In this document: in pieces, positions 1 through 64,000 of the stretch
How the letters are laid out: the number at the start of each line of letters is the position of its first letter
How positions within the stretch are numbered: position 1 is the stretch's first letter
Origin: an uncultured Gammaproteobacteria bacterium
Lineage (GTDB): Bacteria; Patescibacteriota; Patescibacteriia; Magasanikbacterales; GWA2-37-8
DNA: 64,000 bases
Reading direction: 5' to 3'
NCBI GenBank assembly: GCA_964641245.1
Contig: CAZXML010000004.1
Span: forward strand, 5,418-69,417
The notes under the pieces: generated by a model
Seen by the model: only the letters and a program-made list of their open reading frames with translations
The model's database searches: none
Told to the model about the DNA's origin: nothing
Program-made: the position numbers and the translations under genes

Positions 1-566
1 TTTCCAATCGGGTGGCTATTATTGCCACTATTCAACCTGAAGGCTACGAGCCAATCGAAGTGGCTTGTACTCATCTGTCTACGTGGACACAGGTTCCACC
101 AAATCATCCCGATTTTTACAGTTGGGAGGATGAGATGATTGCTCAAGTTGACGCTATTTCCAAACGGCTCAAGAAAAGAGCCAAAGATAACCGGCCGTCG
201 CTTTTTCTTGGTGACATGAATGCAGGGCCGGAAATTGGCGATAATATCAGCGAAGAGATGCCGATGGTTTGGAAGCGGATTATGGAACTTGGTTTTTCGA
301 GTCCAGTAACGGAAGTCAAGGAGCCGTTTTGCACCATGTGCAGAACCAACACCTTGCGGCCCAAATCCTCTACGGATACCCTTATTGATCATGTGTTGGT
401 TAGGGACCCGGCCGGAGGTACGGAGCTGGAAACGGAGTCGGTGTATAAGTTTTTTGACCAGCCCCGCAAGTTCGCAGGTTACAACGGCGAGCCGGTCAAA
501 AAACATTTGTCGGATCACTACGGCGTAGTTGTTATCTTTCGTCTGCGAACTGAAAAAGGGGAGTAA
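1..566 (+). CDS. Endonuclease/exonuclease/phosphatase (EEP) family protein, C-terminal part; 5' end lies outside window
   Basis: Frame is open to the window edge (track start at 12 is a GTG). C-terminal motifs LIDHVLV and LSDHYGVV are typical of the EEP-fold catalytic region. Confidence 0.5.
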   Translation, partial: SNRVAIIATIQPEGYEPIEVACTHLSTWTQVPPNHPDFYSWEDEMIAQVDAISKRLKKRAKDNRPSLFLGDMNAGPEIGDNISEEMPMVWKRIMELGFSSPVTEVKEPFCTMCRTNTLRPKSSTDTLIDHVLVRDPAGGTELETESVYKFFDQPRKFAGYNGEPVKKHLSDHYGVVVIFRLRTEKGE

Positions 567-644
567 TATTATTAGTTGCCAGCCCGCCTGGATTAATTTT
601 CGGCGGGCTTTGTTTTTTTCCGCGGAATACGGTATAGTAATTTC

Positions 645-1754
645 ATGCAAAGCGAATTTTCATATAAATTTTATAATACCACCGTTTTGGCCTGGGAGGG
701 GATGCGCCAGGCTCTTTTGGATGCAAAAAAATCAATTTATTGGGAAATTTACACTCTCAACGATGATTTGGCGGGCAGGCCGTTTATAGATATTTTGTGC
801 GCCAAAGCCAAAGCCGGTCTGGACGTAAAATTAATCACCGACGCCATCGGCAGTTTTTATTTATCTAAAGAGGCGATTGGGCGGATAAAAAATGCGGGTA
901 TTAAATTTCTGACTTTTAATCATCTTCGTCCGGATTTTATGGTACAAAATTGGTGGCGGCGCGTCTGGCACCGCACGCACCGCAAAGTTTTAATCATAGA
1001 CGAAGATCTGGCGTTTATAGGCGGGGTAAATATTTCGGATGCTTCTAAAGATTGGTATGATTTACATTTAAAACTTTCCGGAAAAATAGTGCGCCCGATT
1101 TTATTTGGTTTTGCCAAGTCTTATGTGCGGGCCGGAGGAAATAAAAAAGATGTGGAACATTTACTGCACCCTAAATTACTTGCTGGATTAGATGATTTGC
1201 GGGAAAAAGTCAGTTTTATTTTTCATTCGCCGTTGCGCACAACCAACCGTTCTCCTTTTAAAAAAATTTATAAACAAGCCCTGAATACGGCCAAAGAAAG
1301 TTTCAACCTGCTCACGCCGTATTATGTGCCGGACAGGCAATTTTTATCGCTGGTGTCGCAGGCCAAACGCCGGGGAGTGAAAATCAATATTATTTTGCCG
1401 TGGAAAACCGATATCCGCTTAATGCAATATATGGCCACTATGTTTTACGGAATTTCCGCCAAGGCCGGAGCGGCGTTTTATTTTTTAAGAAAAATGAATC
1501 ATGGCAAAGCTTTAAGCCGGGATAATAATCTGGGAATGGTGGGAAGCGCCAATTTAACCCCGCGGAGTTTTTATGTAAACCAGGAAGCGGGCGTAACTTT
1601 CACCCACGAACAGATGGTGGAGGAGTTAAACCATATTTTAGACGACTGGAAAAGTGAAGCCGTGCCTTTAACCGATTTGGGGTTCGGCAATAAGCGCGGT
1701 TGGTACGGAAAATTTAAGGACTGGTGGCTGAATAAATTACATGATTATGTTTAA
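645..1754 (+). CDS. cls: Phospholipase D family protein, cardiolipin synthase-like
   Basis: Two HKD motifs are present: HRKVLIIDEDLAFIGGVNISD and HGKALSRDNNLGMVGSANLTPRSF. Confidence 0.7.
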   Translation: MQSEFSYKFYNTTVLAWEGMRQALLDAKKSIYWEIYTLNDDLAGRPFIDILCAKAKAGLDVKLITDAIGSFYLSKEAIGRIKNAGIKFLTFNHLRPDFMVQNWWRRVWHRTHRKVLIIDEDLAFIGGVNISDASKDWYDLHLKLSGKIVRPILFGFAKSYVRAGGNKKDVEHLLHPKLLAGLDDLREKVSFIFHSPLRTTNRSPFKKIYKQALNTAKESFNLLTPYYVPDRQFLSLVSQAKRRGVKINIILPWKTDIRLMQYMATMFYGISAKAGAAFYFLRKMNHGKALSRDNNLGMVGSANLTPRSFYVNQEAGVTFTHEQMVEELNHILDDWKSEAVPLTDLGFGNKRGWYGKFKDWWLNKLHDYV

Positions 1755-1760
1755 TAAAAG

Positions 1761-1805
1761 AGCCCTCTCCGTTCGCCTAGGCGAACAGAGAGGGCTTATT
1801 TTGTT
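1761..1805. terminator. Bidirectional rho-independent terminator between convergent genes
   Basis: Hairpin AGCCCTCTC...GAGAGGGCT is followed by TATTTTGTT. It sits between the cls stop codon and the stop of the minus-strand protease gene. Confidence 0.55.
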
Positions 1806-1815
1806 ATGGCGCATG

Positions 1816-2775
1816 CTATTGGCGCGGCATGGGCAATCTTTCCGGCTTGGACTGATGAAGTTCTGACATGTTGGGGTAATGATTATTGATCTGTTCGATT
1901 AGTTTTTCGGTAGAGGGGCCGTTAGTATCGCCATTTTTTGTTTCTTTTACAGACGACGCACTCATCTTGTGCGGGTACGTATCGGCGCGAATTTGCGCCC
2001 AAACTGATTTTGCTCGGCTGACCGGAATTGTTACTACGCTCGGCGAATTGCTCAATCGGCCAACGACAATGGCCACGATGGCTTTTTGCCGAACACTGGC
2101 GACAGATGAGCCGGACGAGCCTGGCCCGACTTCGCCCTGGAGAAACATGTTGTTTGTCCAGTTGATGTCGTTGAAAACAAGATTGCGAAGCACTTTTGTC
2201 AGGCTGACACTGCCGCGAAAGAGCTGTTTGCCGTAGCCGCCCGGACAGGCGACATTGGTGATATTTTCTCCAAGCGTGGCATCGTTTTCTGCCAGGGGGA
2301 TGATTTCAATATCACGATCCAATTCTGCCGCCAGGAACAACAGGTCATCTCCCGCGTGCTGGTAGCCGGCACCGACGATTGTGATTGGGTAGTAAGGCCC
2401 GGCTTGAAGATCGTCATTGAAGTTGATGAAAAAATCTTCTTTGCTTATGTTCACGTGGCCGGACAGAGCGTCGTCTTCTGCTGCGCAATGAGCGGCGCTG
2501 ATAAGGTAGGTAATCTTACCCTCCTTGGCAAACACTGTGGCTGTGCACAAAAATCTTTTATCACCGTCTTCATTGACAAAGAGCTGGGCCGTTGCCTGGT
2601 AAAACTTTTTTTCCAGGGGGCTCATTTCTGTTGCCACTGAAATTGTAGCGGTGTCGTGGTTTGACCCTTTTACAGCTGCACAGGCCGCCACCAAGACGAA
2701 CGCCAGGGACATCAGAACTACACCCATTGAGACGCCGATCTTTTTCATCGCACTTCTCCTTCGTGTTGTGGTCAA
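1816..2775 (-). CDS. Secreted trypsin-like (S1) serine protease, probable lipoprotein
   Basis: Signal peptide with an LVAAC lipobox-like end. His-motif LISAAHCA and a Ser-rich GPGSSGSS region are present. Codon usage and GC are visibly richer than the flanks. Confidence 0.5.
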   Translation of the reverse strand: MTTTRRRSAMKKIGVSMGVVLMSLAFVLVAACAAVKGSNHDTATISVATEMSPLEKKFYQATAQLFVNEDGDKRFLCTATVFAKEGKITYLISAAHCAAEDDALSGHVNISKEDFFINFNDDLQAGPYYPITIVGAGYQHAGDDLLFLAAELDRDIEIIPLAENDATLGENITNVACPGGYGKQLFRGSVSLTKVLRNLVFNDINWTNNMFLQGEVGPGSSGSSVASVRQKAIVAIVVGRLSNSPSVVTIPVSRAKSVWAQIRADTYPHKMSASSVKETKNGDTNGPSTEKLIEQINNHYPNMSELHQSKPERLPMPRQ

Positions 2776-2844
2776 ATATGGCCACAGAGTATTATCTTAG
2801 CACGTATATTAAAAAGACACAATTTTTATAGACTAATTAAAGTA

Positions 2845-3639
2845 TTGATGCTAATATTATACAGGAGGGAATTAAATTTTATCACAGCAACTATTATGCG
2901 ACTAACATTTCTCGGCACAAACGGCTGGTATGATTCCGGCACCGGCAATACGCCATCGGCATTACTCGAGACGGAAAAATATTATATTATTTTTGATGCC
3001 GGTTTTGGGTTGGCAAAGGTGGGAGATTACATCAAAGACGACAAGCCAATTTTTTTATTTCTTAGCCATTTTCATATAGACCATATTTGCGGTTTGCATG
3101 CCTTGCCGAAATTTAATTTTAAACAGGGGCTGACCATTTTTGGCCGGAAGGATTTAAAAAAACTTTTCAAAACAGTGATTAATCATCCTTTTTCCGCGCC
3201 GTTGGAATATCTGCGGTATAAAGTAAACCTGGTTCCTCTTAAAGAGGGCAGTTATACACAACCGTTTGATTTTTCCTGTAAGCAATTAAAACACATGGAT
3301 TCCGCCATGGGTTACCGCCTGAATGTTGACGGCAAAATCATTGTTTATTGTTCGGACACAGCCATTTGCGATAATGACCGGCTGTTGGCGCAAGATGCCG
3401 ACTTGCTTATTCATGAGTGCACCTTTGTGCCTGGCGAGGTTTCCGATTGGGGTCATTCCAGACCAGAGGAAGTGGCCGAATTGGCCTTAAAAGCCAATGT
3501 AAAGCAACTGGCCCTAACTCATTTTGGCGCCGCCGGGTATAACAGTTTAGCAGTACGGCAAAACGCTGAAGACGTAGCCAAACAGATTTTTCCAAATACT
3601 ACAGCCACTACCGACGGCCTTGAAATCGTGATATACTAG
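2845..3639 (+). CDS. MBL-fold metallo-hydrolase (RNase Z-like)
   Basis: FLSHFHIDHICGL zinc-binding motif and a downstream His/Asp pattern. The true start may be the internal Met at 2896 (MRLTFLGTNG). Confidence 0.65.
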   Translation: MMLILYRRELNFITATIMRLTFLGTNGWYDSGTGNTPSALLETEKYYIIFDAGFGLAKVGDYIKDDKPIFLFLSHFHIDHICGLHALPKFNFKQGLTIFGRKDLKKLFKTVINHPFSAPLEYLRYKVNLVPLKEGSYTQPFDFSCKQLKHMDSAMGYRLNVDGKIIVYCSDTAICDNDRLLAQDADLLIHECTFVPGEVSDWGHSRPEEVAELALKANVKQLALTHFGAAGYNSLAVRQNAEDVAKQIFPNTTATTDGLEIVIY

Positions 3640-3646
3640 ATTTTGT

Positions 3647-4357
3647 ATGTTAACCTACTTTTGGACGAGTTATCTATATCAGCCGGTATTTAACGCGCTA
3701 ATTTGGATTTACCTTAATATCGCCGAGCGTAATTTGGGCTGGTCCGTGGTTTGGCTCACTATTTTTTTACGTATCATTCTTTTACCGCTCACTTTAATTT
3801 CCGAACGCGATGCCGTTAGGCAAGAAAACGTGGAAGAAGAAGCCCGCCATGCGGCCAAAGCGTTTAAGAACGATGCCGTGGCGCAAAAAGAAGAAATCAG
3901 AAAAATAATGAAGAAAAACCGGGTTTCTCCATGGGCCAAGGTCATGTCCATTGGTCTTCAGTTATTGGTCTTAATACTTTTATACCAGGTTTTCGTCCGG
4001 GGTATAACCGGAGACCGGGTAATCAAGTTTTTATATCTGTGGATAGATTTTCCCGGTAAAATGAACGTTGATTTTTACGGTTTCAACATCGGCAACCGCC
4101 ACGACAGTCTTTGGGCCGGAGCAACCGCATTGTATCTTTTCTTTTCAATTTATTTAGGAGAAGGCCCTAGCCGTAAAAAAGACCAGTCCAGAACCACCTT
4201 CATGTTCCTTTTCCCGCTTTTTACCTTTTTGGCCCTGTGGCTATTACCCATGGTAAAATCCCTCTTCATTTTGACTTCCATGATATTTTCTGATACTATT
4301 ACTTTAATCAGAATGATGATTTTCCCCAAGAAAAAAGAGGTTTTAAAAAAGAAATAA
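3647..4357 (+). CDS. yidC: YidC/Oxa1-family membrane protein insertase (short form), tentative
   Basis: Pattern IFLRIILLPLT ... charged linker ... SPWAKVMSIGLQLLVLILLYQ parallels the conserved YidC core (LLPLT ... NPLGGCLPLLIQMPILIALYQ). Multiple transmembrane segments. Confidence 0.45.
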   Translation: MLTYFWTSYLYQPVFNALIWIYLNIAERNLGWSVVWLTIFLRIILLPLTLISERDAVRQENVEEEARHAAKAFKNDAVAQKEEIRKIMKKNRVSPWAKVMSIGLQLLVLILLYQVFVRGITGDRVIKFLYLWIDFPGKMNVDFYGFNIGNRHDSLWAGATALYLFFSIYLGEGPSRKKDQSRTTFMFLFPLFTFLALWLLPMVKSLFILTSMIFSDTITLIRMMIFPKKKEVLKKK

Positions 4358-4362
4358 TCATT

Positions 4363-4424
4363 GTCATCCTGAACTTGTTTCAGGATCTACACGATAAAGA
4401 TGCTGAAATAAATTCAGCATGACA
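4363..4424. repeat. Family A palindromic element (hairpin pair TGTCATCCTGAACTTGTTTCAGGATC ... GATGCTGAAATAAATTCAGCATGACA)
   Basis: Two inverted hairpin units separated by about 10 bp. Termini are TGTCAT/ATGACA. Same family as 12889, 30926, 37734, 39325 and 40899. Confidence 0.75.
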
Positions 4425-4440
4425 GCTAAATTTAAATTCT

Positions 4441-5007
4441 ATGTCCGGAGATTCCTTCGACAAATTAATGTATTCATTTGTAATGGATGATGTTTTAAAG
4501 GGGATTTTTATAAGCGTTCCTCCCGGATACGTGGCTTGTGTTTACGATTTGGGCAGAGGCGTATTAAAAAAGGTTTTAACACCCGGTCTTCATTTAAAAA
4601 TTCCGTTTTGGCAAAAAGCCAAATTATTCAATACGCAAACCTTGGAATACAGTATTTCCCGCCAATTTAATCCGGAACACGAAAAAGCCTTGGGCGACAT
4701 TCCAATTGCCGCCGGCACCAAAGACGGCCAGCGCTGTGGGGTGGAAGGAACAATTTTATTGCGTCTGGATGTGCATCAGGTGCCGTCTATCTGGCAAACA
4801 ATCGGGGAAGACTTTGTGGCCAAAATTGTGCGCCCCACTATCCGCAGCCGCATACGCATGGTATTCTCCAAATTTGATTACCAAGACATAGTTGGCGCCA
4901 AAAGAGACGCGGTAGAAATGGAATTAAAGAATGAGCTGGAAAGAATTTTCTATGCCCGCGGAATCTATGTAGAAAATGTTTTGTTAAGCGAAATCGCCAA
5001 AATTTAA
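4441..5007 (+). CDS. SPFH/band-7 (prohibitin/HflC-like) domain protein, short
   Basis: PGLHLKIPFWQKA and downstream SPFH-core pattern. It lacks an N-terminal transmembrane segment and the C-terminal extension of typical family members. Confidence 0.55.
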   Translation: MSGDSFDKLMYSFVMDDVLKGIFISVPPGYVACVYDLGRGVLKKVLTPGLHLKIPFWQKAKLFNTQTLEYSISRQFNPEHEKALGDIPIAAGTKDGQRCGVEGTILLRLDVHQVPSIWQTIGEDFVAKIVRPTIRSRIRMVFSKFDYQDIVGAKRDAVEMELKNELERIFYARGIYVENVLLSEIAKI

Positions 5008-5025
5008 CAGGCACAGTACAAGACA

Positions 5026-5051
5026 AAAAGCCCCTCTTGACGGGGCTTTTT
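5026..5051 (+). terminator. Rho-independent terminator
   Basis: AAAAGCCCC TCTTGAC GGGGCTTTTT hairpin plus T-run, directly after the SPFH gene. Confidence 0.7.
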
Positions 5052-5063
5052 AAGTGTGGTATA

Positions 5064-5090
5064 TTATCACTCGTAAGGTTGGAGTGATAA
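5064..5090. promoter_or_regulatory. CIRCE-like HrcA operator (TTATCACTC-N9-GAGTGATAA)
   Basis: Perfect 9-bp inverted repeat with a 9-bp spacer, 10 bp upstream of hrcA. It differs from the canonical TTAGCACTC-N9-GAGTGCTAA at one position per half-site. Confidence 0.7.
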
Positions 5091-5099
5091 TAACACCCT

Positions 5100-5780
5100 A
5101 TGAATAGTCGTGGTGAAAAAATCTTAAATTTAGTCATTGAAAGCTATATTGCCAACGCCGAACCCGTGGGTTCCAAGTTTTTGGTTTCTGTGGGTGGTTT
5201 GGATTTGGGCGAAGCTACTATTCGCAATGAATTGCGTGCGCTAGAAGAAGAGGGCTTTTTAACTCATCCGCACACTTCGGCCGGAAGAATTCCCACGGAA
5301 AAAGGCTATAAACACTATATTAAAAATCTAAATTTAGCCAAAAGCCACATCTCCAAAAACGACGGTAAAATCCTATCAAATTCCTTGGAAAAAGACACCG
5401 ACCACGAATCATCTTTTAAAAATATGGCCAAAACAATGGTGGAGTTATCCAACGAAACCGTGGTCATTGCTTTTTCACCGGAAAATATATACTATACCGG
5501 TTTATCCAATCTTTTTAACAAGCCGGAATTTACCGAACTAAGTTTGGTAGCCGGCATCTCCGAAATGTTTGACCACTGCGAAGAAAGTCTGGAAGGTTTT
5601 TTTGATAAAGTAGACGTTAACCCGCAATATTTTATCGGCGACGAACATCCTTTCGGCGAAATGCTTAGCGTGGTGTCCATGCGCTTTGGAAAAGACGGAT
5701 TGGTGGCGCTATTGGGACCGAAACGAATGGATTACAAATACAATTTTGGTTTAATGAAAAAATTGTTAGAATTAATTTAA
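5100..5780 (+). CDS. hrcA: Heat-inducible transcription repressor HrcA (short form)
   Basis: N-terminal wHTH EPVGSKFLV...ATIRNELRALEEEGFLTHPHTSAGRIPTEKGY. Sits upstream of grpE. Confidence 0.85.
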   Translation: MNSRGEKILNLVIESYIANAEPVGSKFLVSVGGLDLGEATIRNELRALEEEGFLTHPHTSAGRIPTEKGYKHYIKNLNLAKSHISKNDGKILSNSLEKDTDHESSFKNMAKTMVELSNETVVIAFSPENIYYTGLSNLFNKPEFTELSLVAGISEMFDHCEESLEGFFDKVDVNPQYFIGDEHPFGEMLSVVSMRFGKDGLVALLGPKRMDYKYNFGLMKKLLELI

Positions 5781-5833
5781 CCTCCCCATCAATTCTCTCC
5801 CCTTTTAGGGGAGAGACAGAGAGAGGGGTATCG
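5781..5833. repeat. Family F palindromic repeat (CTCTCCCCTTTTAGGGGAGAGACAGAGAGAGGGGTAT)
   Basis: Single copy between hrcA and grpE. Same family as the clusters at 6684-6834, 7214-7394, 28648-28761 and 57836-57880. Confidence 0.8.
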
Positions 5834-5863
5834 TAAGTAATACTTTAATAATACAAAATATTT

Positions 5864-6343
5864 ATGTCAGACGAAGAAATAAAAGAAGAAAATTTAGAAA
5901 ATTCTGAACCTGTTAAATCCGAAGCCGAAGAATACAAAGCCAATTGGCAACGGGCTTTGGCGGATTACCGGAATCTGCAAAAAGAAACCATGGCCATGCG
6001 GTCGCAGTGGGCCAAAATGAGTGAAGAAAATATTTTGCAGAATTTTATTCCGGTTTATGAGTACCTGAAATTAGCAATTAACAACGAACAACTAGCAAAT
6101 GATAAAAACCCTTGGTTGGAAGGTGTTAGACACGTTATACGTCAGTTTGCAGGGGTTTTGAAATCTTACGGGGTAGAAGAAATAAAAACAGTGGGCGAAA
6201 AGTTTGACCCCCATTGGCACGAAGCGATTGGTGAAGAAGAAGCCGAAGACCGCGAGGCCGGGTTCATCCTAAAAGAAGTGGAAAGCGGATATAAAATGGG
6301 TGACAAAGTAATAAAACCAGCCAGGGTAATAATTTCTAAATAA
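5864..6343 (+). CDS. grpE: Nucleotide exchange factor GrpE
   Basis: EYKANWQRALADYRNLQKE and the GrpE C-terminal beta domain. Position is between hrcA and dnaK. Confidence 0.85.
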   Translation: MSDEEIKEENLENSEPVKSEAEEYKANWQRALADYRNLQKETMAMRSQWAKMSEENILQNFIPVYEYLKLAINNEQLANDKNPWLEGVRHVIRQFAGVLKSYGVEEIKTVGEKFDPHWHEAIGEEEAEDREAGFILKEVESGYKMGDKVIKPARVIISK

Positions 6344-6348
6344 TAAGT

Positions 6349-6672
6349 ATGGCACCAGAAAAAGGCGAGGAAGATTTTTTTGGGCAAATAGAACCCAAAG
6401 AAAGCAGGAAAGCAGGCAGAGAAATAGCCGTTAATGTTCCGCTGTTTTCAACGGATAGAACACAAAGTTTTAAAGAATATAGCCGGGTGATAACGGAAGC
6501 GGAAAAAATGGCTCAAAATGCCGATTTAATACAAATGGTTAACGATAAAAAATTGCACTTTACCGTATTATATCGTCTTAGCGATGAGTATGAAATTAAC
6601 GGCCGGCCAGACCCAAAAAATCTAAAAGAAAAAGTTAAAACCGCCATTTTACAGCTAATGTCGCGGATGTAA
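6349..6672 (+). CDS. Hypothetical protein
   Basis: 107-aa ORF immediately after grpE. No recognisable motif. Confidence 0.35.
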   Translation: MAPEKGEEDFFGQIEPKESRKAGREIAVNVPLFSTDRTQSFKEYSRVITEAEKMAQNADLIQMVNDKKLHFTVLYRLSDEYEINGRPDPKNLKEKVKTAILQLMSRM

Positions 6673-6683
6673 AAAAATAATTT

Positions 6684-6834
6684 CCTCTTTCGTCCCTCCC
6701 CCTTTTAGGGGGAGGACAGAGGAAGGGGTATCTCGGCGGGTTCTCTCCCTATTAGGGGAGAGATAAAGAGAGGGGTATTTCACTCAATCACTCTCTCCCC
6801 TTTTAGGGGAGAGACAGAGAGATGGGTATTCGGT
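6684..6834. repeat. Family F palindromic repeats, three tandem copies
   Basis: Three ~45-50 bp units, each with core CCCCTTTTAGGGG/CCCTATTAGGGG and tail AGAGAGGGGTAT. They abut the start of the DUF559 gene. Confidence 0.8.
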
Positions 6835-6841
6835 AATCGCG

Positions 6842-7231
6842 TTGAGTATGATCAAAAAATACATCTACAAAAATGCCCACAAACTAAAAGACATACGCCA
6901 ATCACTCCGCGCCAACCCCACCAAGGCCGAAGAGATTCTCTGGCAACACTTAAGACGCAATCAATTAGGTTTTAAATTTCGCAGACAATTCAGCATAAAT
7001 AGTGTAGTCGTGGATTTTTGTAGCGAGCAATTAAAGCTGGTTATAGAAATCGACGGCTGGACGCATGATTTTGAGAAAACACAATTAAAGGATGCACGGA
7101 AACAGAAAATGTTAGAGGAGAATGGGTATAAAGTTGTGCGGTATACAAATGAACAGGTTTATGGGGATATCGGAGTGTTGGTTGGTGGTATAAAGAAAAT
7201 TTGCGACAGCAGGGCTTCCTTCCCCTTTTAG
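6842..7231 (+). CDS. DUF559 endonuclease-domain protein (Vsr-like fold family)
   Basis: AEEILWQHLRRNQLGFKFRRQFSINSVVVDFCSEQLKLVIEIDGWTHD...GYKVVRYTNEQV matches the DUF559 signature. The last seven codons lie inside a family F repeat. Confidence 0.7.
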   Translation: MSMIKKYIYKNAHKLKDIRQSLRANPTKAEEILWQHLRRNQLGFKFRRQFSINSVVVDFCSEQLKLVIEIDGWTHDFEKTQLKDARKQKMLEENGYKVVRYTNEQVYGDIGVLVGGIKKICDSRASFPF

Positions 7232-7394
7232 GGGAAGGACAGAGGATGGGGTATCTGTAGAACAATGTTTACGAACGAATACCCCCACCCTGCCCTCCCC
7301 CTAAAAGGGGGAGGAACGAGACAACGACAAATAGTAGTCAGTACGCTCAATCGCTCCCGCCCCTTTTAGGGGAGGGATAGAGGGAGGGGTATTT
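7214..7394. repeat. Family F palindromic repeats, three copies (middle copy inverted)
   Basis: GCTTCCTTCCCCTTTTAGGGGAAGG..., then ATACCCCCACCCTGCCCTCCCCCTAAAAGGGGGAGGAACGA, then CTCCCGCCCCTTTTAGGGGAGGGATAGAGGGAGGGGTAT. The middle unit is near-identical to 28727-28761. Confidence 0.8.
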
Positions 7395-7420
7395 GTTCGT
7401 TTGAGATAAAAAAATAAATT

Positions 7421-7918
7421 ATGAATGTAGAAATTAGAGAATATATAGAAAGTGATTTTCAAGAATTAGTAAATTGTATAAATAGTTTTGAGGATTACTA
7501 TGCTTTTTTGAGTGGAAATCAAAGAAAAAGTCGCTCGCCAGATTTTGGCGAAAAATTTACACCATTCCTTATTCAAAAAACAAAAAGTCAAAATGGTCAG
7601 ATATTGGTGGCGAAGCAAGGCAGTACCATAATTGGTTTTGCCGCAGGGATTATATTAGAGCAGGACGCGTTTGATAGGGTTGCAAATGGAGAGAATAAAT
7701 ATGGCGTGGTACAAGAGTTGTTTGTGAAAGAGGATTATAGAAATAATAGTATTGGAAAACAGTTACTTGAAAAATTAGAAAATCATTTTAAAGAGCAAGA
7801 TTGTACTGCAATTAAAATAGAAATAGATTATATAAATAAAGAGGTCGAACATTTTTATCAAAAAGTCGGATATAAACCAAGAAGCACAATCGTATATAAA
7901 TCAATAATAAAACAATAA
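7421..7918 (+). CDS. GNAT family N-acetyltransferase
   Basis: Acetyl-CoA-binding segment [23 protein letters not shown]. Size is 165 aa. Confidence 0.7.
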
Positions 7919-7919
7919 T

Positions 7920-9830
7920 ATGAGTAAAGTTCTCGGAATCGACCTCGGTACTACAAACAGTTGCATGGCAGTTATCGAAGGCGGACAGCCAAAGGTGATG
8001 GAAAACAAAGAAGGCGCGCGCACCACTCCTTCTATTGTGGCTATTTCTAAAACCGGTGAGCGGTTGGTGGGGCAATTGGCCAAACGTCAATCCATTACCA
8101 ATTCGCAAAATACTTTGTATTCCATCAAACGTTTAATCGGCCGACGCTGGGAAGACCAAGAAGTTCAGCGCGACTTGGCTCTTTTACCGTACAAGATAGT
8201 AAAGAGCGGTGATGGAGTAAAAATAGAAATGTCCGGCAAGGAATATACTCCGCAGGAAATTTCGGCTATGATTTTGGGAAAAATGAAAGCGGATGCCGAA
8301 GAAAAATTGGGTGAAAAAATTACCGAAGCGGTTATTACCGTGCCAGCTTATTTTGATGATGCTCAACGCCAGGCCACCAAAGACGCGGGCGCGATTGCCG
8401 GATTAAATGTTTTGCGTATTATCAACGAACCTACGGCCGCGGCTTTGGCTTATGGTTTTGATAAAAAGAAAGATCAAAAAATTGCGGTGTACGATTTGGG
8501 CGGCGGGACTTTTGATATTTCTATTTTGGAAGTTAGCGCCGACACCGTGCAGGTTTTGTCCACTAACGGCGATACTCATTTGGGTGGAGATGACTTTGAT
8601 AATGTTATTATAAATTGGATTAACGAAGAGTTTAAAAGAGACAGCGGGATAGACTTAAGCAAGGATCTTTTGTCTAAACAACGCATAAAAGAGGCTGCCG
8701 AGAAGGCCAAGATAGAGTTATCCACAGCCCAGGAAACCGAAATTAACCAGCCGTTTATCACCTCCGATTCCACCGGGCCAAAACACTTAGTAATGAAATT
8801 AACGAGAGCCAAACTGGAAGAATTGGTAGGGGAGTTGGTGGACAAAACCATGGCTCCGGTGCGCAAAGCTTTGGAAGATGCCAAACTTAAGGCCGGAGAT
8901 TTAAACGAAGTGGTAATGGTTGGGGGTATGACTCGCATGCCTTTGGTTCTGCAAACAGTAGAAAAGTTTTTTGGTAAAAAACCAAATATCAGTGTTAACC
9001 CGGACGAAGTGGTGGCGGTTGGCGCGGCGGTGCAGGCAGGCGTCTTAAAAGGCGAAGTGCACGATGTACTTTTGCTGGATGTTATTCCTTTGTCTTTCGG
9101 TTTAGAAACATTAGGCGGAGTGATGACCAAGTTAATTGAACGCAACACCACGATCCCGACTTCCAAGAGCCAGGTATTTTCTACCGCGGCCGATAATCAG
9201 CCGGCTGTAGAAATTAACGTGCTTCAAGGTGAACGTCCGATGGCCACAGACAATAAAAATTTGGGCAGATTTATTCTGGACGGTATTCCACCGGCTCCGC
9301 GCGGAGTTCCGCAGGTGGAAGTTACATTTGATATAGATGCCAACGGAATTTTAAACGTCAAGGCAAAAGATAAAGCCACCAACAAAGAACAATCTATCCG
9401 CATTGAAGCAAGTACCGGTTTGTCTAAAGAAGAAGTGGAGAAAATGAAAAAAGACGCCGAGACTCATGCGGTTGAAGACAAGCAAAAACAAGAATTAATT
9501 GAAATAAAAAATATCGCCGACACCATGGCTTACACCACCGAAAAAATGATGAAGGAAGTGGAAGAGAAAAAAGTTAATGTCAGCGATGAGGAAAAAAATA
9601 AAGTAAATGAGGCGTTGAAAGCTCTCAAAGAAGTAAAAGACAAAGACGATGTGGAGGCTATTAAAAAGGCTTCGGAAGAATTATCCAAAGTTGCTCAAGT
9701 AATCGGCGCTAAGATGTACGAACAAGCAAAAGCCGCTGAAGCCAAACCTGGAGCCGAAGAACAAAAAGCCGGCGAATCTGGCGCTCCGGAAAATCCAATT
9801 GAAGGGGAAGTGGTTGATGATAAAAAATAA
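7920..9830 (+). CDS. dnaK: Molecular chaperone DnaK (Hsp70)
   Basis: [26 protein letters not shown] and [12 protein letters not shown] motifs. Full-length at 636 aa. Confidence 0.95.
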
Positions 9831-9853
9831 TCTTAATTATCTTAATTATATTT

Positions 9854-10285
9854 ATGTCGGAAATTGAAAATAAAGAAGCGGCCCTGCAAAATTTTAGAGC
9901 GGAAATAAAAAAGATTAAGGAAAATTTTCCGTCACTTTTTGCTGTAGAAAATGTAGACGAGCTTCAAGCGGAAGAAGGCGAAGTTTGGGAAGAATTTAAA
10001 TTGTTATTCAAAAAAATTGAGACGGAGTTGTCGAAATATGATATGCAAAATAAAGACGTTCCGGCCGGTTTAATAAACGAAATAAAAAAGATGGCCATAA
10101 CTGTTGGCGGGAATCTATCAATGATAACAAATCCTAATAGAACGGAATTTTTGGCGTGGATAAATAATCGTTTGGCGGTTTTATCTATTAATTTACAGTT
10201 TCTCAAAAACAGCAAAGCAAACGAATCAACGTTAATGAAAAGCAGGGAAAGTTTGTTGGTGGAAAAGAAAGGTTTATTATTATAA
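9854..10285 (+). CDS. Hypothetical protein (between dnaK and dnaJ)
   Basis: 143-aa ORF with no recognisable motif. Confidence 0.35.
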   Translation: MSEIENKEAALQNFRAEIKKIKENFPSLFAVENVDELQAEEGEVWEEFKLLFKKIETELSKYDMQNKDVPAGLINEIKKMAITVGGNLSMITNPNRTEFLAWINNRLAVLSINLQFLKNSKANESTLMKSRESLLVEKKGLLL

Positions 10286-10292
10286 GCAAACC

Positions 10293-11369
10293 ATGTCCAA
10301 AGACTATTACAAAATCCTTGGTATAGATAAAAACGCTTCGGCGGAGGATGTTAAAAAGGCTTTTAAAAAAGCGGCCATGCAACATCATCCGGACCGGCCG
10401 GGCGGAAATGAGGCTAAATTTAAGGAGGTAAATGAAGCTCACCAGGTTTTAAGCGATGCGGAAAAACGCAAGCGCTATGATTCATATGGTTCGGATTTTG
10501 AACAGCAGGGCGGATTTGGCGGGGGAATGAATTGGGAAGATGTGATGCGCCAGGCTCGGGGCCAGGGTGGTCAGAGTCAGGATTTTGGTTTCGATTTTGG
10601 AGACTTGGGTGATTTATTCGGAGGCGGACGAAACCGCGGTCCAGCCAGAGGCAGAGATATTCAGGTTGATGTGGAAATTGAATTTAAGGAAGCGGCTTTT
10701 GGCGTAGAAAGAGAAATGTCTTTACGCAAACAAAGCAAATGTGATGTTTGTGGCGGTACGGGCGGGGAGCCGGGTACAAAAATGGAAACCTGCGCCACCT
10801 GTAAAGGTCAGGGAAAAGTGGTGCAAATGCAGCGGACTATTTTGGGTTCCATGCAAACGGTAAACACCTGTTCTGATTGCTATGGCGCCGGGAAAAAACC
10901 CGCCAAAAAATGCAAGCATTGCGACGGCAGCGGTGTAGCCACAAAAACTTCCAGTATAAAAATAAAAATTCCGGCCGGTATTGATAACGACCAGTCCATC
11001 AGACTGGAAGGCCACGGCGAGGCGGCCCCGCACGGTGGTGGCAGCGGTGATTTGTATGTGCGCGTGCACGTTAAACCCTTAAAAGGTTTTGCCCGCTCCG
11101 GTTATGATGTTTACACGGAAAAAGAAATTAGCTATCCGCAGGCCGTGCTTGGCGATCACATCGAAGTGGAAACTCTGGATGGAGAAGTAAAATTGGTTGT
11201 TCCCGAAGGTACGGAATCCGGCCAGCAAATCCGGATAAAAGGCAGAGGCACAAAATATCTGGACCGGAATGCCCGCGGCGATCATTATGTAAAAATAAAA
11301 ATCAGAGTTCCTAAAAAACTAGACAGAGAGACAAGAAAAAAATTGGAAGAACTCAAAAAGGAACTCTAA
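10293..11369 (+). CDS. dnaJ: Molecular chaperone DnaJ
   Basis: J-domain DYYKILGIDKNAS...HPDR, a G/F-rich linker and four CxxCxGxG zinc-finger repeats. Confidence 0.9.
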   Translation: MSKDYYKILGIDKNASAEDVKKAFKKAAMQHHPDRPGGNEAKFKEVNEAHQVLSDAEKRKRYDSYGSDFEQQGGFGGGMNWEDVMRQARGQGGQSQDFGFDFGDLGDLFGGGRNRGPARGRDIQVDVEIEFKEAAFGVEREMSLRKQSKCDVCGGTGGEPGTKMETCATCKGQGKVVQMQRTILGSMQTVNTCSDCYGAGKKPAKKCKHCDGSGVATKTSSIKIKIPAGIDNDQSIRLEGHGEAAPHGGGSGDLYVRVHVKPLKGFARSGYDVYTEKEISYPQAVLGDHIEVETLDGEVKLVVPEGTESGQQIRIKGRGTKYLDRNARGDHYVKIKIRVPKKLDRETRKKLEELKKEL

Positions 11370-11383
11370 CTCACAGTTATTGT

Positions 11384-11893
11384 ATGTTGGATAAAATACG
11401 GCTCAAAAAAGAATTTGAAAAATTTTATAATACCCACATAGACAAAGTTTATCGCTTTGTATTTTTTCGCACCGGAGGGAATAAAGACTTGGCTCAGGAT
11501 TTGGTATCGGAAATATTTATCAAAGCTCTGGAACATTTTGCCGATTACGACCAGAAAAAAAGCAATTCCGCCTGGATTTTCACCATCGCAAAAAACCACC
11601 TGGCTAACTACTGGAGGGACAAAAAACCGGTTGGCTCGCTCCCCGAAGATGAGGAAGAGGCGAATGATGATTTTTGGCTAAAGTCAGCGGTAAATTCCTT
11701 TAAAAAGGAGGCAACCAAGAGGCAGGTCACCGATATCCTGGAAAAGCTTGATGAGAGTAGCCGGGAAATTGTAACTTTTCACTACATTTTAGGGTATAAC
11801 TACGCAGAGATAGCGGCTATGAAAAACATGTCCGAAACGGCCGTAAAAGTTGCCGCCCACCGGGCGATTAAAAAACTATCCGCACACATCTAA
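11384..11893 (+). CDS. ECF-type RNA polymerase sigma factor (sigma-70 family)
   Basis: Region 2 (YRFVFFRTGGNKDLAQDLVSEIF) and region 4 HTH (YNYAEIAAMKNMSETAVKVAAHRAIKKL). Confidence 0.75.
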   Translation: MLDKIRLKKEFEKFYNTHIDKVYRFVFFRTGGNKDLAQDLVSEIFIKALEHFADYDQKKSNSAWIFTIAKNHLANYWRDKKPVGSLPEDEEEANDDFWLKSAVNSFKKEATKRQVTDILEKLDESSREIVTFHYILGYNYAEIAAMKNMSETAVKVAAHRAIKKLSAHI

Positions 11894-11894
11894 T

Positions 11895-12506
11895 ATGTCC
11901 TTAAAGACCAGATACAATTTATTTAAAGCCAAGAGAAGCCTGTCACCGGACAGTCATTTTAAGGCTAAATTGCAGAAACAATTAAGCGCTGTTTGGGACA
12001 ATACTTACAATACTAAATATGTCTGGTATCAAACAGTATTCTTCAAGCATGCTACCGGTTTTGCTACTATGGTTTTAATGGCCGGAAGTTTGGGAACTGG
12101 CGCTTATGCTTATACGAGTCCGGAAGTCACCGAAGGTTCGGTTTTATACCCGATCAAAGAGAAATTGGAAAGCATTGAGGAGATAGCGCAAATTACTCCG
12201 GAAGCAAAGGCAAAGTTTTATTTAAAAAAAATTGAACGCCGTGAGGAAGAAAAAGTTGTTCTTAAGAAAAAAAATGTTGAGTTGAAAAAAATAGAAAAAG
12301 TTGAGCAATTAATAGAGAAGACCGAAGATAAACTGGATCAGACAGATAAAATTATTGAAAAAACTACCCACGATGTTAAATTACGCGAACAGGTTAGAGA
12401 GCGTCTTGAAGTAAGGTTTGAGAAAAGACGAGAAAAATTAGAGAAACAACAGGAAAGATTGAAAAAAATAGAATCTTCTAGGTTTGATCGTCCAGAGTCC
12501 GATTAA
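11895..12506 (+). CDS. Putative anti-sigma factor / membrane protein with K/E-rich C-terminal coiled coil
   Basis: ATG lies immediately after the sigma-factor stop codon. One transmembrane helix (ATGFATMVLMAGSLGTGAYAY). The track start at 11850 overlaps the sigma gene and is probably spurious. Confidence 0.4.
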   Translation: MSLKTRYNLFKAKRSLSPDSHFKAKLQKQLSAVWDNTYNTKYVWYQTVFFKHATGFATMVLMAGSLGTGAYAYTSPEVTEGSVLYPIKEKLESIEEIAQITPEAKAKFYLKKIERREEEKVVLKKKNVELKKIEKVEQLIEKTEDKLDQTDKIIEKTTHDVKLREQVRERLEVRFEKRREKLEKQQERLKKIESSRFDRPESD

Positions 12507-12879
12507 CCCACCAGTCGGCTTCTTTGTTTCCCTCGCGCAGAATATGCCGGTAGGTTACTTTCTTAAAAGTGGTTGCCAAATTGTATGTTTGGATAAATAA
12601 TTTTTGCAAATTCGGTTCTTTTACTTTGTATTGCCGGTTCATTTGTTTTGTCACCAGTTCGCTGTCTAAAACACATTCCACTTCCGTTGCCCCCAATTCT
12701 TTGGCTTTTTTTAAACCGGAAATCAGGGCCGAATATTCGGCGTAGTTATTTGTTTGCTTGCCCAGGTACTCGCCATAACCGGCCAGTTTTTTTCCGGCCG
12801 CGTCTTTTATAATAACGCCGGCCGCGGCCGGACCCGGATTTCCGCGCGCTCCGCCGTCGGTAAAGATAATTACTTTCAT
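12478..12879 (-). CDS. rnhA: Ribonuclease HI
   Basis: MKVIIFTDGGARGNPGPAAAGVII and downstream RNase H motifs. The track start at 12894 (MTNKL) uses an ATG inside a family A repeat terminus. The likely real start is the Met at 12879. Confidence 0.8.
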   Translation of the reverse strand: MKVIIFTDGGARGNPGPAAAGVIIKDAAGKKLAGYGEYLGKQTNNYAEYSALISGLKKAKELGATEVECVLDSELVTKQMNRQYKVKEPNLQKLFIQTYNLATTFKKVTYRHILREGNKEADWWVNRTLDDQT

Positions 12880-12888
12880 AAGTTTATT

Positions 12889-12965
12889 TGTCATCCTGAA
12901 CTTGTTTCAGGATCTAGGTATTTAAAATAGTTATCAAGAGATCCTGAAACATGTTCAGGATGACA
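12889..12965. repeat. Family A palindromic element (hairpin pair with 28-bp spacer)
   Basis: TGTCATCCTGAACTTGTTTCAGGATC ... GATCCTGAAACATGTTCAGGATGACA. Confidence 0.8.
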
Positions 12966-14333
12966 TTAGTAGGACAATTTCCAAATTCCTTCTTTATTTT
13001 TATCTTGATTGATATAGTACAAGATTTTATTTTCGGTGTCAGTGGAAGGATTTATTATTTTTTCATTAATAAAATCGTGGCTTACCAAATAATAGGGGAA
13101 CAGCACCGTGGTTTTGTTTGCCCATCCCAGCGCCAGCGTATTATATTTATCTATCGGCATAACCGCCTGCAAATGTTCTCCGGAGCGATTTAAGAGATAT
13201 GGATCTTCGCCTTCGCTGTATGTCCACACTTCCCACTGCGACCACATTAACCACCAATTATTATATTTAGAAATAAGAAATTTATCCGCGGATATTTTGA
13301 ATTTATTGGAATTAGTAAGAAGGATCATTTCCGAGCCATTAAGATTTTTTAACAAAACCGTATTTTGATGCGCGGCCAGAATTTGCAAATTCTCCGTTTC
13401 TGTTTGGCCGGTAGCCAAATTTATATCCACGGCATCCAGACGGTTAAGAACGGAGTTAAAACCCAGAGTGTCTTTGGTAATTTTGAATTGTTTTGTGGAG
13501 GTTTCCGCCTGCATGGTCCACAACTGGCCGTTTTCCATATACCAATCTATATAGATGTTCTTGGTTATGATTTGAGACTTGGCGGTGGCTGGAGAATATA
13601 AAAAAATGTTTTCCTTGGTGCTGAAATATAGTTGCGGGTCGGCTGTGTTTGCCCATTCAATTTTTTTGATGGGCGCATTATTTTTAACAAGGTCTGTTTG
13701 TTTTGACGGATTTTCCGCGTTAATAATTAAAAGCTTGGAGTAGGGAAAAGCGGCATCTCCGATTAGCGCATAATTATTTTTTTCAGCCCAACGGATGGCG
13801 ATTGGTTCGGCGCTGTTTAAACGGAATATGATGGAAGATTTTCCGGTATTATTGTCCCGCAACCAAACATCGGAAGCGGTCTTATTTTGGATAGTATATA
13901 TTATAAATCTGCCGTCAAAAGAAACGGCGTATCCGGTTATTTTTTCATTGATAAAAATTTCCGGTTTATTTTTTTTAATGAGGCTTAGTTCTTTTGTATA
14001 GTTGGTTTGTTTATTTTTTACTTCAATTTCCTTTAGCCAGTCGTAATACCCGGGCATAGTAATGCGCAAACTGTATTTGGCGGGGGCGATGTTATTTAAA
14101 CGAATAGGCATTTTATCCTCTAGTTTTATGCCGTTTAAATACACAACGGCATCGGCCGGTTCAACATCTATGCTAATGGCGCCTGTTTCCTTCAGCAAAC
14201 CACTCTGCCAATCATAACGGTAGCCGGCCGTATAAAGTATGATAATTGGTGAAATTACAAAAAAAGCGGCTAAAAAAACAATTAGCATTATTAGACGTAC
14301 TAAGTGGGTAAATTTTGTTCCGGGATATTCCAT
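12966..14333 (-). CDS. PEGA-domain membrane-anchored protein with probable beta-propeller C-terminal region
   Basis: N-terminal transmembrane helix. PEGA-like segment AISIDVEPADAVVYLNGIKLEDKMPIRLNNIAPAKYSLRITMPGYYDW. Confidence 0.5.
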   Translation of the reverse strand: MEYPGTKFTHLVRLIMLIVFLAAFFVISPIIILYTAGYRYDWQSGLLKETGAISIDVEPADAVVYLNGIKLEDKMPIRLNNIAPAKYSLRITMPGYYDWLKEIEVKNKQTNYTKELSLIKKNKPEIFINEKITGYAVSFDGRFIIYTIQNKTASDVWLRDNNTGKSSIIFRLNSAEPIAIRWAEKNNYALIGDAAFPYSKLLIINAENPSKQTDLVKNNAPIKKIEWANTADPQLYFSTKENIFLYSPATAKSQIITKNIYIDWYMENGQLWTMQAETSTKQFKITKDTLGFNSVLNRLDAVDINLATGQTETENLQILAAHQNTVLLKNLNGSEMILLTNSNKFKISADKFLISKYNNWWLMWSQWEVWTYSEGEDPYLLNRSGEHLQAVMPIDKYNTLALGWANKTTVLFPYYLVSHDFINEKIINPSTDTENKILYYINQDKNKEGIWKLSY

Positions 14334-14410
14334 CTTGCAAATTATGCTAAATTTTAGTATACTTATATTAGTCTAAAATAGCAGTGAAGTCAAAGGCTAA
14401 ATCGAGGATT

Positions 14411-14468
14411 GGCAATTAACAATTAACAAAAAGCAATCGATTGTTAATTGTTAATTGTTAATTGTTTT
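14411..14468. repeat. Family D palindrome (CAATTAACAATTAACAA-N-TTGTTAATTGTTAATTG) upstream of murA
   Basis: Inverted repeat ending 17 bp before the murA ATG. Relatives at 24026-24095 and 43594-43668. Confidence 0.75.
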
Positions 14469-14484
14469 TTGTTAGTTATATTGT

Positions 14485-15789
14485 ATGTCCTATTTAGTTG
14501 TAAATGGAGGTAGAAAACTCAACGGAGAAATCGTTAATCAGTCTTCCAAAAATTCGGCCGAAGCCTTGCTTTGCGCCTCTTTAATGATAAAAGGGCCGGT
14601 TACTTTAACCGACGTGCCTCAAATTGAGGGTGTAAACAGAATTCTGGAGTTACTATCCAGTATTGGTGTAAAAATTGATCGTTCGGGAACAACGGTTCAT
14701 TTGGATGCGTCTGGAGAATTAAATTTAGATAAAATGGATCAGCATGCGGCTGAAGTCACCCGTACCTCTTTATTGCTTTTGGGAGCATTGGCGGCCCGGG
14801 AAAAAAAATACTTGCTTTACAAGTCCGGCGGCTGTCATTTAGGAGAGCGCACTGTTCGTCCGCACTTGTACGCGTTGCAAAAATTAGGAGTAAGTGTTGT
14901 TTCCAAGGATTGTTATTATGAAGTAAAAAATAGTCAGCCTCTTCACGCATCGCATGTTATTTTATATGAGTCTGGTGATACTACCACTGAAAATGTAATT
15001 ATGGCCGCAGTTTTGGCGCCTGGCGTCACCACTTTAAAAATGGCTTCGGCAAATTATCAGGTTCAGGATCTTTGTTATTTTTTAAATAGCGTTGGGGCAA
15101 ATATTGTCGGTATTGGCAACACCACTCTAACTATTACCGGTGTAGCAAAACTGAAGGCATCGGCAGAATATCCAATTATGCCGGATCCGATAGTGGCCAT
15201 GACATATATTTCTGTAGCTATCACTACTGCCTCAAATTTAACAATTAAAAATTGTCCGCTAGAATTTTTGGAACTGGAATTATATAAACTGGAAATAATG
15301 GGGCAGAAGTTTGTGGTTAAAAACGAAAGACTTTCCAAAAACGGGAAATTTCAAATCGTGGATGTGGAAATTATCCCAAGTAAATTAACAGCATTGCCCG
15401 ATAAAATTTACGGGCGTCCGTTTCCCGGATTGAACATAGACAATTTGCCTTTATTTATTCCGCTTTTAACGCAGGCGCGCGGCCGCACCATGGTTCATGA
15501 TTGGGCTTACGAAAACCGGGCCACTTATAGTTTGGAATTGCAAAAGCTCGGGGCAAAAATTACTTTGCTGGATCCGCATCGTATTTGGGTGGAAGGGCCG
15601 ACAGAACTTACGTCGGCGGAAATCACCTGTCCGCCCGCGCTTCGGCCCGCAGTCAATATATTAATCGCCATGCTGTCCGCCAAAGGCAAATCAGTTTTGC
15701 GAGACACCAATGTTATAGATCGCGGCTATGAAAACCTGTATGATACCCTTAACAAAGTCGGAGCAGATATTAAAGAAGTAAGCGAATAA
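14485..15789 (+). CDS. murA: UDP-N-acetylglucosamine 1-carboxyvinyltransferase
   Basis: EPT-family pattern over 434 aa. Active-site Cys context GGCHLGERTVRPH. Confidence 0.8.
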   Translation: MSYLVVNGGRKLNGEIVNQSSKNSAEALLCASLMIKGPVTLTDVPQIEGVNRILELLSSIGVKIDRSGTTVHLDASGELNLDKMDQHAAEVTRTSLLLLGALAAREKKYLLYKSGGCHLGERTVRPHLYALQKLGVSVVSKDCYYEVKNSQPLHASHVILYESGDTTTENVIMAAVLAPGVTTLKMASANYQVQDLCYFLNSVGANIVGIGNTTLTITGVAKLKASAEYPIMPDPIVAMTYISVAITTASNLTIKNCPLEFLELELYKLEIMGQKFVVKNERLSKNGKFQIVDVEIIPSKLTALPDKIYGRPFPGLNIDNLPLFIPLLTQARGRTMVHDWAYENRATYSLELQKLGAKITLLDPHRIWVEGPTELTSAEITCPPALRPAVNILIAMLSAKGKSVLRDTNVIDRGYENLYDTLNKVGADIKEVSE

Positions 15790-15820
15790 TTATTTAATTG
15801 TCATCCTGAACATTTTAACT

Positions 15821-15899
15821 ATAGGGGCTAAAGCCCATATATTCTCATTAACTCGAAAATATTTTAGCAAGCTAAATATTTTACTCATTCATTTCGAAT
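15821..15899 (+). promoter_or_regulatory. Repeated ~80-bp leader module ending ...CAAGCTAAATATTTTACTCATTCATTTCGAAT-ATG
   Basis: Near-identical module at 26116-26192. The 3' portion also occurs at 46020-46066 and 53989-54020, each ending at a start codon. It contains a TAAATAT -10-like box and no Shine-Dalgarno sequence. Confidence 0.5.
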
Positions 15900-17159
15900 A
15901 TGGATATGTCGCCTATAAAACTTAGAGCAAAAAAATACGCGGGAGTTTATTTATCGGTAATACTTTTTATCGTATCTTTTGGCATGGGCATGATGGTGGA
16001 AAAAACATGGAATGTAAAAAAACAAAATGCTAATGATAACGAAGCTCTGCGGTTGGAGAAGCTTATGGCTTCTAACCGTGAAACCAACCATTCAGATTTG
16101 GACTTCTCGCAGTTTTGGGATGTTTGGGACAAGGTAAAGTCCAAGTATGTAAAAGAACCTGCAAAAGACAAGGAAATGTTTTATGGAGCAATTCAAGGCA
16201 TGGTGGCTTCTTTAGGAGATCCATATTCACTGTATTTTCCTCCCGCCGCCGCCGATGAGTTTGCTAAGGATTTATCTGGGGAATTGGAAGGTATCGGCGC
16301 CGAGATAGGCGTAAAAAATAATCAATTGCTTGTAGTTTCACCGCTACCGAATTCTCCAGCCGAAAAAGCAGGATTAAGGCCCGGAGATAGGATTTTGGAT
16401 ATTGATAACACGAGCACATTTGGCATGGATGTTAGTACGGCTGTCAGTAAAATCAGAGGTCCGGCCAATACAAAAGTAGTGCTTACCATCACCAGAGACG
16501 GTTTAACCAAGGCTATGGAAGTGACTATTACCAGATTAAAAATAAACGTTCCCTCGATATTATTTTCGATAAAACCCGGCAATATTGCCTATCTAAGAAT
16601 AATGCAATTTAACGGCGATACTACCGATCAGCTTAATAAATATATAAAACAAATTCAAACCAGGGGCAGTAAAGGTATTGTTTTGGATATGAGAAACAAC
16701 CCCGGAGGTTATTTGAGCGCGGCTATAGATATGGCCAGCGAGTGGGTAACCAGCGGTGCGGTGGTAAGTGAAAAAGGCAGGGACGGTCAAGGTAATGATC
16801 ACCTTACTCAAGGCACCCACCGTTTGTCAGGAATCAAAACCATAGCATTGGTAAATAAGGGTTCGGCTTCGGCGTCAGAAATTGTGGCCGGCGCTTTGCA
16901 GGATACCAAACATGTGATTTTAATCGGCGAGCAAACTTACGGCAAAGGTTCAGTGCAGGATTTTGAAACTTTTCCTGATGGTTCGGCGCTCAAGTTAACC
17001 GTAGCCGAATGGTTCACGCCGAACGGAAAAAATATAAATAAAGAGGGGATTAAGCCCGATATAGAAATAAAACAAGACTGGGAGAAAGAAAAAATAGGTG
17101 AAGATGTTGTTTTAAGCAAAGCTTTGGAATTAATGGCTTCAAGCACTTTCAAATGGTAA
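15900..17159 (+). CDS. ctpA: S41 family C-terminal processing peptidase with PDZ domain
   Basis: N-terminal transmembrane helix, a PDZ region (GDRILDIDN) and catalytic-region GSASASEIVAGAL...KGSVQ. Confidence 0.8.
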   Translation: MDMSPIKLRAKKYAGVYLSVILFIVSFGMGMMVEKTWNVKKQNANDNEALRLEKLMASNRETNHSDLDFSQFWDVWDKVKSKYVKEPAKDKEMFYGAIQGMVASLGDPYSLYFPPAAADEFAKDLSGELEGIGAEIGVKNNQLLVVSPLPNSPAEKAGLRPGDRILDIDNTSTFGMDVSTAVSKIRGPANTKVVLTITRDGLTKAMEVTITRLKINVPSILFSIKPGNIAYLRIMQFNGDTTDQLNKYIKQIQTRGSKGIVLDMRNNPGGYLSAAIDMASEWVTSGAVVSEKGRDGQGNDHLTQGTHRLSGIKTIALVNKGSASASEIVAGALQDTKHVILIGEQTYGKGSVQDFETFPDGSALKLTVAEWFTPNGKNINKEGIKPDIEIKQDWEKEKIGEDVVLSKALELMASSTFKW

Positions 17160-17167
17160 TGTAAAAT

Positions 17168-17230
17168 ACTAAGGTATTTTCTAGGCACACTCGGAAATGA
17201 AAACGAATTTTCATTTCTCTCGCTTTGCCC
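17168..17230. repeat. Family C hairpin repeat immediately after stop codon (ACTAAGGTATTTT..GGCACACTCGGAAATGAAAACGAATTTTCATTTCTCTCGCTTTGCCC)
   Basis: Near-identical 64-bp copy at 20985-21048 after pyrG. Internal inverted repeat GAAATGAAAAC/GTTTTCATTTC. Confidence 0.8.
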
Positions 17231-17241
17231 GAAGATAAAAT

Positions 17242-17273
17242 CACCCCAGTCGCTTTTATGGCTGACTGGGGTG
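17242..17273 (-). terminator. Rho-independent terminator for minus-strand ORF 17293-17838
   Basis: CACCCCAGTC...GACTGGGGTG 10-bp stem with a T-run on the minus strand. Confidence 0.6.
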
Positions 17274-17292
17274 TGTTGCGTCCGGACAGTTT

Positions 17293-17838
17293 TCACTTCC
17301 GGTTTTTTTTCTCTTTCAAAGAATTCACATAAGCGGCGAGTTCGGCCAAGCACTTTGCGCTTGCCTGGGTGGGAATGCCGCCGAGGCGTAGGCCATTGTG
17401 AGCCTTATCAAGCTCCTTTTGCGCGGCCTGCAAGTTATCTTCGCCAGCTTTTTGCACTCGGCGAATCCAGTATTTATCATAGTCTAAATCGAAGAGGATT
17501 TCACGGATTTTAACATCCGTGCCCATTCCTTCATAAATACGAATTATTTGTTCTACCTCTTTCGCCTCAAAACTGGACTTGTTGATCACCAATTTGTGTT
17601 CTAACCACACGTCTTGTGGCAAACTGAGCAAAGCGCGTAAGAATTTATCCCAGAGATCAGTGTCCCGAAAGATGGTTATCATGCGCCAAAGATCATCTTT
17701 GGTCGCATCGGTAAGAAGCCGACCCAAAAATGGAGGGTCTTTTTTAACCAAATCATGGACGTATAGCCTGCCCCCGTCAAGATATATCGTTACCCGCAGT
17801 CTGGTTTTTTTCACTTCTTTTTTCATGGGCTCTCCCAT
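17293..17838 (-). CDS. Hypothetical protein (GC-elevated, terminator-flanked)
   Basis: 181 aa with no recognisable motif. Composition is noticeably GC-richer than the neighbours. Confidence 0.4.
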   Translation of the reverse strand: MGEPMKKEVKKTRLRVTIYLDGGRLYVHDLVKKDPPFLGRLLTDATKDDLWRMITIFRDTDLWDKFLRALLSLPQDVWLEHKLVINKSSFEAKEVEQIIRIYEGMGTDVKIREILFDLDYDKYWIRRVQKAGEDNLQAAQKELDKAHNGLRLGGIPTQASAKCLAELAAYVNSLKEKKNRK

Positions 17839-17901
17839 CGGTTTGGTTGTGAAAAAGCAGACAACACTAAATTAACCTTATCATAAGGTTAAAAAATGTC
17901 A

Positions 17902-17928
17902 ACCCCGCCCTTCGCGAAGGGCGGGGTC
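17902..17928 (-). terminator. Rho-independent terminator after era
   Basis: ACCCCGCCC TTCGCGAA GGGCGGGGT hairpin with a T-run on the minus strand. Confidence 0.7.
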
Positions 17929-17933
17929 AATCC

Positions 17934-18815
17934 CTAAATCTTCTCTTCCCAGCGCCGGTCGGTTTCAACCTCTAACTGAAGAAATACTTTTTTACCAAGA
18001 GCCGCTTCCAGTTCCTTGCGCGCGGCTATGCCGATTTCCTTTATGGAACGGCCTCCGGAGCCGATAATCATTTTTTTATAACGGCTGTCGTATGTATAAA
18101 TAATGGCGTTGATTACAAAAACATCCGGTTTGTCTGTTATTTCCGAAACCTCCACATGAGTAGTATACGGTACTTCCTGGCGTAAGGCTTTAAAAATTTT
18201 CTCTCTGATTAATTCCGCCACCCAAAATTTTTCATCCATATTTGTAAGCTGGGTAGGAGGGTAAGTGGCTTCACCAACCGGTAAAAGTTCAAAAACTTTA
18301 TCGCGCAACGGTTGCACATCTCTATTTTGTTCCGCCGATAATTCAAAAACCGCGGTAAATTCATCGCTCAAAGCTTTATAGTCATCTAAAAAAACCTTTT
18401 CTTTTGTAGGCAGGTCGGATTTATTAATAACCAATAATTTCGGTATTTCCAAGCCTCTTATCATGGCCAAAGTCGCGCGTTCTTCGGCGCCTAAAGACTT
18501 AGTGGGGTCAACCACATAAATTACCATATCTATGGCCTGTAAAGATTCGTGCACGCGCTGGATTAATCTTCCGGAGAGAGGGTTGCCCTTATCCTTAAAA
18601 ACTCCGGGAGTATCCACAAAGATTGCCTGCCCTTGCGCGGTGTTTAATACTCCGTGTATAATGTTTCTGGTTGTTTGCGGTTTGTCGGTGACAGCGGCCA
18701 GTTTGGTGCCAACCAGCGTGTTCAACAAAGCAGACTTCCCTACGTTAGAGCGTCCGACAAGAGTTATAAAACCGGTTTTAAATTCGCTTTTAGGTTGTTC
18801 GGCGGGTAAAATCAT
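17934..18815 (-). CDS. era: GTPase Era
   Basis: G1 GRSNVGKSALLN, G2/G3 motifs and a C-terminal KH domain. Size is 293 aa. Confidence 0.9.
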   Translation of the reverse strand: MILPAEQPKSEFKTGFITLVGRSNVGKSALLNTLVGTKLAAVTDKPQTTRNIIHGVLNTAQGQAIFVDTPGVFKDKGNPLSGRLIQRVHESLQAIDMVIYVVDPTKSLGAEERATLAMIRGLEIPKLLVINKSDLPTKEKVFLDDYKALSDEFTAVFELSAEQNRDVQPLRDKVFELLPVGEATYPPTQLTNMDEKFWVAELIREKIFKALRQEVPYTTHVEVSEITDKPDVFVINAIIYTYDSRYKKMIIGSGGRSIKEIGIAARKELEAALGKKVFLQLEVETDRRWEEKI

Positions 18816-18890
18816 ACGATTTGCCTTTGTCTCTTATTTAAGAGTATAATAATCTTGACTATACATTAAATTACCAATTAAAGCAAGGCT

Positions 18891-19337
18891 TTGAGTATGC
18901 AGGTGATTTTGATACAAAATGTACCCGGAATGGGCAAGATAGACGATATAAAAGAAGCCAGCGAAGGTTACGCCCGTAATTTTCTGTTTGCCCGGAATTT
19001 AGCCATCCCCGTAACCCTAAAAGTGCTGGCGGATTTAAAAATTCGTAAAAATAAAAAAGCCAAAGACTATGAAGTTGAATTACGTGGTGAGCAGAGTATC
19101 GCCGACAAATTGGACGGCTGGGAGTTGGTTTTAAAAGAAAAAGTCAGCACAGGAGGCTTGCTTTACGCCGCTGTTGGTCCGCAAAAAGTAGCTACCGAGC
19201 TGGTGAAAGCCGGTTTTGAAATTAGTAAAGACCAGATTATTTTAAAACCAATAAAAGAAACAGGGGAGTACAAAGCCAAAATTAAATTCCCTCACGGGTT
19301 GGAGGCGGAAATAAGAGTAATTGTTTCAAAATCTTAA
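18891..19337 (+). CDS. rplI: 50S ribosomal protein L9
   Basis: MQVILIQNVPGMGKIDDIKEASEGYARNFL matches the conserved bL9 N-terminus. Confidence 0.85.
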   Translation: MSMQVILIQNVPGMGKIDDIKEASEGYARNFLFARNLAIPVTLKVLADLKIRKNKKAKDYEVELRGEQSIADKLDGWELVLKEKVSTGGLLYAAVGPQKVATELVKAGFEISKDQIILKPIKETGEYKAKIKFPHGLEAEIRVIVSKS

Positions 19338-19346
19338 TTTAATAGC

Positions 19347-20990
19347 ATGAAAAAAACAAAATTTATATTCGTCATCGGCGGAGTGCTTAGCGGGGTGGGC
19401 AAGGGAGTCACAGCCGCATCCATCGGGCGTATTCTAAAAAACCGGGGCTTTAACGTCTCGGTTATTAAAATTGATCCATATATTAATATTGACGCCGGCA
19501 CTATGAATCCGCTGGAACACGGGGAGGTGTTTGTAACTGAAGACGGAGATGAAACCGACCAGGATTTGGGTAATTACGAGAGATTCTTGGAGGATAACAT
19601 TTATTCGTACAATTACATGACCACCGGCCGAGTGTATATGAGCGTGATTGAAAAAGAACGGAGTATGTTTTATAAAGGGCGCTGTGTGCAGGTGGTGCCT
19701 CATATTCCCATGGAAGTAATTTCGCGGATAAAAAACGCGGTAGAAAAAACCAAGGCGGAGGTAATGGTGATAGAAGTGGGTGGCACGGTAGGTGAATACG
19801 AAAATATATTATTTTTGGAAGCGGCGCGCATGATGAAGCTGGACGCCCCGGATGACGTAGCTTTTGTGTTGGTAAGTTATATGCCGGTGCCCGCTCATTT
19901 GGGAGAAATGAAAACCAAACCTACCCAGCACGCGGCCCGTACCTTGAACAATTCCGGTATTCAAGCGGATTTCATCGTGGCCAGAGGGAAAGACGAACTG
20001 GACAAGCCCAGACGCGAAAAGCTGGCGTTTTTTTGTTGGCTTCGTTCACAAGATGATGTAATTGCCGCTCCAGATGTGGCCAGTATTTATGAAATTCCCT
20101 TGGTTTTGGAAAAACAAAAATTCGCCGGTTTGCTCATGAAAAGATTAAAAATCAAACCGCGTCCGTTAGCAGACAAGCGCTGGGATGAATTTGTGGTCAA
20201 AATGAACAATGTAAAAAAACCGCTCAAGATTGCGTTGGTGGGCAAGTATTTTGCCACGGGCGGATATACTTTGGCTGATTCATATATTTCTGTAATCAAT
20301 GCCATAAAACATGCGGCTTGGCACAACGATGTTAAACCCGAACTAACATGGATTGATTCCGAAGATTATGAAAAAAATCCGGAAAAAGTAAAGGATCTTG
20401 GCGGTTATGATGCCTTGATTGTGCCCGGTGGATTTGGCACCAGAGGTATTGAAGGAATTATCAAAGCAATTAAATATGCCAGAGAAAACAATTTGCCGTA
20501 TTTGGGTTTATGTTATGGCATGCAACTTGCAACTGTAGAATTTGCGCGCAATGTTTTGGGTTATAAAGACGCGCACACTGTGGAATGCGATCCGAAAAGT
20601 AAAGAACTGATAATTAATATCAATCCAGCGCAAGCCGAGAATGTTAAAAAGGAACGTTTTGGCGGAACCATGCGCTTGGGCGCTTATGACTGCGTTCTTT
20701 CACCCGGAAGTTTGTCGCGCCAACTTTACGGCGCTGAAAAAATCAGTGAACGCCACCGCCACCGTTATGAGTTTGATAATAAATATAAATCAGAAATGGA
20801 AAAACACGGTCTCCTCGTCGCCGGGGTAAATCCGCAATCCGATCTGGTGGAAATTGTAGAATTAAAAAAACACCCATTTTTTGTGGGCGTTCAATTTCAT
20901 CCTGAATTTAAATCCCGATTTTTACAGCCGCACCCGCTTTTTGTGGGGCTGGTAAAAGCGGCCCTCAAAAAACCACATAAGAAGTACTAA
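19347..20990 (+). CDS. pyrG: CTP synthase
   Basis: N-terminal synthetase domain (KFIFVIGGVLSGVGKG) and a C-terminal glutamine amidotransferase (GLCYGMQL, HPEF). Confidence 0.95.
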   Translation: MKKTKFIFVIGGVLSGVGKGVTAASIGRILKNRGFNVSVIKIDPYINIDAGTMNPLEHGEVFVTEDGDETDQDLGNYERFLEDNIYSYNYMTTGRVYMSVIEKERSMFYKGRCVQVVPHIPMEVISRIKNAVEKTKAEVMVIEVGGTVGEYENILFLEAARMMKLDAPDDVAFVLVSYMPVPAHLGEMKTKPTQHAARTLNNSGIQADFIVARGKDELDKPRREKLAFFCWLRSQDDVIAAPDVASIYEIPLVLEKQKFAGLLMKRLKIKPRPLADKRWDEFVVKMNNVKKPLKIALVGKYFATGGYTLADSYISVINAIKHAAWHNDVKPELTWIDSEDYEKNPEKVKDLGGYDALIVPGGFGTRGIEGIIKAIKYARENNLPYLGLCYGMQLATVEFARNVLGYKDAHTVECDPKSKELIININPAQAENVKKERFGGTMRLGAYDCVLSPGSLSRQLYGAEKISERHRHRYEFDNKYKSEMEKHGLLVAGVNPQSDLVEIVELKKHPFFVGVQFHPEFKSRFLQPHPLFVGLVKAALKKPHKKY

Positions 20991-21048
20991 GGTATTTTTT
21001 AGGCACGCTCGGAAATGAAAACAAGTTTTCATTTCTCTCACTTTGCCC
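20985..21048. repeat. Family C hairpin repeat after pyrG stop
   Basis: ACTAAGGTATTTTTTAGGCACGCTCGGAAATGAAAACAAGTTTTCATTTCTCTCACTTTGCCC. About 90% identical to 17168-17230. Confidence 0.8.
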
Positions 21049-21059
21049 AAAAATAGTTA

Positions 21060-22451
21060 TTACCTTCCCGCCAACCTTAAAACCGTATTAATGGTTCTTA
21101 GGATTATAGAAATATCCAGAGTAAGACCGCGATTTTTAATATAAAATAAATCGTACTCCAGTTTTTGCAGGTTTTCTTCTATGGTGCCGTAGTAGGCATT
21201 ATGAATCTGGGCCCAGCCGGTTAGCCCCGGTTTAATTAAGTGTCTTAAAGAGTAATAGGGCATTTTTTCTGTTAATTGGGCGACAAATTCCGGGCGTTCG
21301 GGGCGGGGACCGATAACGGACATTTCGCCTTTTAGAATATTAATAAATTGCGGTACTTCGTCCAGGCGGGTGAGGCGTAAAAATTTTCCGACGGCGGTAA
21401 TTCGGGCATCTTTGTTGGATGCATATTGCGGTCCGCCGGTTTCGGCGCTACCGTCCGCAGACAGCGACACCATGGTGCGGTATTTATAGACTTTAAAAAT
21501 TATGCCCTGTCTGCCCATGCGGTTTTGAGAAAAAAATACGCGGCCTTTGGAGTTTAATTTAATGGCCAAAGCAACGAATGGGAGGGTGAATACAAAAAAT
21601 ATTCCCAGTACGCCCGCCAGAATATAATCGGTTAAAATGCGGAAACGGTCGTAGATTTTTTTCTGTTGTTCGTGCAAGTTCGTCACAAACCAGCTTTCAG
21701 AAAAAGTGAACGGGGGAATGCGGTGCATGATTGATTCATAAAAATCGGCTAGGTTAATAATACTAACCTGCTGAAAAAGACCCTGGTATAATTCTTTGAG
21801 CAATCCCGCGTCCGCAGTCATGTGAGGTGAAAGTACGATAATATTTGCGAAATTTTTAGTTTGATTATTTATATCGGCAATCGATTTACCAAAGACTATG
21901 TTTTGGAATTGACCGGCTGATTCATCGCCACCAATCACACCGGTAACAAAATATCCCAACCGCGGTTCCTTTTGGATGTTGTTTATCAATTCTTTAACTT
22001 CGGCGGTAACTCCGGCAAAGATTATGTTATATTTTAAGGAAGTAGAAATAAATTTATTGTAAAAATAGCGCCACAAGGAAATTAGGCCGAAGCCAATTAT
22101 GGCGGTAAGAACCAGGATTGTTTTTGGCGTGATGGCGGTTTTGGGGTTTATGTAAAAATAAATTATACCAAAGACAGTCCATGCCAGGGAGCTGAGGATA
22201 ATTTTTTGAAAAAAAGACCATGAGTTTTTGGTTTTACTGATATCGTAAAGGCCGGCAATAAAGAGAATAACGGCCGCCAAAATGAATAGTTGGGTCATGG
22301 GTGAGAGTAATTCCTGAAAATTTTGCCCAGGCGTTTTAAGGTATCTTAAATACAGAGCAAGATATAGCCCCGCATACAGAACGATTAAATCACCGGCCAA
22401 GAGGGTTAGTTGTTTAAAGCGATACATAGTAAATGTGGTATAATATGGCAA
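21060..22451 (-). CDS. Polyprenyl-phosphate sugar phosphotransferase (bacterial sugar transferase, WbaP-like)
   Basis: Transmembrane N-terminus. C-terminal catalytic domain has GPRPERPEF...KPGLTGWAQI. Confidence 0.8.
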   Translation of the reverse strand: MPYYTTFTMYRFKQLTLLAGDLIVLYAGLYLALYLRYLKTPGQNFQELLSPMTQLFILAAVILFIAGLYDISKTKNSWSFFQKIILSSLAWTVFGIIYFYINPKTAITPKTILVLTAIIGFGLISLWRYFYNKFISTSLKYNIIFAGVTAEVKELINNIQKEPRLGYFVTGVIGGDESAGQFQNIVFGKSIADINNQTKNFANIIVLSPHMTADAGLLKELYQGLFQQVSIINLADFYESIMHRIPPFTFSESWFVTNLHEQQKKIYDRFRILTDYILAGVLGIFFVFTLPFVALAIKLNSKGRVFFSQNRMGRQGIIFKVYKYRTMVSLSADGSAETGGPQYASNKDARITAVGKFLRLTRLDEVPQFINILKGEMSVIGPRPERPEFVAQLTEKMPYYSLRHLIKPGLTGWAQIHNAYYGTIEENLQKLEYDLFYIKNRGLTLDISIILRTINTVLRLAGR

Positions 22452-23980
22452 TGTTCGGATTATATCCTATGTTTATGCAAAAATCAAGCTTTATCACGTT
22501 TTTTCTTGCCACGGTAGTATTGTTGTATCCAAGCGTTTTTGTCTTAGCTGAAGTCCCTAACGATCCTAAATATTTGTTGCAGGAGTCTTTTTATAAGCAA
22601 ATAAACGCGCTCGCGGCCTGGGATATTACAACCGGCACCAGCAGTGTGGTGGTGGCGGTCATAGATACGGGCGTGGATATATTAAATGATGATTTAAAAA
22701 CCAATGTCTGGCAAAATTTAAAAGAGATTCCCGCCAATAATGTAGATGATGATGTAAATGGTTTCGTGGACGATGTGAATGGTTGGAATTTTGTGGAAAA
22801 CGACAACGATGTCCGTCTTTCAGTAATTAACGATTATGATGATTCCGGAGCGGTGAGTCACGGAACAATTTTGGCCGGACTGATTGGCGCTGTCGGAAAT
22901 AATAATTTACTGGGGACCGGATTAAATTGGCGTATAAAAATTATGCCTTTACGCGCCATTAGCAGCGGAGGCGGGGGATCATTGGAAAATGTGGCCCACG
23001 CAATTAATTACGCGGTTAATAACGGAGCCGATATTATAAACATAAGTTTTGTCGGCGATTCTAAAAGTTTTGGTTTGCAGGAAAGTTTATTTAACGCCAG
23101 AAATAAAGGAGTGCTGATAGTGGCGGCGTCCGGAAATAACAGAAATGACGGAACCGGAAATGATAACTCCACCAAAAATAAACAATATCCGATTTGTTCG
23201 GACTTCGAAGATTCGGAGAATTGGATATTGGGTGTGACTTCAGTGGGCAAAAATGATAAGTTAAGCGATTTTAGCAATTTTGGCATTTGTGTAGATTTGT
23301 CCGCTCCGGGTGAATACATTTATAGTACACAAAGATACGCCCCGCAATATATCGGTTATGCCAAAAATTTTGACGGCCCGTGGTTTGGTTCTTCATTTTC
23401 CGCGCCACTCGTAGCCGGCGCCGCGGCGTTGGTAAAGTCGGCGCGTCCGGATTGGAAAGCCAAGGAAATAATTTTGAACTTGCTTGCTACCGCGGATGAC
23501 ATAGACGGATTGAATCCCGGTTACGCCGGACAAGTTGGTTATGGACGTTTGAATGTGGGCAGGGCGGTGGCTAGGGCTATAGAATTAAAACCGACAGCGC
23601 TGGTTTTTGAGTCAAAATTAATAAGGAAAAATATAAACTATTTTGTTCGTATTACATCCGGAGGCAAGGTTTTGCGCGACCTGCCTTTGCCCGGTTATAA
23701 CCCAAAAACCACCAAATGGGCTGTGGTAGAAGATTTGCTGGTGTCTGCCAATTTAAGCAAAGGTAAAATGACGGTGAATGCCTGGGATTGGGCCGGTAAT
23801 AAAAAATTAACAAATTGGGTTTTGGCAGGAGTAAGCAAGATAGATGATTTAAAAATTGATACGGTGTGGGGTGATAGTCCGAATGCGATTTTATTTGTTA
23901 AGCGAGCTGGCGAGACCTGGCGGTTTATAATAGATTTGCCGAGTCAGAGCTGGAAAACAGATATTCTGGATGGGGTTTAA
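22433..23980 (+). CDS. Secreted S8 (subtilisin-like) serine peptidase
   Basis: Catalytic triad motifs VAVIDTGVD, HGTILAG and GSSFSAPLVAGAAAL. Signal peptide present. The start is probably an internal Met near 22470. Confidence 0.8.
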   Translation: MWYNMAMFGLYPMFMQKSSFITFFLATVVLLYPSVFVLAEVPNDPKYLLQESFYKQINALAAWDITTGTSSVVVAVIDTGVDILNDDLKTNVWQNLKEIPANNVDDDVNGFVDDVNGWNFVENDNDVRLSVINDYDDSGAVSHGTILAGLIGAVGNNNLLGTGLNWRIKIMPLRAISSGGGGSLENVAHAINYAVNNGADIINISFVGDSKSFGLQESLFNARNKGVLIVAASGNNRNDGTGNDNSTKNKQYPICSDFEDSENWILGVTSVGKNDKLSDFSNFGICVDLSAPGEYIYSTQRYAPQYIGYAKNFDGPWFGSSFSAPLVAGAAALVKSARPDWKAKEIILNLLATADDIDGLNPGYAGQVGYGRLNVGRAVARAIELKPTALVFESKLIRKNINYFVRITSGGKVLRDLPLPGYNPKTTKWAVVEDLLVSANLSKGKMTVNAWDWAGNKKLTNWVLAGVSKIDDLKIDTVWGDSPNAILFVKRAGETWRFIIDLPSQSWKTDILDGV

Positions 23981-24025
23981 TTATATATTGTCAATTAAGG
24001 CTAATAATGGTACAATATGATTGAA

Positions 24026-24095
24026 TAATTAACAATTAGCAATGAGCAAAAAGCAAGTTGTTTGTTAATTGTTGTTTGTTAATTGTTATTTATTA
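24026..24095. repeat. Family D palindrome upstream of epimerase gene
   Basis: AATTAACAATTAGCAATGAGCAAAAAGCAAGTTGTTTGTTAATTGTTGTTTGTTAATTG. Confidence 0.7.
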
Positions 24096-24098
24096 TCT

Positions 24099-25121
24099 AT
24101 GGACACTCCTATTTTTGAGAAAAAAAACGTTTTAGTAACCGGTGGCGCCGGTTTTATCGGATCCCATCTTTGCGAACGGCTTTTAAAAGAAGCCAAGGTA
24201 ATTTGTTTAGACGATTTTTCTAATTCCTCTCCGGCTAATATAAAACACCTGTTGCAGTATCCTGATTTTGAATTTATAAAATACGATGTTAATCAGCCGA
24301 TTGATTTGGATAAATTTGAGGAGTTGGATAAGTTTAAAGTAAAATTTCAGGGTATCCAGGAAGTTTATCATTTGGCTTGCCCCACCAGCCCGCTTAACTT
24401 TGAAAAATTAAAAATGCAATCATTGTGGGCCAATTCGTCTGCCATGATTAATACTTTAGATTTGGCGGTAAAACATAAGGCCAAATATATTTTTACATCC
24501 AGTTCGGTTGTTTACGGCAACGCCAGTGAAACAAAATCTGTTTTTAAGGAAACCGATCAGGGAGTTGTCGACCATTTATCTCTACGCGCCTGCTATGACG
24601 AAGGCAAGCGTTTTGCCGAGACCTGTGTGGCCACTTACCGCCAAGTTTACGGCATAGACGCCAAAATCGCCCGCGTCTTTACCACTTACGGTCCGCACAT
24701 GAAATTATTTGAAGGCCAGATGATTCCGGATTTTATTATCAACGCATTAGAAGGAAAAAATCTTACCATTCACGGAGATGAAACATTTTCCACCTCGCTT
24801 TGTTATGTTACCGATATGGTAGACGGCTTGGTGCGTTTAATGTCCAGCGCGCCGGAAGTTCAGATTGTTAATCTTGGTGATGACAAAATTGTTAAAATGG
24901 TAGATGTCACGGAAACAATAATTAAACTGACAAATTCCGCATCCCAGGTTGTGTTTGAAAAGCCGTTGGTATTTTTAACCAAAAAAGGCGCGCCAGATTT
25001 GGCTTACGCAAAAGACGTATTGGGTTGGATGCCTTTGGTACGTCTTCAAGACGGATTGGAAAAAACAATTGATTATACTATCGCCAATAAGGAGGCGTTA
25101 ATGTTTAATCACAGATATTAG
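24099..25121 (+). CDS. NAD-dependent epimerase/dehydratase, UDP-glucuronate decarboxylase (UXS)-like
   Basis: VLVTGGAGFIGSHL Rossmann motif. YDEGKRFAETC catalytic YxxxK context. The track start at 24069 lies inside the repeat. Confidence 0.8.
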   Translation: MDTPIFEKKNVLVTGGAGFIGSHLCERLLKEAKVICLDDFSNSSPANIKHLLQYPDFEFIKYDVNQPIDLDKFEELDKFKVKFQGIQEVYHLACPTSPLNFEKLKMQSLWANSSAMINTLDLAVKHKAKYIFTSSSVVYGNASETKSVFKETDQGVVDHLSLRACYDEGKRFAETCVATYRQVYGIDAKIARVFTTYGPHMKLFEGQMIPDFIINALEGKNLTIHGDETFSTSLCYVTDMVDGLVRLMSSAPEVQIVNLGDDKIVKMVDVTETIIKLTNSASQVVFEKPLVFLTKKGAPDLAYAKDVLGWMPLVRLQDGLEKTIDYTIANKEALMFNHRY

Positions 25122-25123
25122 TT

Positions 25124-25786
25124 ATGCTGTTCGTCATAGTTCCCGCCTACAACGAAGAGAAAAAAATCGGTCGCGTCATTAGCGGCCTTTTTAGTCAGGG
25201 GTTAAAAAATATTGTGGTGGTTGATGACGGGTCTGGCGATAATACTGTGTCGGAGGCGCAATCGGCCGGAGCGGTTGTTTTAAAGCATGAAGTAAACAGG
25301 GGTCAGGGAGCGGCTCTGCAAACTGGTAATGAGTATACTGTGGCCAACGGAGCCAGCGTGGTGGTTCATTTTGACGCAGACGGGCAGTTTAATCCGGCGG
25401 ATATTGCCAAGGCGCTGGTGACGATGAAAGATAAAAACATAGATGTGATTTTGGGTTCGCGTTTTTTGGACAATCGTTCGCAAATGCCGTGGACGAAAAA
25501 AAATATATTATTACCGGTTGCCAGATTAATAAATTGGTTTCTAACCGGATTAAAATTAACGGACGTACATAACGGTTTCAGAATATTGTCGCGGCGGGCG
25601 CTGGAGAAAATAAAAATTACGCAAGATCGGATGGCGCATAATTCCGAGATTATAAAACAGATAAAACAGAATAATCTATCGTATCTTGAATATCCGGTGG
25701 AGGTTACATATAATGAATATGGCCAGGGGGTAGGCGGAGGTTTTAAAATAATTATGGAAATTTTACAAGGACGTTTAATAAAATGA
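25124..25786 (+). CDS. Family 2 glycosyltransferase (dolichyl/polyprenyl-phosphate sugar synthase-like)
   Basis: VIVPAYNEE...VVVDDGSGDNT and the DAD region. Confidence 0.8.
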   Translation: MLFVIVPAYNEEKKIGRVISGLFSQGLKNIVVVDDGSGDNTVSEAQSAGAVVLKHEVNRGQGAALQTGNEYTVANGASVVVHFDADGQFNPADIAKALVTMKDKNIDVILGSRFLDNRSQMPWTKKNILLPVARLINWFLTGLKLTDVHNGFRILSRRALEKIKITQDRMAHNSEIIKQIKQNNLSYLEYPVEVTYNEYGQGVGGGFKIIMEILQGRLIK

Positions 25787-25787
25787 T

Positions 25788-26117
25788 ATGTTTGTAATTC
25801 AAATTCTACTAACGATTTTTTTTCTGTTCGCTCTAGTAAAAGTTATCGGCCGTTGGCGGGCCGGTGATTTAAGTTTGGTCGGCATGGTTTGGTGGTCAAT
25901 ATTTTGGATTTCGGCCACTGTGGTGGTCTTGTTGCCAAACTCGACTGCTACGCTGGCAAAATTAGTAGGAATTGGCCGTGGCGCGGATTTGGTGGTGTAT
26001 GTGGCGCTGGCCGGCATATTTTTTATAATATTCAGGCTGATGATAAAAATTGAATTGTTGAATAAAGATATAACTAAACTTACCAGAAAAATTGCATTGA
26101 AGGATAAAGATCTATAG
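25788..26117 (+). CDS. DUF2304-like small membrane protein
   Basis: Two transmembrane helices plus a C-terminal coiled coil. Typical partner of GT2 genes. Confidence 0.55.
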   Translation: MFVIQILLTIFFLFALVKVIGRWRAGDLSLVGMVWWSIFWISATVVVLLPNSTATLAKLVGIGRGADLVVYVALAGIFFIIFRLMIKIELLNKDITKLTRKIALKDKDL

Positions 26118-26192
26118 GGGCTAAAGCCCATATAATCTCATTCGCTCGGAAATAAATTTGTAAACAATTTATTTCTCTCACTTATTTCGATT
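26116..26192 (+). promoter_or_regulatory. Second copy of the ~80-bp leader module (CTATAGGGGCTAAAGCCCATATAATCTCATTCGCTCGGAAATAAA...TTATTTCGATT-ATG)
   Basis: Homologous to 15821-15899. Its internal hairpin GGAAATAAATTTGTAAACAATTTATTTC relates it to family C. Confidence 0.5.
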
Positions 26193-27278
26193 ATGAAAAT
26201 CGCCCACATAGTTTCAACTTTCTCGCCGCATATCGGTGGTATGGGGGCTGTTTGTTATAATGAAGCAAAACGATTATCAGAGATTGGGCACGACGTGACA
26301 GTCTTTACATTAAAATATCCGGGTAACGTATACGACGATACAAAATTTCCTTTTAAAGTTGTTCGCTTAAAGCCCTTGGTGAGGCTGGGGGACGCAGGGC
26401 TTGTGCCACAAGTATTAAAATATCTGAAGGGTTTTGATTTGGTTCATTTGCATTACCCGTTTTACGGGGGAGCGGAATGGCTTTGTTTTTCTGATATCCC
26501 ATTAGTTATTACCTACCATATGGACGCGCAGGCGAGGGGTCTTAAATTTATTATTCAAAAAATCTACGATTTAGTTTGGCCAAAATTTTTATTTGCCAAA
26601 GCCAAAAAAATCATTGCGGTTGATTCCGAGCATTTTAAAAATACCAAATTTGGAAAATTATATTCCGGCAAGGTTGTTGAAATAAAAAATGGGGTGGATA
26701 CTAACGTTTTTAATTCACATCCGGTTGATTTGGAAAAACTGGGGCTGGATAATTTAAAAAATAAAAAAATTATTCTTTTTGTCGGTAATTTAATGCCATT
26801 AAAACGTCTGGACCTTTTATTGAATGCATTGAAATTGTTGGCAGACGACAATTTGGCTTTGGTGATAGTCGGTGGAGGTTATGAATTGGAAAAATACAAG
26901 CAAAAGGCGAAAAATTTAAGCAATGTATTCATTGCCGGCCAGTGCAACGACCCGCAAAAACTTTCCGATTATTATAACATAGCTACGTGTGTGGTGGTGC
27001 CGTCGGATTACGAATCTTTTTCGTTGGTGGCCATAGAAGCCATGGCTTGTGGCAAGCCATTAGTGCTTAGCGATTTGCCTGTGCTAAAGAATAATTTCGG
27101 TGGATCAATTTTCTTTGAGAAAGGGTCGGTGGAGAGTCTGAAGGGCGCGTTAAAACAAGTCTTGTCATTGTCGGACGAAGAAAGGAAAAAAAATGGCGAG
27201 CTGGAAATAGAAAAAGCCGTTGGAGAGTATTCTTGGGACAAACATATGGTAAAGTTAACGCAAGTATATGACATTTGA
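26193..27278 (+). CDS. Family 4 (GT-B) glycosyltransferase
   Basis: C-terminal ESFSLVAIEAMACGKPLVLSD motif. N-terminal LVHLHYPFYGG. Confidence 0.8.
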   Translation: MKIAHIVSTFSPHIGGMGAVCYNEAKRLSEIGHDVTVFTLKYPGNVYDDTKFPFKVVRLKPLVRLGDAGLVPQVLKYLKGFDLVHLHYPFYGGAEWLCFSDIPLVITYHMDAQARGLKFIIQKIYDLVWPKFLFAKAKKIIAVDSEHFKNTKFGKLYSGKVVEIKNGVDTNVFNSHPVDLEKLGLDNLKNKKIILFVGNLMPLKRLDLLLNALKLLADDNLALVIVGGGYELEKYKQKAKNLSNVFIAGQCNDPQKLSDYYNIATCVVVPSDYESFSLVAIEAMACGKPLVLSDLPVLKNNFGGSIFFEKGSVESLKGALKQVLSLSDEERKKNGELEIEKAVGEYSWDKHMVKLTQVYDI

Positions 27279-28086
27279 TTACGAGAAGTCTATCTGGGGG
27301 CACGGCAATGCAAGTCTGAAACTTAGTTCTCCGACCAGTTTTCGGTTGCGCCAGAGTTTAAAATCAATAGCCGAGTTAAAAAACGGGGCCAAAGTGTTGG
27401 AATTGGGCTGTGGGGCCGGTCAATTTATTCGTGAAATAAAAAAAATAAGGCCGGAATTAAATTGTTATGGTTGTGATATCAGCCAGCACGCCATCGCCAT
27501 AGCCAAGCAGGCAAATGACGGAGTGGTTTATGATTTGAGCGCGGAAAATAAATCCGTGTACGAAGATAATTTTTTTGATGCCGTTCTTATCTATGATGTG
27601 TTAGAACACGTAGCCAATCCGGGTTTAATTTTAGCCGAAGTGAGCCGTGTTTTAAAAAACGGGGGAGTATTTTATTGTTTTGTGCCTTGCGAAGCCGACG
27701 CTTTATCTTTTTGGAACTTATTGCACAAGCTGGGTTTGAAAAAAGAACTGACAAAAATGTACGCCGGGCATATCAATAAATTTTCCCGAAAGAGTTTAGT
27801 GGGCTTGGTACAATCATTCGGTTTTGTAGTTACACGCATCCGATACAGCGAACAGGTGTTGGGCCAGCTTCTTGGTCTAGCCGCATTTTTTTCTATGGAC
27901 AGGTTTGCCAGAAAAAATAATTTGTATCAGGTAAATAACGAGCAGTATTTTTACGACTTGAATCAAAAAGGCGGGGGAGTTTTGCGAATAATAAAAAATA
28001 TCATAAATAGCCTGGTCACTCTGGAGTCAATTATTTTTTCCAGAATCCCGTCGCCGAACGTGCATTTAACGGTGGTTAAAAAGTAA
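27268..28086 (+). CDS. Class I SAM-dependent methyltransferase
   Basis: VLELGCGAGQF motif I and downstream motifs. Confidence 0.75.
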   Translation: MTFDYEKSIWGHGNASLKLSSPTSFRLRQSLKSIAELKNGAKVLELGCGAGQFIREIKKIRPELNCYGCDISQHAIAIAKQANDGVVYDLSAENKSVYEDNFFDAVLIYDVLEHVANPGLILAEVSRVLKNGGVFYCFVPCEADALSFWNLLHKLGLKKELTKMYAGHINKFSRKSLVGLVQSFGFVVTRIRYSEQVLGQLLGLAAFFSMDRFARKNNLYQVNNEQYFYDLNQKGGGVLRIIKNIINSLVTLESIIFSRIPSPNVHLTVVKK

Positions 28087-28092
28087 TTAGCT

Positions 28093-28128
28093 GTCATCCC
28101 GAGCGAGCCGTAGCGACGAGGGATGACA
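28093..28128. repeat. Family B palindromic element (TGTCATCCCGAGCGAGCCGTAGCGACGAGGGATGACA)
   Basis: Compact 36-bp palindrome with TGTCATCC/GGATGACA termini. Relatives at 46627-46670 and 54675-54768, and as an inverted pair inside secA. Confidence 0.8.
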
Positions 28129-28143
28129 ATTACGTTTGTCTAT

Positions 28144-28644
28144 ATGAAAGTTATCCACATCATCCCATCCGCCTTTGATTATTTTGATGACATCAGATCG
28201 GAAGCTTTTAAGTTGTTGGAGGAATTACACAAGGGGGGTGTGGAATCGGAGGCTTTTACTTTGCAATACGGGTCAACCGGAAAGGCGCTAAAAGCCAGCA
28301 TAAAAAAGGTTTCGCCCTCGGTTCATGATTATATCGGTAATTTTGATATGGACAATGCCATAGCCAGTTTTTCGGATTTTGATATCGTTCACCTGCACTG
28401 CCCGTTTTTTGGCGCGGCCGGGAAAATCTTGCGTTGGAAAAAACTCAATTCAAACATCCCTTTGGTAATTACTTATTACCGCGCAGTTCGGGTTTTGGAT
28501 CTCATGAGCCTGTTTATAAGATTTTATAACGCTTATTATTTGCCGAAATTTTTTAAATTGGCGGATAGCGCCAGTCAATTTAACCCCGAAGAATCCCAGC
28601 AGTCTATTGCGGACAGGACATTGTTGATGTATAATAACTTGTAA
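28144..28644 (+). pseudogene. Stand-alone N-terminal half of a GT4 glycosyltransferase (paralog of 26193-27278); possible gene remnant
   Basis: MKVIHIIPSAF...IVHLHCPFFGAAG...IPLVITYY parallels the N-terminal domain of the upstream GT4. It lacks the C-terminal catalytic EX7E domain. The track start at 28123 uses an ATG in the repeat. Confidence 0.45.
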
Positions 28645-28647
28645 GTT

Positions 28648-28761
28648 CACTCTCAATCGCTCTCTCCCTCTATTAGGGGAGAGACAGAGAGAGGGGTATC
28701 GCGGCCTTTGGACAACGAATACCCCCACCCTGCCCTCCCCCTAAAAGCGGGGAGGAACGAA
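28648..28761. repeat. Family F palindromic repeats, two copies (second inverted)
   Basis: CAATCGCTCTCTCCCTCTATTAGGGGAGAGACAGAGAGAGGGGTATCG and ATACCCCCACCCTGCCCTCCCCCTAAAAGCGGGGAGGAACGA. Confidence 0.8.
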
Positions 28762-28815
28762 AAGAGTTAAGGTTCGATTTGTATCGCATTATTCATAATT
28801 CTTAATTCAACATAT

Positions 28816-29124
28816 ATGGGCATGTTTAAAAAAGGACTTTTTCTAGGCGGTTTAATAGGCGCGGCGGCAATGTGGTTAAACGCCACTCCAAAAGGTAAAG
28901 AAATGCGGGAAAAGCTTGTGGGTCAAGCCAATGACCTATATTCTCAACTCAAAGAAAGCATAAAACAACTGGAAGGCCCAACCAAAGAAATGTATGACGC
29001 GCTGGTAGAAAGAGCCGTAGAAGAATACGCCGCCAAAGTAGAAATGGCCATGGATATGAAAGTTCAATTGGTCAGAGAGTTAAAGAAGAGATGGAAGCAT
29101 TTGGAGAAAGAAATAAAAAAGTAA
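28816..29124 (+). CDS. YtxH-like (DUF948) small membrane-associated protein
   Basis: GLFLGGLIGAAAMWLNATPKGKEMREKL N-terminus and a helical C-terminus. Confidence 0.55.
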   Translation: MGMFKKGLFLGGLIGAAAMWLNATPKGKEMREKLVGQANDLYSQLKESIKQLEGPTKEMYDALVERAVEEYAAKVEMAMDMKVQLVRELKKRWKHLEKEIKK

Positions 29125-29125
29125 T

Positions 29126-29158
29126 TAAAAAAATCCCCTTTAGGGGATTTTTTTAATG
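29126..29158. terminator. Bidirectional rho-independent terminator
   Basis: AAAAAAATCCCC TTTA GGGGATTTTTTTAA. It lies between convergent genes, and the recJ stop lies in the stem. Confidence 0.7.
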
Positions 29159-30918
29159 TCTTCTATTGTCAGTTGCAGTTCTCTATTTCCATTCCACTCG
29201 TTCACTCCGATAGAATAAACCATATCTATTTTATCTCCGGGTTTTAGGCATTCTTTCCAATTTTCGGAACAGCGGTTTACATCGCCCAGGCCAAAGCCAA
29301 TAGTTTTTTTAATTAATTGGGAATTGTGTTTCACCATTAGGCGCAAATGTTTGCCGTCCTGGCCCACGGGTTCTATGGCGGTAACGGTTAGTGAGCGGGA
29401 AACATATTTTGGTTCTTCGTTGGCTTGGCCGAAGGGTTCAAATTTTTGTAGTAAGTCGTAAAATTTCCAGTTCACTTCGTCCAGTTCCACTTCCGCGTCT
29501 ATGTTAATTTGCGGAACTAAATCTATGGTGGCAGTTTGCTCCGCGGCCTTGGCGATTAGTTTGGTTTTAAATTCTTCCAATTTGTCTTTGGTTTTTAAAG
29601 TAAAACCGCAGGCTTGCGGGTGGCCGCCGAATTTGTAAAATACTTCCGGCATGGCTTGCATGGCGCCGATTAAACTGAATTCTTTTATACTTCGGCCGGA
29701 ACCGTTTATTTCATTGGCAGTTTCTCCCATTACAATGGACGGTTTGTAGTAGTCATCTTTTAATTTTCCGGAAATTAATCCCAAAATGCCGGTGGGCCAG
29801 TCTTTGCCCAGCACAAATAAAACCGGATTATTTTCCTGGTTGGTTTCTTTTATCTGTTTGCGCGCTTCGTTTACGTATTGTTCAGTAAGTTTTCGGCGGT
29901 CAACATTATTTTGGTCCAGTTGCGCGGCTAAACTGGTGGCTTCTTTTTCGTCTGTGGCCATCAGTAACGCGTAAGCGGTGTTGGCATGATCCATGCGTCC
30001 GGCGGCGTTTAGACGGGGAACAATTTGAAAACTCATGGTATAAGAATCATAAGCCCCATGTTTCGGCTGTCCTTTTTCGTCGGTTAGGCCGGCTACGGCG
30101 AAAAGTTTTTTTAAACCAATATTTCTGGTTTTGTTGATTACGGTTAATCCGTATTTGGTAATAGTGCGCGATTCGCCAACCAACGGCACCATATCGCCGA
30201 TAGAAGCAATGGCCGCCAGATCCAGCATCCATTTTTCAAATCCCTCAAAGGTTTGTCCGTCCGGTAGAGCGTTGTGTGAACGGCCGTATTTTTTTAAAAG
30301 TCCCTGCACCAATTTAAAAGCTACGGCTCCGCCGCATAATCCTTTATCTGGATACGGTTCGCCCTTCACCAGCGGGTGAATAATGGCATTGGCCTTGGGC
30401 AGTTTGGCCGGTACGGTATGATGGTCGGTCACGATTACTTTCATTTTATATTTTCTGGCCAAAGCAATTTCCGGCGCGTTGCTTACTCCGCAATCGCAGG
30501 TAATTATTAAATCTGTTTTTTGCGTATGGAGAAGTTCGATGGTGCGTAAATTTAATCCATAACCGTCGGTTTCGCGGTGGGGGATAAATACATTTACATT
30601 TTTTGCTCCTAATTTCCGTAGTCCGGTAATAATAATAGCCGAGGAACAAACACCGTCCGCGTCATAATCTCCGTGCACCACAATGTTTTCCTGTTTGTCT
30701 ATTGCTTTAAAAATAATATCCGTGGCTTTTTCCATGTCTTGAAATAAAAAAGGATCATGAATATCCTGCGAATAATCCGGATTTAAAAATTCATCAATTT
30801 GCGCTTGAGTGCGCAGATTTCTATTCCACAACAATTGCGCCACCGCCACAGGCAGTTCCGGATGAGAGCCGGTGAATTCCGGCGGTGGCAAGGGTAAAAC
30901 ATTCCACTTCTTAGGCAT
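29140..30918 (-). CDS. recJ: Single-stranded-DNA-specific exonuclease RecJ
   Basis: DHH motifs (VVHGDYDADGV, VIVTDHH) and a DHHA1 domain over 592 aa. Confidence 0.9.
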   Translation of the reverse strand: MPKKWNVLPLPPPEFTGSHPELPVAVAQLLWNRNLRTQAQIDEFLNPDYSQDIHDPFLFQDMEKATDIIFKAIDKQENIVVHGDYDADGVCSSAIIITGLRKLGAKNVNVFIPHRETDGYGLNLRTIELLHTQKTDLIITCDCGVSNAPEIALARKYKMKVIVTDHHTVPAKLPKANAIIHPLVKGEPYPDKGLCGGAVAFKLVQGLLKKYGRSHNALPDGQTFEGFEKWMLDLAAIASIGDMVPLVGESRTITKYGLTVINKTRNIGLKKLFAVAGLTDEKGQPKHGAYDSYTMSFQIVPRLNAAGRMDHANTAYALLMATDEKEATSLAAQLDQNNVDRRKLTEQYVNEARKQIKETNQENNPVLFVLGKDWPTGILGLISGKLKDDYYKPSIVMGETANEINGSGRSIKEFSLIGAMQAMPEVFYKFGGHPQACGFTLKTKDKLEEFKTKLIAKAAEQTATIDLVPQINIDAEVELDEVNWKFYDLLQKFEPFGQANEEPKYVSRSLTVTAIEPVGQDGKHLRLMVKHNSQLIKKTIGFGLGDVNRCSENWKECLKPGDKIDMVYSIGVNEWNGNRELQLTIEDIKKIP

Positions 30919-30925
30919 ACTAGCA

Positions 30926-31004
30926 TGTCATCCTGAATTTATTTCAGGATCTTACGGTTATATTAAAATTGCACGAGAGATTCTGAAACAAGTTCAGAAT
31001 GACA
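30926..31004. repeat. Family A palindromic element
   Basis: TGTCATCCTGAATTTATTTCAGGATC ... GATTCTGAAACAAGTTCAGAATGACA. Confidence 0.8.
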
Positions 31005-31008
31005 AAGG

Positions 31009-31410
31009 TTATAGTTCTTTTTTGTCTCGAAAACTGTTTAACGTAATTTTTTTAAAATCCCAGTACGAATCGGCCAGGAGCAGAGTGAAGATAATAAAAA
31101 ATATATTTACCGTGGTGTATTCTTCCGCGGAAATAGGGTTGTTGAAGTTTAAAAAAAGAATAATGCCCAGCGCAATCCAATAAATTAATGTTTTGCTTGT
31201 CACGCCTCTTCTTTCCGCAATATTTATTTTACTTCTTATTTCCCAAACGTAAATAAAATACAGAAAAATTAGCGGTCCGGCTGTAAACCATTCGTAATTA
31301 TGCGGGTCTTCGCCGTAATAAGACAAGCCAAAAAAAAGCAGACCAATAATTAAAATTAAAGCAAAGAAAAGAAAGATTATATCCAGCTGGTATTTGCGGA
31401 GAACTTTCAT
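31009..31410 (-). CDS. Hypothetical integral membrane protein
   Basis: Four predicted transmembrane helices. No motif. Confidence 0.4.
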   Translation of the reverse strand: MKVLRKYQLDIIFLFFALILIIGLLFFGLSYYGEDPHNYEWFTAGPLIFLYFIYVWEIRSKINIAERRGVTSKTLIYWIALGIILFLNFNNPISAEEYTTVNIFFIIFTLLLADSYWDFKKITLNSFRDKKEL

Positions 31411-31558
31411 AGGGCAGTGTTGAGCGCTAAGTACTAAGCGCTAAGTACTAAGTTATTGGAGGGCGGGTAGAAAAGAAAAGACCAGCATCGCCAGAATACC
31501 CACAAAAGAAACCACAATCCAAAGTTTTTTTATGGTTTTTCGTTTCATAGAATGATGT

Positions 31559-32560
31559 TTATTTTTTCCGTATATTTAACAATTTATCAATTTCTTCTTC
31601 GGTGGTTGGCAGTTTGATTCCCATTTCTTCTATTTTTTTTCTTAACAAGTCGTTATGCTCTTTTTGGTTTAAGGCTTCCGTCATGTCTCCTAATGAGCCG
31701 CCAATATTCTTTGAAAAGGCGCGTATTTGATCTGTGGATAAATTAACCACTAACTTCCTGATAGCCCAGCTCATTTTGTTGTTGTCTTTGGTAACACCCC
31801 ACAGTATGACACCCATAGCGCCCTCCATCAGATCTCTGGCGTAAACATCATCATTTATAATCTCCTGCGGATTTTTAATCAACCTCCTCTGAATTTCATT
31901 GCTTGTGGGAAAGACAATAGTGTCTCTACCCAGCATCATTTTGGAAGACTGTAATTCTGTCTTCAACTTTTTATGCAGCGAGGTGTGTACAGCCCCAATA
32001 CTAATTAGCACCCGAATATTTTTTTTATTTTTTAGTTGGGGAAATTTTTGAGTCAATGTTTTTAATTTATTTTTTAGTTGATTGGCAATAAAATCTTCCC
32101 TTCTTCTTATGCTAGAGGCGAAGTCCACCGTTCCTTTTTTTAGGTTTTCCATGGCTTTATCAAAATTACCAATTTCAAAATCATCATAAGCTCCCGTTAT
32201 TTCTTTTATGGCGTCTATTGTTTCTTTGATTTCGGGATGTTCTGCGGGTAAATCCACAAAAATAATTGGTATTTTGGAGTTATAAATTAAATGCAATGGT
32301 GTTTCAAAGCCGGGATGGCCATCTATTCGTGGAGGTTCTATTTTACCTTGAGATACTGCGTTAAAACCTTGCTCATCTATATTTTCCCAGCCCACAAATT
32401 CCGGAACATAAACATCGGCATTTTTTAAAGCTTCCGGCAAACGACTAAAATCCTCGGCTGTTCCATGATATGAAAAAAAGAAATCAACCGTAATTTTTGG
32501 TTCTGTTTCTTTGCTTTCTTTATTGCTCTCTGGAGCGTGCCCGGGTTTTATTTCCGACAT
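31559..32560 (-). CDS. Hypothetical protein
   Basis: 333-aa ORF with consistent coding composition. No motif recognised. Confidence 0.4.
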   Translation of the reverse strand: MSEIKPGHAPESNKESKETEPKITVDFFFSYHGTAEDFSRLPEALKNADVYVPEFVGWENIDEQGFNAVSQGKIEPPRIDGHPGFETPLHLIYNSKIPIIFVDLPAEHPEIKETIDAIKEITGAYDDFEIGNFDKAMENLKKGTVDFASSIRRREDFIANQLKNKLKTLTQKFPQLKNKKNIRVLISIGAVHTSLHKKLKTELQSSKMMLGRDTIVFPTSNEIQRRLIKNPQEIINDDVYARDLMEGAMGVILWGVTKDNNKMSWAIRKLVVNLSTDQIRAFSKNIGGSLGDMTEALNQKEHNDLLRKKIEEMGIKLPTTEEEIDKLLNIRKK

Positions 32561-32562
32561 AA

Positions 32563-34380
32563 CTATCTTTTTAATACGGCCAGATAAGTCTCCGGCGGAA
32601 TATCTATTTTTCCGTGAGTCAACATGCGTTTCTTGCCTTTTTTCTGTTTTTGCAATAATTTTTGTTTGCGGGTGTAATCGCCGCCGCTCATGGTGGCCAG
32701 CACATCTTTGCGCAGAGCGGATAGGCGGTCCGAGGCAATTACTTTTCCGCCAATGGTGGCTTGAATTTTTAGCACAAATTGTTGTCTAGGCAGGGATTCT
32801 TTTAGGGATTCCACTATAGTTTTGCCGGCTTTATAGGCTTGGTCTTCCCAAACCAGCGTGGAAAGAGCTTCCACCGGTTCTTCGGCTACCATTATATCCA
32901 GCCTTACCACCTTGGTTGGCTGGTAATCCATAAATTCGTAGTTCATGGACGCGTAGCCCGAGCTGACGGTTTTTAGTTTATCATAAAAATCGGTAACAAG
33001 CGAGGCAAGTGGAATTTCGTAGTGTAGCATAGCCCGCTGGTCGGTGTCCGTGCTTAAATATTCGGTATTTATATATTTTCCTTTGCGTTCGGAAACTAAG
33101 CCCATCACATTACCTGTAAAACTTTTGGGAGTAATAATATCCAGCTTCATCCACGGTTCCAAAATCTCCAGCAGATGATTGGGGTCGGGCATTTCCTGCG
33201 GACTGTGAATAGTTTTTTGTACGCCGGCTTGAGTGGTAATTTTGTAGGCCACGCTGGGTACGGTAATAATAATTTCCAAATTGTATTCGCGTTGTAATCT
33301 TTCCTGAAAAATATCCAGGTGTAATAAACCTAAAAATCCACAGCGAAAACCAAAACCCAGAGCCAAAGAATGTTCCGGTTCGTAAAAAAGGGAGGCGTCG
33401 TTTAATTTTAATTTATCTATGGCGTCGCGAAGCACCTGATAATTGTCGCCCTCTTTGGGAAAGATGCCGGCATACACCATTGGCTTTACTTCTTTATATC
33501 CGGGCAGAGCCAAAGTATGAATATCTTTTTCTTCTTCGTCTGTAAAAGTGGTAATGGTGTCGCCAACCCGGCATTCTTTGAGATCTTTTAGGCCGGTGAC
33601 AACATAACCGATTTCGCCGTTGAATAATTTAGGCGTAGATTGGAATTTCGGTTTATAATATCCCACTTCTAAAATATCCGCCGGCGTTCTGGTGCCAATT
33701 AAAAATATTTTGTCGCCTTTTTTTAATTCGCCGTCCACAATTCTTACCGATGCAATAACACCTTTGTAATCGTTATAAACAGAATCAAAAATTAAAGCGC
33801 GGGTGGGTTGGGTGCTTGTGTCCGGCGGAGGAGTCACTCTCTCAATAATCGCTTTTAAAATATCCTCCACGCCTTGCCCGGTTTTGCCCGAGGCCAGAAT
33901 GATTTCTTCCGGCTTGCATCCCAGCAAATGCAAAATTTCCGCTTTGGTTTTTTCCACATTGGCGGCCGGCATGTCTATTTTATTTATCACCGGAATAATT
34001 TTTAAATTTTGTTCAATCGCCAGATACAAATTGCCGATAGTTTGCGCCTGCACGCCCTGGCTGGCATCTACCAATAAAATAGCGCCTTCCACCGCGGCCA
34101 GAGAACGGGAAACTTCATAGTTAAAATCCACATGGCCGGGAGTGTCGATTAAATTTAGGATGTAGCTTGTAGCTTGTAGCTTGTAGTCCATGCGGACGGG
34201 CGTTAACTTAATAGTAATTCCTCTTTCCCGCTCTAAGTCCATGGAATCAAGGAGTTGATCCTGCATGTCCCGGTGCGCCACTGTGCCTGTAAATTCCAAA
34301 AGACGATCGGCCATGGTGCTTTTACCGTGGTCAATATGGGCAATGATACAGAAGTTTCGGATGTTGTTGTTGGTTGACAT
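32563..34380 (-). CDS. lepA: Elongation factor 4 (LepA)
   Basis: NFCIIAHIDHGKSTMADRLLE G-domain and the LepA-specific C-terminal domain over 605 aa. Confidence 0.95.
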   Translation of the reverse strand: MSTNNNIRNFCIIAHIDHGKSTMADRLLEFTGTVAHRDMQDQLLDSMDLERERGITIKLTPVRMDYKLQATSYILNLIDTPGHVDFNYEVSRSLAAVEGAILLVDASQGVQAQTIGNLYLAIEQNLKIIPVINKIDMPAANVEKTKAEILHLLGCKPEEIILASGKTGQGVEDILKAIIERVTPPPDTSTQPTRALIFDSVYNDYKGVIASVRIVDGELKKGDKIFLIGTRTPADILEVGYYKPKFQSTPKLFNGEIGYVVTGLKDLKECRVGDTITTFTDEEEKDIHTLALPGYKEVKPMVYAGIFPKEGDNYQVLRDAIDKLKLNDASLFYEPEHSLALGFGFRCGFLGLLHLDIFQERLQREYNLEIIITVPSVAYKITTQAGVQKTIHSPQEMPDPNHLLEILEPWMKLDIITPKSFTGNVMGLVSERKGKYINTEYLSTDTDQRAMLHYEIPLASLVTDFYDKLKTVSSGYASMNYEFMDYQPTKVVRLDIMVAEEPVEALSTLVWEDQAYKAGKTIVESLKESLPRQQFVLKIQATIGGKVIASDRLSALRKDVLATMSGGDYTRKQKLLQKQKKGKKRMLTHGKIDIPPETYLAVLKR

Positions 34381-34382
34381 TT

Positions 34383-35999
34383 TTACTCGTTATTACTGAT
34401 GGGTTCCGCAGTCGGCAAATTTTTGGTTTGCAACCAGCGACGGGTTAAGCTTTCCTTTAATTGCATTAACTCCGGCACCCTCAAAAGGTAGCATATCAGC
34501 AGATAAATTGCCAGACCCAGCAGGCTGGCGATTAAGCCTTGCCCGAGGATACCAAAAAAGCGGGTTTGGTCAAAAATTGCGGCCAGTGGGTATTTGGAAA
34601 ATTGGATAACTAAAGCCATGGGAATGGCGGCCAGCATGATGCGGAAGAAGGATGACAGTATTTTTTCTCCGTCTATGCTTTTTAAATGACTGCGTAGAGC
34701 GATGGTTAAAATAAAAAAGTTTAAAATGGAGCCGATGGAAAACGCCAGAGCCAAACCGGCCACGCCCAGCGGTTTCATTAATAATAAAGCGGCGATGATG
34801 CTGAACAGTTCGGAAATTACACCGACAATAAACGGAGTTTTGGTGTTGGCCAGCGCGTAGAAGGCGCGGGCAATTACCGGAATTAATGCTTGGGCGAATA
34901 AGCTTAACGAGAACAAAGCCAAAGTGTCAGCGGTGTTTATGGTGGCAGTCCAGTCAAATTTTCCGGTTCCCAAAACCACGCGCACAATCTGCGCCCGGAG
35001 CAACATAATTATAATAGAGAAGGGGATAATTAAAAATAAAATCTGGCGGATGGTTGCGGATAGATTTTTTATAAACTCCCTCATGTTATTTTGCGATGCG
35101 GCCATAGACAGCACCGGGAAAACGGCGAGCGCGAACGGAATACCGATAATGCCGATGGGTACGGCCTGTAAATTGTTGGCAAAATGAAAAATCGCCACAC
35201 TTCCCACGGGGAGTAAAGACGCAATCATGGTGATGATGACCATATTTAATTGGCTGATAGCCAATCCCATGGTGCGCGGAATCATTAGTCTGCCAATTAG
35301 TTTAGTTTCTTTGTCGCGCCAGTTTAAGTGCCAGCGCCAGCGGTAGCCGTTGGTATAGGCGCTGTAAGTTTGTAAACTAAAATGCAGAAACGCGCCCAGC
35401 ACCACGCCCCAGGCCAAACCGGTTACGCCCCAGATTGGCACGAGTACAGTGGCGCCGATTATAATGCCGACGTTATAAAAAATCGGCGCCAGGGAATAGA
35501 GGAAAAAAGTACGCAAAGATTGTAAAACCCCGCCGATGACCATGGACAGGCCGAGCAGAATAGTGGAGCCAAACATTATTCTGGTGAAACTTATTACCAA
35601 CTCTTTGGATGCGGGGATAAAACCAGGGGCAATGAGGGGAGCGAGGGCCGGGGTGAAAATTATGCCGAGAAAACTGACTACACCCAAAGAAACAGCGGTA
35701 ATATTTAAAACATTGTTGGCCAATTTCCAGGCCGGAGATTTGTCTTCGCCGGAATTAAATAATTTTGTGAAGGCGGGAATAAAAGCCGCCGAAAGCGCGC
35801 CGATAATTAAAAGATTATAAACCAAATCCGGAATTTTAAAGGCAGCATAGTAAGCATCCATAATTGGCCCGGCGCCAAAATTATGGGCAAAAATCCGGTC
35901 GCGCAACAATCCAACTAAACGGCTAACCAAAGTAGCGCCGGAAATAATAATCGCGGCGCCAGTTATGGATTTGGATTGGCCGTTGAGAATTTTTAACAT
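34383..35999 (-). CDS. murJ: Lipid II flippase MurJ (MviN)
   Basis: N-terminal SRLVGLLRDRIFAHNFGAGPIMDAYYAAFKIPD. About 14 transmembrane helices. Confidence 0.85.
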   Translation of the reverse strand: MLKILNGQSKSITGAAIIISGATLVSRLVGLLRDRIFAHNFGAGPIMDAYYAAFKIPDLVYNLLIIGALSAAFIPAFTKLFNSGEDKSPAWKLANNVLNITAVSLGVVSFLGIIFTPALAPLIAPGFIPASKELVISFTRIMFGSTILLGLSMVIGGVLQSLRTFFLYSLAPIFYNVGIIIGATVLVPIWGVTGLAWGVVLGAFLHFSLQTYSAYTNGYRWRWHLNWRDKETKLIGRLMIPRTMGLAISQLNMVIITMIASLLPVGSVAIFHFANNLQAVPIGIIGIPFALAVFPVLSMAASQNNMREFIKNLSATIRQILFLIIPFSIIIMLLRAQIVRVVLGTGKFDWTATINTADTLALFSLSLFAQALIPVIARAFYALANTKTPFIVGVISELFSIIAALLLMKPLGVAGLALAFSIGSILNFFILTIALRSHLKSIDGEKILSSFFRIMLAAIPMALVIQFSKYPLAAIFDQTRFFGILGQGLIASLLGLAIYLLICYLLRVPELMQLKESLTRRWLQTKNLPTAEPISNNE

Positions 36000-36001
36000 A
36001 A

Positions 36002-36709
36002 TTACTGGTTACCAAACGGGTCTTCTTCCGGAATTGGATTTTCCAGACCAAGGTTCACCGTCAGCACCACATAATCCGTGCCCGGCTTTACAGTGTTGTC
36101 GCCTTCTACATATATAGAACCGGTAATAGTGTCTTGGCTGAATGAAAATTGCCGTACGGCCTGCCCTTCGCTTTCCACATCTATTTTATAACCTCTTTTT
36201 TGCAGTTCGGTTTTGTAATAATTTATTATAAACGTCGGCTCGGCATCAAGATTTCTCCATTCAATTTGTACAGTGTCGCGATGGTCGCTTACCGGCGTGC
36301 TGATTATTTTCCACAAATTTTTTACGGAAGCCAATTTTCCGGTGTCTTCCGCGCTTTGTTCGCTTTTATTTAAAGTAAGAAAAAGCGGAGATAAAATTAT
36401 TTTAGGAAAAAAAGCGGCAATTTCTATGCCCCGGTTTTTATATTTTCCGGAAACAAAAGTTATTTGTTCGATATTGTCTTCGTCGTAAATTGTAATATCT
36501 TTGGGGAAATTTTCGGGAATATTTTTTAATGTTTGGGGGCCGCTTCCCAAGGCCAGACGGAGAAAAATGGCAATGCCGATAAGAAACACAACCAAACAAC
36601 CGCACCCGGTAAAACAGGTGCGTTTAATAGAGGAAAATGCCGAGTATCTTTTGGTTAGTTCGCCAATTGGCGGTTCTACTATTTCAACATTGTTTATGTT
36701 GCGTCGCAT
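36002..36709 (-). CDS. Hypothetical membrane-anchored protein
   Basis: N-terminal transmembrane helix. No motif. Confidence 0.4.
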   Translation of the reverse strand: MRRNINNVEIVEPPIGELTKRYSAFSSIKRTCFTGCGCLVVFLIGIAIFLRLALGSGPQTLKNIPENFPKDITIYDEDNIEQITFVSGKYKNRGIEIAAFFPKIILSPLFLTLNKSEQSAEDTGKLASVKNLWKIISTPVSDHRDTVQIEWRNLDAEPTFIINYYKTELQKRGYKIDVESEGQAVRQFSFSQDTITGSIYVEGDNTVKPGTDYVVLTVNLGLENPIPEEDPFGNQ

Positions 36710-36908
36710 ACCAGAATATTATAGCAGAAAATAACATATTTGTGAATATTGTGTATTGTTGAATTTTATTTCGTAATAAAATTCACTTCAGAGTGAGCCA
36801 CAGCGAGTGAAGGAGAGTCCTAATTATGTTTGTGAACTGTCTTGTCGCCCGCAATTGTGTGTGTTACAGTTTAGTTAGCACATTGAACAACCAACCGGGA
36901 GAAGGAAC

Positions 36909-37571
36909 ATGAATTTCGGCTTCTTTTTAATCATGATGTTTGTGGTTTTGGTGATTGCTGTCGTAGCTGTGATGAATATGAGAAAGCCCGCCTCAAAAAA
37001 AGGCGACGCAAACAATGTGGATCAATGGCTTTTCATTGAATATGCGCCCACAAAAATGAGCGGATTGGAAATCAGAGGATTTACGGCTGCGTCTTCGGTG
37101 CAAGATGAATTGCTGGTGGCGGGACGTGAGTTGCTGAAAAAACTGCCACCCGATATCGGTGCCGATCTGAAGTCTCCGGTTTCCGGTAATCTGGCGACGT
37201 TGTTTTCGCAAAGTTCCAACCCAAACAATCTTGCGCCTGATGAAGTTGTGGCTGCCGTCGCGGTGGCAGAAGCCTCGCTGGCTCTTTGGGCATTGATGTC
37301 GCGGTTTGATTGCAGAGTGAAGCCTCCTCATCCGCATCCGGTAATTTTTGATGAGAGCGCCGGCAACTTTATTGTCAGTCAAAAGTCATATAGCGTTTGC
37401 TATGTTATTGGGCGAATCAGCTTCAGCGCCGGCGTAAGCCTGGCCATGGCCACTTTCATGTGGGAAGGTATCGCGCAAATACTGAAGGAAGGCAAAGTGC
37501 CCATTCCCGGTTTGAAGGTAAATAAGGATATTCTAATCGTTTCCAAAGTCGATGTAACTGAAAAAAAGTAA
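36909..37571 (+). CDS. Hypothetical membrane-anchored protein (GC-elevated)
   Basis: N-terminal transmembrane helix. Compositionally distinct from its neighbours. Confidence 0.4.
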   Translation: MNFGFFLIMMFVVLVIAVVAVMNMRKPASKKGDANNVDQWLFIEYAPTKMSGLEIRGFTAASSVQDELLVAGRELLKKLPPDIGADLKSPVSGNLATLFSQSSNPNNLAPDEVVAAVAVAEASLALWALMSRFDCRVKPPHPHPVIFDESAGNFIVSQKSYSVCYVIGRISFSAGVSLAMATFMWEGIAQILKEGKVPIPGLKVNKDILIVSKVDVTEKK

Positions 37572-37733
37572 TAACAGAGTTGTGCTACAGCGCCCGGTTC
37601 ACCCCGCGCGCTTTTTTTATTGTCCGCATCCGTCTTTTTGAAGCAAAGCTTTGCAATTACGTCGGGCTTCAAAAGAAAAAAAATTTACTTTCTTCTTTAT
37701 TCAGCCCTAGCAATTGTGGTATACTTGTTCTAT

Positions 37734-37801
37734 GTCATGCTGAATTTATTTCAGCATCTAAACGGATGGCGATAGATCCTGAAACAAGTTCAGGATGACA
37801 A
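37734..37801. repeat. Family A palindromic element
   Basis: TGTCATGCTGAATTTATTTCAGCATC ... GATCCTGAAACAAGTTCAGGATGACA. Confidence 0.8.
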
Positions 37802-37814
37802 TTATAAAACATCT

Positions 37815-39170
37815 ATGCAACTTTCATTTTTCGGCGCGGCGGGAGAAGTAACCGGTTCGTGCAATATGTTCACGACCGGCGGGAAAAAGTTTTTGGTTGA
37901 CTGCGGGATGTTCCAGGGCAGTCAATTTAACGAAGACAAAAATAATGATCCGTTTGGTTTTGAACCTAAAGAAATTTCCGGAGTAATAATAACGCACGCG
38001 CATTTAGACCATGTGGGACGTTTGCCGTTGCTGGTAAAAAACGGATACGAGGGTAAATTTTTTGCCACACCTCCCACCGTAGAATTAACCGAATTAATTT
38101 TAGACGATGCTTTGCAAATCATGCTTTACAATCAGCGCCATTTTGGCAAGCCGGTTTTATATAACAGTACTGACATCGCTAAAGTTGTGGAGCGTTTTAA
38201 GGCAGTGGATTATCATCAAAAATATTCGCTTACTCCGGATGTGGCTTTTACTTTTTATGATGCCGGGCATATTTTTGGTTCGGCTTTTGTAAAAATAGAG
38301 GCCGAAGGAAAAAAAATAATTTTCTCCGGTGATATCGGCAACATTAACGTGCCAATCTTGCGCGACACCGACACCTTGCCTGGCGGCGTGGATGTTTTGG
38401 TTTGTGAATCAACTTACGGCGACCGTTTGCATGAGTCCGCTATGCAACGCCAGGAAATTTTAGAAAAATTAATTTCTACGGCTATTAGTAAAGGCGGCAC
38501 ATTAATGATCCCGTCTTTTTCTTTGGAACGGACTCAAGAATTAATTTATGATTTAAACGATTTGGTGGCGCGCAAACACAAACTTCCGCATGTGCCGATT
38601 TTTTTGGATAGTCCGCTGGCCATCAAAGCCACCAAAGTTTATTTAAAATATCCAAAATATTACGACGCCGAAGCCACGCGTTTAACCAAAAGCGGAGATG
38701 AGTTATTTAAATTTCCCGGATTGGTAATGACTGCCACAAAAGAAGAATCCAAAAAAATAAATCAGATGCCGGGAACAAAAATAATTATTGCCGGCGCGGG
38801 CATGATGAACGGCGGCCGCATTGTGCATCACGCTATGCGTTATTTATCCGACGCCAGAAATACTTTGCTCATCATCGGCTATCAGGCGCAAAATACTTTA
38901 GGCCGAAAAATTTTAGACGGACACTCGCCGGTAGAAATTATGGGAGAAAAAATTCCCGTCCACTGCCACGTCAAAGCCATCGGCGCTTTATCCGCCCACG
39001 GCGATCAAGATAAACTTTTAGATTGGATAGGCGGCGGATTGTCCGTTCCCAAACAAGTAATACTTACTCATGGCGAACCGGCCGCGTCTTCCGCCTTGGC
39101 CAAAAGATTGGTGGGGGATTTAGGAGTAAAAGCAACGCCAGCCAGTTTTGGATTAACAATTGAGGTATAA
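37815..39170 (+). CDS. MBL-fold beta-CASP family ribonuclease (RNA-metabolising metallo-beta-lactamase)
   Basis: HAHLDHVGRLP motif and beta-CASP motifs over 451 aa. Confidence 0.7.
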   Translation: MQLSFFGAAGEVTGSCNMFTTGGKKFLVDCGMFQGSQFNEDKNNDPFGFEPKEISGVIITHAHLDHVGRLPLLVKNGYEGKFFATPPTVELTELILDDALQIMLYNQRHFGKPVLYNSTDIAKVVERFKAVDYHQKYSLTPDVAFTFYDAGHIFGSAFVKIEAEGKKIIFSGDIGNINVPILRDTDTLPGGVDVLVCESTYGDRLHESAMQRQEILEKLISTAISKGGTLMIPSFSLERTQELIYDLNDLVARKHKLPHVPIFLDSPLAIKATKVYLKYPKYYDAEATRLTKSGDELFKFPGLVMTATKEESKKINQMPGTKIIIAGAGMMNGGRIVHHAMRYLSDARNTLLIIGYQAQNTLGRKILDGHSPVEIMGEKIPVHCHVKAIGALSAHGDQDKLLDWIGGGLSVPKQVILTHGEPAASSALAKRLVGDLGVKATPASFGLTIEV

Positions 39171-39191
39171 TTAAACTAAACTTATCCACAG

Positions 39192-39216
39192 CCCTCGCAA
39201 GTGCGGGGGTTTTTGT
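39192..39216 (+). terminator. Rho-independent terminator
   Basis: CCCTCGC AAGT GCGGGGG followed by TTTTTGTTTT. Confidence 0.55.
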
Positions 39217-39324
39217 TTTATATTAGCCAAATAAATCGATGTTAAAAATGGATTTAAATGTTGACGAGTGTTTTTAAGTGGAGTAAAATGGATACAGGTG
39301 GGAAGAAGTGGGGACCACAGCAAA

Positions 39325-39387
39325 TGTCATGCTGAACTTGTTTCAGCATCTTTCGACGACAGATCCTGAAACAAGTTCAGGATGACA
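39325..39387. repeat. Family A palindromic element
   Basis: TGTCATGCTGAACTTGTTTCAGCATC ... GATCCTGAAACAAGTTCAGGATGACA. The 3' terminus supplies an in-frame ATG upstream of mraZ. Confidence 0.8.
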
Positions 39388-39399
39388 AATAAAAAATAT

Positions 39400-39831
39400 A
39401 TGTTCATCGGTGAATATAGCCATAGCATTGACGAAAAAGGAAGAATGGCCATACCGGTCAAATTTAGGCACGACCTAAAAAACGGCGCGGTTGTCACCCG
39501 CGGTTTGGATAATTGTTTATTTATCTACACCAAAAGCGAGTGGGCAAAGGTGGCAGAAAAATACGCCAACTTGCCAATCGCGCAAGCCAACAGCCGGGCG
39601 TTTTCCCGTTTAATGCTGGCCGGCGCCATGGATGTAGAATTGGACAAACAAGGAAGAATAATGTTGCCGGAATATTTGCGCGAGTTTGCGACTGTAAAAA
39701 AGAATGTGGTAATCGCCGGACTTTATAGCCGATTAGAAATTTGGGATGAGGAAGTTTGGAATAAGTATAAAGGTCAAACCGAAGCCGAAAGCGGCGCGAT
39801 TGCGGAGAAGATGTCAGAGCTCGGTGTATAG
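39400..39831 (+). CDS. mraZ: Transcriptional regulator MraZ
   Basis: MFIGEYSHSIDEKGRMAIPVKFR closely parallels the canonical MraZ N-terminus, so the real start is probably 39400. The track start at 39382 is the repeat-borne ATG. Confidence 0.85.
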   Translation: MFIGEYSHSIDEKGRMAIPVKFRHDLKNGAVVTRGLDNCLFIYTKSEWAKVAEKYANLPIAQANSRAFSRLMLAGAMDVELDKQGRIMLPEYLREFATVKKNVVIAGLYSRLEIWDEEVWNKYKGQTEAESGAIAEKMSELGV

Positions 39832-39927
39832 AAATTACGAAATAAAGAAATTAAGAAATTAATTTCCGTGAGATCACTCAAGAGACCGAACAAATTTCCC
39901 AATTTCTTAATTTCATTATCATGCATT

Positions 39928-40896
39928 ATGCGTCACGAACCTGTGTTGCTGAAAGAAATTCTAGAATTGTTTGATCTTAAACCCAATGATAATGTTGTTG
40001 ATTGTACTTTGGGTGATGCGGGACACAGTGAAGCGATGCTGGAAAAAATTGCGCCTAAAGGAAAATTGTTGGGTATAGATCTGGATATGGAAGCGGTGTT
40101 GCGGGCGAAAAGATTTTTGTATCGTTTCGGAGATAAAGCCATAATTGTCAGAAATAATTTTACTAATTTAAAAAAAATAACAGATGAATCAAATTTCGGT
40201 CCGGTAAACGCAATTCTGATGGACTTGGGCTGGTCGTCTCCACAATTCGCAGAGAGGGGGAGAGGATTCAGTTTTCAGACGGACGAGCCACTAGACATGC
40301 GATATGACGCCTCTTGTCATTCTGAACGAAGTGAAGAATCCCTTAACAACGGAGAGGGATCCTTCGTTCCACTCAGGATGACAACACAAACGGCCGCCGA
40401 CGTTGTGAACATTTACAGCGAACAGGAATTGGCGGGAATTTTAAAAAACTTTGGCGAGGAAAATTTGAGTAAAGAGATAGCCGAAGCAATTGTTGGTTTC
40501 AGGAAGAATAAAAAATTGGAAAAAACAGGGGAGTTGGCGGAAATAATTTTACAGGTTTATCGGACAAAATTACATTCCGATAAAGCCATTCCCTGGATAG
40601 GCGGTTTGCATCCGGCCACAAAAGTTTTTCAAGCGCTACGAATGGAAGTAAATCACGAATTGGATAATTTAAAATTGGCGTTGCCTCAAGCCGTAGATGT
40701 ATTGGCAACAGGCGGGCGCCTCGCGGTCATTACATTTCATTCGTTAGAAGACAGAATCGTAAAACATTTTTTTCAATCAATCGCGGGTAAAACAATTAAA
40801 TTAATAAATAAAAAACCAATCAGCGCGACCGATGAAGAAATAAAATTAAATCCCCGCAGTCGTAGCGCCAAATTACGGGTAGTGGAGAAAATTTAA
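39928..40896 (+). CDS. rsmH: 16S rRNA (cytosine1402-N4)-methyltransferase RsmH, carrying an in-frame 23-codon palindromic insert
   Basis: MRHEPVLLKEILE start, GFSFQTDEPLDMRYD ... TAADVVN and the C-terminal domain. The track start at 39868 is upstream and probably spurious. Confidence 0.85.
   Translation: MRHEPVLLKEILELFDLKPNDNVVDCTLGDAGHSEAMLEKIAPKGKLLGIDLDMEAVLRAKRFLYRFGDKAIIVRNNFTNLKKITDESNFGPVNAILMDLGWSSPQFAERGRGFSFQTDEPLDMRYDASCHSERSEESLNNGEGSFVPLRMTTQTAADVVNIYSEQELAGILKNFGEENLSKEIAEAIVGFRKNKKLEKTGELAEIILQVYRTKLHSDKAIPWIGGLHPATKVFQALRMEVNHELDNLKLALPQAVDVLATGGRLAVITFHSLEDRIVKHFFQSIAGKTIKLINKKPISATDEEIKLNPRSRSAKLRVVEKI
40315..40383 (+). mobile_element. 69-bp palindromic element inserted in frame in rsmH (TGTCATTCTGAACGAAG ... 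CTTCGTTCCACTCAGGATGACA)
   Basis: Terminal inverted repeats of the family A/B type. Length is 69 bp, exactly 23 codons. It encodes CHSERSEESLNNGEGSFVPLRMT between the conserved DMRxD and TAADVVN segments. Confidence 0.7.
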
Positions 40897-40898
40897 AC

Positions 40899-40962
40899 TG
40901 TCATGCTGAATTTATTTCAGCATCTATGTCGTGACAGATCCTGAAACAAGTTCAGGATGACA
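40899..40962. repeat. Family A palindromic element
   Basis: TGTCATGCTGAATTTATTTCAGCATC ... GATCCTGAAACAAGTTCAGGATGACA. Confidence 0.8.
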
Positions 40963-41000
40963 ATCAATATTCATCATTCTTAATTCATAATTCAACCGTT

Positions 41001-41396
41001 GTGTCCCTAAAACGCCAAATCCAATTCCGTTACCAAGGCATGGTTCGCTCTCTGCAAACCATCTCTTTGCCTAAACAACTCACTTCCCACCGCCACGGCG
41101 GGGCCCCGCTTCATAGCGGTGGCAAAACCACCCGTTTGGCTTTATTTTCTATTATATTTTTATTTAGTTTCGCCTATATAATCAAAACCACCGCATCCGC
41201 CACCAGCGGTTACCAAATGCATGAACTGGAAAAACAAACTTCAGCCCTGGAAACCGAGGTACAAAAATTGCAGGTAGAAATTGCGGACAACAGTTCCATG
41301 AACAACATCCAATCCAGATTGGCCAAATTAAACATGATTGAGGCAAGCGGTATCAAATACTTCACGGTCAAGAATACAGAGGTTGCAAAGAAATAA
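41001..41396 (+). CDS. FtsL/DivIC-like cell-division protein, tentative
   Basis: Follows mraZ-rsmH as in dcw clusters. Has a transmembrane helix followed by a coiled coil (LEKQTSALETEVQKLQVEIADN). Confidence 0.45.
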   Translation: MSLKRQIQFRYQGMVRSLQTISLPKQLTSHRHGGAPLHSGGKTTRLALFSIIFLFSFAYIIKTTASATSGYQMHELEKQTSALETEVQKLQVEIADNSSMNNIQSRLAKLNMIEASGIKYFTVKNTEVAKK

Positions 41397-41544
41397 ATTT
41401 AATAATGTCAAAACTCTCCCGATCGGGGGAGCGTAGGTATAGACAAATAAAATAACCTGTGGTACCATTACAACGTCGCGTTTCAATGGTCGTTACGCTG
41501 CGTCATTTAGTCAAATCAAATTTAATTAATTTAATAAACAATTT

Positions 41545-41799
41545 ATGCCGAAAGCCAATTCCGCATTTATGAAGCCGATGACCATCAGCGACGAACTCGC
41601 TGTCGTCGTTGGTAAAGGTCCTATGCCACGTTCAGAGGTGGTAAAAAAACTCTGGGTTTATATCAAAAGCAAGAATTTGCAAGACCCAAACAAGAAACGG
41701 AACATCGTTGCTGACGAAGCATTGAAGGTTGTGTTTGGTGGTAAGGCTGTAGTAGACATGTTTGAAATGACAAAGCTCGTTTCCAAACACCTTTCCTAA
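41545..41799 (+). CDS. SWIB/MDM2-domain protein
   Basis: SDELAVVVGKGPMPRSEVVKKLWVYIKSKNLQDP...VFGGKAVVDMFEMTKLVSKHL matches the SWIB signature across its length. Confidence 0.8.
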   Translation: MPKANSAFMKPMTISDELAVVVGKGPMPRSEVVKKLWVYIKSKNLQDPNKKRNIVADEALKVVFGGKAVVDMFEMTKLVSKHLS

Positions 41800-41812
41800 T
41801 TTTAAATCATAA

Positions 41813-41843
41813 AAAGCATGCTCTAGTGGCGTGCTTTTTAGTT
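41813..41843 (+). terminator. Rho-independent terminator
   Basis: AAGCATGC TCTAGTG GCGTGCTT stem with one G-U pair, followed by TTTAGTTT. Confidence 0.6.
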
Positions 41844-41850
41844 TCTGCCC

Positions 41851-41879
41851 TTGACAGCAGGGCCTTTCTCTGCTATACT
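41851..41879 (+). promoter_or_regulatory. Sigma-70-type promoter (TTGACA-N17-TATACT) for the DEAD-box helicase gene
   Basis: Consensus -35 and near-consensus -10 with 17-bp spacing. Followed by a ~145-nt leader containing a long hairpin. Confidence 0.6.
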
Positions 41880-42026
41880 GACCAGTCTTAACAACTAGCC
41901 CCCAATTAAGGGCGGCTACGGACTCGCCCAGGTCATTCGACCGGGCGTCAGGTCGAATGACCTGACGAACCTCATTGTGTCATATTTAAGTGGCCTAGTA
42001 GGAATCGGGTCACTAAAATTTAACGT

Positions 42027-43316
42027 ATGACACCAAACATCCCATCCCAAGCCCGCTTTAGCGATCTTGGCATCTCGCCGAAACTTTTAGACAACCTGGA
42101 AAGGTTGAAATTTGTCGTTCCTACGCCTATTCAGCATCAGTGTATTCCCCAGGCTTTGCAAGGCAAAGACATTGTCGGTATTGCCCAAACCGGCACCGGC
42201 AAAACTTTGGCTTTCGGCATCCCAATGATACAAATTTTGTCTCAAATGCCGGGCAACGCCCAGGGTTTAATCTTGCTTCCTACCCGCGAATTGGCTTTGC
42301 AGGTAGATCAGGTTTTGCAAACAATCGGCCGTCCAATCGGTCTGCGCACCGCTGTGTTAATCGGTGGCGCTTCCGGTTTCGCGCAAAAACAAATGTTGCG
42401 TCGCGGTCCGCATATTATTGTGTCCACTCCTGGCAGATTAATGGATCACGTTGATCAAAAAAATCTTTCTTTAACCAACATGAAAATTGTGGTGCTGGAC
42501 GAAGCCGACCGCATGTTTGACATCGGTTTTATGCCGCAAATCAAACAAATTCTCGGGATGATTTCCCGTGACAGACAAACTTTAATGTTTTCCGCCACCA
42601 TGCCAAAAGCAATCGCGGAAATCGCCACCCGCTACATGAAAATTCCGCTTCGTATAGAAGTGGCTCCATCCGGAACATCCGCCAAAAACGTGGAACAGGA
42701 AATCTTTATTGTAAATAAGGATGCCAAGATGCAACTTCTGGATAAAATTTTAGCGGATAATCACGGTTCTGTTTTGCTTTTTTCACGCACAAAACACGGC
42801 GCCAAAAGAATCGCCAGCGGCATTCGCGCCATGGGCCACACCGCTTCCGAAATTCATTCCAACAAATCTTTGTCTCAACGCAAAATGGCTTTGGAAGGAT
42901 TTAAAACCGGCAAGCACCGCGTTCTTGTGGCTACGGATATCGCATCCCGCGGTATAGACGTCACCGGAATTTCTTTGGTAATAAATTATGATTTACCGGA
43001 TAACACCGAAGATTACGTTCACCGCATCGGCCGCACCGGCCGGGCCGAAAGTTTTGGCAAGGCAATCTCGTTTGCCACTCCGCAAGAATGGGTAGACATC
43101 CGCCACATAGAAAAACTAATCAAAAAATCAATTCCGGTACGACCATTACCCGTCTTACCGCCACGCCGGACAAATGTCGCCGAACACTATGAAGAAACTT
43201 CCGGGTATCAAGGTGGAGGCAGGGGCAGAAGCGGTGGCAAAGGCGGTTATCAAGGAGCAAGAAAACCTTATGGAGGTTCATCCGGAGGCAACAAAAATTT
43301 CCGCAGACGATATTAA
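42027..43316 (+). CDS. DEAD-box ATP-dependent RNA helicase with RGG-rich C-terminal tail
   Basis: Q-motif, AQTGTGKT, VLDEADRMFDIGF, SAT and HRIGRTGRA motifs. C-terminal GGGRGRSGGKGGYQG repeats. Confidence 0.9.
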   Translation: MTPNIPSQARFSDLGISPKLLDNLERLKFVVPTPIQHQCIPQALQGKDIVGIAQTGTGKTLAFGIPMIQILSQMPGNAQGLILLPTRELALQVDQVLQTIGRPIGLRTAVLIGGASGFAQKQMLRRGPHIIVSTPGRLMDHVDQKNLSLTNMKIVVLDEADRMFDIGFMPQIKQILGMISRDRQTLMFSATMPKAIAEIATRYMKIPLRIEVAPSGTSAKNVEQEIFIVNKDAKMQLLDKILADNHGSVLLFSRTKHGAKRIASGIRAMGHTASEIHSNKSLSQRKMALEGFKTGKHRVLVATDIASRGIDVTGISLVINYDLPDNTEDYVHRIGRTGRAESFGKAISFATPQEWVDIRHIEKLIKKSIPVRPLPVLPPRRTNVAEHYEETSGYQGGGRGRSGGKGGYQGARKPYGGSSGGNKNFRRRY

Positions 43317-43327
43317 AAAATAAAAAA

Positions 43328-43359
43328 ATGATCGCCCAAAAGGCGGTCATTTTTTGTTG
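43328..43359 (+). terminator. Rho-independent terminator
   Basis: ATGATCGCC CAAAA GGCGGTCAT followed by TTTTTGTTG. Confidence 0.7.
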
Positions 43360-43437
43360 TTTTAGGCCATTTTATTTGATATTGACATAAGCCGTAATTT
43401 CACATACAATATGAGCATAATTTTCTAATCGAAATAT

Positions 43438-43590
43438 ATGCCAGAAACTACCTCCGCATTTGAAGCCTATTTAAAGGATTTACAAAATAATACATTGCCT
43501 AAAAAAGGCAGGGTCGGCAAGCTGGCCACAGCGTTGGATGAATTGGCGGAAAAAGAAGAAGAGGAGCCGGAAGTTGATATCGCGGCTTAA
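43438..43590 (+). CDS. Possible small acidic protein (50 aa)
   Basis: ORF MPETTSAFEAYLKDLQNNTLPKKGRVGKLATALDELAEKEEEEPEVDIAA is below the track cutoff. Supported by coding-like composition only. Confidence 0.25.
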   Translation: MPETTSAFEAYLKDLQNNTLPKKGRVGKLATALDELAEKEEEEPEVDIAA

Positions 43591-43593
43591 GAA

Positions 43594-43668
43594 TAATTAG
43601 CAATTAGCAACTAACAATTAACAAGTTGGTTGTCGATTGCTATTTGTTTATTGTTAGTTGCTAATTAA
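43594..43668. repeat. Family D palindrome upstream of gdhA
   Basis: AATTAGCAATTAGCAACTAACAATTAACAA ... TTGTTTATTGTTAGTTGCTAATTAATT. Ends 5 bp before the gdhA ATG. Confidence 0.75.
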
Positions 43669-43672
43669 TTTT

Positions 43673-44908
43673 ATGCAAAATTCAGATCCGTTTTCTATTG
43701 CGCTGGAACAATTAGAAAAAGTAAAAAAATTTATCAGCGTAGAGGAAAACATTTCTGAACAGCTTCAGGCCCCGCAAAAATTTTTGGAAGTATCAATTCC
43801 GGTCCGCATGGACAATGGCCATATTAAAGTATTTAAAGGTTTTCGTTCGCAATTTAATAATGCCCGAGGGCCATACAAAGGCGGCATCAGATTTCATCCT
43901 GGGGTAAACGAATCCGAAGTAAAAGCTCTAAGCATGTGGATGACCTGGAAAACCGCCGTGGTAGATATCCCGCTTGGCGGAGGCAAGGGCGGAGTGATTG
44001 TTAATCCCAAAGAATTAAGCGTTCCAGAATTGGAAAGATTATCCAGAGGTTATATTCAGGCAATATATAAATTTATCGGTCCGGAAAACGACGTGCCGGC
44101 GCCGGATGTTTACACCGACCCGCGCATAATGGGTTGGATGCTGGATGAATACGAAAAATTGGTCGGTCATCACGCGCCGGGTGTAATTACCGGAAAACCA
44201 TTAAGCATTGGCGGGTCAAAAGCCCGCGGTTATTCTACCGCGCAAGGCGGATTTTATGTGCTCGCAGACGCGGTAAAAAAATTAAACATTTCCAGTAAGA
44301 GAGTGGTCGTGCAGGGTTTTGGAAACGCGGGCGCGAATATGGCGGAAATTTTAAGTAAGAACAGTTATGCAATTATTGCCGTCAGTGATTCCAAGGGCGC
44401 CATCCAAAATCCAAACGGACTAGACATAACCGAACTTTTACAGCATAAAAATACCACCGGTTCAGTTTTAAATTTCAACGGCTCGCAAAATCTGGCCGAA
44501 AATATTCTGGAAATGGAAACCGACATTCTGGTTTTGGCGGCTTTAGAAAATTCCGTTACCGCAGACAACGCCGGAAAAATAAAAGCCAAATTAATTATAG
44601 AATTGGCCAACGGTCCCATCACTCCCGAAGCCGATAGTATTCTGGCAAACAATAAAATAGAAGTTGTGCCGGATATTTTAGCCAACGCCGGCGGAGTGGC
44701 CGTCAGTTATTTTGAACAAGTACAAAACGCCTATTCATATTACTGGACGGAAAAAGATGTTTTAGAAAAATTACAAACTTTAATGACATCCGCTTTTACC
44801 GAAGTCTGGAACAGAAAAGAAAAATACAATTGTGACATTAGAACCTCCGCTTATATTTTAGCCGTAGAAAGAGTCGCGAAGGCAATGCGGGATCGAGGGT
44901 GGAATTAA
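43673..44908 (+). CDS. gdhA: NAD(P)-specific glutamate dehydrogenase (Glu/Leu/Phe/Val dehydrogenase family)
   Basis: KGGIRFHPGVNESEVKALSMWMTWKTAVVDIPLGGGKGG and a GFGNAGAN Rossmann motif. The track start at 43658 lies in the repeat. Confidence 0.9.
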   Translation: MQNSDPFSIALEQLEKVKKFISVEENISEQLQAPQKFLEVSIPVRMDNGHIKVFKGFRSQFNNARGPYKGGIRFHPGVNESEVKALSMWMTWKTAVVDIPLGGGKGGVIVNPKELSVPELERLSRGYIQAIYKFIGPENDVPAPDVYTDPRIMGWMLDEYEKLVGHHAPGVITGKPLSIGGSKARGYSTAQGGFYVLADAVKKLNISSKRVVVQGFGNAGANMAEILSKNSYAIIAVSDSKGAIQNPNGLDITELLQHKNTTGSVLNFNGSQNLAENILEMETDILVLAALENSVTADNAGKIKAKLIIELANGPITPEADSILANNKIEVVPDILANAGGVAVSYFEQVQNAYSYYWTEKDVLEKLQTLMTSAFTEVWNRKEKYNCDIRTSAYILAVERVAKAMRDRGWN

Positions 44909-45067
44909 CGAAACGATGATTAAGAAATAAAAAGATGATTAGGAAATTAACGACAATGATTGGGAAATTAATTTCTTAATCATTTTTTTATTTCCTAATT
45001 ATTGTTGTTGGTAAGTTTGACATAAACCCCATACCAGTTTAAGCTAAATACTAGGAGGATAGTCGTC

Positions 45068-45904
45068 ATGAAAAATCGTGGTTTGGCAATGTTTTTTGTT
45101 GTCGCAGTTATTGGGCTGTGCGCAACCCAAGCTTCTGCCAAAAAGGCGAAGAAACATCGCGCTAGGAAGCCTGCCGGTTCGTGCGGTTTGTATCTTGATT
45201 GGAGATACCTGACCGGCAATTTCAGCAGCGAAAGCAGTAGCGATGAGTTTTATCGGCAGGGCTGGGGTTTTGGAGCAAAATGCAGCTACAATAACTACAG
45301 CAGACTAACTTTTGGGGTTGGCGCAGAAATCTACTCCGGAAGCCTTCAGCTCAATCACGCGAATGAATCCCTTGAAGGTTCTGTGTCGTATGTTGAGCTT
45401 GGTTTTAAGGAGTGGGTACGGGCGGTCTACGACTTTAACCATGTAAAAGTCGGCGCATTGGCCGGTATACAAAATGTCAACGGCGGTAGGTTCAAGATAA
45501 ATAGGATGCAAGTGGATTTTAGCGACAGGTGGTTTGACATTACCAAACTTGCTTCCGAGCACTTGACCAGCGTTGGCAGATTGGGAATCCTGGAAGCAGG
45601 ACTGGATGTGGAGTTCCCGCTTCCAAAAAGGCTTTCCATTACCTTTGGCGTGTTGTGGCAGAGGTACAACGTTTTCATGAGCATAAAAATTGACGATGAG
45701 GGTAAAGACATTCTTAATGCTCTGAATTATGACGTTGCGAATGTGGAAAGAGAACTGAAGAGTTCGCCAAACTTCTTCTATCTCAACCCTGGAGTGAAGT
45801 GGTGTGGCAAGCATTTTTGCTCATCACTGGTTGTTCCTTGGGGAGTATTTCAAGAGAAAAAATGGTCATGGGGACTCGCTCTCGGGACCGAGGTAAGATT
45901 TTAA
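45068..45904 (+). CDS. Secreted protein with outer-membrane beta-barrel-like features
   Basis: Signal peptide. Alternating hydrophobic strands. C-terminal ...GTEVRF ends in Phe, as in OMP beta-barrel signatures. Strong AGGAGG Shine-Dalgarno sequence 9 nt upstream and higher GC than the flanks. Confidence 0.4.
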   Translation: MKNRGLAMFFVVAVIGLCATQASAKKAKKHRARKPAGSCGLYLDWRYLTGNFSSESSSDEFYRQGWGFGAKCSYNNYSRLTFGVGAEIYSGSLQLNHANESLEGSVSYVELGFKEWVRAVYDFNHVKVGALAGIQNVNGGRFKINRMQVDFSDRWFDITKLASEHLTSVGRLGILEAGLDVEFPLPKRLSITFGVLWQRYNVFMSIKIDDEGKDILNALNYDVANVERELKSSPNFFYLNPGVKWCGKHFCSSLVVPWGVFQEKKWSWGLALGTEVRF

Positions 45905-46019
45905 TTTTGGAATGGAAATTCTAATTTTCAAAAGCACATCAGCATGAACCGTACTTGACTTGACAAGACGGTTCTTTTTTATTTTATATGTGTTATAATA
46001 TTTTTGAAATTTCATTGGA

Positions 46020-46066
46020 AATTTCAAAAAATATTTCACTGTTTATTTCACTCACTCATTTCGAAT
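46020..46066 (+). promoter_or_regulatory. Partial copy of conserved leader motif (...TTTCACTCACTCATTTCGAAT-ATG)
   Basis: Shares its 3' ~25 nt with the leaders at 15868-15899, 26170-26192 and 53989-54020. Confidence 0.45.
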
Positions 46067-46615
46067 ATGGACCTAACTTTAATCCTCGGGCCGATGAAAA
46101 GCGGAAAATCTTTTGACTTAATAAGTTATTTTGCGCCGTTAAAATTCACCGATATCCCGCACATACTTTATCAGTCTAAACGCAATGTCCGCGACGAACA
46201 TATTTCTTCCCGCAACGGAGTAGTAATAGAAGCCAAAAAAGTTAGCGCCTTAAGCGAAGCTTTAGAAAACAATTTTACTATTGTCGGCATAGACGAACTG
46301 CATATGTTTGATCCCAAAGATGTGGCGGTCGTGGCCGAGTTATTAAAAAGGGGAGTAAAAGTGGTAGCCGCCGGACTGGATTTGGATTATCGGGGAAAAA
46401 TGTTTGATGTGGTAAAAGGACTTTTAGAGCTTGGTCCCAAAGAAGTTCGTTATAAAAGGGCTGTTTGCGAACTCTGCCGTCAACCCTCCGCTGTTTATTC
46501 CCAAGTATTTAGCAAAGGACTTCCTCTTACCGAAGGCATGCCCCCGGTAATTCCGGACGATGGCACCTTCACTTACCAGCCTGTCTGCCGCAATTGTTTT
46601 GTCACCGCCTCGTAG
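46067..46615 (+). CDS. tdk: Thymidine kinase
   Basis: MDLTLILGPMKSGKS P-loop start and a C-terminal zinc ribbon (CELC...CRNC). The track ORF start at 46004 is upstream of the conserved N-terminus. Confidence 0.85.
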   Translation: MDLTLILGPMKSGKSFDLISYFAPLKFTDIPHILYQSKRNVRDEHISSRNGVVIEAKKVSALSEALENNFTIVGIDELHMFDPKDVAVVAELLKRGVKVVAAGLDLDYRGKMFDVVKGLLELGPKEVRYKRAVCELCRQPSAVYSQVFSKGLPLTEGMPPVIPDDGTFTYQPVCRNCFVTAS

Positions 46616-46626
46616 TGGTGAATTGG

Positions 46627-46670
46627 CATCCCTCGTCGTCCCGCTATGGCGGGCTTCGCTCGGGATGACA
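46627..46670. repeat. Family B palindromic element directly after the tdk stop
   Basis: CATCCCTCGTCGTCCCGCTATGGCGGGCTTCGCTCGGGATGACA. Confidence 0.75.
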
Positions 46671-46759
46671 ATATACAAACACAACATATCCACAGTGCTG
46701 TTATCTGTAAATCATGGTATAATTTAGCGTAGAGAAGACAGGAAAAAACTTGAACCTTT

Positions 46760-49021
46760 ATGGTTTTAGGAGGAAAAATTGCGAAGTTAATATTGTTAAT
46801 AGTAGCAACACTTTTTTTGGTGAAGCCGGTTTTTGCGTCCACCACCGACGGCACTATCAGTACAGGAAACGCCTGGAGCGCAAAAATTGGCTGGATAAAT
46901 TTTGCCGCCGCCAACGGCAACGCGCATGTCACAGATTCACAATTAACCGGTTATGTTTGGAACAGTCTTTATGGCTGGATTAAATTAAACCCCGCCAACA
47001 GCGGAGTTACAAATAACTCCGAAGGCGCCTTGTCGGGAAGCGCCTGGGGAGAAAATATCGGCTGGATAGATTTTTCCGGAGTAACTATTCTTGCCAGCGG
47101 AGTTTTTTCCGGCGCGGCCAGCGGCGACAATACCGGGTCTGTAAATTTTAGCTGCGCAAATTGTTTGGTGCAAACCGATTGGCGTCCGGCCAGTTCGCGA
47201 GTCGTCCCTGTCGGCGGCGCCACTCTGCCTCCCGCCGCCGGTTCTCCGCCAGTGGCGCCTTATTTAATTATTTTAAATAACGGCGCGCCGCAAACCAACT
47301 CAAGTACCATAATTATTACTCTGCGCGGAAGCGCGGACACCTCTTATGCCTGGGTGGCGGAGGATTCTTTGTTTACCAATAATCCTACGCGGGTAGATTT
47401 TAGTCCCGCAGTCATGGAAGTAAACATTCCGTTTGTTTTAAGTTCCGGCGAAGGTCAAAAAACTATCTACGCGAAATTTTGCAATCAGTGGGGGACATGC
47501 AGCGGTTTAATTTCCAATTCCATTTTATATACAGTTGTAATCGCTCCGCCGCCACCGGTAATTTCCCCAATTTCTCCAATTTCCTTACCATCCACAACCG
47601 TCGGCCAAATCATAGACCAGGTCAAAGGCGTAGTCGGGCAAATTTTATCCAGAATATTTCCGGTTAAAGTAATAACGGCTCCGCTTGCAAAATTATATTC
47701 CGAAGCCAAGCTTTGGTTCCCGTACTGGTTTAAAGCGCCGCCGGTGGAACAAATTCCGATTGAGCGTTTTGTATCCAAGAAAACCCCTTTTGCTTTTAGA
47801 GGCAAATGGAATTACCTTGACCCCAAGCCAATCAATAGATTCGTATTCGCTCCTTTGCCAAAAGAATTTTTGGCTTTAACCAACAAATTTCCGCAGTTAA
47901 AAAATATTTTACAGCAGGTTGGTATTGATCGTCTAAGCGATATAGAAAAATTAAAATCCGTCCAAATGTATTTGCCCAGTTTAACGCGCGCCATTACTTT
48001 TAGCGCGCCAAAAATAATCCCCGGTCAAATTGACGGGCAAACAACCACGCTTCCTTCAGGCCAAATATTAGCCGGCCAATTTGCCGAAGAAAAAGCCATT
48101 CCTATCGGCGATTTAACTCCGAATCTTAAAGATAAAATACCAACCGACGTAGTGTTCGCGCGCGCGTCCGGCCAGCTGGTAGATTTCAAAATAGCCTTGT
48201 CATTAACTGCCAAAAACCGGCCCGAGCAAAAAATTTCTACCATCTCCGGAAAGACTCTGTCGCTTACCGTTAGGCCGGAATTCCCGGCTAAACGCGTCCG
48301 CGGTTTTTTGGTGTTTAGATCAAAATCACCGCAGGCCAGAGCGGAAATGCCGCTGGCTAATTTAATAAATTCATTAATTTTTGCCCAACCGGCCTTTGCC
48401 TACACCCAAGAACAGCCGGTAGAAGTAGAAGAAAAGCTGGTTTTGTTGGAATTTGAATATACCGATCCGGATGGCGATGGTATTTATAACGCCGAAATTC
48501 AAGCGCCAATCCCGACCGGAGAATACGAAATTATTACGGTTATAGATTATGTGGATCCGGAAATGGGAATAAAACAAATCCGATTAATTACCGTGATTGA
48601 TCCGGAAGGTTATGTCTTTGAAAAAGTAGGTGATAAAGAATTGCGCATCCCCGGAGCCGTTGCTACTCTTTATCATTTTAATCCGGAAACAAAAGCCTAC
48701 GAAGTCTGGCCGGCCAAAGATTTCCAGCAAGACAACCCGCAAGTTACCGGCTTAAGCGGCAGTTATTCATTCCTGGTACCGGGCGGAACCTACTCTATAA
48801 AAATAGAGGCTCCCGGTTATCTTACCTACGAAGGCAAGCCGTTTATAGTAGAAGAGGGAAGCGGTGTTCATGCCAACATAGAATTAAAAGCCCAGTATTG
48901 GTGGTTAAAAGTCCTAGATTGGAAAACCGCGCTCCTAATTTTGGTGGCCATGTTATTGTTATGGAATTTTTATAAAGACAGGCGGAGGGAGAAAGCTGAA
49001 ATTAAGAAATTGGGAAATTAG
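46760..49021 (+). CDS. Large type-I membrane-anchored surface protein with GW-containing N-terminal repeats
   Basis: Signal peptide. Repeats GWINF/GWIKL/GWIDF. Pro-rich linker. Ig-like or carboxypeptidase-regulatory-like C-terminal region. C-terminal transmembrane helix plus a basic tail. Confidence 0.5.
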   Translation: MVLGGKIAKLILLIVATLFLVKPVFASTTDGTISTGNAWSAKIGWINFAAANGNAHVTDSQLTGYVWNSLYGWIKLNPANSGVTNNSEGALSGSAWGENIGWIDFSGVTILASGVFSGAASGDNTGSVNFSCANCLVQTDWRPASSRVVPVGGATLPPAAGSPPVAPYLIILNNGAPQTNSSTIIITLRGSADTSYAWVAEDSLFTNNPTRVDFSPAVMEVNIPFVLSSGEGQKTIYAKFCNQWGTCSGLISNSILYTVVIAPPPPVISPISPISLPSTTVGQIIDQVKGVVGQILSRIFPVKVITAPLAKLYSEAKLWFPYWFKAPPVEQIPIERFVSKKTPFAFRGKWNYLDPKPINRFVFAPLPKEFLALTNKFPQLKNILQQVGIDRLSDIEKLKSVQMYLPSLTRAITFSAPKIIPGQIDGQTTTLPSGQILAGQFAEEKAIPIGDLTPNLKDKIPTDVVFARASGQLVDFKIALSLTAKNRPEQKISTISGKTLSLTVRPEFPAKRVRGFLVFRSKSPQARAEMPLANLINSLIFAQPAFAYTQEQPVEVEEKLVLLEFEYTDPDGDGIYNAEIQAPIPTGEYEIITVIDYVDPEMGIKQIRLITVIDPEGYVFEKVGDKELRIPGAVATLYHFNPETKAYEVWPAKDFQQDNPQVTGLSGSYSFLVPGGTYSIKIEAPGYLTYEGKPFIVEEGSGVHANIELKAQYWWLKVLDWKTALLILVAMLLLWNFYKDRRREKAEIKKLGN

Positions 49022-49027
49022 GAAATT

Positions 49028-49411
49028 ATGAATAGTACTGTTTATGTAATGTTGGAGAATCTGGATGTTTATAAATTAGCGCGTGATTATTCCAGAAGAG
49101 GCTGGGAAATGTACGAAAAATTTGATTGGCAGCAAAGAAAAGTTATTGGTGATCAGGCTATTACAAGTATTGATTCGGTTGGCGCAAACATCGCGGAAGG
49201 CTATGGCAGATTCCACTACTTGGATAAAAATAAGTTTTATTACATTGCCCGCGGTTCATTATTCGAATCAAAGCATTGGTTGGAATTGCTAAAAGAAAGA
49301 AAACTTGTATCCGAAGAGAAATATGCGGAAATGCTGGAAGTACATAAGAATATATTGTTAAAACTTAATTTATTAATTAAATCACAATTAAATCAAAAAA
49401 GTATTTCTTAA
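49028..49411 (+). CDS. Four-helix-bundle protein (TIGR02436-type; Avd-like fold)
   Basis: LDVYKLARDY...SVGANIAEGYGRF...FYYIARGSLFESKHWLELL matches the signature of this family, which includes DGR accessory Avd proteins. Confidence 0.75.
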   Translation: MNSTVYVMLENLDVYKLARDYSRRGWEMYEKFDWQQRKVIGDQAITSIDSVGANIAEGYGRFHYLDKNKFYYIARGSLFESKHWLELLKERKLVSEEKYAEMLEVHKNILLKLNLLIKSQLNQKSIS

Positions 49412-49498
49412 TTTCCAAATCATCGACTTGTTTATTTCGCAATCATTAATTTCATAATTTCTTAATCATTTTTAATTATTTCTTAATTTCAAACGCGT

Positions 49499-49873
49499 AT
49501 GAAATCAAAAGCATATTGGGTGGTAATATTTCTGGTCATGTTTGGAACCAGCGTACTTTTTGGCCTGCTGTATTTTCAAACCAACAAAGAATTGCAAGGC
49601 ACAAAAATAGCGCTGTCTACCCAGCGTTATAACGCCAAGTACCTGGATTTTCTAAAAATGTTTATCAGACTGGTTATAAAATCCGACAAAGAAGTGGATT
49701 TTGAAACGCGTTTGAAATTGGAAAACAACATCCGCGAGCTTTCCGCCGAATATAATGACCCGGAAATTTTGCTCCAATGGCAAAAGTTTGTGGCCTCTAC
49801 CAACGAATTCGAAGCGCAAAAAAACGTCAAAGATTTACTGGCCATGCTGGTGGATAAGACATATCTTAAATAA
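49499..49873 (+). CDS. Hypothetical membrane-anchored protein
   Basis: N-terminal transmembrane helix and a helical C-terminus. Confidence 0.4.
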   Translation: MKSKAYWVVIFLVMFGTSVLFGLLYFQTNKELQGTKIALSTQRYNAKYLDFLKMFIRLVIKSDKEVDFETRLKLENNIRELSAEYNDPEILLQWQKFVASTNEFEAQKNVKDLLAMLVDKTYLK

Positions 49874-49962
49874 ATTTGATATTAATACACAGCTACTGGG
49901 GATAAGTCTGTTTGACTAAAGAAAAAACATGAAATTTGTGGTATAATAATGGAGACAGTTAT

Positions 49963-52900
49963 ATGCTAACCTTAGGAAAAAGAAAACTTTTTAAAATTTT
50001 AGAAATATCCTCTATTTTTGTCGGTGTCATCATGGCGCTTTATTATTTTTATCCGGTTTTTGCCGCTCCTCCTACTACTCCATACGCGCCCGGCGAAACC
50101 ACCGATCCCGCTTGTACTCCCGGCAGTACTAATTGTACAGTTTACCCGCCTCTCACCACCACCCTCACCACTTCCACGGCCATTACTATGGCCACATCTG
50201 CTTTACGGTTTGCTTACGACTCTACAAATTATACCGCCCTCACAGTGGCCGCAGATGGCGCGCTCACGGTCAGTTCCACCGGCGGTGTCACCACTACTTT
50301 TGCCAATAAAATTTCGGTTTTAGCCAATTCATATTTCTCCACTATTTCCAGTGGCACCTGGAATGGTAGTGTTATTGGCGTTGCTTATGGCGGCACCAAC
50401 AGTTCCACCATTGGCCCAGCCGGCTCTGTCGCATATTCTAACGCCAGCAGTTACTTGTTTACCGCCGCCGGTACAGCCGGACAAATTTTGCAGGCCAATG
50501 GCACCGGCGCTCCTACTTGGATAAATACCAGCACCATGGGATTTGTTAATCTGCAGGGCGTTACGTCCGGTACGCAACAAACTGGAAATTTTAATATTAG
50601 CGGCACTGGCCTTATCGGCGCCGCTCTGGGCATCAACACCACTAGCCCCATCGCAAGTTTATCAGTGCAAGGAACGGGAACAAAAAACCCTTTCACTATC
50701 GTTTCTTCAACCAATGGGTCAATGTTGACTGTTTTGACGAACGGGAATGTTGGGATTGGCACTTCCACCCCTTCTGAAAAACTTCAGGTGGTGGGAAATA
50801 TTTCGAATGTGATTGATTCTAACACCACTTTTTCATCTTCCATCGCCACTGTAGGCACAAGTCCTTATGATATCTTTGTTTCCGGCCGCTACGCCTACGT
50901 GACAAATTATGGCGGAGGTACCCTTTCAATCGTAGATGTAACCGACCCTTTAAGACCTTCAGAAATCTCAACTGTTAGTGTAGGCACAAGCCCTTATTCG
51001 GTTTATGTCTCCGGTCACTATGCTTATACAGCAAATTATAACGCTGGTACTATTTCCGTCGTTGATGTTTCTAATCACGCTGTTCCTAAAATAGCTGCTA
51101 CTTTTAGTATATCTAAACCTGCGGGAATTTATGTCTCCGGTCGCTATGCTTATGTGACTAATTTTGATTCCAGTACCATTTCAGTTGTAGATGTATCCAA
51201 CCCCCTTAGCCTTGCTTTTGTTGCGAGCACTACCGCAGGAACGAACCCTCTTCAGATTTATGTGCAAGGAAATTATGCGTATGTGGCTAATAGGGGTAGC
51301 AGTTACATCTCAATAATAGATATTTCTAATCCTTCTGCCCCTCGCAACGTTGCCAATCCGGTTGTGGGTATATCCCCTCACGATATACACGTTTCTGGCC
51401 GTTATGCTTATGTTTCAGTATTGGAAAATGATAATTTTGCAGTTGTAGATATTTCTAATCCAAACGTTCCTGTGGTGGTAACTAGCACCCCTGCAAGCAG
51501 TGGACTGGGCGGTTATGCTTTGTACGTTTCTGGCCGTTACGCTTATGTGACCAGGAGCGCTTCAAGCACTTTAGCTGTTATAGATATTTCTAATTCATCC
51601 ACCCCCGTTTTAGCCGCCACAATTCCTGTATCCCCAGGCCCTGGCGGTGTTTATGTTTCCGGTCGCTACGCCTATGTGACAAATTATAGCGGCAGCAGTA
51701 TTACCGTCATCGACATCTCCGGCACCGAGGTCACTTCACTCATCGCCCACAGCGCCGAGGTGGGGAATCTGCAATCCCGAAACGACATTTTTGCCGAAGG
51801 AAATATAATGGCCGGCACTTCGCTGTCGGTTGGTGCTGGAGGTATTATGTCCCAAGGCGCATTGTCTGTCTTTGCTTCTTCTACCGATGCCACATCTTCT
51901 ATTTTCAATGTTTCATCCGCCCAGACATCAAATATATTTAATGTTTTTGCGAATGGAAAAATTGGTATTGGTAGTTCCACTCCGTCAACACTATTGGTCG
52001 TAAATGGAACTTCTACGATGAACGGATTACAGATTTTAAATAGGGGTTCAGCGGCTGTTCCTGCTCTGGCTATTGGCACAGCTACAGATGGTATTTATCA
52101 GCGAACCGCTACCACTTTGAACATTACCACCAATGGCGCGATTACAGCCGAATTTTATAACGGTTCAATATCAACAAACGACTTAAAAGTAAGTGCGATA
52201 TACAATGGAAGTACTGCGGGAAGCAGTGGTGGAGGTGTCATTGATTTAACCACAGTAGGATTAACTCTGGGGATTGATGGGAACGCTGCAATTTTGAATA
52301 TTAAAAATAATGTGGTCGGCATAAATACTACCACCATAAACTCCACCCTCACAGTGCAGGGCACGGATAGCATCAATCCATTTTCTATCCTTTCCTCCAC
52401 CACAGCTTCTCTGCTCACCGTTCTCACCAACGGCAATATTGGCGTCAACTCATCTAGTCCTATTGCAACTTTGGCAGTACAAGGAAATTACGGAACAAAT
52501 CCTTTTTCTATAAACTCCTCAACTGGAGCAACTATGTTAAACGTTCAAACTAATGGAACAGTTAATGTGGGAATGGGAGCTCTTTCTATTAGACACAACA
52601 ACGCTGTTACTAACAACGCAGTTTTTACTGCTGGTTCATCTGGTAGTGGGTACTTCAATGTTTGTAATGACGGCTGGTGTACTGGATTTGGAGGTGACGC
52701 GCCTGTTGCAGTCACCACTGGGTTTCAGCTTTATGGCGCGGCTCCCATCATTTTTGAGGGGAGTACTGACAATTCATTTGAAACTCGTTTGAATGTTGTC
52801 GAACCTACAGCCGACCGAACTGTTCTACTTCAAAATTTAAGCGGGACGGTTGTTATCACTGAATTAACTACCAATAATGTCGGCCTCGGCACCACCACCC

Positions 52901-53940
52901 CGCAAGCAAAACTAACTATCCAAAGCACCAGCTCCAATCCTTTTTCCATCGTAACTTCAACTGCAGGGGCCGAATCTATGTTCATTGTTTTGACGAATGG
53001 GAATGTTGGTATCGGAAGTTCCACCCCTTCCTATAACTTTGTTTCTACTGGTACGGCTGCTTTAGCAAATCTCCCCTCCGGCGCTCTTTCTGATATTCTT
53101 GTTTGCTGGACTACAGACGGACAATTAACCAGGCAAGCCACCAACTGCACTGTTTCATCTGCTCGTTTCAAAGAAAATATCCAATCTCTATCATCGGATA
53201 AACTAATGGAAAAAGTTCAAAAACTAAGAGTGGTTAGTTTTGATTACAAGTCTAATGGACAACCGAGCGAGGGTTTTATCGCCGAAGAAATTGCCCTAAT
53301 AGACCCAATGCTGGTTGTTTATACCGATAGTTACACTCCGGAAGATCTGGCTTTTGAACAGGCTAATTATCCAAGTTCAACCTTATATAAAGACGGTAAA
53401 ATATTAATTCCGCAAACAGTTGATTATTCCCGAATCTCGGTTCTTCTTACCGGCGCATTGCAAGATATAGATGCCAGATTGACCGCTTATGTTGCTTCAG
53501 CAGAGTTAATGTCTTCGGTATTCAGTATTGATGTAGCGGATATTAGCAACGACATGCCAAACTTTGCCACTGTAATTTTGGACAAATTTACTTTGGCTGT
53601 AAAAAATAGCTTAAGAAAATTGGGCCTGCTGATAAAAGATGGCGTGGCCATGGTAAAAGAATTGGTGGCGGATAAAGTGAAGACTAACCAGTTGTGCGTC
53701 GGCCAGACTTGTATAAACGAACAGCAATTGCAAGATATTTTGAGTAAAACTCAAACTCAAGCCACTCCGGTACCTGTCATCCCGAGCGAGGTCGTAGCCG
53801 ACGAGGGATTTTTGTCCACCACAACACAGGATTCTAACGTACCTGACACAACTCCAGCAACTGTCTCTGAAGAAACTCTAAGCTCTACGCTTCCAACCGT
53901 TCCCGATGAATCAGCTGATATAGTCACTTCAACTCCATAG
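49963..53940 (+). CDS. Giant surface protein: LVIVD-repeat beta-propeller, phage-tail-fibre-like G(N)(V/I)GIG(T/S)S(T/S)P repeats, C-terminal S74-type intramolecular chaperone domain
   Basis: TATAAT box at 49942, GGAGA Shine-Dalgarno sequence, then ATG at 49963. About eight SGRYAYVTNY...ISVVDVSNP units. Five LTVLTNGNVGIGTSTPS-like units. C-terminal SSARFKENIQSLSSDKLMEKVQKLRVVSFDYK matches the endosialidase-chaperone consensus. Confidence 0.6.
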   Translation: MLTLGKRKLFKILEISSIFVGVIMALYYFYPVFAAPPTTPYAPGETTDPACTPGSTNCTVYPPLTTTLTTSTAITMATSALRFAYDSTNYTALTVAADGALTVSSTGGVTTTFANKISVLANSYFSTISSGTWNGSVIGVAYGGTNSSTIGPAGSVAYSNASSYLFTAAGTAGQILQANGTGAPTWINTSTMGFVNLQGVTSGTQQTGNFNISGTGLIGAALGINTTSPIASLSVQGTGTKNPFTIVSSTNGSMLTVLTNGNVGIGTSTPSEKLQVVGNISNVIDSNTTFSSSIATVGTSPYDIFVSGRYAYVTNYGGGTLSIVDVTDPLRPSEISTVSVGTSPYSVYVSGHYAYTANYNAGTISVVDVSNHAVPKIAATFSISKPAGIYVSGRYAYVTNFDSSTISVVDVSNPLSLAFVASTTAGTNPLQIYVQGNYAYVANRGSSYISIIDISNPSAPRNVANPVVGISPHDIHVSGRYAYVSVLENDNFAVVDISNPNVPVVVTSTPASSGLGGYALYVSGRYAYVTRSASSTLAVIDISNSSTPVLAATIPVSPGPGGVYVSGRYAYVTNYSGSSITVIDISGTEVTSLIAHSAEVGNLQSRNDIFAEGNIMAGTSLSVGAGGIMSQGALSVFASSTDATSSIFNVSSAQTSNIFNVFANGKIGIGSSTPSTLLVVNGTSTMNGLQILNRGSAAVPALAIGTATDGIYQRTATTLNITTNGAITAEFYNGSISTNDLKVSAIYNGSTAGSSGGGVIDLTTVGLTLGIDGNAAILNIKNNVVGINTTTINSTLTVQGTDSINPFSILSSTTASLLTVLTNGNIGVNSSSPIATLAVQGNYGTNPFSINSSTGATMLNVQTNGTVNVGMGALSIRHNNAVTNNAVFTAGSSGSGYFNVCNDGWCTGFGGDAPVAVTTGFQLYGAAPIIFEGSTDNSFETRLNVVEPTADRTVLLQNLSGTVVITELTTNNVGLGTTTPQAKLTIQSTSSNPFSIVTSTAGAESMFIVLTNGNVGIGSSTPSYNFVSTGTAALANLPSGALSDILVCWTTDGQLTRQATNCTVSSARFKENIQSLSSDKLMEKVQKLRVVSFDYKSNGQPSEGFIAEEIALIDPMLVVYTDSYTPEDLAFEQANYPSSTLYKDGKILIPQTVDYSRISVLLTGALQDIDARLTAYVASAELMSSVFSIDVADISNDMPNFATVILDKFTLAVKNSLRKLGLLIKDGVAMVKELVADKVKTNQLCVGQTCINEQQLQDILSKTQTQATPVPVIPSEVVADEGFLSTTTQDSNVPDTTPATVSEETLSSTLPTVPDESADIVTSTP

Positions 53941-53988
53941 TTATTACGGATTTGCTATCGCAAAATGGTTGTGATAAAATAACGAAAT

Positions 53989-54020
53989 CAAGCTAAATAT
54001 TTTATTCACTCATTTCGATT
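53989..54020 (+). promoter_or_regulatory. Conserved leader motif CAAGCTAAATATTTTATTCACTCATTTCGATT-ATG
   Basis: About 90% identical to 15868-15899 upstream of ctpA. Confidence 0.5.
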
Positions 54021-54386
54021 ATGGAAAAAGAGAAAGAGCCAACCATACAAGATGTCCTTGACGCCATGCATGCTTTTGCGGGCAATACGCAAGAGAGATT
54101 TGAGAAAATAGACGAGAGATTTGAGAATATAGATGAAAGATTTGATAAAATAGACGAGAGATTTGATAATCTGGAAAAAAATCTGCGTTTAGAAATCGGC
54201 AAAGCAAGAGATGAGGCGTTCGTGCATGCAGACAGAAAATCGGAAGAAGTAATTGTGGAGGTGGGTAAAATAATAAATAGACGCGCCGAACATGAAAATA
54301 AATTTAAGCATGAATTAGTTTCCGTCATGAAACGTAATTCTTTGTTAGGCGCCAAAGAGCTGAAACATCTGGAGCGGGCGATCTAA
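54021..54386 (+). CDS. Hypothetical coiled-coil protein with tandem ERFxxID heptad repeats
   Basis: Four 21-bp DNA repeats at 54097-54180 encode ERFEKIDERFENIDERFDKIDERFDNL. Confidence 0.45.
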   Translation: MEKEKEPTIQDVLDAMHAFAGNTQERFEKIDERFENIDERFDKIDERFDNLEKNLRLEIGKARDEAFVHADRKSEEVIVEVGKIINRRAEHENKFKHELVSVMKRNSLLGAKELKHLERAI

Positions 54387-54391
54387 TTGGT

Positions 54392-54694
54392 ATGCAAATC
54401 AAATTTAAAAAAGATCAAGTGCCTGATCCGGAAAAATTTATCCGCCGTTGCGGTTATGGCAAAATTATAGACCGCCGTATGAACAAAACCAGCTATGCCA
54501 AACGCATTCATCGCGATTTTTATCCGCGTTTTCACGTGTATATAAAAGTAGACGAAGAAAATGTTATTTTTGACTTGCATCTGGACCAAAAACGCCCTAT
54601 TTACGAAGGCGTCACCGCTCATTCCGGGGAATACGACGGCGAGGTGGTGGAAAGAGAAGGGGAGAGGATACGTTTGTCATTGCGACCCGCCTAG
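54392..54694 (+). CDS. Hypothetical small basic protein
   Basis: 100 aa. The final codons and the stop lie inside the palindromic element at 54675-54768. Confidence 0.35.
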   Translation: MQIKFKKDQVPDPEKFIRRCGYGKIIDRRMNKTSYAKRIHRDFYPRFHVYIKVDEENVIFDLHLDQKRPIYEGVTAHSGEYDGEVVEREGERIRLSLRPA

Positions 54695-54768
54695 GCGGGG
54701 AAGCAATCCCCAAGTATGGCAGTGCTAACCATGGAATTGCCGCGTCGCTACTACTCCTCGCAATGACA
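54675..54768. repeat. Family B-like palindromic element (TGTCATTGCGACCCGCC ... CTCCTCGCAATGACA)
   Basis: 94-bp element with 11-bp perfect terminal inverted repeats. Overlaps the 3' end of ORF 54392-54694. Confidence 0.7.
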
Positions 54769-54850
54769 CCGAACATCCTTGATTATTTGCGTAGATAATG
54801 ATAAAATAAGCAGGCTTAAAGGGGGCTTGTTTTTTTGTAATAAACTATAT

Positions 54851-54942
54851 AAGTATCAAGTATTACGTATTAAGTATTAAGCGCCAATTGTCTGGTCGTA
54901 CGATACCTAATACCTGATACCTAATACTTGATACCTAATACT
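54851..54942. repeat. Long imperfect palindrome of TAATAC(T/C)TGATAC units upstream of secA
   Basis: AGTATCAAGTATTACGTATTAAGTATTAAG ... CCTAATACCTGATACCTAATACTTGATACCTAATACT. Confidence 0.65.
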
Positions 54943-54947
54943 GATTT

Positions 54948-57821
54948 ATGTCATTTCTCACTAAAATTTTCGGTGATCCGAACGCCAAAGTAATCCAAAG
55001 CATTCAGCCTATAATTGCCAAAATAAATTCCCTAGAGCCGGAAATGGCCAAATTAAGCATGGCCGATTTGCGCGCCAAAACAGGTGAGTTTAGAACTCGT
55101 TTGGCAAAAAATGAAACCTTGGACGACATTTTGCCCGAGGCTTTTGCCGTCGTCCGCGAAACTTCCAAACGCTTAACCGGTATGCGTCATTTTGATGTGC
55201 AACTAATCGGCGGTGTGGTTTTGCATCGCGGCAGTATTGCCGAAATGGGCACTGGAGAAGGTAAAACTCTGGTGGGAACATTGCCTGTGTACTTAAATGC
55301 TCTGGCCGGCAAGGGTGTGCATGTTGTTACCGTAAACGATTATCTGGCCAAACGCGACGCCGTGTGGATGGGTCAAATTTACGATGCGCTGGGATTAAGC
55401 ATTGGTATTATTCAACAGCAATTAACATCATACAAATACAACGCCAATTCTGTCATTTCGCCCGCCACGTCTGTCATTCCGAGCGAGCGAAGCGACGAGG
55501 AATCTATACCGATGAAAGAAAATAAATCTTTATTAAACGGAATAGATCCCTCGTCGTCTACGGCCTCGCTCGGGATGACAGGTGAGGACCTCTCCGAAGG
55601 CAGCGTCGCCGACAAAGAACGCGACGTTAAAGGAATGTTCAAAGTAGAAGCCGAATATCTGGAACCGTGCGCCCGCCAAGAAGCGTATCGCTGTGATATC
55701 ACTTACGGAACCAACAATGAATTTGGCTTTGATTATTTGCGCGACAACATGGTGCAGAATAAACACGAAATGTCGCAGAGGCCTTTTTATTTTGCGATTG
55801 TGGACGAAGTCGATTCTATTTTAATAGACGAAGCGCGCACTCCGCTTATTATTTCCGCGCCCGCCCAGGAATCTTCCGACAAATATATTAAATTTGCCGC
55901 GCTTGTCCGCCAGTTAAAAGAAAATGAAGATTACAACGTAGACGAAAAAATGCGTTCATCCACTCTTACCGATGTTGGTTTAAATAAAATGGAAAAGTGG
56001 TTGGGGGTAGATAATATTTACGCTGAAGGCGGCATGTCTATGGTTCACCATTTAGAGCAGGCGTTGCGCGCGTACGCGCTATTCAAAAGAGACCGCGATT
56101 ATATTGTGGATAACGGCGAAGTAATAATCGTAGACGAATTTACCGGCCGGAAAATGCCGGGACGTCGTTATAGCGAAGGTTTGCATCAGGCCATAGAAGC
56201 GCAGGAAGGCGTAAAAATTCAACAGGAAAGCCAAACAATGGCTACTATTACGTTTCAAAATTATTTCCGTCTTTACGAAAAACTTTCCGGCATGACCGGA
56301 ACAGCCGTCACCGAAGCGGAAGAATTCGGAAAAATTTATAAATTGGAAGTGGTGGTAATTCCAGCCAACAAAAAAAATCAGCGTCATAATTTACCGGACA
56401 GAATTTACAAAACCGAAGAGATAAAATATAAAGCTATCGCCCAAACCGTAAAAGAACTTCAGGAAAAAGGCCAGCCGGTTTTAATCGGCACCGTGGCCGT
56501 AGACAGAAACGAAGCTCTCTCACTTTATTTGCAAAGAGAGGGGATTGCGCACGAAATTTTAAACGCCAAGAATCACGAACGTGAAGGTGAAATTATTGCT
56601 CAAGCCGGACGCGCCGGAGCGGTCACTTTAGCTACCAATATGGCCGGCCGCGGTGTGGACATTATTTTAGGAGGAAACCCGCCGGATTCTGCCGAAGCCG
56701 AAAAAGTGCGCGCCGCCGGCGGTTTGTTTGTTATCGGTACCGAACGCCACGAAAGCCGTCGCATAGACAATCAGTTGCGCGGTCGGGCCGGCCGTCAGGG
56801 AGATCCGGGTGAATCTCAGTTTTATCTTTCCACCGAAGATGATTTAATGCGTATTTTTGCCGGCGAACGCATCCGTTCGGTAATGGAAACTCTAAAAGTT
56901 CCGGATGATATGCCGATAGAACAAGGAATGATTTCCCGCATTATAGAATCTGCCCAAAAAAAAGTGGAAGGCATTCATTTTGATACCCGCAAACATTTAT
57001 TGGAATATGATGATGTGCTTAATCGCCACCGCGAAGTTATCTACGGTAAACGCCGGGAAATTTTAGACGCGTTTGAAGCGGAGAAAAATAAGACCGTAGC
57101 CGAAGGCGCTAAAACAATGCGCGAAATGATTCTGGAAATGGTGGAGCAGGAAATAGAACAGGTAATTTCTTTTCATACCAACACCGAAGACAGAAAAGAC
57201 TGGAACGTAACCGAAATCATTCAAACCGTCACCACCATATTCCCACTATCCGATGCCGAGAAAAAAACCATCACCGAATTATCCGAAAATAAGCACGAAC
57301 AAAAAATGGAAGATGCGGCCATCAGAACCGGCTTTATTGAATATTTATTAAAACTAGCCAACCAGAAATACGAAACCCTGCTGGAAAAAACCGTGCCTGA
57401 TCCGGAAATGCTGTTAGAAATAGAAAAACAGGTATTACTCCGGGCCATAGATAATTTATGGGTAGAACATTTAGTGGCCGTAGATTATTTACGCACCGGC
57501 ATTGGTTTGCGCGGTTACGGTCAGCACGACCCGCTGGTAGAATACAAAAAAGAAACCTACCGCATGTTCAACGAACTGATGAATCTTATCCAAAAAGAGG
57601 TTGTTTATTTAATTTACAAAGTTAATCTGGGAATTCAATTGGCCCCGTCGGTAATGAACAGCAATGCTTTAAATTTTAGCGGCGCCGCTAAGACGGCTGA
57701 TAGCGAAGAGTATATAGCCAATAGCGGAAAGGAAAAAGATGGCGAAGGAAAAGTTATTGGCCGCAATGACCCGTGTCCGTGTGGTTCTGGAAAGAAATTT
57801 AAGCGCTGCCATGGAGCGTAA
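54948..57821 (+). CDS. secA: Preprotein translocase ATPase SecA, carrying an in-frame palindromic insert in NBD1
   Basis: Walker A GEGKTLV, DITYGTNNEFGFDYLRDNM, DEVDSILIDEARTPLIIS and C-terminal zinc site CPCGSGKKFKRCHG. At 957 aa it is larger than typical because of the insert. Confidence 0.95.
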   Translation: MSFLTKIFGDPNAKVIQSIQPIIAKINSLEPEMAKLSMADLRAKTGEFRTRLAKNETLDDILPEAFAVVRETSKRLTGMRHFDVQLIGGVVLHRGSIAEMGTGEGKTLVGTLPVYLNALAGKGVHVVTVNDYLAKRDAVWMGQIYDALGLSIGIIQQQLTSYKYNANSVISPATSVIPSERSDEESIPMKENKSLLNGIDPSSSTASLGMTGEDLSEGSVADKERDVKGMFKVEAEYLEPCARQEAYRCDITYGTNNEFGFDYLRDNMVQNKHEMSQRPFYFAIVDEVDSILIDEARTPLIISAPAQESSDKYIKFAALVRQLKENEDYNVDEKMRSSTLTDVGLNKMEKWLGVDNIYAEGGMSMVHHLEQALRAYALFKRDRDYIVDNGEVIIVDEFTGRKMPGRRYSEGLHQAIEAQEGVKIQQESQTMATITFQNYFRLYEKLSGMTGTAVTEAEEFGKIYKLEVVVIPANKKNQRHNLPDRIYKTEEIKYKAIAQTVKELQEKGQPVLIGTVAVDRNEALSLYLQREGIAHEILNAKNHEREGEIIAQAGRAGAVTLATNMAGRGVDIILGGNPPDSAEAEKVRAAGGLFVIGTERHESRRIDNQLRGRAGRQGDPGESQFYLSTEDDLMRIFAGERIRSVMETLKVPDDMPIEQGMISRIIESAQKKVEGIHFDTRKHLLEYDDVLNRHREVIYGKRREILDAFEAEKNKTVAEGAKTMREMILEMVEQEIEQVISFHTNTEDRKDWNVTEIIQTVTTIFPLSDAEKKTITELSENKHEQKMEDAAIRTGFIEYLLKLANQKYETLLEKTVPDPEMLLEIEKQVLLRAIDNLWVEHLVAVDYLRTGIGLRGYGQHDPLVEYKKETYRMFNELMNLIQKEVVYLIYKVNLGIQLAPSVMNSNALNFSGAAKTADSEEYIANSGKEKDGEGKVIGRNDPCPCGSGKKFKRCHGA
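55451..55580 (+). mobile_element. Composite palindromic element (two inverted family B units) inside secA
   Basis: TGTCATTCCGAGCGAGCGAAGCGACGAGGAA...[50 bp]...GATCCCTCGTCGTCTACGGCCTCGCTCGGGATGACA, plus an extra TGTCATTTCG at 55451. It is translated in frame. Confidence 0.7.
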
Positions 57822-57835
57822 ACAATTCATCCAAT

Positions 57836-57880
57836 CGTTCTCTCCCCTTTTAGGGAGAGATAAAGAGAGGTGTATTACTT
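57836..57880. repeat. Family F palindromic repeat after secA
   Basis: CGTTCTCTCCCCTTTTAGGGAGAGATAAAGAGAGGTGTAT. Confidence 0.75.
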
Positions 57881-57922
57881 GTGCGTTAAGCCGGTAAAAT
57901 AAAACAGAAAGGAGGGAAACCC

Positions 57923-58036
57923 ATGTTGACTATCGTTGTGGCATTGATCGTTGACGCCATTCTTGCGGCGCTGGTTATGCTGGCTTGGCCGGTGACTTTC
58001 CCGCTGTGGGTTCTTTATCTCACAGCTCGGCAGTAG
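57923..58036 (+). CDS. Possible 37-aa hydrophobic peptide
   Basis: Strong Shine-Dalgarno sequence AAAGGAGGG 7 nt upstream. Single transmembrane helix (MLTIVVALIVDAILAALVMLAWPVTFPLWVLYLTARQ). Followed by a terminator. Confidence 0.3.
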   Translation: MLTIVVALIVDAILAALVMLAWPVTFPLWVLYLTARQ

Positions 58037-58070
58037 GCCTGCAAAGTTCTTTGTAAAGGAAAATAATCAT

Positions 58071-58103
58071 GAGAGCGGGTTTAATACCCGCTCTCTTTTT
58101 TAT
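58071..58103 (+). terminator. Rho-independent terminator
   Basis: GAGAGCGGGT TTAAT ACCCGCTCTC followed by TTTTTTA. Confidence 0.75.
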
Positions 58104-58145
58104 ATTGACCAATCAAGTTATTTAGTTTACAATAAGGACGTAAAT

Positions 58146-58220
58146 TCCCAGGTAGCGCAGCGGTAGCGCAGCTCGCTGTTAACGAGTTGGTCGTCGGTTC
58201 GAATCCGACCCTGGGAGCCA
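58146..58220 (+). tRNA. tRNA-Asn (anticodon GTT), with encoded CCA
   Basis: Manual cloverleaf. Acceptor stem TCCCAGG/CCTGGGA, D-arm GCGCAGCGGTAGCGC, anticodon loop CTGTTAA and T-arm GTCGGTTCGAATCCGAC, ending GCCA. Confidence 0.9.
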
Positions 58221-58413
58221 AATGGAATAGGGCGCAATTTCGGCGACCGTTCGCCAGCCCCTTTTCGCTAAGTAATCGAATTTTTTGTCTTTCAACACAA
58301 AGTTCGAGCCGACATTTTTTAGAAATGTACGGATTTCCGCTAAATCGCCTGTCTGGGTGACTTTTGTTATTTGTAATGGAAAATGATATAATTATAGAAA
58401 TAATTTAATAACT

Positions 58414-58893
58414 ATGAAAATAAACAACACTTTCAAACTCGTCATCGCCATATTCGTCTCTGAGTTTGCCGGCATCATCGGTTCGGTGTTTACCATGCCA
58501 TCTATCACTGGCTGGTACGCCGGTATCGTCAAACCAGCCATTAATCCTCCGGCGTGGATATTTGGACCGGTTTGGACGACGCTGTTTGTGTTTATGGGTA
58601 TCGCGGCGTTCCTAGTCTGGAAGAAAGGTTTAGAGCGTCAGGACGTAAAGATTGCCCTTAGCATCTTTGCTGGCCAGCTAGTCTTGAACACACTTTGGTC
58701 AATTATCTTTTTCGGTTTGCACAGTCCGGGTGGTGCATTGATTGAGATTGTTTTTCTCTGGCTCGCTATTCTCGCCACGATCATTGCCTTTGCGAAAATC
58801 TCCAAACCAGCCGCGTGGTTGCTCTTGCCCTACATCCTTTGGGTCAGCTTTGCCGGGTATCTCAACTATTCGCTCTGGATATTAAACTCATGA
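58414..58893 (+). CDS. tspO: TspO/MBR family tryptophan-rich sensory protein
   Basis: Five transmembrane helices with conserved Trp/Pro pattern ([23 protein letters not shown]). Confidence 0.8.
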
Positions 58894-58906
58894 GAAAAAA
58901 GATTTT

Positions 58907-59269
58907 ATGGAATTAAACAAACTAACTCCCGAAGAAAAGCGAGTGATAATTGACAAGGGCACGGAGGCGCCGTTTACGGGTGGGTATGTGAACAATACCG
59001 CTCATGGCGTGTATGTTTGTCGGCAGTGCAATGCTCCGCTTTATAATTCCAAAGACAAATTTGAAAGCACTTGTGGTTGGCCGAGCTTTGATGATGAGAT
59101 AGATGGTGCGGTGAAGCGCACTCTTGATGCCGATGGAATCAGAACCGAAATTACCTGCGCTCGCTGTGGCGGACATTTGGGACATATATTTAAAGGCGAA
59201 TATCTGACCGACAAAAACATCCGTCACTGCGTCAATTCCATCTCATTAAAATTTATTGAAGGAAAATAA
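58907..59269 (+). CDS. msrB: Peptide-methionine (R)-S-oxide reductase
   Basis: Two CxxC zinc pairs ([18 protein letters not shown]) and the catalytic RxCxN-type region. Confidence 0.9.
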
Positions 59270-59273
59270 TAAT

Positions 59274-59762
59274 ATGTCTAAAAAAATAGTTTTAGCCGGG
59301 GGTTGCTTTTGGGGATTGGAAGATTTGATTAGAAAACAGCCTGGGGCAATAAACACAGAGGTTGGCTATACCGGAGGCGAGGTGCCAAATCCAACTTATG
59401 AAAACCACGAAGGCCATGCCGAAGCGGTTGAGATTGAATATGATGAAAACATAACTTCCTATAAAAAGCTTTTGGATTTTTTCTTTCAAATCCACAATCC
59501 GACTACGTTGAACCAGCAAGGAAATGATGTTGGCACATCTTATCGCTCGGCGATTTTTTATGGAAACGAAGATGAAAGGAAAGAAGCGGAAAATTTTATT
59601 GGCATAGTCAACAAATCCAAACGCTGGCAAGATCGGGTAGTGACTTCTTTGGAGCCTTTGGGGGTATTTTATCCGGCGGAAGATTATCATCAGGATTATT
59701 TACAAAAAAATCCGGGCGGATATACTTGCCACGCCATATATTTTGATAGTTACCTAAAATAA
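59274..59762 (+). CDS. msrA: Peptide-methionine (S)-S-oxide reductase
   Basis: [12 protein letters not shown] active-site motif. Probable start [10 protein letters not shown] at 59274. The track start at 59256 overlaps msrB. Confidence 0.9.
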
Positions 59763-59778
59763 GTAATTTAATAATCCT

Positions 59779-60369
59779 ATGAAAAAAATTATGTACATAA
59801 TACTTTTGGTCATCGTCGCCATACTTCTCGTGTGGACAGCGATTAGTTATTTTTTAAATCGCTCAATAAAAACACCTGAATATACTGTCGTAGAGAAGAG
59901 TGAAGGGTACGAAATACGTTCGTATAAACCATACCTCACAGCTCAAGTTGAAGTATCCGGTACTTATGATGAAGCAATAAGCCAGGGCTTTCGTATTCTG
60001 GCTGATTATATTTTCGGCAATAACACGAAACAGACCGGTATTGCCATGACTGCGCCAGTAGTTGAAACCGGGGATAATAAAAAAAGAATTATTTCATTTG
60101 TTATGCCATTTGAATATACGCTTGAGACGCTTCCGAAACCAAATAATCCTGAAGTGAAGATTGTCCCGCAAAAGGCAAGAAAAGTAGCGGTACTTAGGTT
60201 TTCGTGGTTTAGAAACGCTCTACGTGTCGCAGGTAAAAAACAAGGATTGTTCAAACTGTTAGAACGAGATTCCATTAAACCGAAAGGATTACCTGAATAT
60301 GCCGGATACAATGCGCCATTTACCGCCCCGTGGCTGAATAGAAACGAAGTGATGATTGAGATTGAATAA
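59779..60369 (+). CDS. SOUL/HBP heme-binding family protein, membrane-anchored
   Basis: N-terminal transmembrane helix. YE(I/V)RxY...GFRILADYIFGNN...IAMTAPV pattern typical of the SOUL family. Confidence 0.65.
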   Translation: MKKIMYIILLVIVAILLVWTAISYFLNRSIKTPEYTVVEKSEGYEIRSYKPYLTAQVEVSGTYDEAISQGFRILADYIFGNNTKQTGIAMTAPVVETGDNKKRIISFVMPFEYTLETLPKPNNPEVKIVPQKARKVAVLRFSWFRNALRVAGKKQGLFKLLERDSIKPKGLPEYAGYNAPFTAPWLNRNEVMIEIE

Positions 60370-60374
60370 CAACA

Positions 60375-60416
60375 AAAAACCGCTCATTCAAGAGGCGGTT
60401 TCTTGTTTGATTTTTA
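60375..60416. terminator. Bidirectional rho-independent terminator
   Basis: AAACCGC...GCGGTTT stem followed by CTTGTTTGATTTTT. Lies between convergent genes. Confidence 0.55.
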
Positions 60417-60432
60417 TTCAAATAAAAAAAGC

Positions 60433-60639
60433 TTACTGTTTGGCAAGCTTCATGGACATAGCGGCGAGGTAGACTGCGGCAAGGCCAACAAGGGCGTACA
60501 CGACCCTTGAGAGCACGGACATATCACCGAAGATAGTAGCCACAAGGTCAAATTTTAACAAACCGACTAACCCCCAATTTAAACCGCCGACAATTACCAA
60601 AACCAAAGAGATCCAATCTAAAGCATTTAGTTTGTTCAT
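60433..60639 (-). CDS. DUF378-family small membrane protein
   Basis: ALDWISLVLVIVGGLNWGLVGLLKFDLVATIFG matches the DUF378 signature. Confidence 0.6.
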   Translation of the reverse strand: MNKLNALDWISLVLVIVGGLNWGLVGLLKFDLVATIFGDMSVLSRVVYALVGLAAVYLAAMSMKLAKQ

Positions 60640-60780
60640 AAATTATATTTATTTATTTAAAATTGCTTAGTTTGCGTTTCGACCTTAACGCATTAACATA
60701 ATTATACCACAAATCGCGTAAAAATGTTATACTTAGTGTAGATCATGACTTCAAAAACTAAATTACAAAAATAAAATCGT

Positions 60781-61236
60781 ATGACAGCGCTATTGATTGA
60801 TACGATCGGACTGTTTCTATTCCTCGCCGGTTTTGTGATCGGCCTTGGAGCTGTAACGGTCATAGATATTCACGGCTTTCTTGGACGAAAGTCATCATAC
60901 TGGACCGAAGCTACGACGCGCACACACAAAGTGACAAAACCCATGATCTGGGCCGGCATTATACTTGCCATTATCGGCGGTTTAATTTTCTACCGAGAGC
61001 AAAGCTTTGCCGGCATTCCACTCATCCATGCGGTGATCGCGCTGACACTTATCTTGAACGGCTATTTTCTGTCTTTCAAAGTCAGTCCTTTTTTATTGAA
61101 GCGCGAGAAAGATGGCCTGTCCGGAGAACTCCTGCCTGCTTCCTGGCAAAAGAAAATCATGGCAGGCCTCATTGTCTCCGACATCGGCTGGTGGGGCGGA
61201 CTACTTCTCTTGGTGGTGTATCTTGTAGGCCGATAA
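60781..61236 (+). CDS. Hypothetical integral membrane protein
   Basis: Four transmembrane helices. No motif. Confidence 0.4.
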   Translation: MTALLIDTIGLFLFLAGFVIGLGAVTVIDIHGFLGRKSSYWTEATTRTHKVTKPMIWAGIILAIIGGLIFYREQSFAGIPLIHAVIALTLILNGYFLSFKVSPFLLKREKDGLSGELLPASWQKKIMAGLIVSDIGWWGGLLLLVVYLVGR

Positions 61237-61245
61237 CAAATATTT

Positions 61246-61758
61246 ATGAGAAAAAAGACTGTCAAAGTAAATGATAAATTCCAGAAGAATTACAAATACC
61301 AACTTACCGAACCAATGGGACGCAATTTTTATCCGGACTTCAAGCCGGAGCTCACACCAAAACAGATGCTCGCGCTCGGCGTCTTCGGCGGCAAGTACAT
61401 GACCGATTGCAAAAAGGAATTCCCCAAAGACTGGTTTACGCGAGCCAAACTTTCGCCTGAACATCACGACGATACGCTCAACTTTTTCCATAGGCATGCC
61501 AGCCAGCCACTCAAAGTCTGGCAGGAAAAAGGCTGGATCAACGAAGAACATGACCCTCGCGGCTGGTTCCAGTGGTATTGCCGCTACTATATAGGCAGAC
61601 GGCTCCCGGGCGAAGACGAACGGCAGATCAAGCGTTGGAAAGCCATTCGCCGGCATATATCGCAGATCAAGAAGAATTGCCGGCCAAAAGATTTAACTTG
61701 CCGGCCGACGCAAAGGCAGGCGGTCCTGCACTGGGCATATGACAGCCGGAAGATATGA
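61246..61758 (+). CDS. Hypothetical Trp/Arg-rich protein
   Basis: 170 aa. No motif recognised. Confidence 0.4.
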   Translation: MRKKTVKVNDKFQKNYKYQLTEPMGRNFYPDFKPELTPKQMLALGVFGGKYMTDCKKEFPKDWFTRAKLSPEHHDDTLNFFHRHASQPLKVWQEKGWINEEHDPRGWFQWYCRYYIGRRLPGEDERQIKRWKAIRRHISQIKKNCRPKDLTCRPTQRQAVLHWAYDSRKI

Positions 61759-61998
61759 AGAATGTGAGTGTGTAACGGGGGCGGGCAACTGGTTATTTTT
61801 TGGTGCCGGGATCTTTCTATTTGCCGTATATATCCTTAATTTTTAATATATTAGTTCGAACGTCGTCCGTGACCCCGAGCAAAAATTTTTATAGAAAAAT
61901 TGCCTAAAATAAGGTAATTTTTTTTATTGTTCCTTGTTGGTTTTTGTGGTATAATTAATTTATGGTCGATACACTTAATTTATTTAATTTATAAAAAT

Positions 61999-62667
61999 AT
62001 GAAAAACATCAAAAATAGCACATTGTTTGTGGCGTCCTTAGTAATGGCGTTCACATTTTTTTCTTCAGCCGCCTTTGCCAAGGCAGAAAACATTAATCAA
62101 GCCGATGTCAACGACAGTCAGGCTAGTGTCAATGCCAACCAAGCCAATATTAACGCAAATCAGGCAAAAATAAATGCTACTCAAGCTAAGGTTAACGAAG
62201 ATCAAGCCGATGTGAATGAGAAGCAGGGGAAAAGCAATGAGCTTAGCGGTGAGGAACACCGCAGCGGCGTGGCAACATTTGTTCAGAGTCTTTTAAATGT
62301 GGCCGACAGGGAACGGGGAGGAATCGGCGACCAGGTCAGAGAAATTGCTAACGCTCAGAATGACAGCAAGGAAGCTATAGCTGATGCAATTGATGCAGTT
62401 AAAAACAGAAGCGGCCTTAAAACATTTTTTATCGGGACTGATTATAAAAATATCGGTCAATTACGAAGCGAGATGGTAAAAACTGAGAATCAAATTAAAC
62501 AGCTAACTGAATTGTTGGGCCAAATGACAGTCGCCGAAGATAAAACAAGTCTTCAGGCGCAAATTCAATCCTTAGAACAAGGACAGCAGAAAATTAATGA
62601 TTTTGTAAAAGTAAACGAAGATAAATTTAGTCTTTTTGGATGGTTTGTGAAGTTGTTCAATAAATAA
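61999..62667 (+). CDS. Secreted protein with tandem 7-residue (21-bp) repeats
   Basis: Signal peptide (MKNIKNSTLFVASLVMAFTFFSSAAFA). Repeats (A/D)(N/D)QA(N/D)(V/I)N occur six times at 62095-62225. The track start at 61927 is probably too far upstream. Confidence 0.5.
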   Translation: MKNIKNSTLFVASLVMAFTFFSSAAFAKAENINQADVNDSQASVNANQANINANQAKINATQAKVNEDQADVNEKQGKSNELSGEEHRSGVATFVQSLLNVADRERGGIGDQVREIANAQNDSKEAIADAIDAVKNRSGLKTFFIGTDYKNIGQLRSEMVKTENQIKQLTELLGQMTVAEDKTSLQAQIQSLEQGQQKINDFVKVNEDKFSLFGWFVKLFNK

Positions 62668-62688
62668 AGCAAAAAGTAAATCTAAGAT

Positions 62689-62722
62689 AAACGGAGAACA
62701 ATTGGTTCTCCGTTTATTTTTA
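62689..62722 (+). terminator. Rho-independent terminator
   Basis: AAACGGAGAAC AATT GGTTCTCCGTTT followed by ATTTTTAA. Confidence 0.75.
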
Positions 62723-62756
62723 ATTCGGAAAGATTTGTAGATGGCATTTTTTTAAA

Positions 62757-63440
62757 AATTAAAAAGGCCCCGGCGAATGCGGGGCCTGTAGGCGGGGCGG
62801 GCGGGAAAGAGCGGGGGTGTGGCGGGGTGAGCTGTGACTTACTGGCCGCAGCCCGGGTGGACGACGTGGATGGTCTGCGTCACCGAGAACAGCAGATTCG
62901 CGGTGGCGTTGTTGCCCTTGACCGTACCGGTGAGAGTCACCGTATGGTCGCCGGCGCCGAGATCGGCTCCGACGGGATCCATCAGCGCGGCAGCGAGAGC
63001 GGAACCGTCCGCGCCGCCGTTGTCGTTGCCGGCGAACCAATCCGTGTTGAGGATCGTCCGCGCGTCGCCATCCGTGAGCAACGAGGTGTTTCCGTTCGAA
63101 CCGGCATTGGTCGTGTAGGCGAAGTCGATCGGGTAGACGACGGTTGAAGTAGCCGGAATGGCAACTGTGCCGTCGACTGACACCGCCAAATTCACCACGC
63201 GGCTCACCATGACCGGAAGTCCGGTCGTAGGATCGGTGCCGGGCTCCTCGAGCGAGAACGAGTACTTCCTCGGCCAGTTGGCCTTGCTCACAGCGGACTC
63301 GCCGGCGATGAGCGCCGAAATGTCCACATGAGCCGTCTCGCCGTCGCTGGTTTCACTCACCATCTCCCAGGCCGTGAATGGCCCGACAGTGGCAGTGTCC
63401 GGGTTCGGCGCGACTGCGTAGGTGTTCTGTCAAGGCTTGG
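62757..63440. other. Compositionally foreign GC-rich island (about 65% GC by eye)
   Basis: Abrupt shift from AT-rich flanks. Bounded on the left by hairpin GGCCCCG GCGAATG CGGGGCC (62767-62790), with an A-run on the plus strand acting as a minus-strand terminator. Confidence 0.6.
62839..63363 (-). CDS. Hypothetical Gly/Thr/Ala-rich protein encoded in the GC-rich island (possibly a fragment)
   Basis: 174-aa minus-strand ORF with high-GC codon usage (third positions mostly G/C). Overlapping ORFs in other frames are typical high-GC artefacts. Confidence 0.3.
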   Translation of the reverse strand: MVSETSDGETAHVDISALIAGESAVSKANWPRKYSFSLEEPGTDPTTGLPVMVSRVVNLAVSVDGTVAIPATSTVVYPIDFAYTTNAGSNGNTSLLTDGDARTILNTDWFAGNDNGGADGSALAAALMDPVGADLGAGDHTVTLTGTVKGNNATANLLFSVTQTIHVVHPGCGQ

Positions 63441-63710
63441 CCTGTATAAAAACACATTGCAAAAAGCTTTGTTTAGTGATATAGTTAAATTTACAGTCGA
63501 ACTCATTTCGCTTATATGAGCTTCGTCTCATATATTTTCATTCATTCGTCCCGACTTAGTTGGGATATAATCTATTTATCGTATGGCAAAAAGACCCACA
63601 GGCTACATAAAAAGAACAAAGTCAAAGCATTCTCCAAAAACAAAAAAGCGTTTGGAAGTAAAAAGACAAATGCTTGCCAAAAAAGCTTCTAAAAAAAGAC
63701 GTTAGTAAGC

Positions 63711-64000
63711 TTATTCTATCTTGATAATTTTATAGGCGACTTCATGGTCGCCTATTTTAATTTTTATGTTTTCGCCGATTTTACGGCCAATCAGCGCCAT
63801 GCCAATAGGGGAGCTGTAGGAAATAATTCCTTTGTGCGGATTGGTTTCCGAAGAACCGAGGATTTGATATGTTTTTTGCTTGCCCGCACTTTCCACAGTC
63901 ACCTTATGACCCAGTTGAACCGTGTCAATTTGTTTTTGCGGGCTGATGATGACCGCGTGTTTGAGTTGGTTTTCTGTTTTGGTAATAGCGTCATTAATTC
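63711..64000 (-). CDS. greA: Transcription elongation factor GreA, C-terminal part (N-terminus beyond window)
   Basis: ISYSSPIGMALIGRKIGENIKIKIGDHEVAYKIIKIE matches the GreA FKBP-like C-terminal domain. The minus-strand frame stays open to the window end. Confidence 0.7.
   Translation of the reverse strand, partial: INDAITKTENQLKHAVIISPQKQIDTVQLGHKVTVESAGKQKTYQILGSSETNPHKGIISYSSPIGMALIGRKIGENIKIKIGDHEVAYKIIKIE

Follow-up and report, generated by a model that had tools for sequence, protein, structure and literature searches.

Illegitimate and homology-facilitated illegitimate recombination during transformation have been described in Acinetobacter and Streptococcus, and where integration without homology has been measured in transformed bacteria, it has proved rare. 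In CPR phyla the com genes for DNA uptake are conserved, and Saccharibacteria have been shown to undergo natural transformation (PMC10633639); competence has further been proposed as a route of horizontal gene transfer (HGT) into groundwater Patescibacteria, a group whose recent transfers across phyla are described as rare or as missed by gene-based surveys (PMC12455944). Here we describe a small high-GC island in a 64-kb stretch of DNA from a CPR bacterium (the window, meaning the whole stretch that was analysed, whose positions are used throughout). The island has in common with this class of recombination that it is sub-kb, non-homologous DNA with no site-specific machinery, and that the recipient phylum has com genes and one experimentally transformable member (PMC10633639).

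The closest resemblance is to known intergenic, horizontally acquired fragments and pseudogenes, with which the island shares an abrupt switch of composition, homology to an unrelated taxon and truncation, as well as the loss of expression signals and an insertion that disrupted no resident gene. It differs from them in its recipient, a streamlined CPR/Patescibacteria genome of a group in which recent inter-phylum transfers are reported to be rare (PMC12455944), and in being very small (0.66 kb), wholly unameliorated and without a mobile-element gene. There is also a likeness to tRNA-targeted islands, as the window island is found at one edge of a variable segment beginning with a tRNA-Asn gene, and a true duplication of a tRNA end surrounds a small high-GC insert at the equivalent locus of a close relative (L084); unlike such islands, however, the one in the window lacks both an att duplication and an integrase, and 4.5 kb separate it from the tRNA. 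We conclude that the island is a new instance of a kind already known, a compositionally atypical, horizontally acquired gene fragment. The best explanation overall, to which we assign a probability of roughly 0.7, is that it is a genuine and recent fragment of foreign chromosomal DNA, now inert, that entered by uptake and illegitimate integration.

Composition, boundaries and flanks of the island

The first-pass annotation, made from the sequence of the window, had reported a high-GC island in a low-GC genome, with an abrupt switch of composition at a minus-strand terminator hairpin and a switch back near 63440. Both the island and its sharp edges are confirmed. The GC content of 62757-63436 is 0.643, as against a mean of 0.425 (sd 0.034, maximum 0.522) for the other 680-bp windows (z = 6.5), and a tetranucleotide comparison, a kind of check that had been proposed, gave a strand-symmetric L1 distance to the rest of the window of 0.81, as against 0.375 +/- 0.045 (maximum 0.54) for background pieces (z = 9.8); within the 64 kb this is the sole compositional outlier of such size. 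Measured in 30-bp steps, GC climbs from 0.37 to 0.80 over 62750-62770 at the left edge and drops from 0.67 to 0.33 over 63400-63440 at the right. The hairpin at the left switch is real, although it lies at 62765-62787 and not at 62767-62790. We place the donor-derived core at about 62765-63424 (~0.66 kb), with an uncertainty of ~10 nt per junction. The many overlapping ORFs that had been remarked upon are likewise present, as three of the six frames of the island hold just 2 stops each per 226 codons.

The features around the island are as follows.

58146-58220, plus strand: host tRNA-Asn(GTT), the only Rfam match in the window at the gathering threshold
61999-62667, plus strand: left-flank host gene from the ORF list, encoding a 222-aa signal-peptide protein with heptad-like repeats
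62687-62717, no strand assigned: inverted-repeat hairpin downstream of the left-flank gene (scan hit on the minus strand; arms 62679-62699 and 62705-62725)
62757-63436, no strand assigned: high-GC island, defined by composition (GC, tetranucleotide z and 30-bp GC profile)
63457-63485, plus strand: host promoter-like site from the promoter scan (TTGCAA, 17-nt spacer, TATAGT, extended TG), upstream of the basic ORF
63583-63705, plus strand: host 40-aa highly basic ORF, which adjoins greA in close relatives and converges on it
63711-64000, minus strand: 3' part of host greA, which exits the window; synteny anchor with relatives

The flanking DNA belongs to a Candidatus Magasanikbacteria (Patescibacteria/CPR) chromosome. 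The GreA protein of the window is 53-82% identical to those of MAGs labelled Patescibacteria, Parcubacteria or Candidatus Magasanikbacteria, and other window genes have ordinary chromosomal functions (DnaK/DnaJ, CTP synthase, RecJ, LepA, MurJ, RNase J, RsmH and SecA). To the left, the hairpin at 62687-62717 is probably the terminator of the 222-aa host gene; the scan scored this hairpin on the minus strand only, but read on the plus strand it leads into TTTTTAATT. Some 47 nt of AT-rich spacer separate this hairpin from the island, which thus occupies a spacer running from an apparent host terminator to a host promoter and interrupts zero host genes. To the right, synteny with the closest relatives (L003 and L084) covers the basic ORF and greA, the basic ORF being 84-90% identical in L003/L083 and L084 and 71% identical in L088; in the alignment with L003 homology is lost ~30 nt upstream of the basic ORF. 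A more distant relative (L036) has greA within 2.5 kb of homologs to the left-flank genes p170 (87%) and SOUL (83%), in a neighborhood where GC is never above 0.52, i.e., with the flanking genes and no high-GC insert. The fragment itself was absent from all 160 related loci compared. A GreA search of genome and metagenome contigs found no same-species contig (best match 82%), in a search that also missed the window's own contig. No Rfam covariance model matched inside the island.

A chimeric assembly join had been named as one possible origin of the island; on this reading, a metagenomic mis-join or a mis-filled gap would have put the reads of a high-GC organism into a CPR contig. The source sequence is indeed metagenomic, and a piece that is functionless and wholly donor-like in composition, with zero amelioration, is in keeping with such an error. 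However, an identical island is found inside a 43-kb JGI contig (Ga0136847_12270859) in which 3 of 11,162 flanking positions depart from the window and whose start lies ~34.8 kb further right than that of the window; given these SNPs and the different start, the window and the JGI contig are therefore separate assemblies. In addition, the Logan contig SRR6155503_292416 matches window positions 61473-63237 with 0 mismatches and spans the left junction, and it has the window allele at 61630, where the JGI contig differs; run SRR6155509 also has the window allele of the neighboring gene. The left junction is thus present in three assemblies from different pipelines, the Logan contig being a per-run assembly, and two of the three (the window and the JGI contig) also contain the right junction. 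A junction-spanning ORF of 34 aa is present on the JGI contig, and a 49-aa ORF at the right junction has no record in any further assembly. The carrier assemblies possibly derive from related samples, one campaign or overlapping libraries (JGI 3300010391 and the SRR61555xx runs), and a literature search on the sample and run accessions found no paper describing them, both of which leave some room for a shared error; yet the 3 SNPs indicate that none of the assemblies is a copy of another. An artefact would moreover require two mis-joins 680 bp apart that both lead back to the same genome and the same spacer, at junctions without N gaps, between a host hairpin and a promoter-like site, and with all host genes intact. 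Because the joins recur in non-identical assemblies and both flanks belong to one conserved neighborhood, chimerism of the assembly appears unlikely from these comparisons, and we give very little credence to a mis-join or mis-filled gap as the source of the island.

A truncated gene and its donor family

The content of the island can be read as the 3' part of a single gene on the minus strand, with the following features.

62765-62787, minus strand: predicted intrinsic-terminator hairpin from the terminator scan, AGGCCCCGCATTCGCCGGGGCCT
62788-62838, minus strand: G+C-rich 3' UTR of the foreign gene, 51 nt, read from the sequence between the stop codon and the hairpin
62839-63429, minus strand: 5'-truncated coding sequence of 196 codons plus stop, from translation, homologs, alignments and a structure model
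62839-63363, minus strand: 174-aa ORF as called (ORF list and JGI gene call), whose start is an internal ATG
63430-63432, minus strand: in-frame TGA at the right junction, closing the frame on its 5' side; family homology stops at ~63423

The 174-aa ORF rich in Gly, Thr and Ala and with high-GC third positions that was first described does exist (T 12.1%, A 12.1%, G 10.9%, V 10.3%), and its GC3 of 0.81 compares with 0.27-0.61 for the six host genes examined near the island. Its ATG at 63363 is, however, internal, and the frame continues open for 22 further codons in the 5' direction until it meets the TGA at 63430-63432. Two points go beyond the first-pass annotation: the ORF is 5'-truncated at the edge of the island, and the hairpin would be the terminator of the donor gene. 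The start of family homology coincides with the island edge (TYAVAP...VGPFTAW), and the truncated coding sequence aligns with family residues ~141-336 (of 338), the C-terminal ~60% of the full-length proteins. Downstream, the stem of the hairpin comprises 8 pairs, of which 7 are G-C, and closes on a 7-nt loop, with the tail TTTTTAATTTT following at 62764-62754 on the minus strand; with a G+C stem-loop and then a T run, 51 nt past the stop codon on the same strand, it is a predicted intrinsic terminator and would be the foreign gene's own. From the frame that is open to the edge, the homology that is confined to the C-terminal part, and the terminator, we therefore conclude that the island consists of a 5'-truncated foreign gene, its own 3' UTR and an intrinsic terminator.

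A search of 5.8 billion proteins with the 196-residue translation identified 47 relatives besides itself, with E-values from 1.7e-65 to 1e-15. The nearest (P0002; phmmer E-value 1.7e-65) is 75% identical at the amino acid level and 77% at the nucleotide level, and is encoded on a 1.1-kb contig of 66% GC by a gene that ends, like the window ORF, in PGCGQ and a stop codon; downstream of this gene, at 862-900 of L002, a G+C-rich hairpin and a T-rich stretch are found. The family is rare, its full-length members (300-345 aa, ~330 typically) have a hydrophobic N-terminal signal peptide and two beta-sandwich domains, and they sit on high-GC contigs. Only one member comes from a named organism, a hypothetical protein (P0022) of the betaproteobacterium Cupriavidus necator with 53% identity to the fragment. 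With homology to the 3' part of a gene and with relatives on high-GC contigs, the two origins that had been suggested, a horizontal fragment from a high-GC donor and a captured gene fragment, prove to be the same thing here and are upheld.

In an alignment with ten relatives (A1) the C-terminal domain of the fragment is 46-76% identical to theirs. Of the 39 family columns conserved at ≥90%, 38 are present in the fragment, which is comparable to bona fide members. All 7 columns that are invariant across a further alignment (A3) include the window row, no frameshifts or internal stops were found in the coding sequence of the fragment, and the motifs TNAGSNG, GDARTILN, GNDNGGADG and TGTVKG are kept, as is the terminal PGCG with its cysteine. 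An AlphaFold2 model of the C. necator protein (36-sequence alignment, mean pLDDT 88.6) has two beta-rich domains, and the truncation point falls in the last strand of domain 1, such that the C-terminal beta-sandwich domain 2 is kept whole. What is absent from the fragment is the signal peptide and the N-terminal domain (residues ~1-148 of P0022), and a stop sits directly 5' of the homology. Because the signal peptide and domain 1 that characterize the family are missing, the island ORF counts as a fragment rather than as a gene belonging to the donor family. We also considered a stand-alone C-terminal module, and rejected it, as the short homologs to this region (P0040 and P0044) are frameshift-broken calls on contigs of 53-56% GC.

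Searches of Pfam, PHROG, PDB sequences, PDB folds and viral folds (BFVD) gave no significant match. The fold search of the donor family returned weak, adhesin-like matches, and with the signal peptide and the two beta-sandwich domains it makes the earlier guess of a surface protein plausible. The donor protein is thus plausibly a secreted, adhesin-like beta-sandwich protein, and the evidence reaches no further than that. The donor-like composition together with the intact coding sequence suggests that the transfer was recent.

Mobile-element signatures and the interval beside greA

We looked for the signatures that would tie the island to a mobile element. Among the Pfam labels of the JGI contig genes, no integrase, transposase or phage gene is found within +/-10 kb of the island, and Pfam scans of 20 of the 35 window ORFs of ≥200 aa gave no integrase, recombinase or transposase. 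The 3' end of the tRNA-Asn gene (GAATCCGACCCTGGGAGCC) has a single occurrence in the window when up to 3 mismatches are allowed, and none of its k-mers of ≥10 nt recurs in 58221-63700. Within 57900-63800 no inverted or direct repeat pairs the two ends of the island; the sole repeat that flanks it is a TAAAAA of 6 nt, no more than chance would give in AT-rich DNA. A tblastn search with the family against 72,556 plasmids and 50,697 phages gave no match, and IMG/VR held no relative of the family and no exact match to the junctions. We accordingly rejected a tRNA-targeted genomic island or integrative element (no attL/attR repeat and no integrase), an insertion sequence, transposon or MITE (no terminal inverted repeats, target-site duplication or transposase), and an integron cassette (a truncated ORF, a hairpin made up simply of a G+C stem and a T tail, and neither an integrase nor an array). 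Cargo of a phage or plasmid was set aside as well, the family being found in neither plasmids, phages, IMG/VR nor PHROG, and the BFVD fold match not being significant.

The interval in which the island sits nonetheless has a history of insertion among relatives, which weakens the case for a random insertion. In L084 the tRNA-Asn and the basic ORF are ~280 nt apart, and 148 bp of 71% GC between them are flanked on both sides by the duplicated tRNA 3' end (an exact repeat of 19-20 nt), a classic att-type signature. In L003 a 58-nt inverted repeat (98%) bounds a 3.7-kb element that begins ~125 nt upstream of the basic ORF. In the window the distance from the tRNA-Asn to the basic ORF is 5.36 kb, and from the tRNA to the island 4.5 kb; because the former distance is ~280 nt in L084, 58.2-63.5 kb stands out as variable, and the island occupies the far end of this segment. 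In four further cases (L010, L015/L099, L017 and L020) greA is directly followed downstream by a gene that forms an island in itself, at 60-70% GC and with sharp boundaries. These islands hold at least 2 unrelated ORF families, the ORF of the L015 island being an orphan with a single homolog among the 5.8 billion proteins; a common origin with the window island was considered and rejected, since none of them is related to it. Beside the L010 and L015 islands there is a 190-nt conserved segment that is confined to those loci.

By these comparisons the interval next to greA is plastic in this clade, and the island could therefore be the remnant of a larger insertion: a genomic island or integrative element with high-GC cargo that had integrated at a tRNA-Asn-greA hotspot and was then deleted except for one 0.66-kb end. 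A deletion bias is implied by the streamlining of CPR genomes, and the L084 insert with its tRNA 3'-end duplication, the L003 element with its inverted repeat, the long interval in the window with the island at its far end, and the 60-70% GC genes downstream of greA in L010, L015, L017 and L020 would all be in keeping with such a history. The interval itself argues otherwise, as no second tRNA-Asn 3' end (≤3 mismatches) and no sub-repeat of ≥10 nt is found in 58221-63700, no integrase or other mobility gene is nearby, and the genes between the tRNA and the island are host-like in composition and have homologs in other Magasanikbacteria; the pristine coding sequence would also have left little time for extensive decay. 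We regard such a relic as unlikely, and it differs from the explanation that we prefer in history only, not in the present nature of the island.

Route of entry and fate of the fragment

As the usual mobile signatures are absent, as are relatives in phages and plasmids, what is left is a homology-independent integration of the chromosomal DNA of another bacterium. We favor a route in which environmental DNA, possibly that of a host cell, would have been taken up via the com/type IV pilus machinery and then, where the spacer was broken, joined without homology (by an illegitimate or microhomology-mediated event). The fragment would have been captured at its present length or trimmed by deletion soon after. 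Uptake is favored from the conservation of com genes in CPR bacteria, the transformation shown in Saccharibacteria and the proposal of competence set out above; no competence genes of this organism were seen in the DNA at hand.

Once inserted, the fragment would have had little prospect of expression. The scan found no promoter-like site upstream of it on the minus strand, the only Shine-Dalgarno-like motif (GGGAG) abuts the internal ATG with zero spacer, and the 174-aa ORF has no signal peptide. With no promoter-like site, no usable spacing of a ribosome-binding site and no signal peptide, it is expected to be inert. Having lost the promoter and start codon of its gene along with the signal peptide and domain 1, it is in all likelihood a non-functional pseudogene remnant, which deletion will in time clear away. 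For annotation, this means that the 174-aa "hypothetical protein" is better flagged as a pseudogene fragment.

We also weighed a domestication of the fragment, whereby the 174-aa ORF is expressed and its retained C-terminal domain serves the CPR bacterium. That this domain is whole, with 38 of 39 conserved positions and neither frameshift nor internal stop, that an in-frame ATG lies near the domain boundary, and that the terminator was kept would all suit such a role. However, in addition to the lack of a promoter-like site and the poorly placed Shine-Dalgarno-like motif, the loss of the signal peptide would leave a normally secreted domain in the cytoplasm, the GC3 of 0.81 betrays no adaptation to the codon usage of the host, and the fragment is carried by 0 of 160 related loci. 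The homology also runs 5' of the ATG up to the cut, as accidental truncation predicts, and an open frame of this length is unremarkable at 65% GC, where three of the six frames have just 2 stops. We consider domestication highly improbable, and retain the reading of an inert fragment that entered by uptake and illegitimate joining.

On that reading, the island is a clean, datable case in which a streamlined Patescibacteria genome very recently gained sub-kb DNA from a distant high-GC organism with no mobile-element machinery, an outcome that natural competence with illegitimate recombination would yield. Events of this class, which are recent, inter-phylum and fragmentary, are largely missed by gene-based HGT surveys, according to those surveys themselves (PMC12455944). 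Should the donor be found in the same samples, it may give a lead to the organism that the CPR bacterium lives on. A broader proposal, which we hold to be doubtful, is that the fragment is a fossil of DNA from the high-GC host or prey of an episymbiotic or parasitic CPR bacterium, and that the interval is a recurrent landing pad for such DNA; the basis for the landing pad is that three lineages have three different insertions here, with several others having a gene of 60-70% GC directly downstream of greA. If this were true, stray fragments could serve, in uncultured CPR lineages, as a natural record of which host they live with.

Strain variants and genes beside the island

The window and the JGI contig Ga0136847_12270859, which carries an identical island, differed at only three positions over 11.2 kb (55156, 61043 and 61630), the last of these altering a 170-aa protein. 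The window allele at 61630 was also found in the runs SRR6155503 and SRR6155509; therefore, the island is present in at least two strain variants. The following window features include both genes next to the island and a large protein encoded further to the left:

62096-62227, + strand, degenerate tandem repeats inside the 222-aa gene (61999-62667)
63583-63705, + strand, 40-aa extremely basic ORF, convergent with greA
49936-53940, + strand, 1334-aa protein with LVIVD repeats, a beta-propeller and a Peptidase_S74 (endosialidase chaperone) domain

The 222-aa protein, whose gene was seen, among ~160 related loci, in this population only, has a signal peptide and degenerate 21-nt (7-aa) tandem repeats with the units NQADVND, NQANINA, NQAKINA, TQAKVNE and DQADVNE. 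The basic ORF (MAKRPTGYIKRTKSKHSPKTKKRLEVKRQMLAKKASKKRR) is separated from greA by 5 nt and had no Pfam match; it is 71-90% conserved in the closest relatives (L003/L083, L084 and L088), and its small product may bind nucleic acid or associate with the ribosome. A Peptidase_S74 domain is usually a feature of phage tail fibres; here it lies within a large CPR protein, which is presumably a surface protein.

Islands and a repeat-bounded element around greA in related genomes

Our comparisons with related loci revealed an inverted-repeat element in L003, where the window has its island, and high-GC islands downstream of greA in other genomes:

L003 2849-2906 and 6592-6649, inverted repeat pair, 58 nt, 98% complementary, G+C-rich
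L015 6644-7598 (= L099 5644-6598), high-GC island, first gene downstream of greA
L010 6707-7559, high-GC island, first gene downstream of greA
L017 6695-7053, high-GC island, first gene downstream of greA
L020 6667-7085, high-GC island, first gene downstream of greA
L010 7470-7677 and L015 7492-7698, conserved segment just 3' of the high-GC ORFs

The L003 element begins ~125 nt 5' of the basic ORF, and its repeats enclose ~3.7 kb with ORFs that, judged by sequence alone, resemble a LexA/S24-DNA-methyltransferase fusion, a zinc-finger/HNH-like protein and an XRE-type regulator. Four related genomes with a GC content of 39-42% each have, as the next gene after greA, an island of 60-70% GC with sharp edges. 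The island ORFs of L015 (258 aa) and L010 (248 aa) share 41% identity, had no Pfam match, and had only a single homologue among the 5.8 billion proteins searched; L017 and L020 have in common a different, membrane-anchored ORF of ~175 aa. While the L015 and L010 ORFs are this diverged, the adjoining ~200-nt segment is 86-87% identical between the two species; it was found at no other locus compared and had no Rfam match.

Short members of the donor family

Two short homologues of the island ORF, P0044 (L168 5001-5369) and P0040 (L169 5001-5579), are on contigs of 55-58 kb crowded with small ORFs that had no Pfam match. The middle part of P0040 does not follow the family consensus and reads as scrambled, and sequence resembling the family extends upstream of a stop. 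Both appear to stem from frameshift errors in long-read assemblies and not to be genuine short proteins.

The interval between tRNA-Asn and the basic ORF

L084 3714-3954, minus strand, putative att-type duplication and high-GC insert (window equivalent 58146-63582)
Window 58221-63582, TspO, MsrB, MsrA, SOUL haem-binding protein, DUF378 and three hypothetical genes

In L084, a Hainich groundwater contig, tRNA-Asn is followed by 148 bp at 71% GC and an exact 19-20 nt copy of the tRNA 3' end (GATCCCCACCCTCGGAGCG); the small basic ORF and greA follow directly. The arrangement resembles an att-type duplication that flanks a very short insert of high GC. A search for an att repeat in window 58221-63582 found none. 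Because the gene set of this window segment is missing between the same landmarks in L084, the segment could be an older genomic island of intra-CPR origin, themed on oxidative stress.
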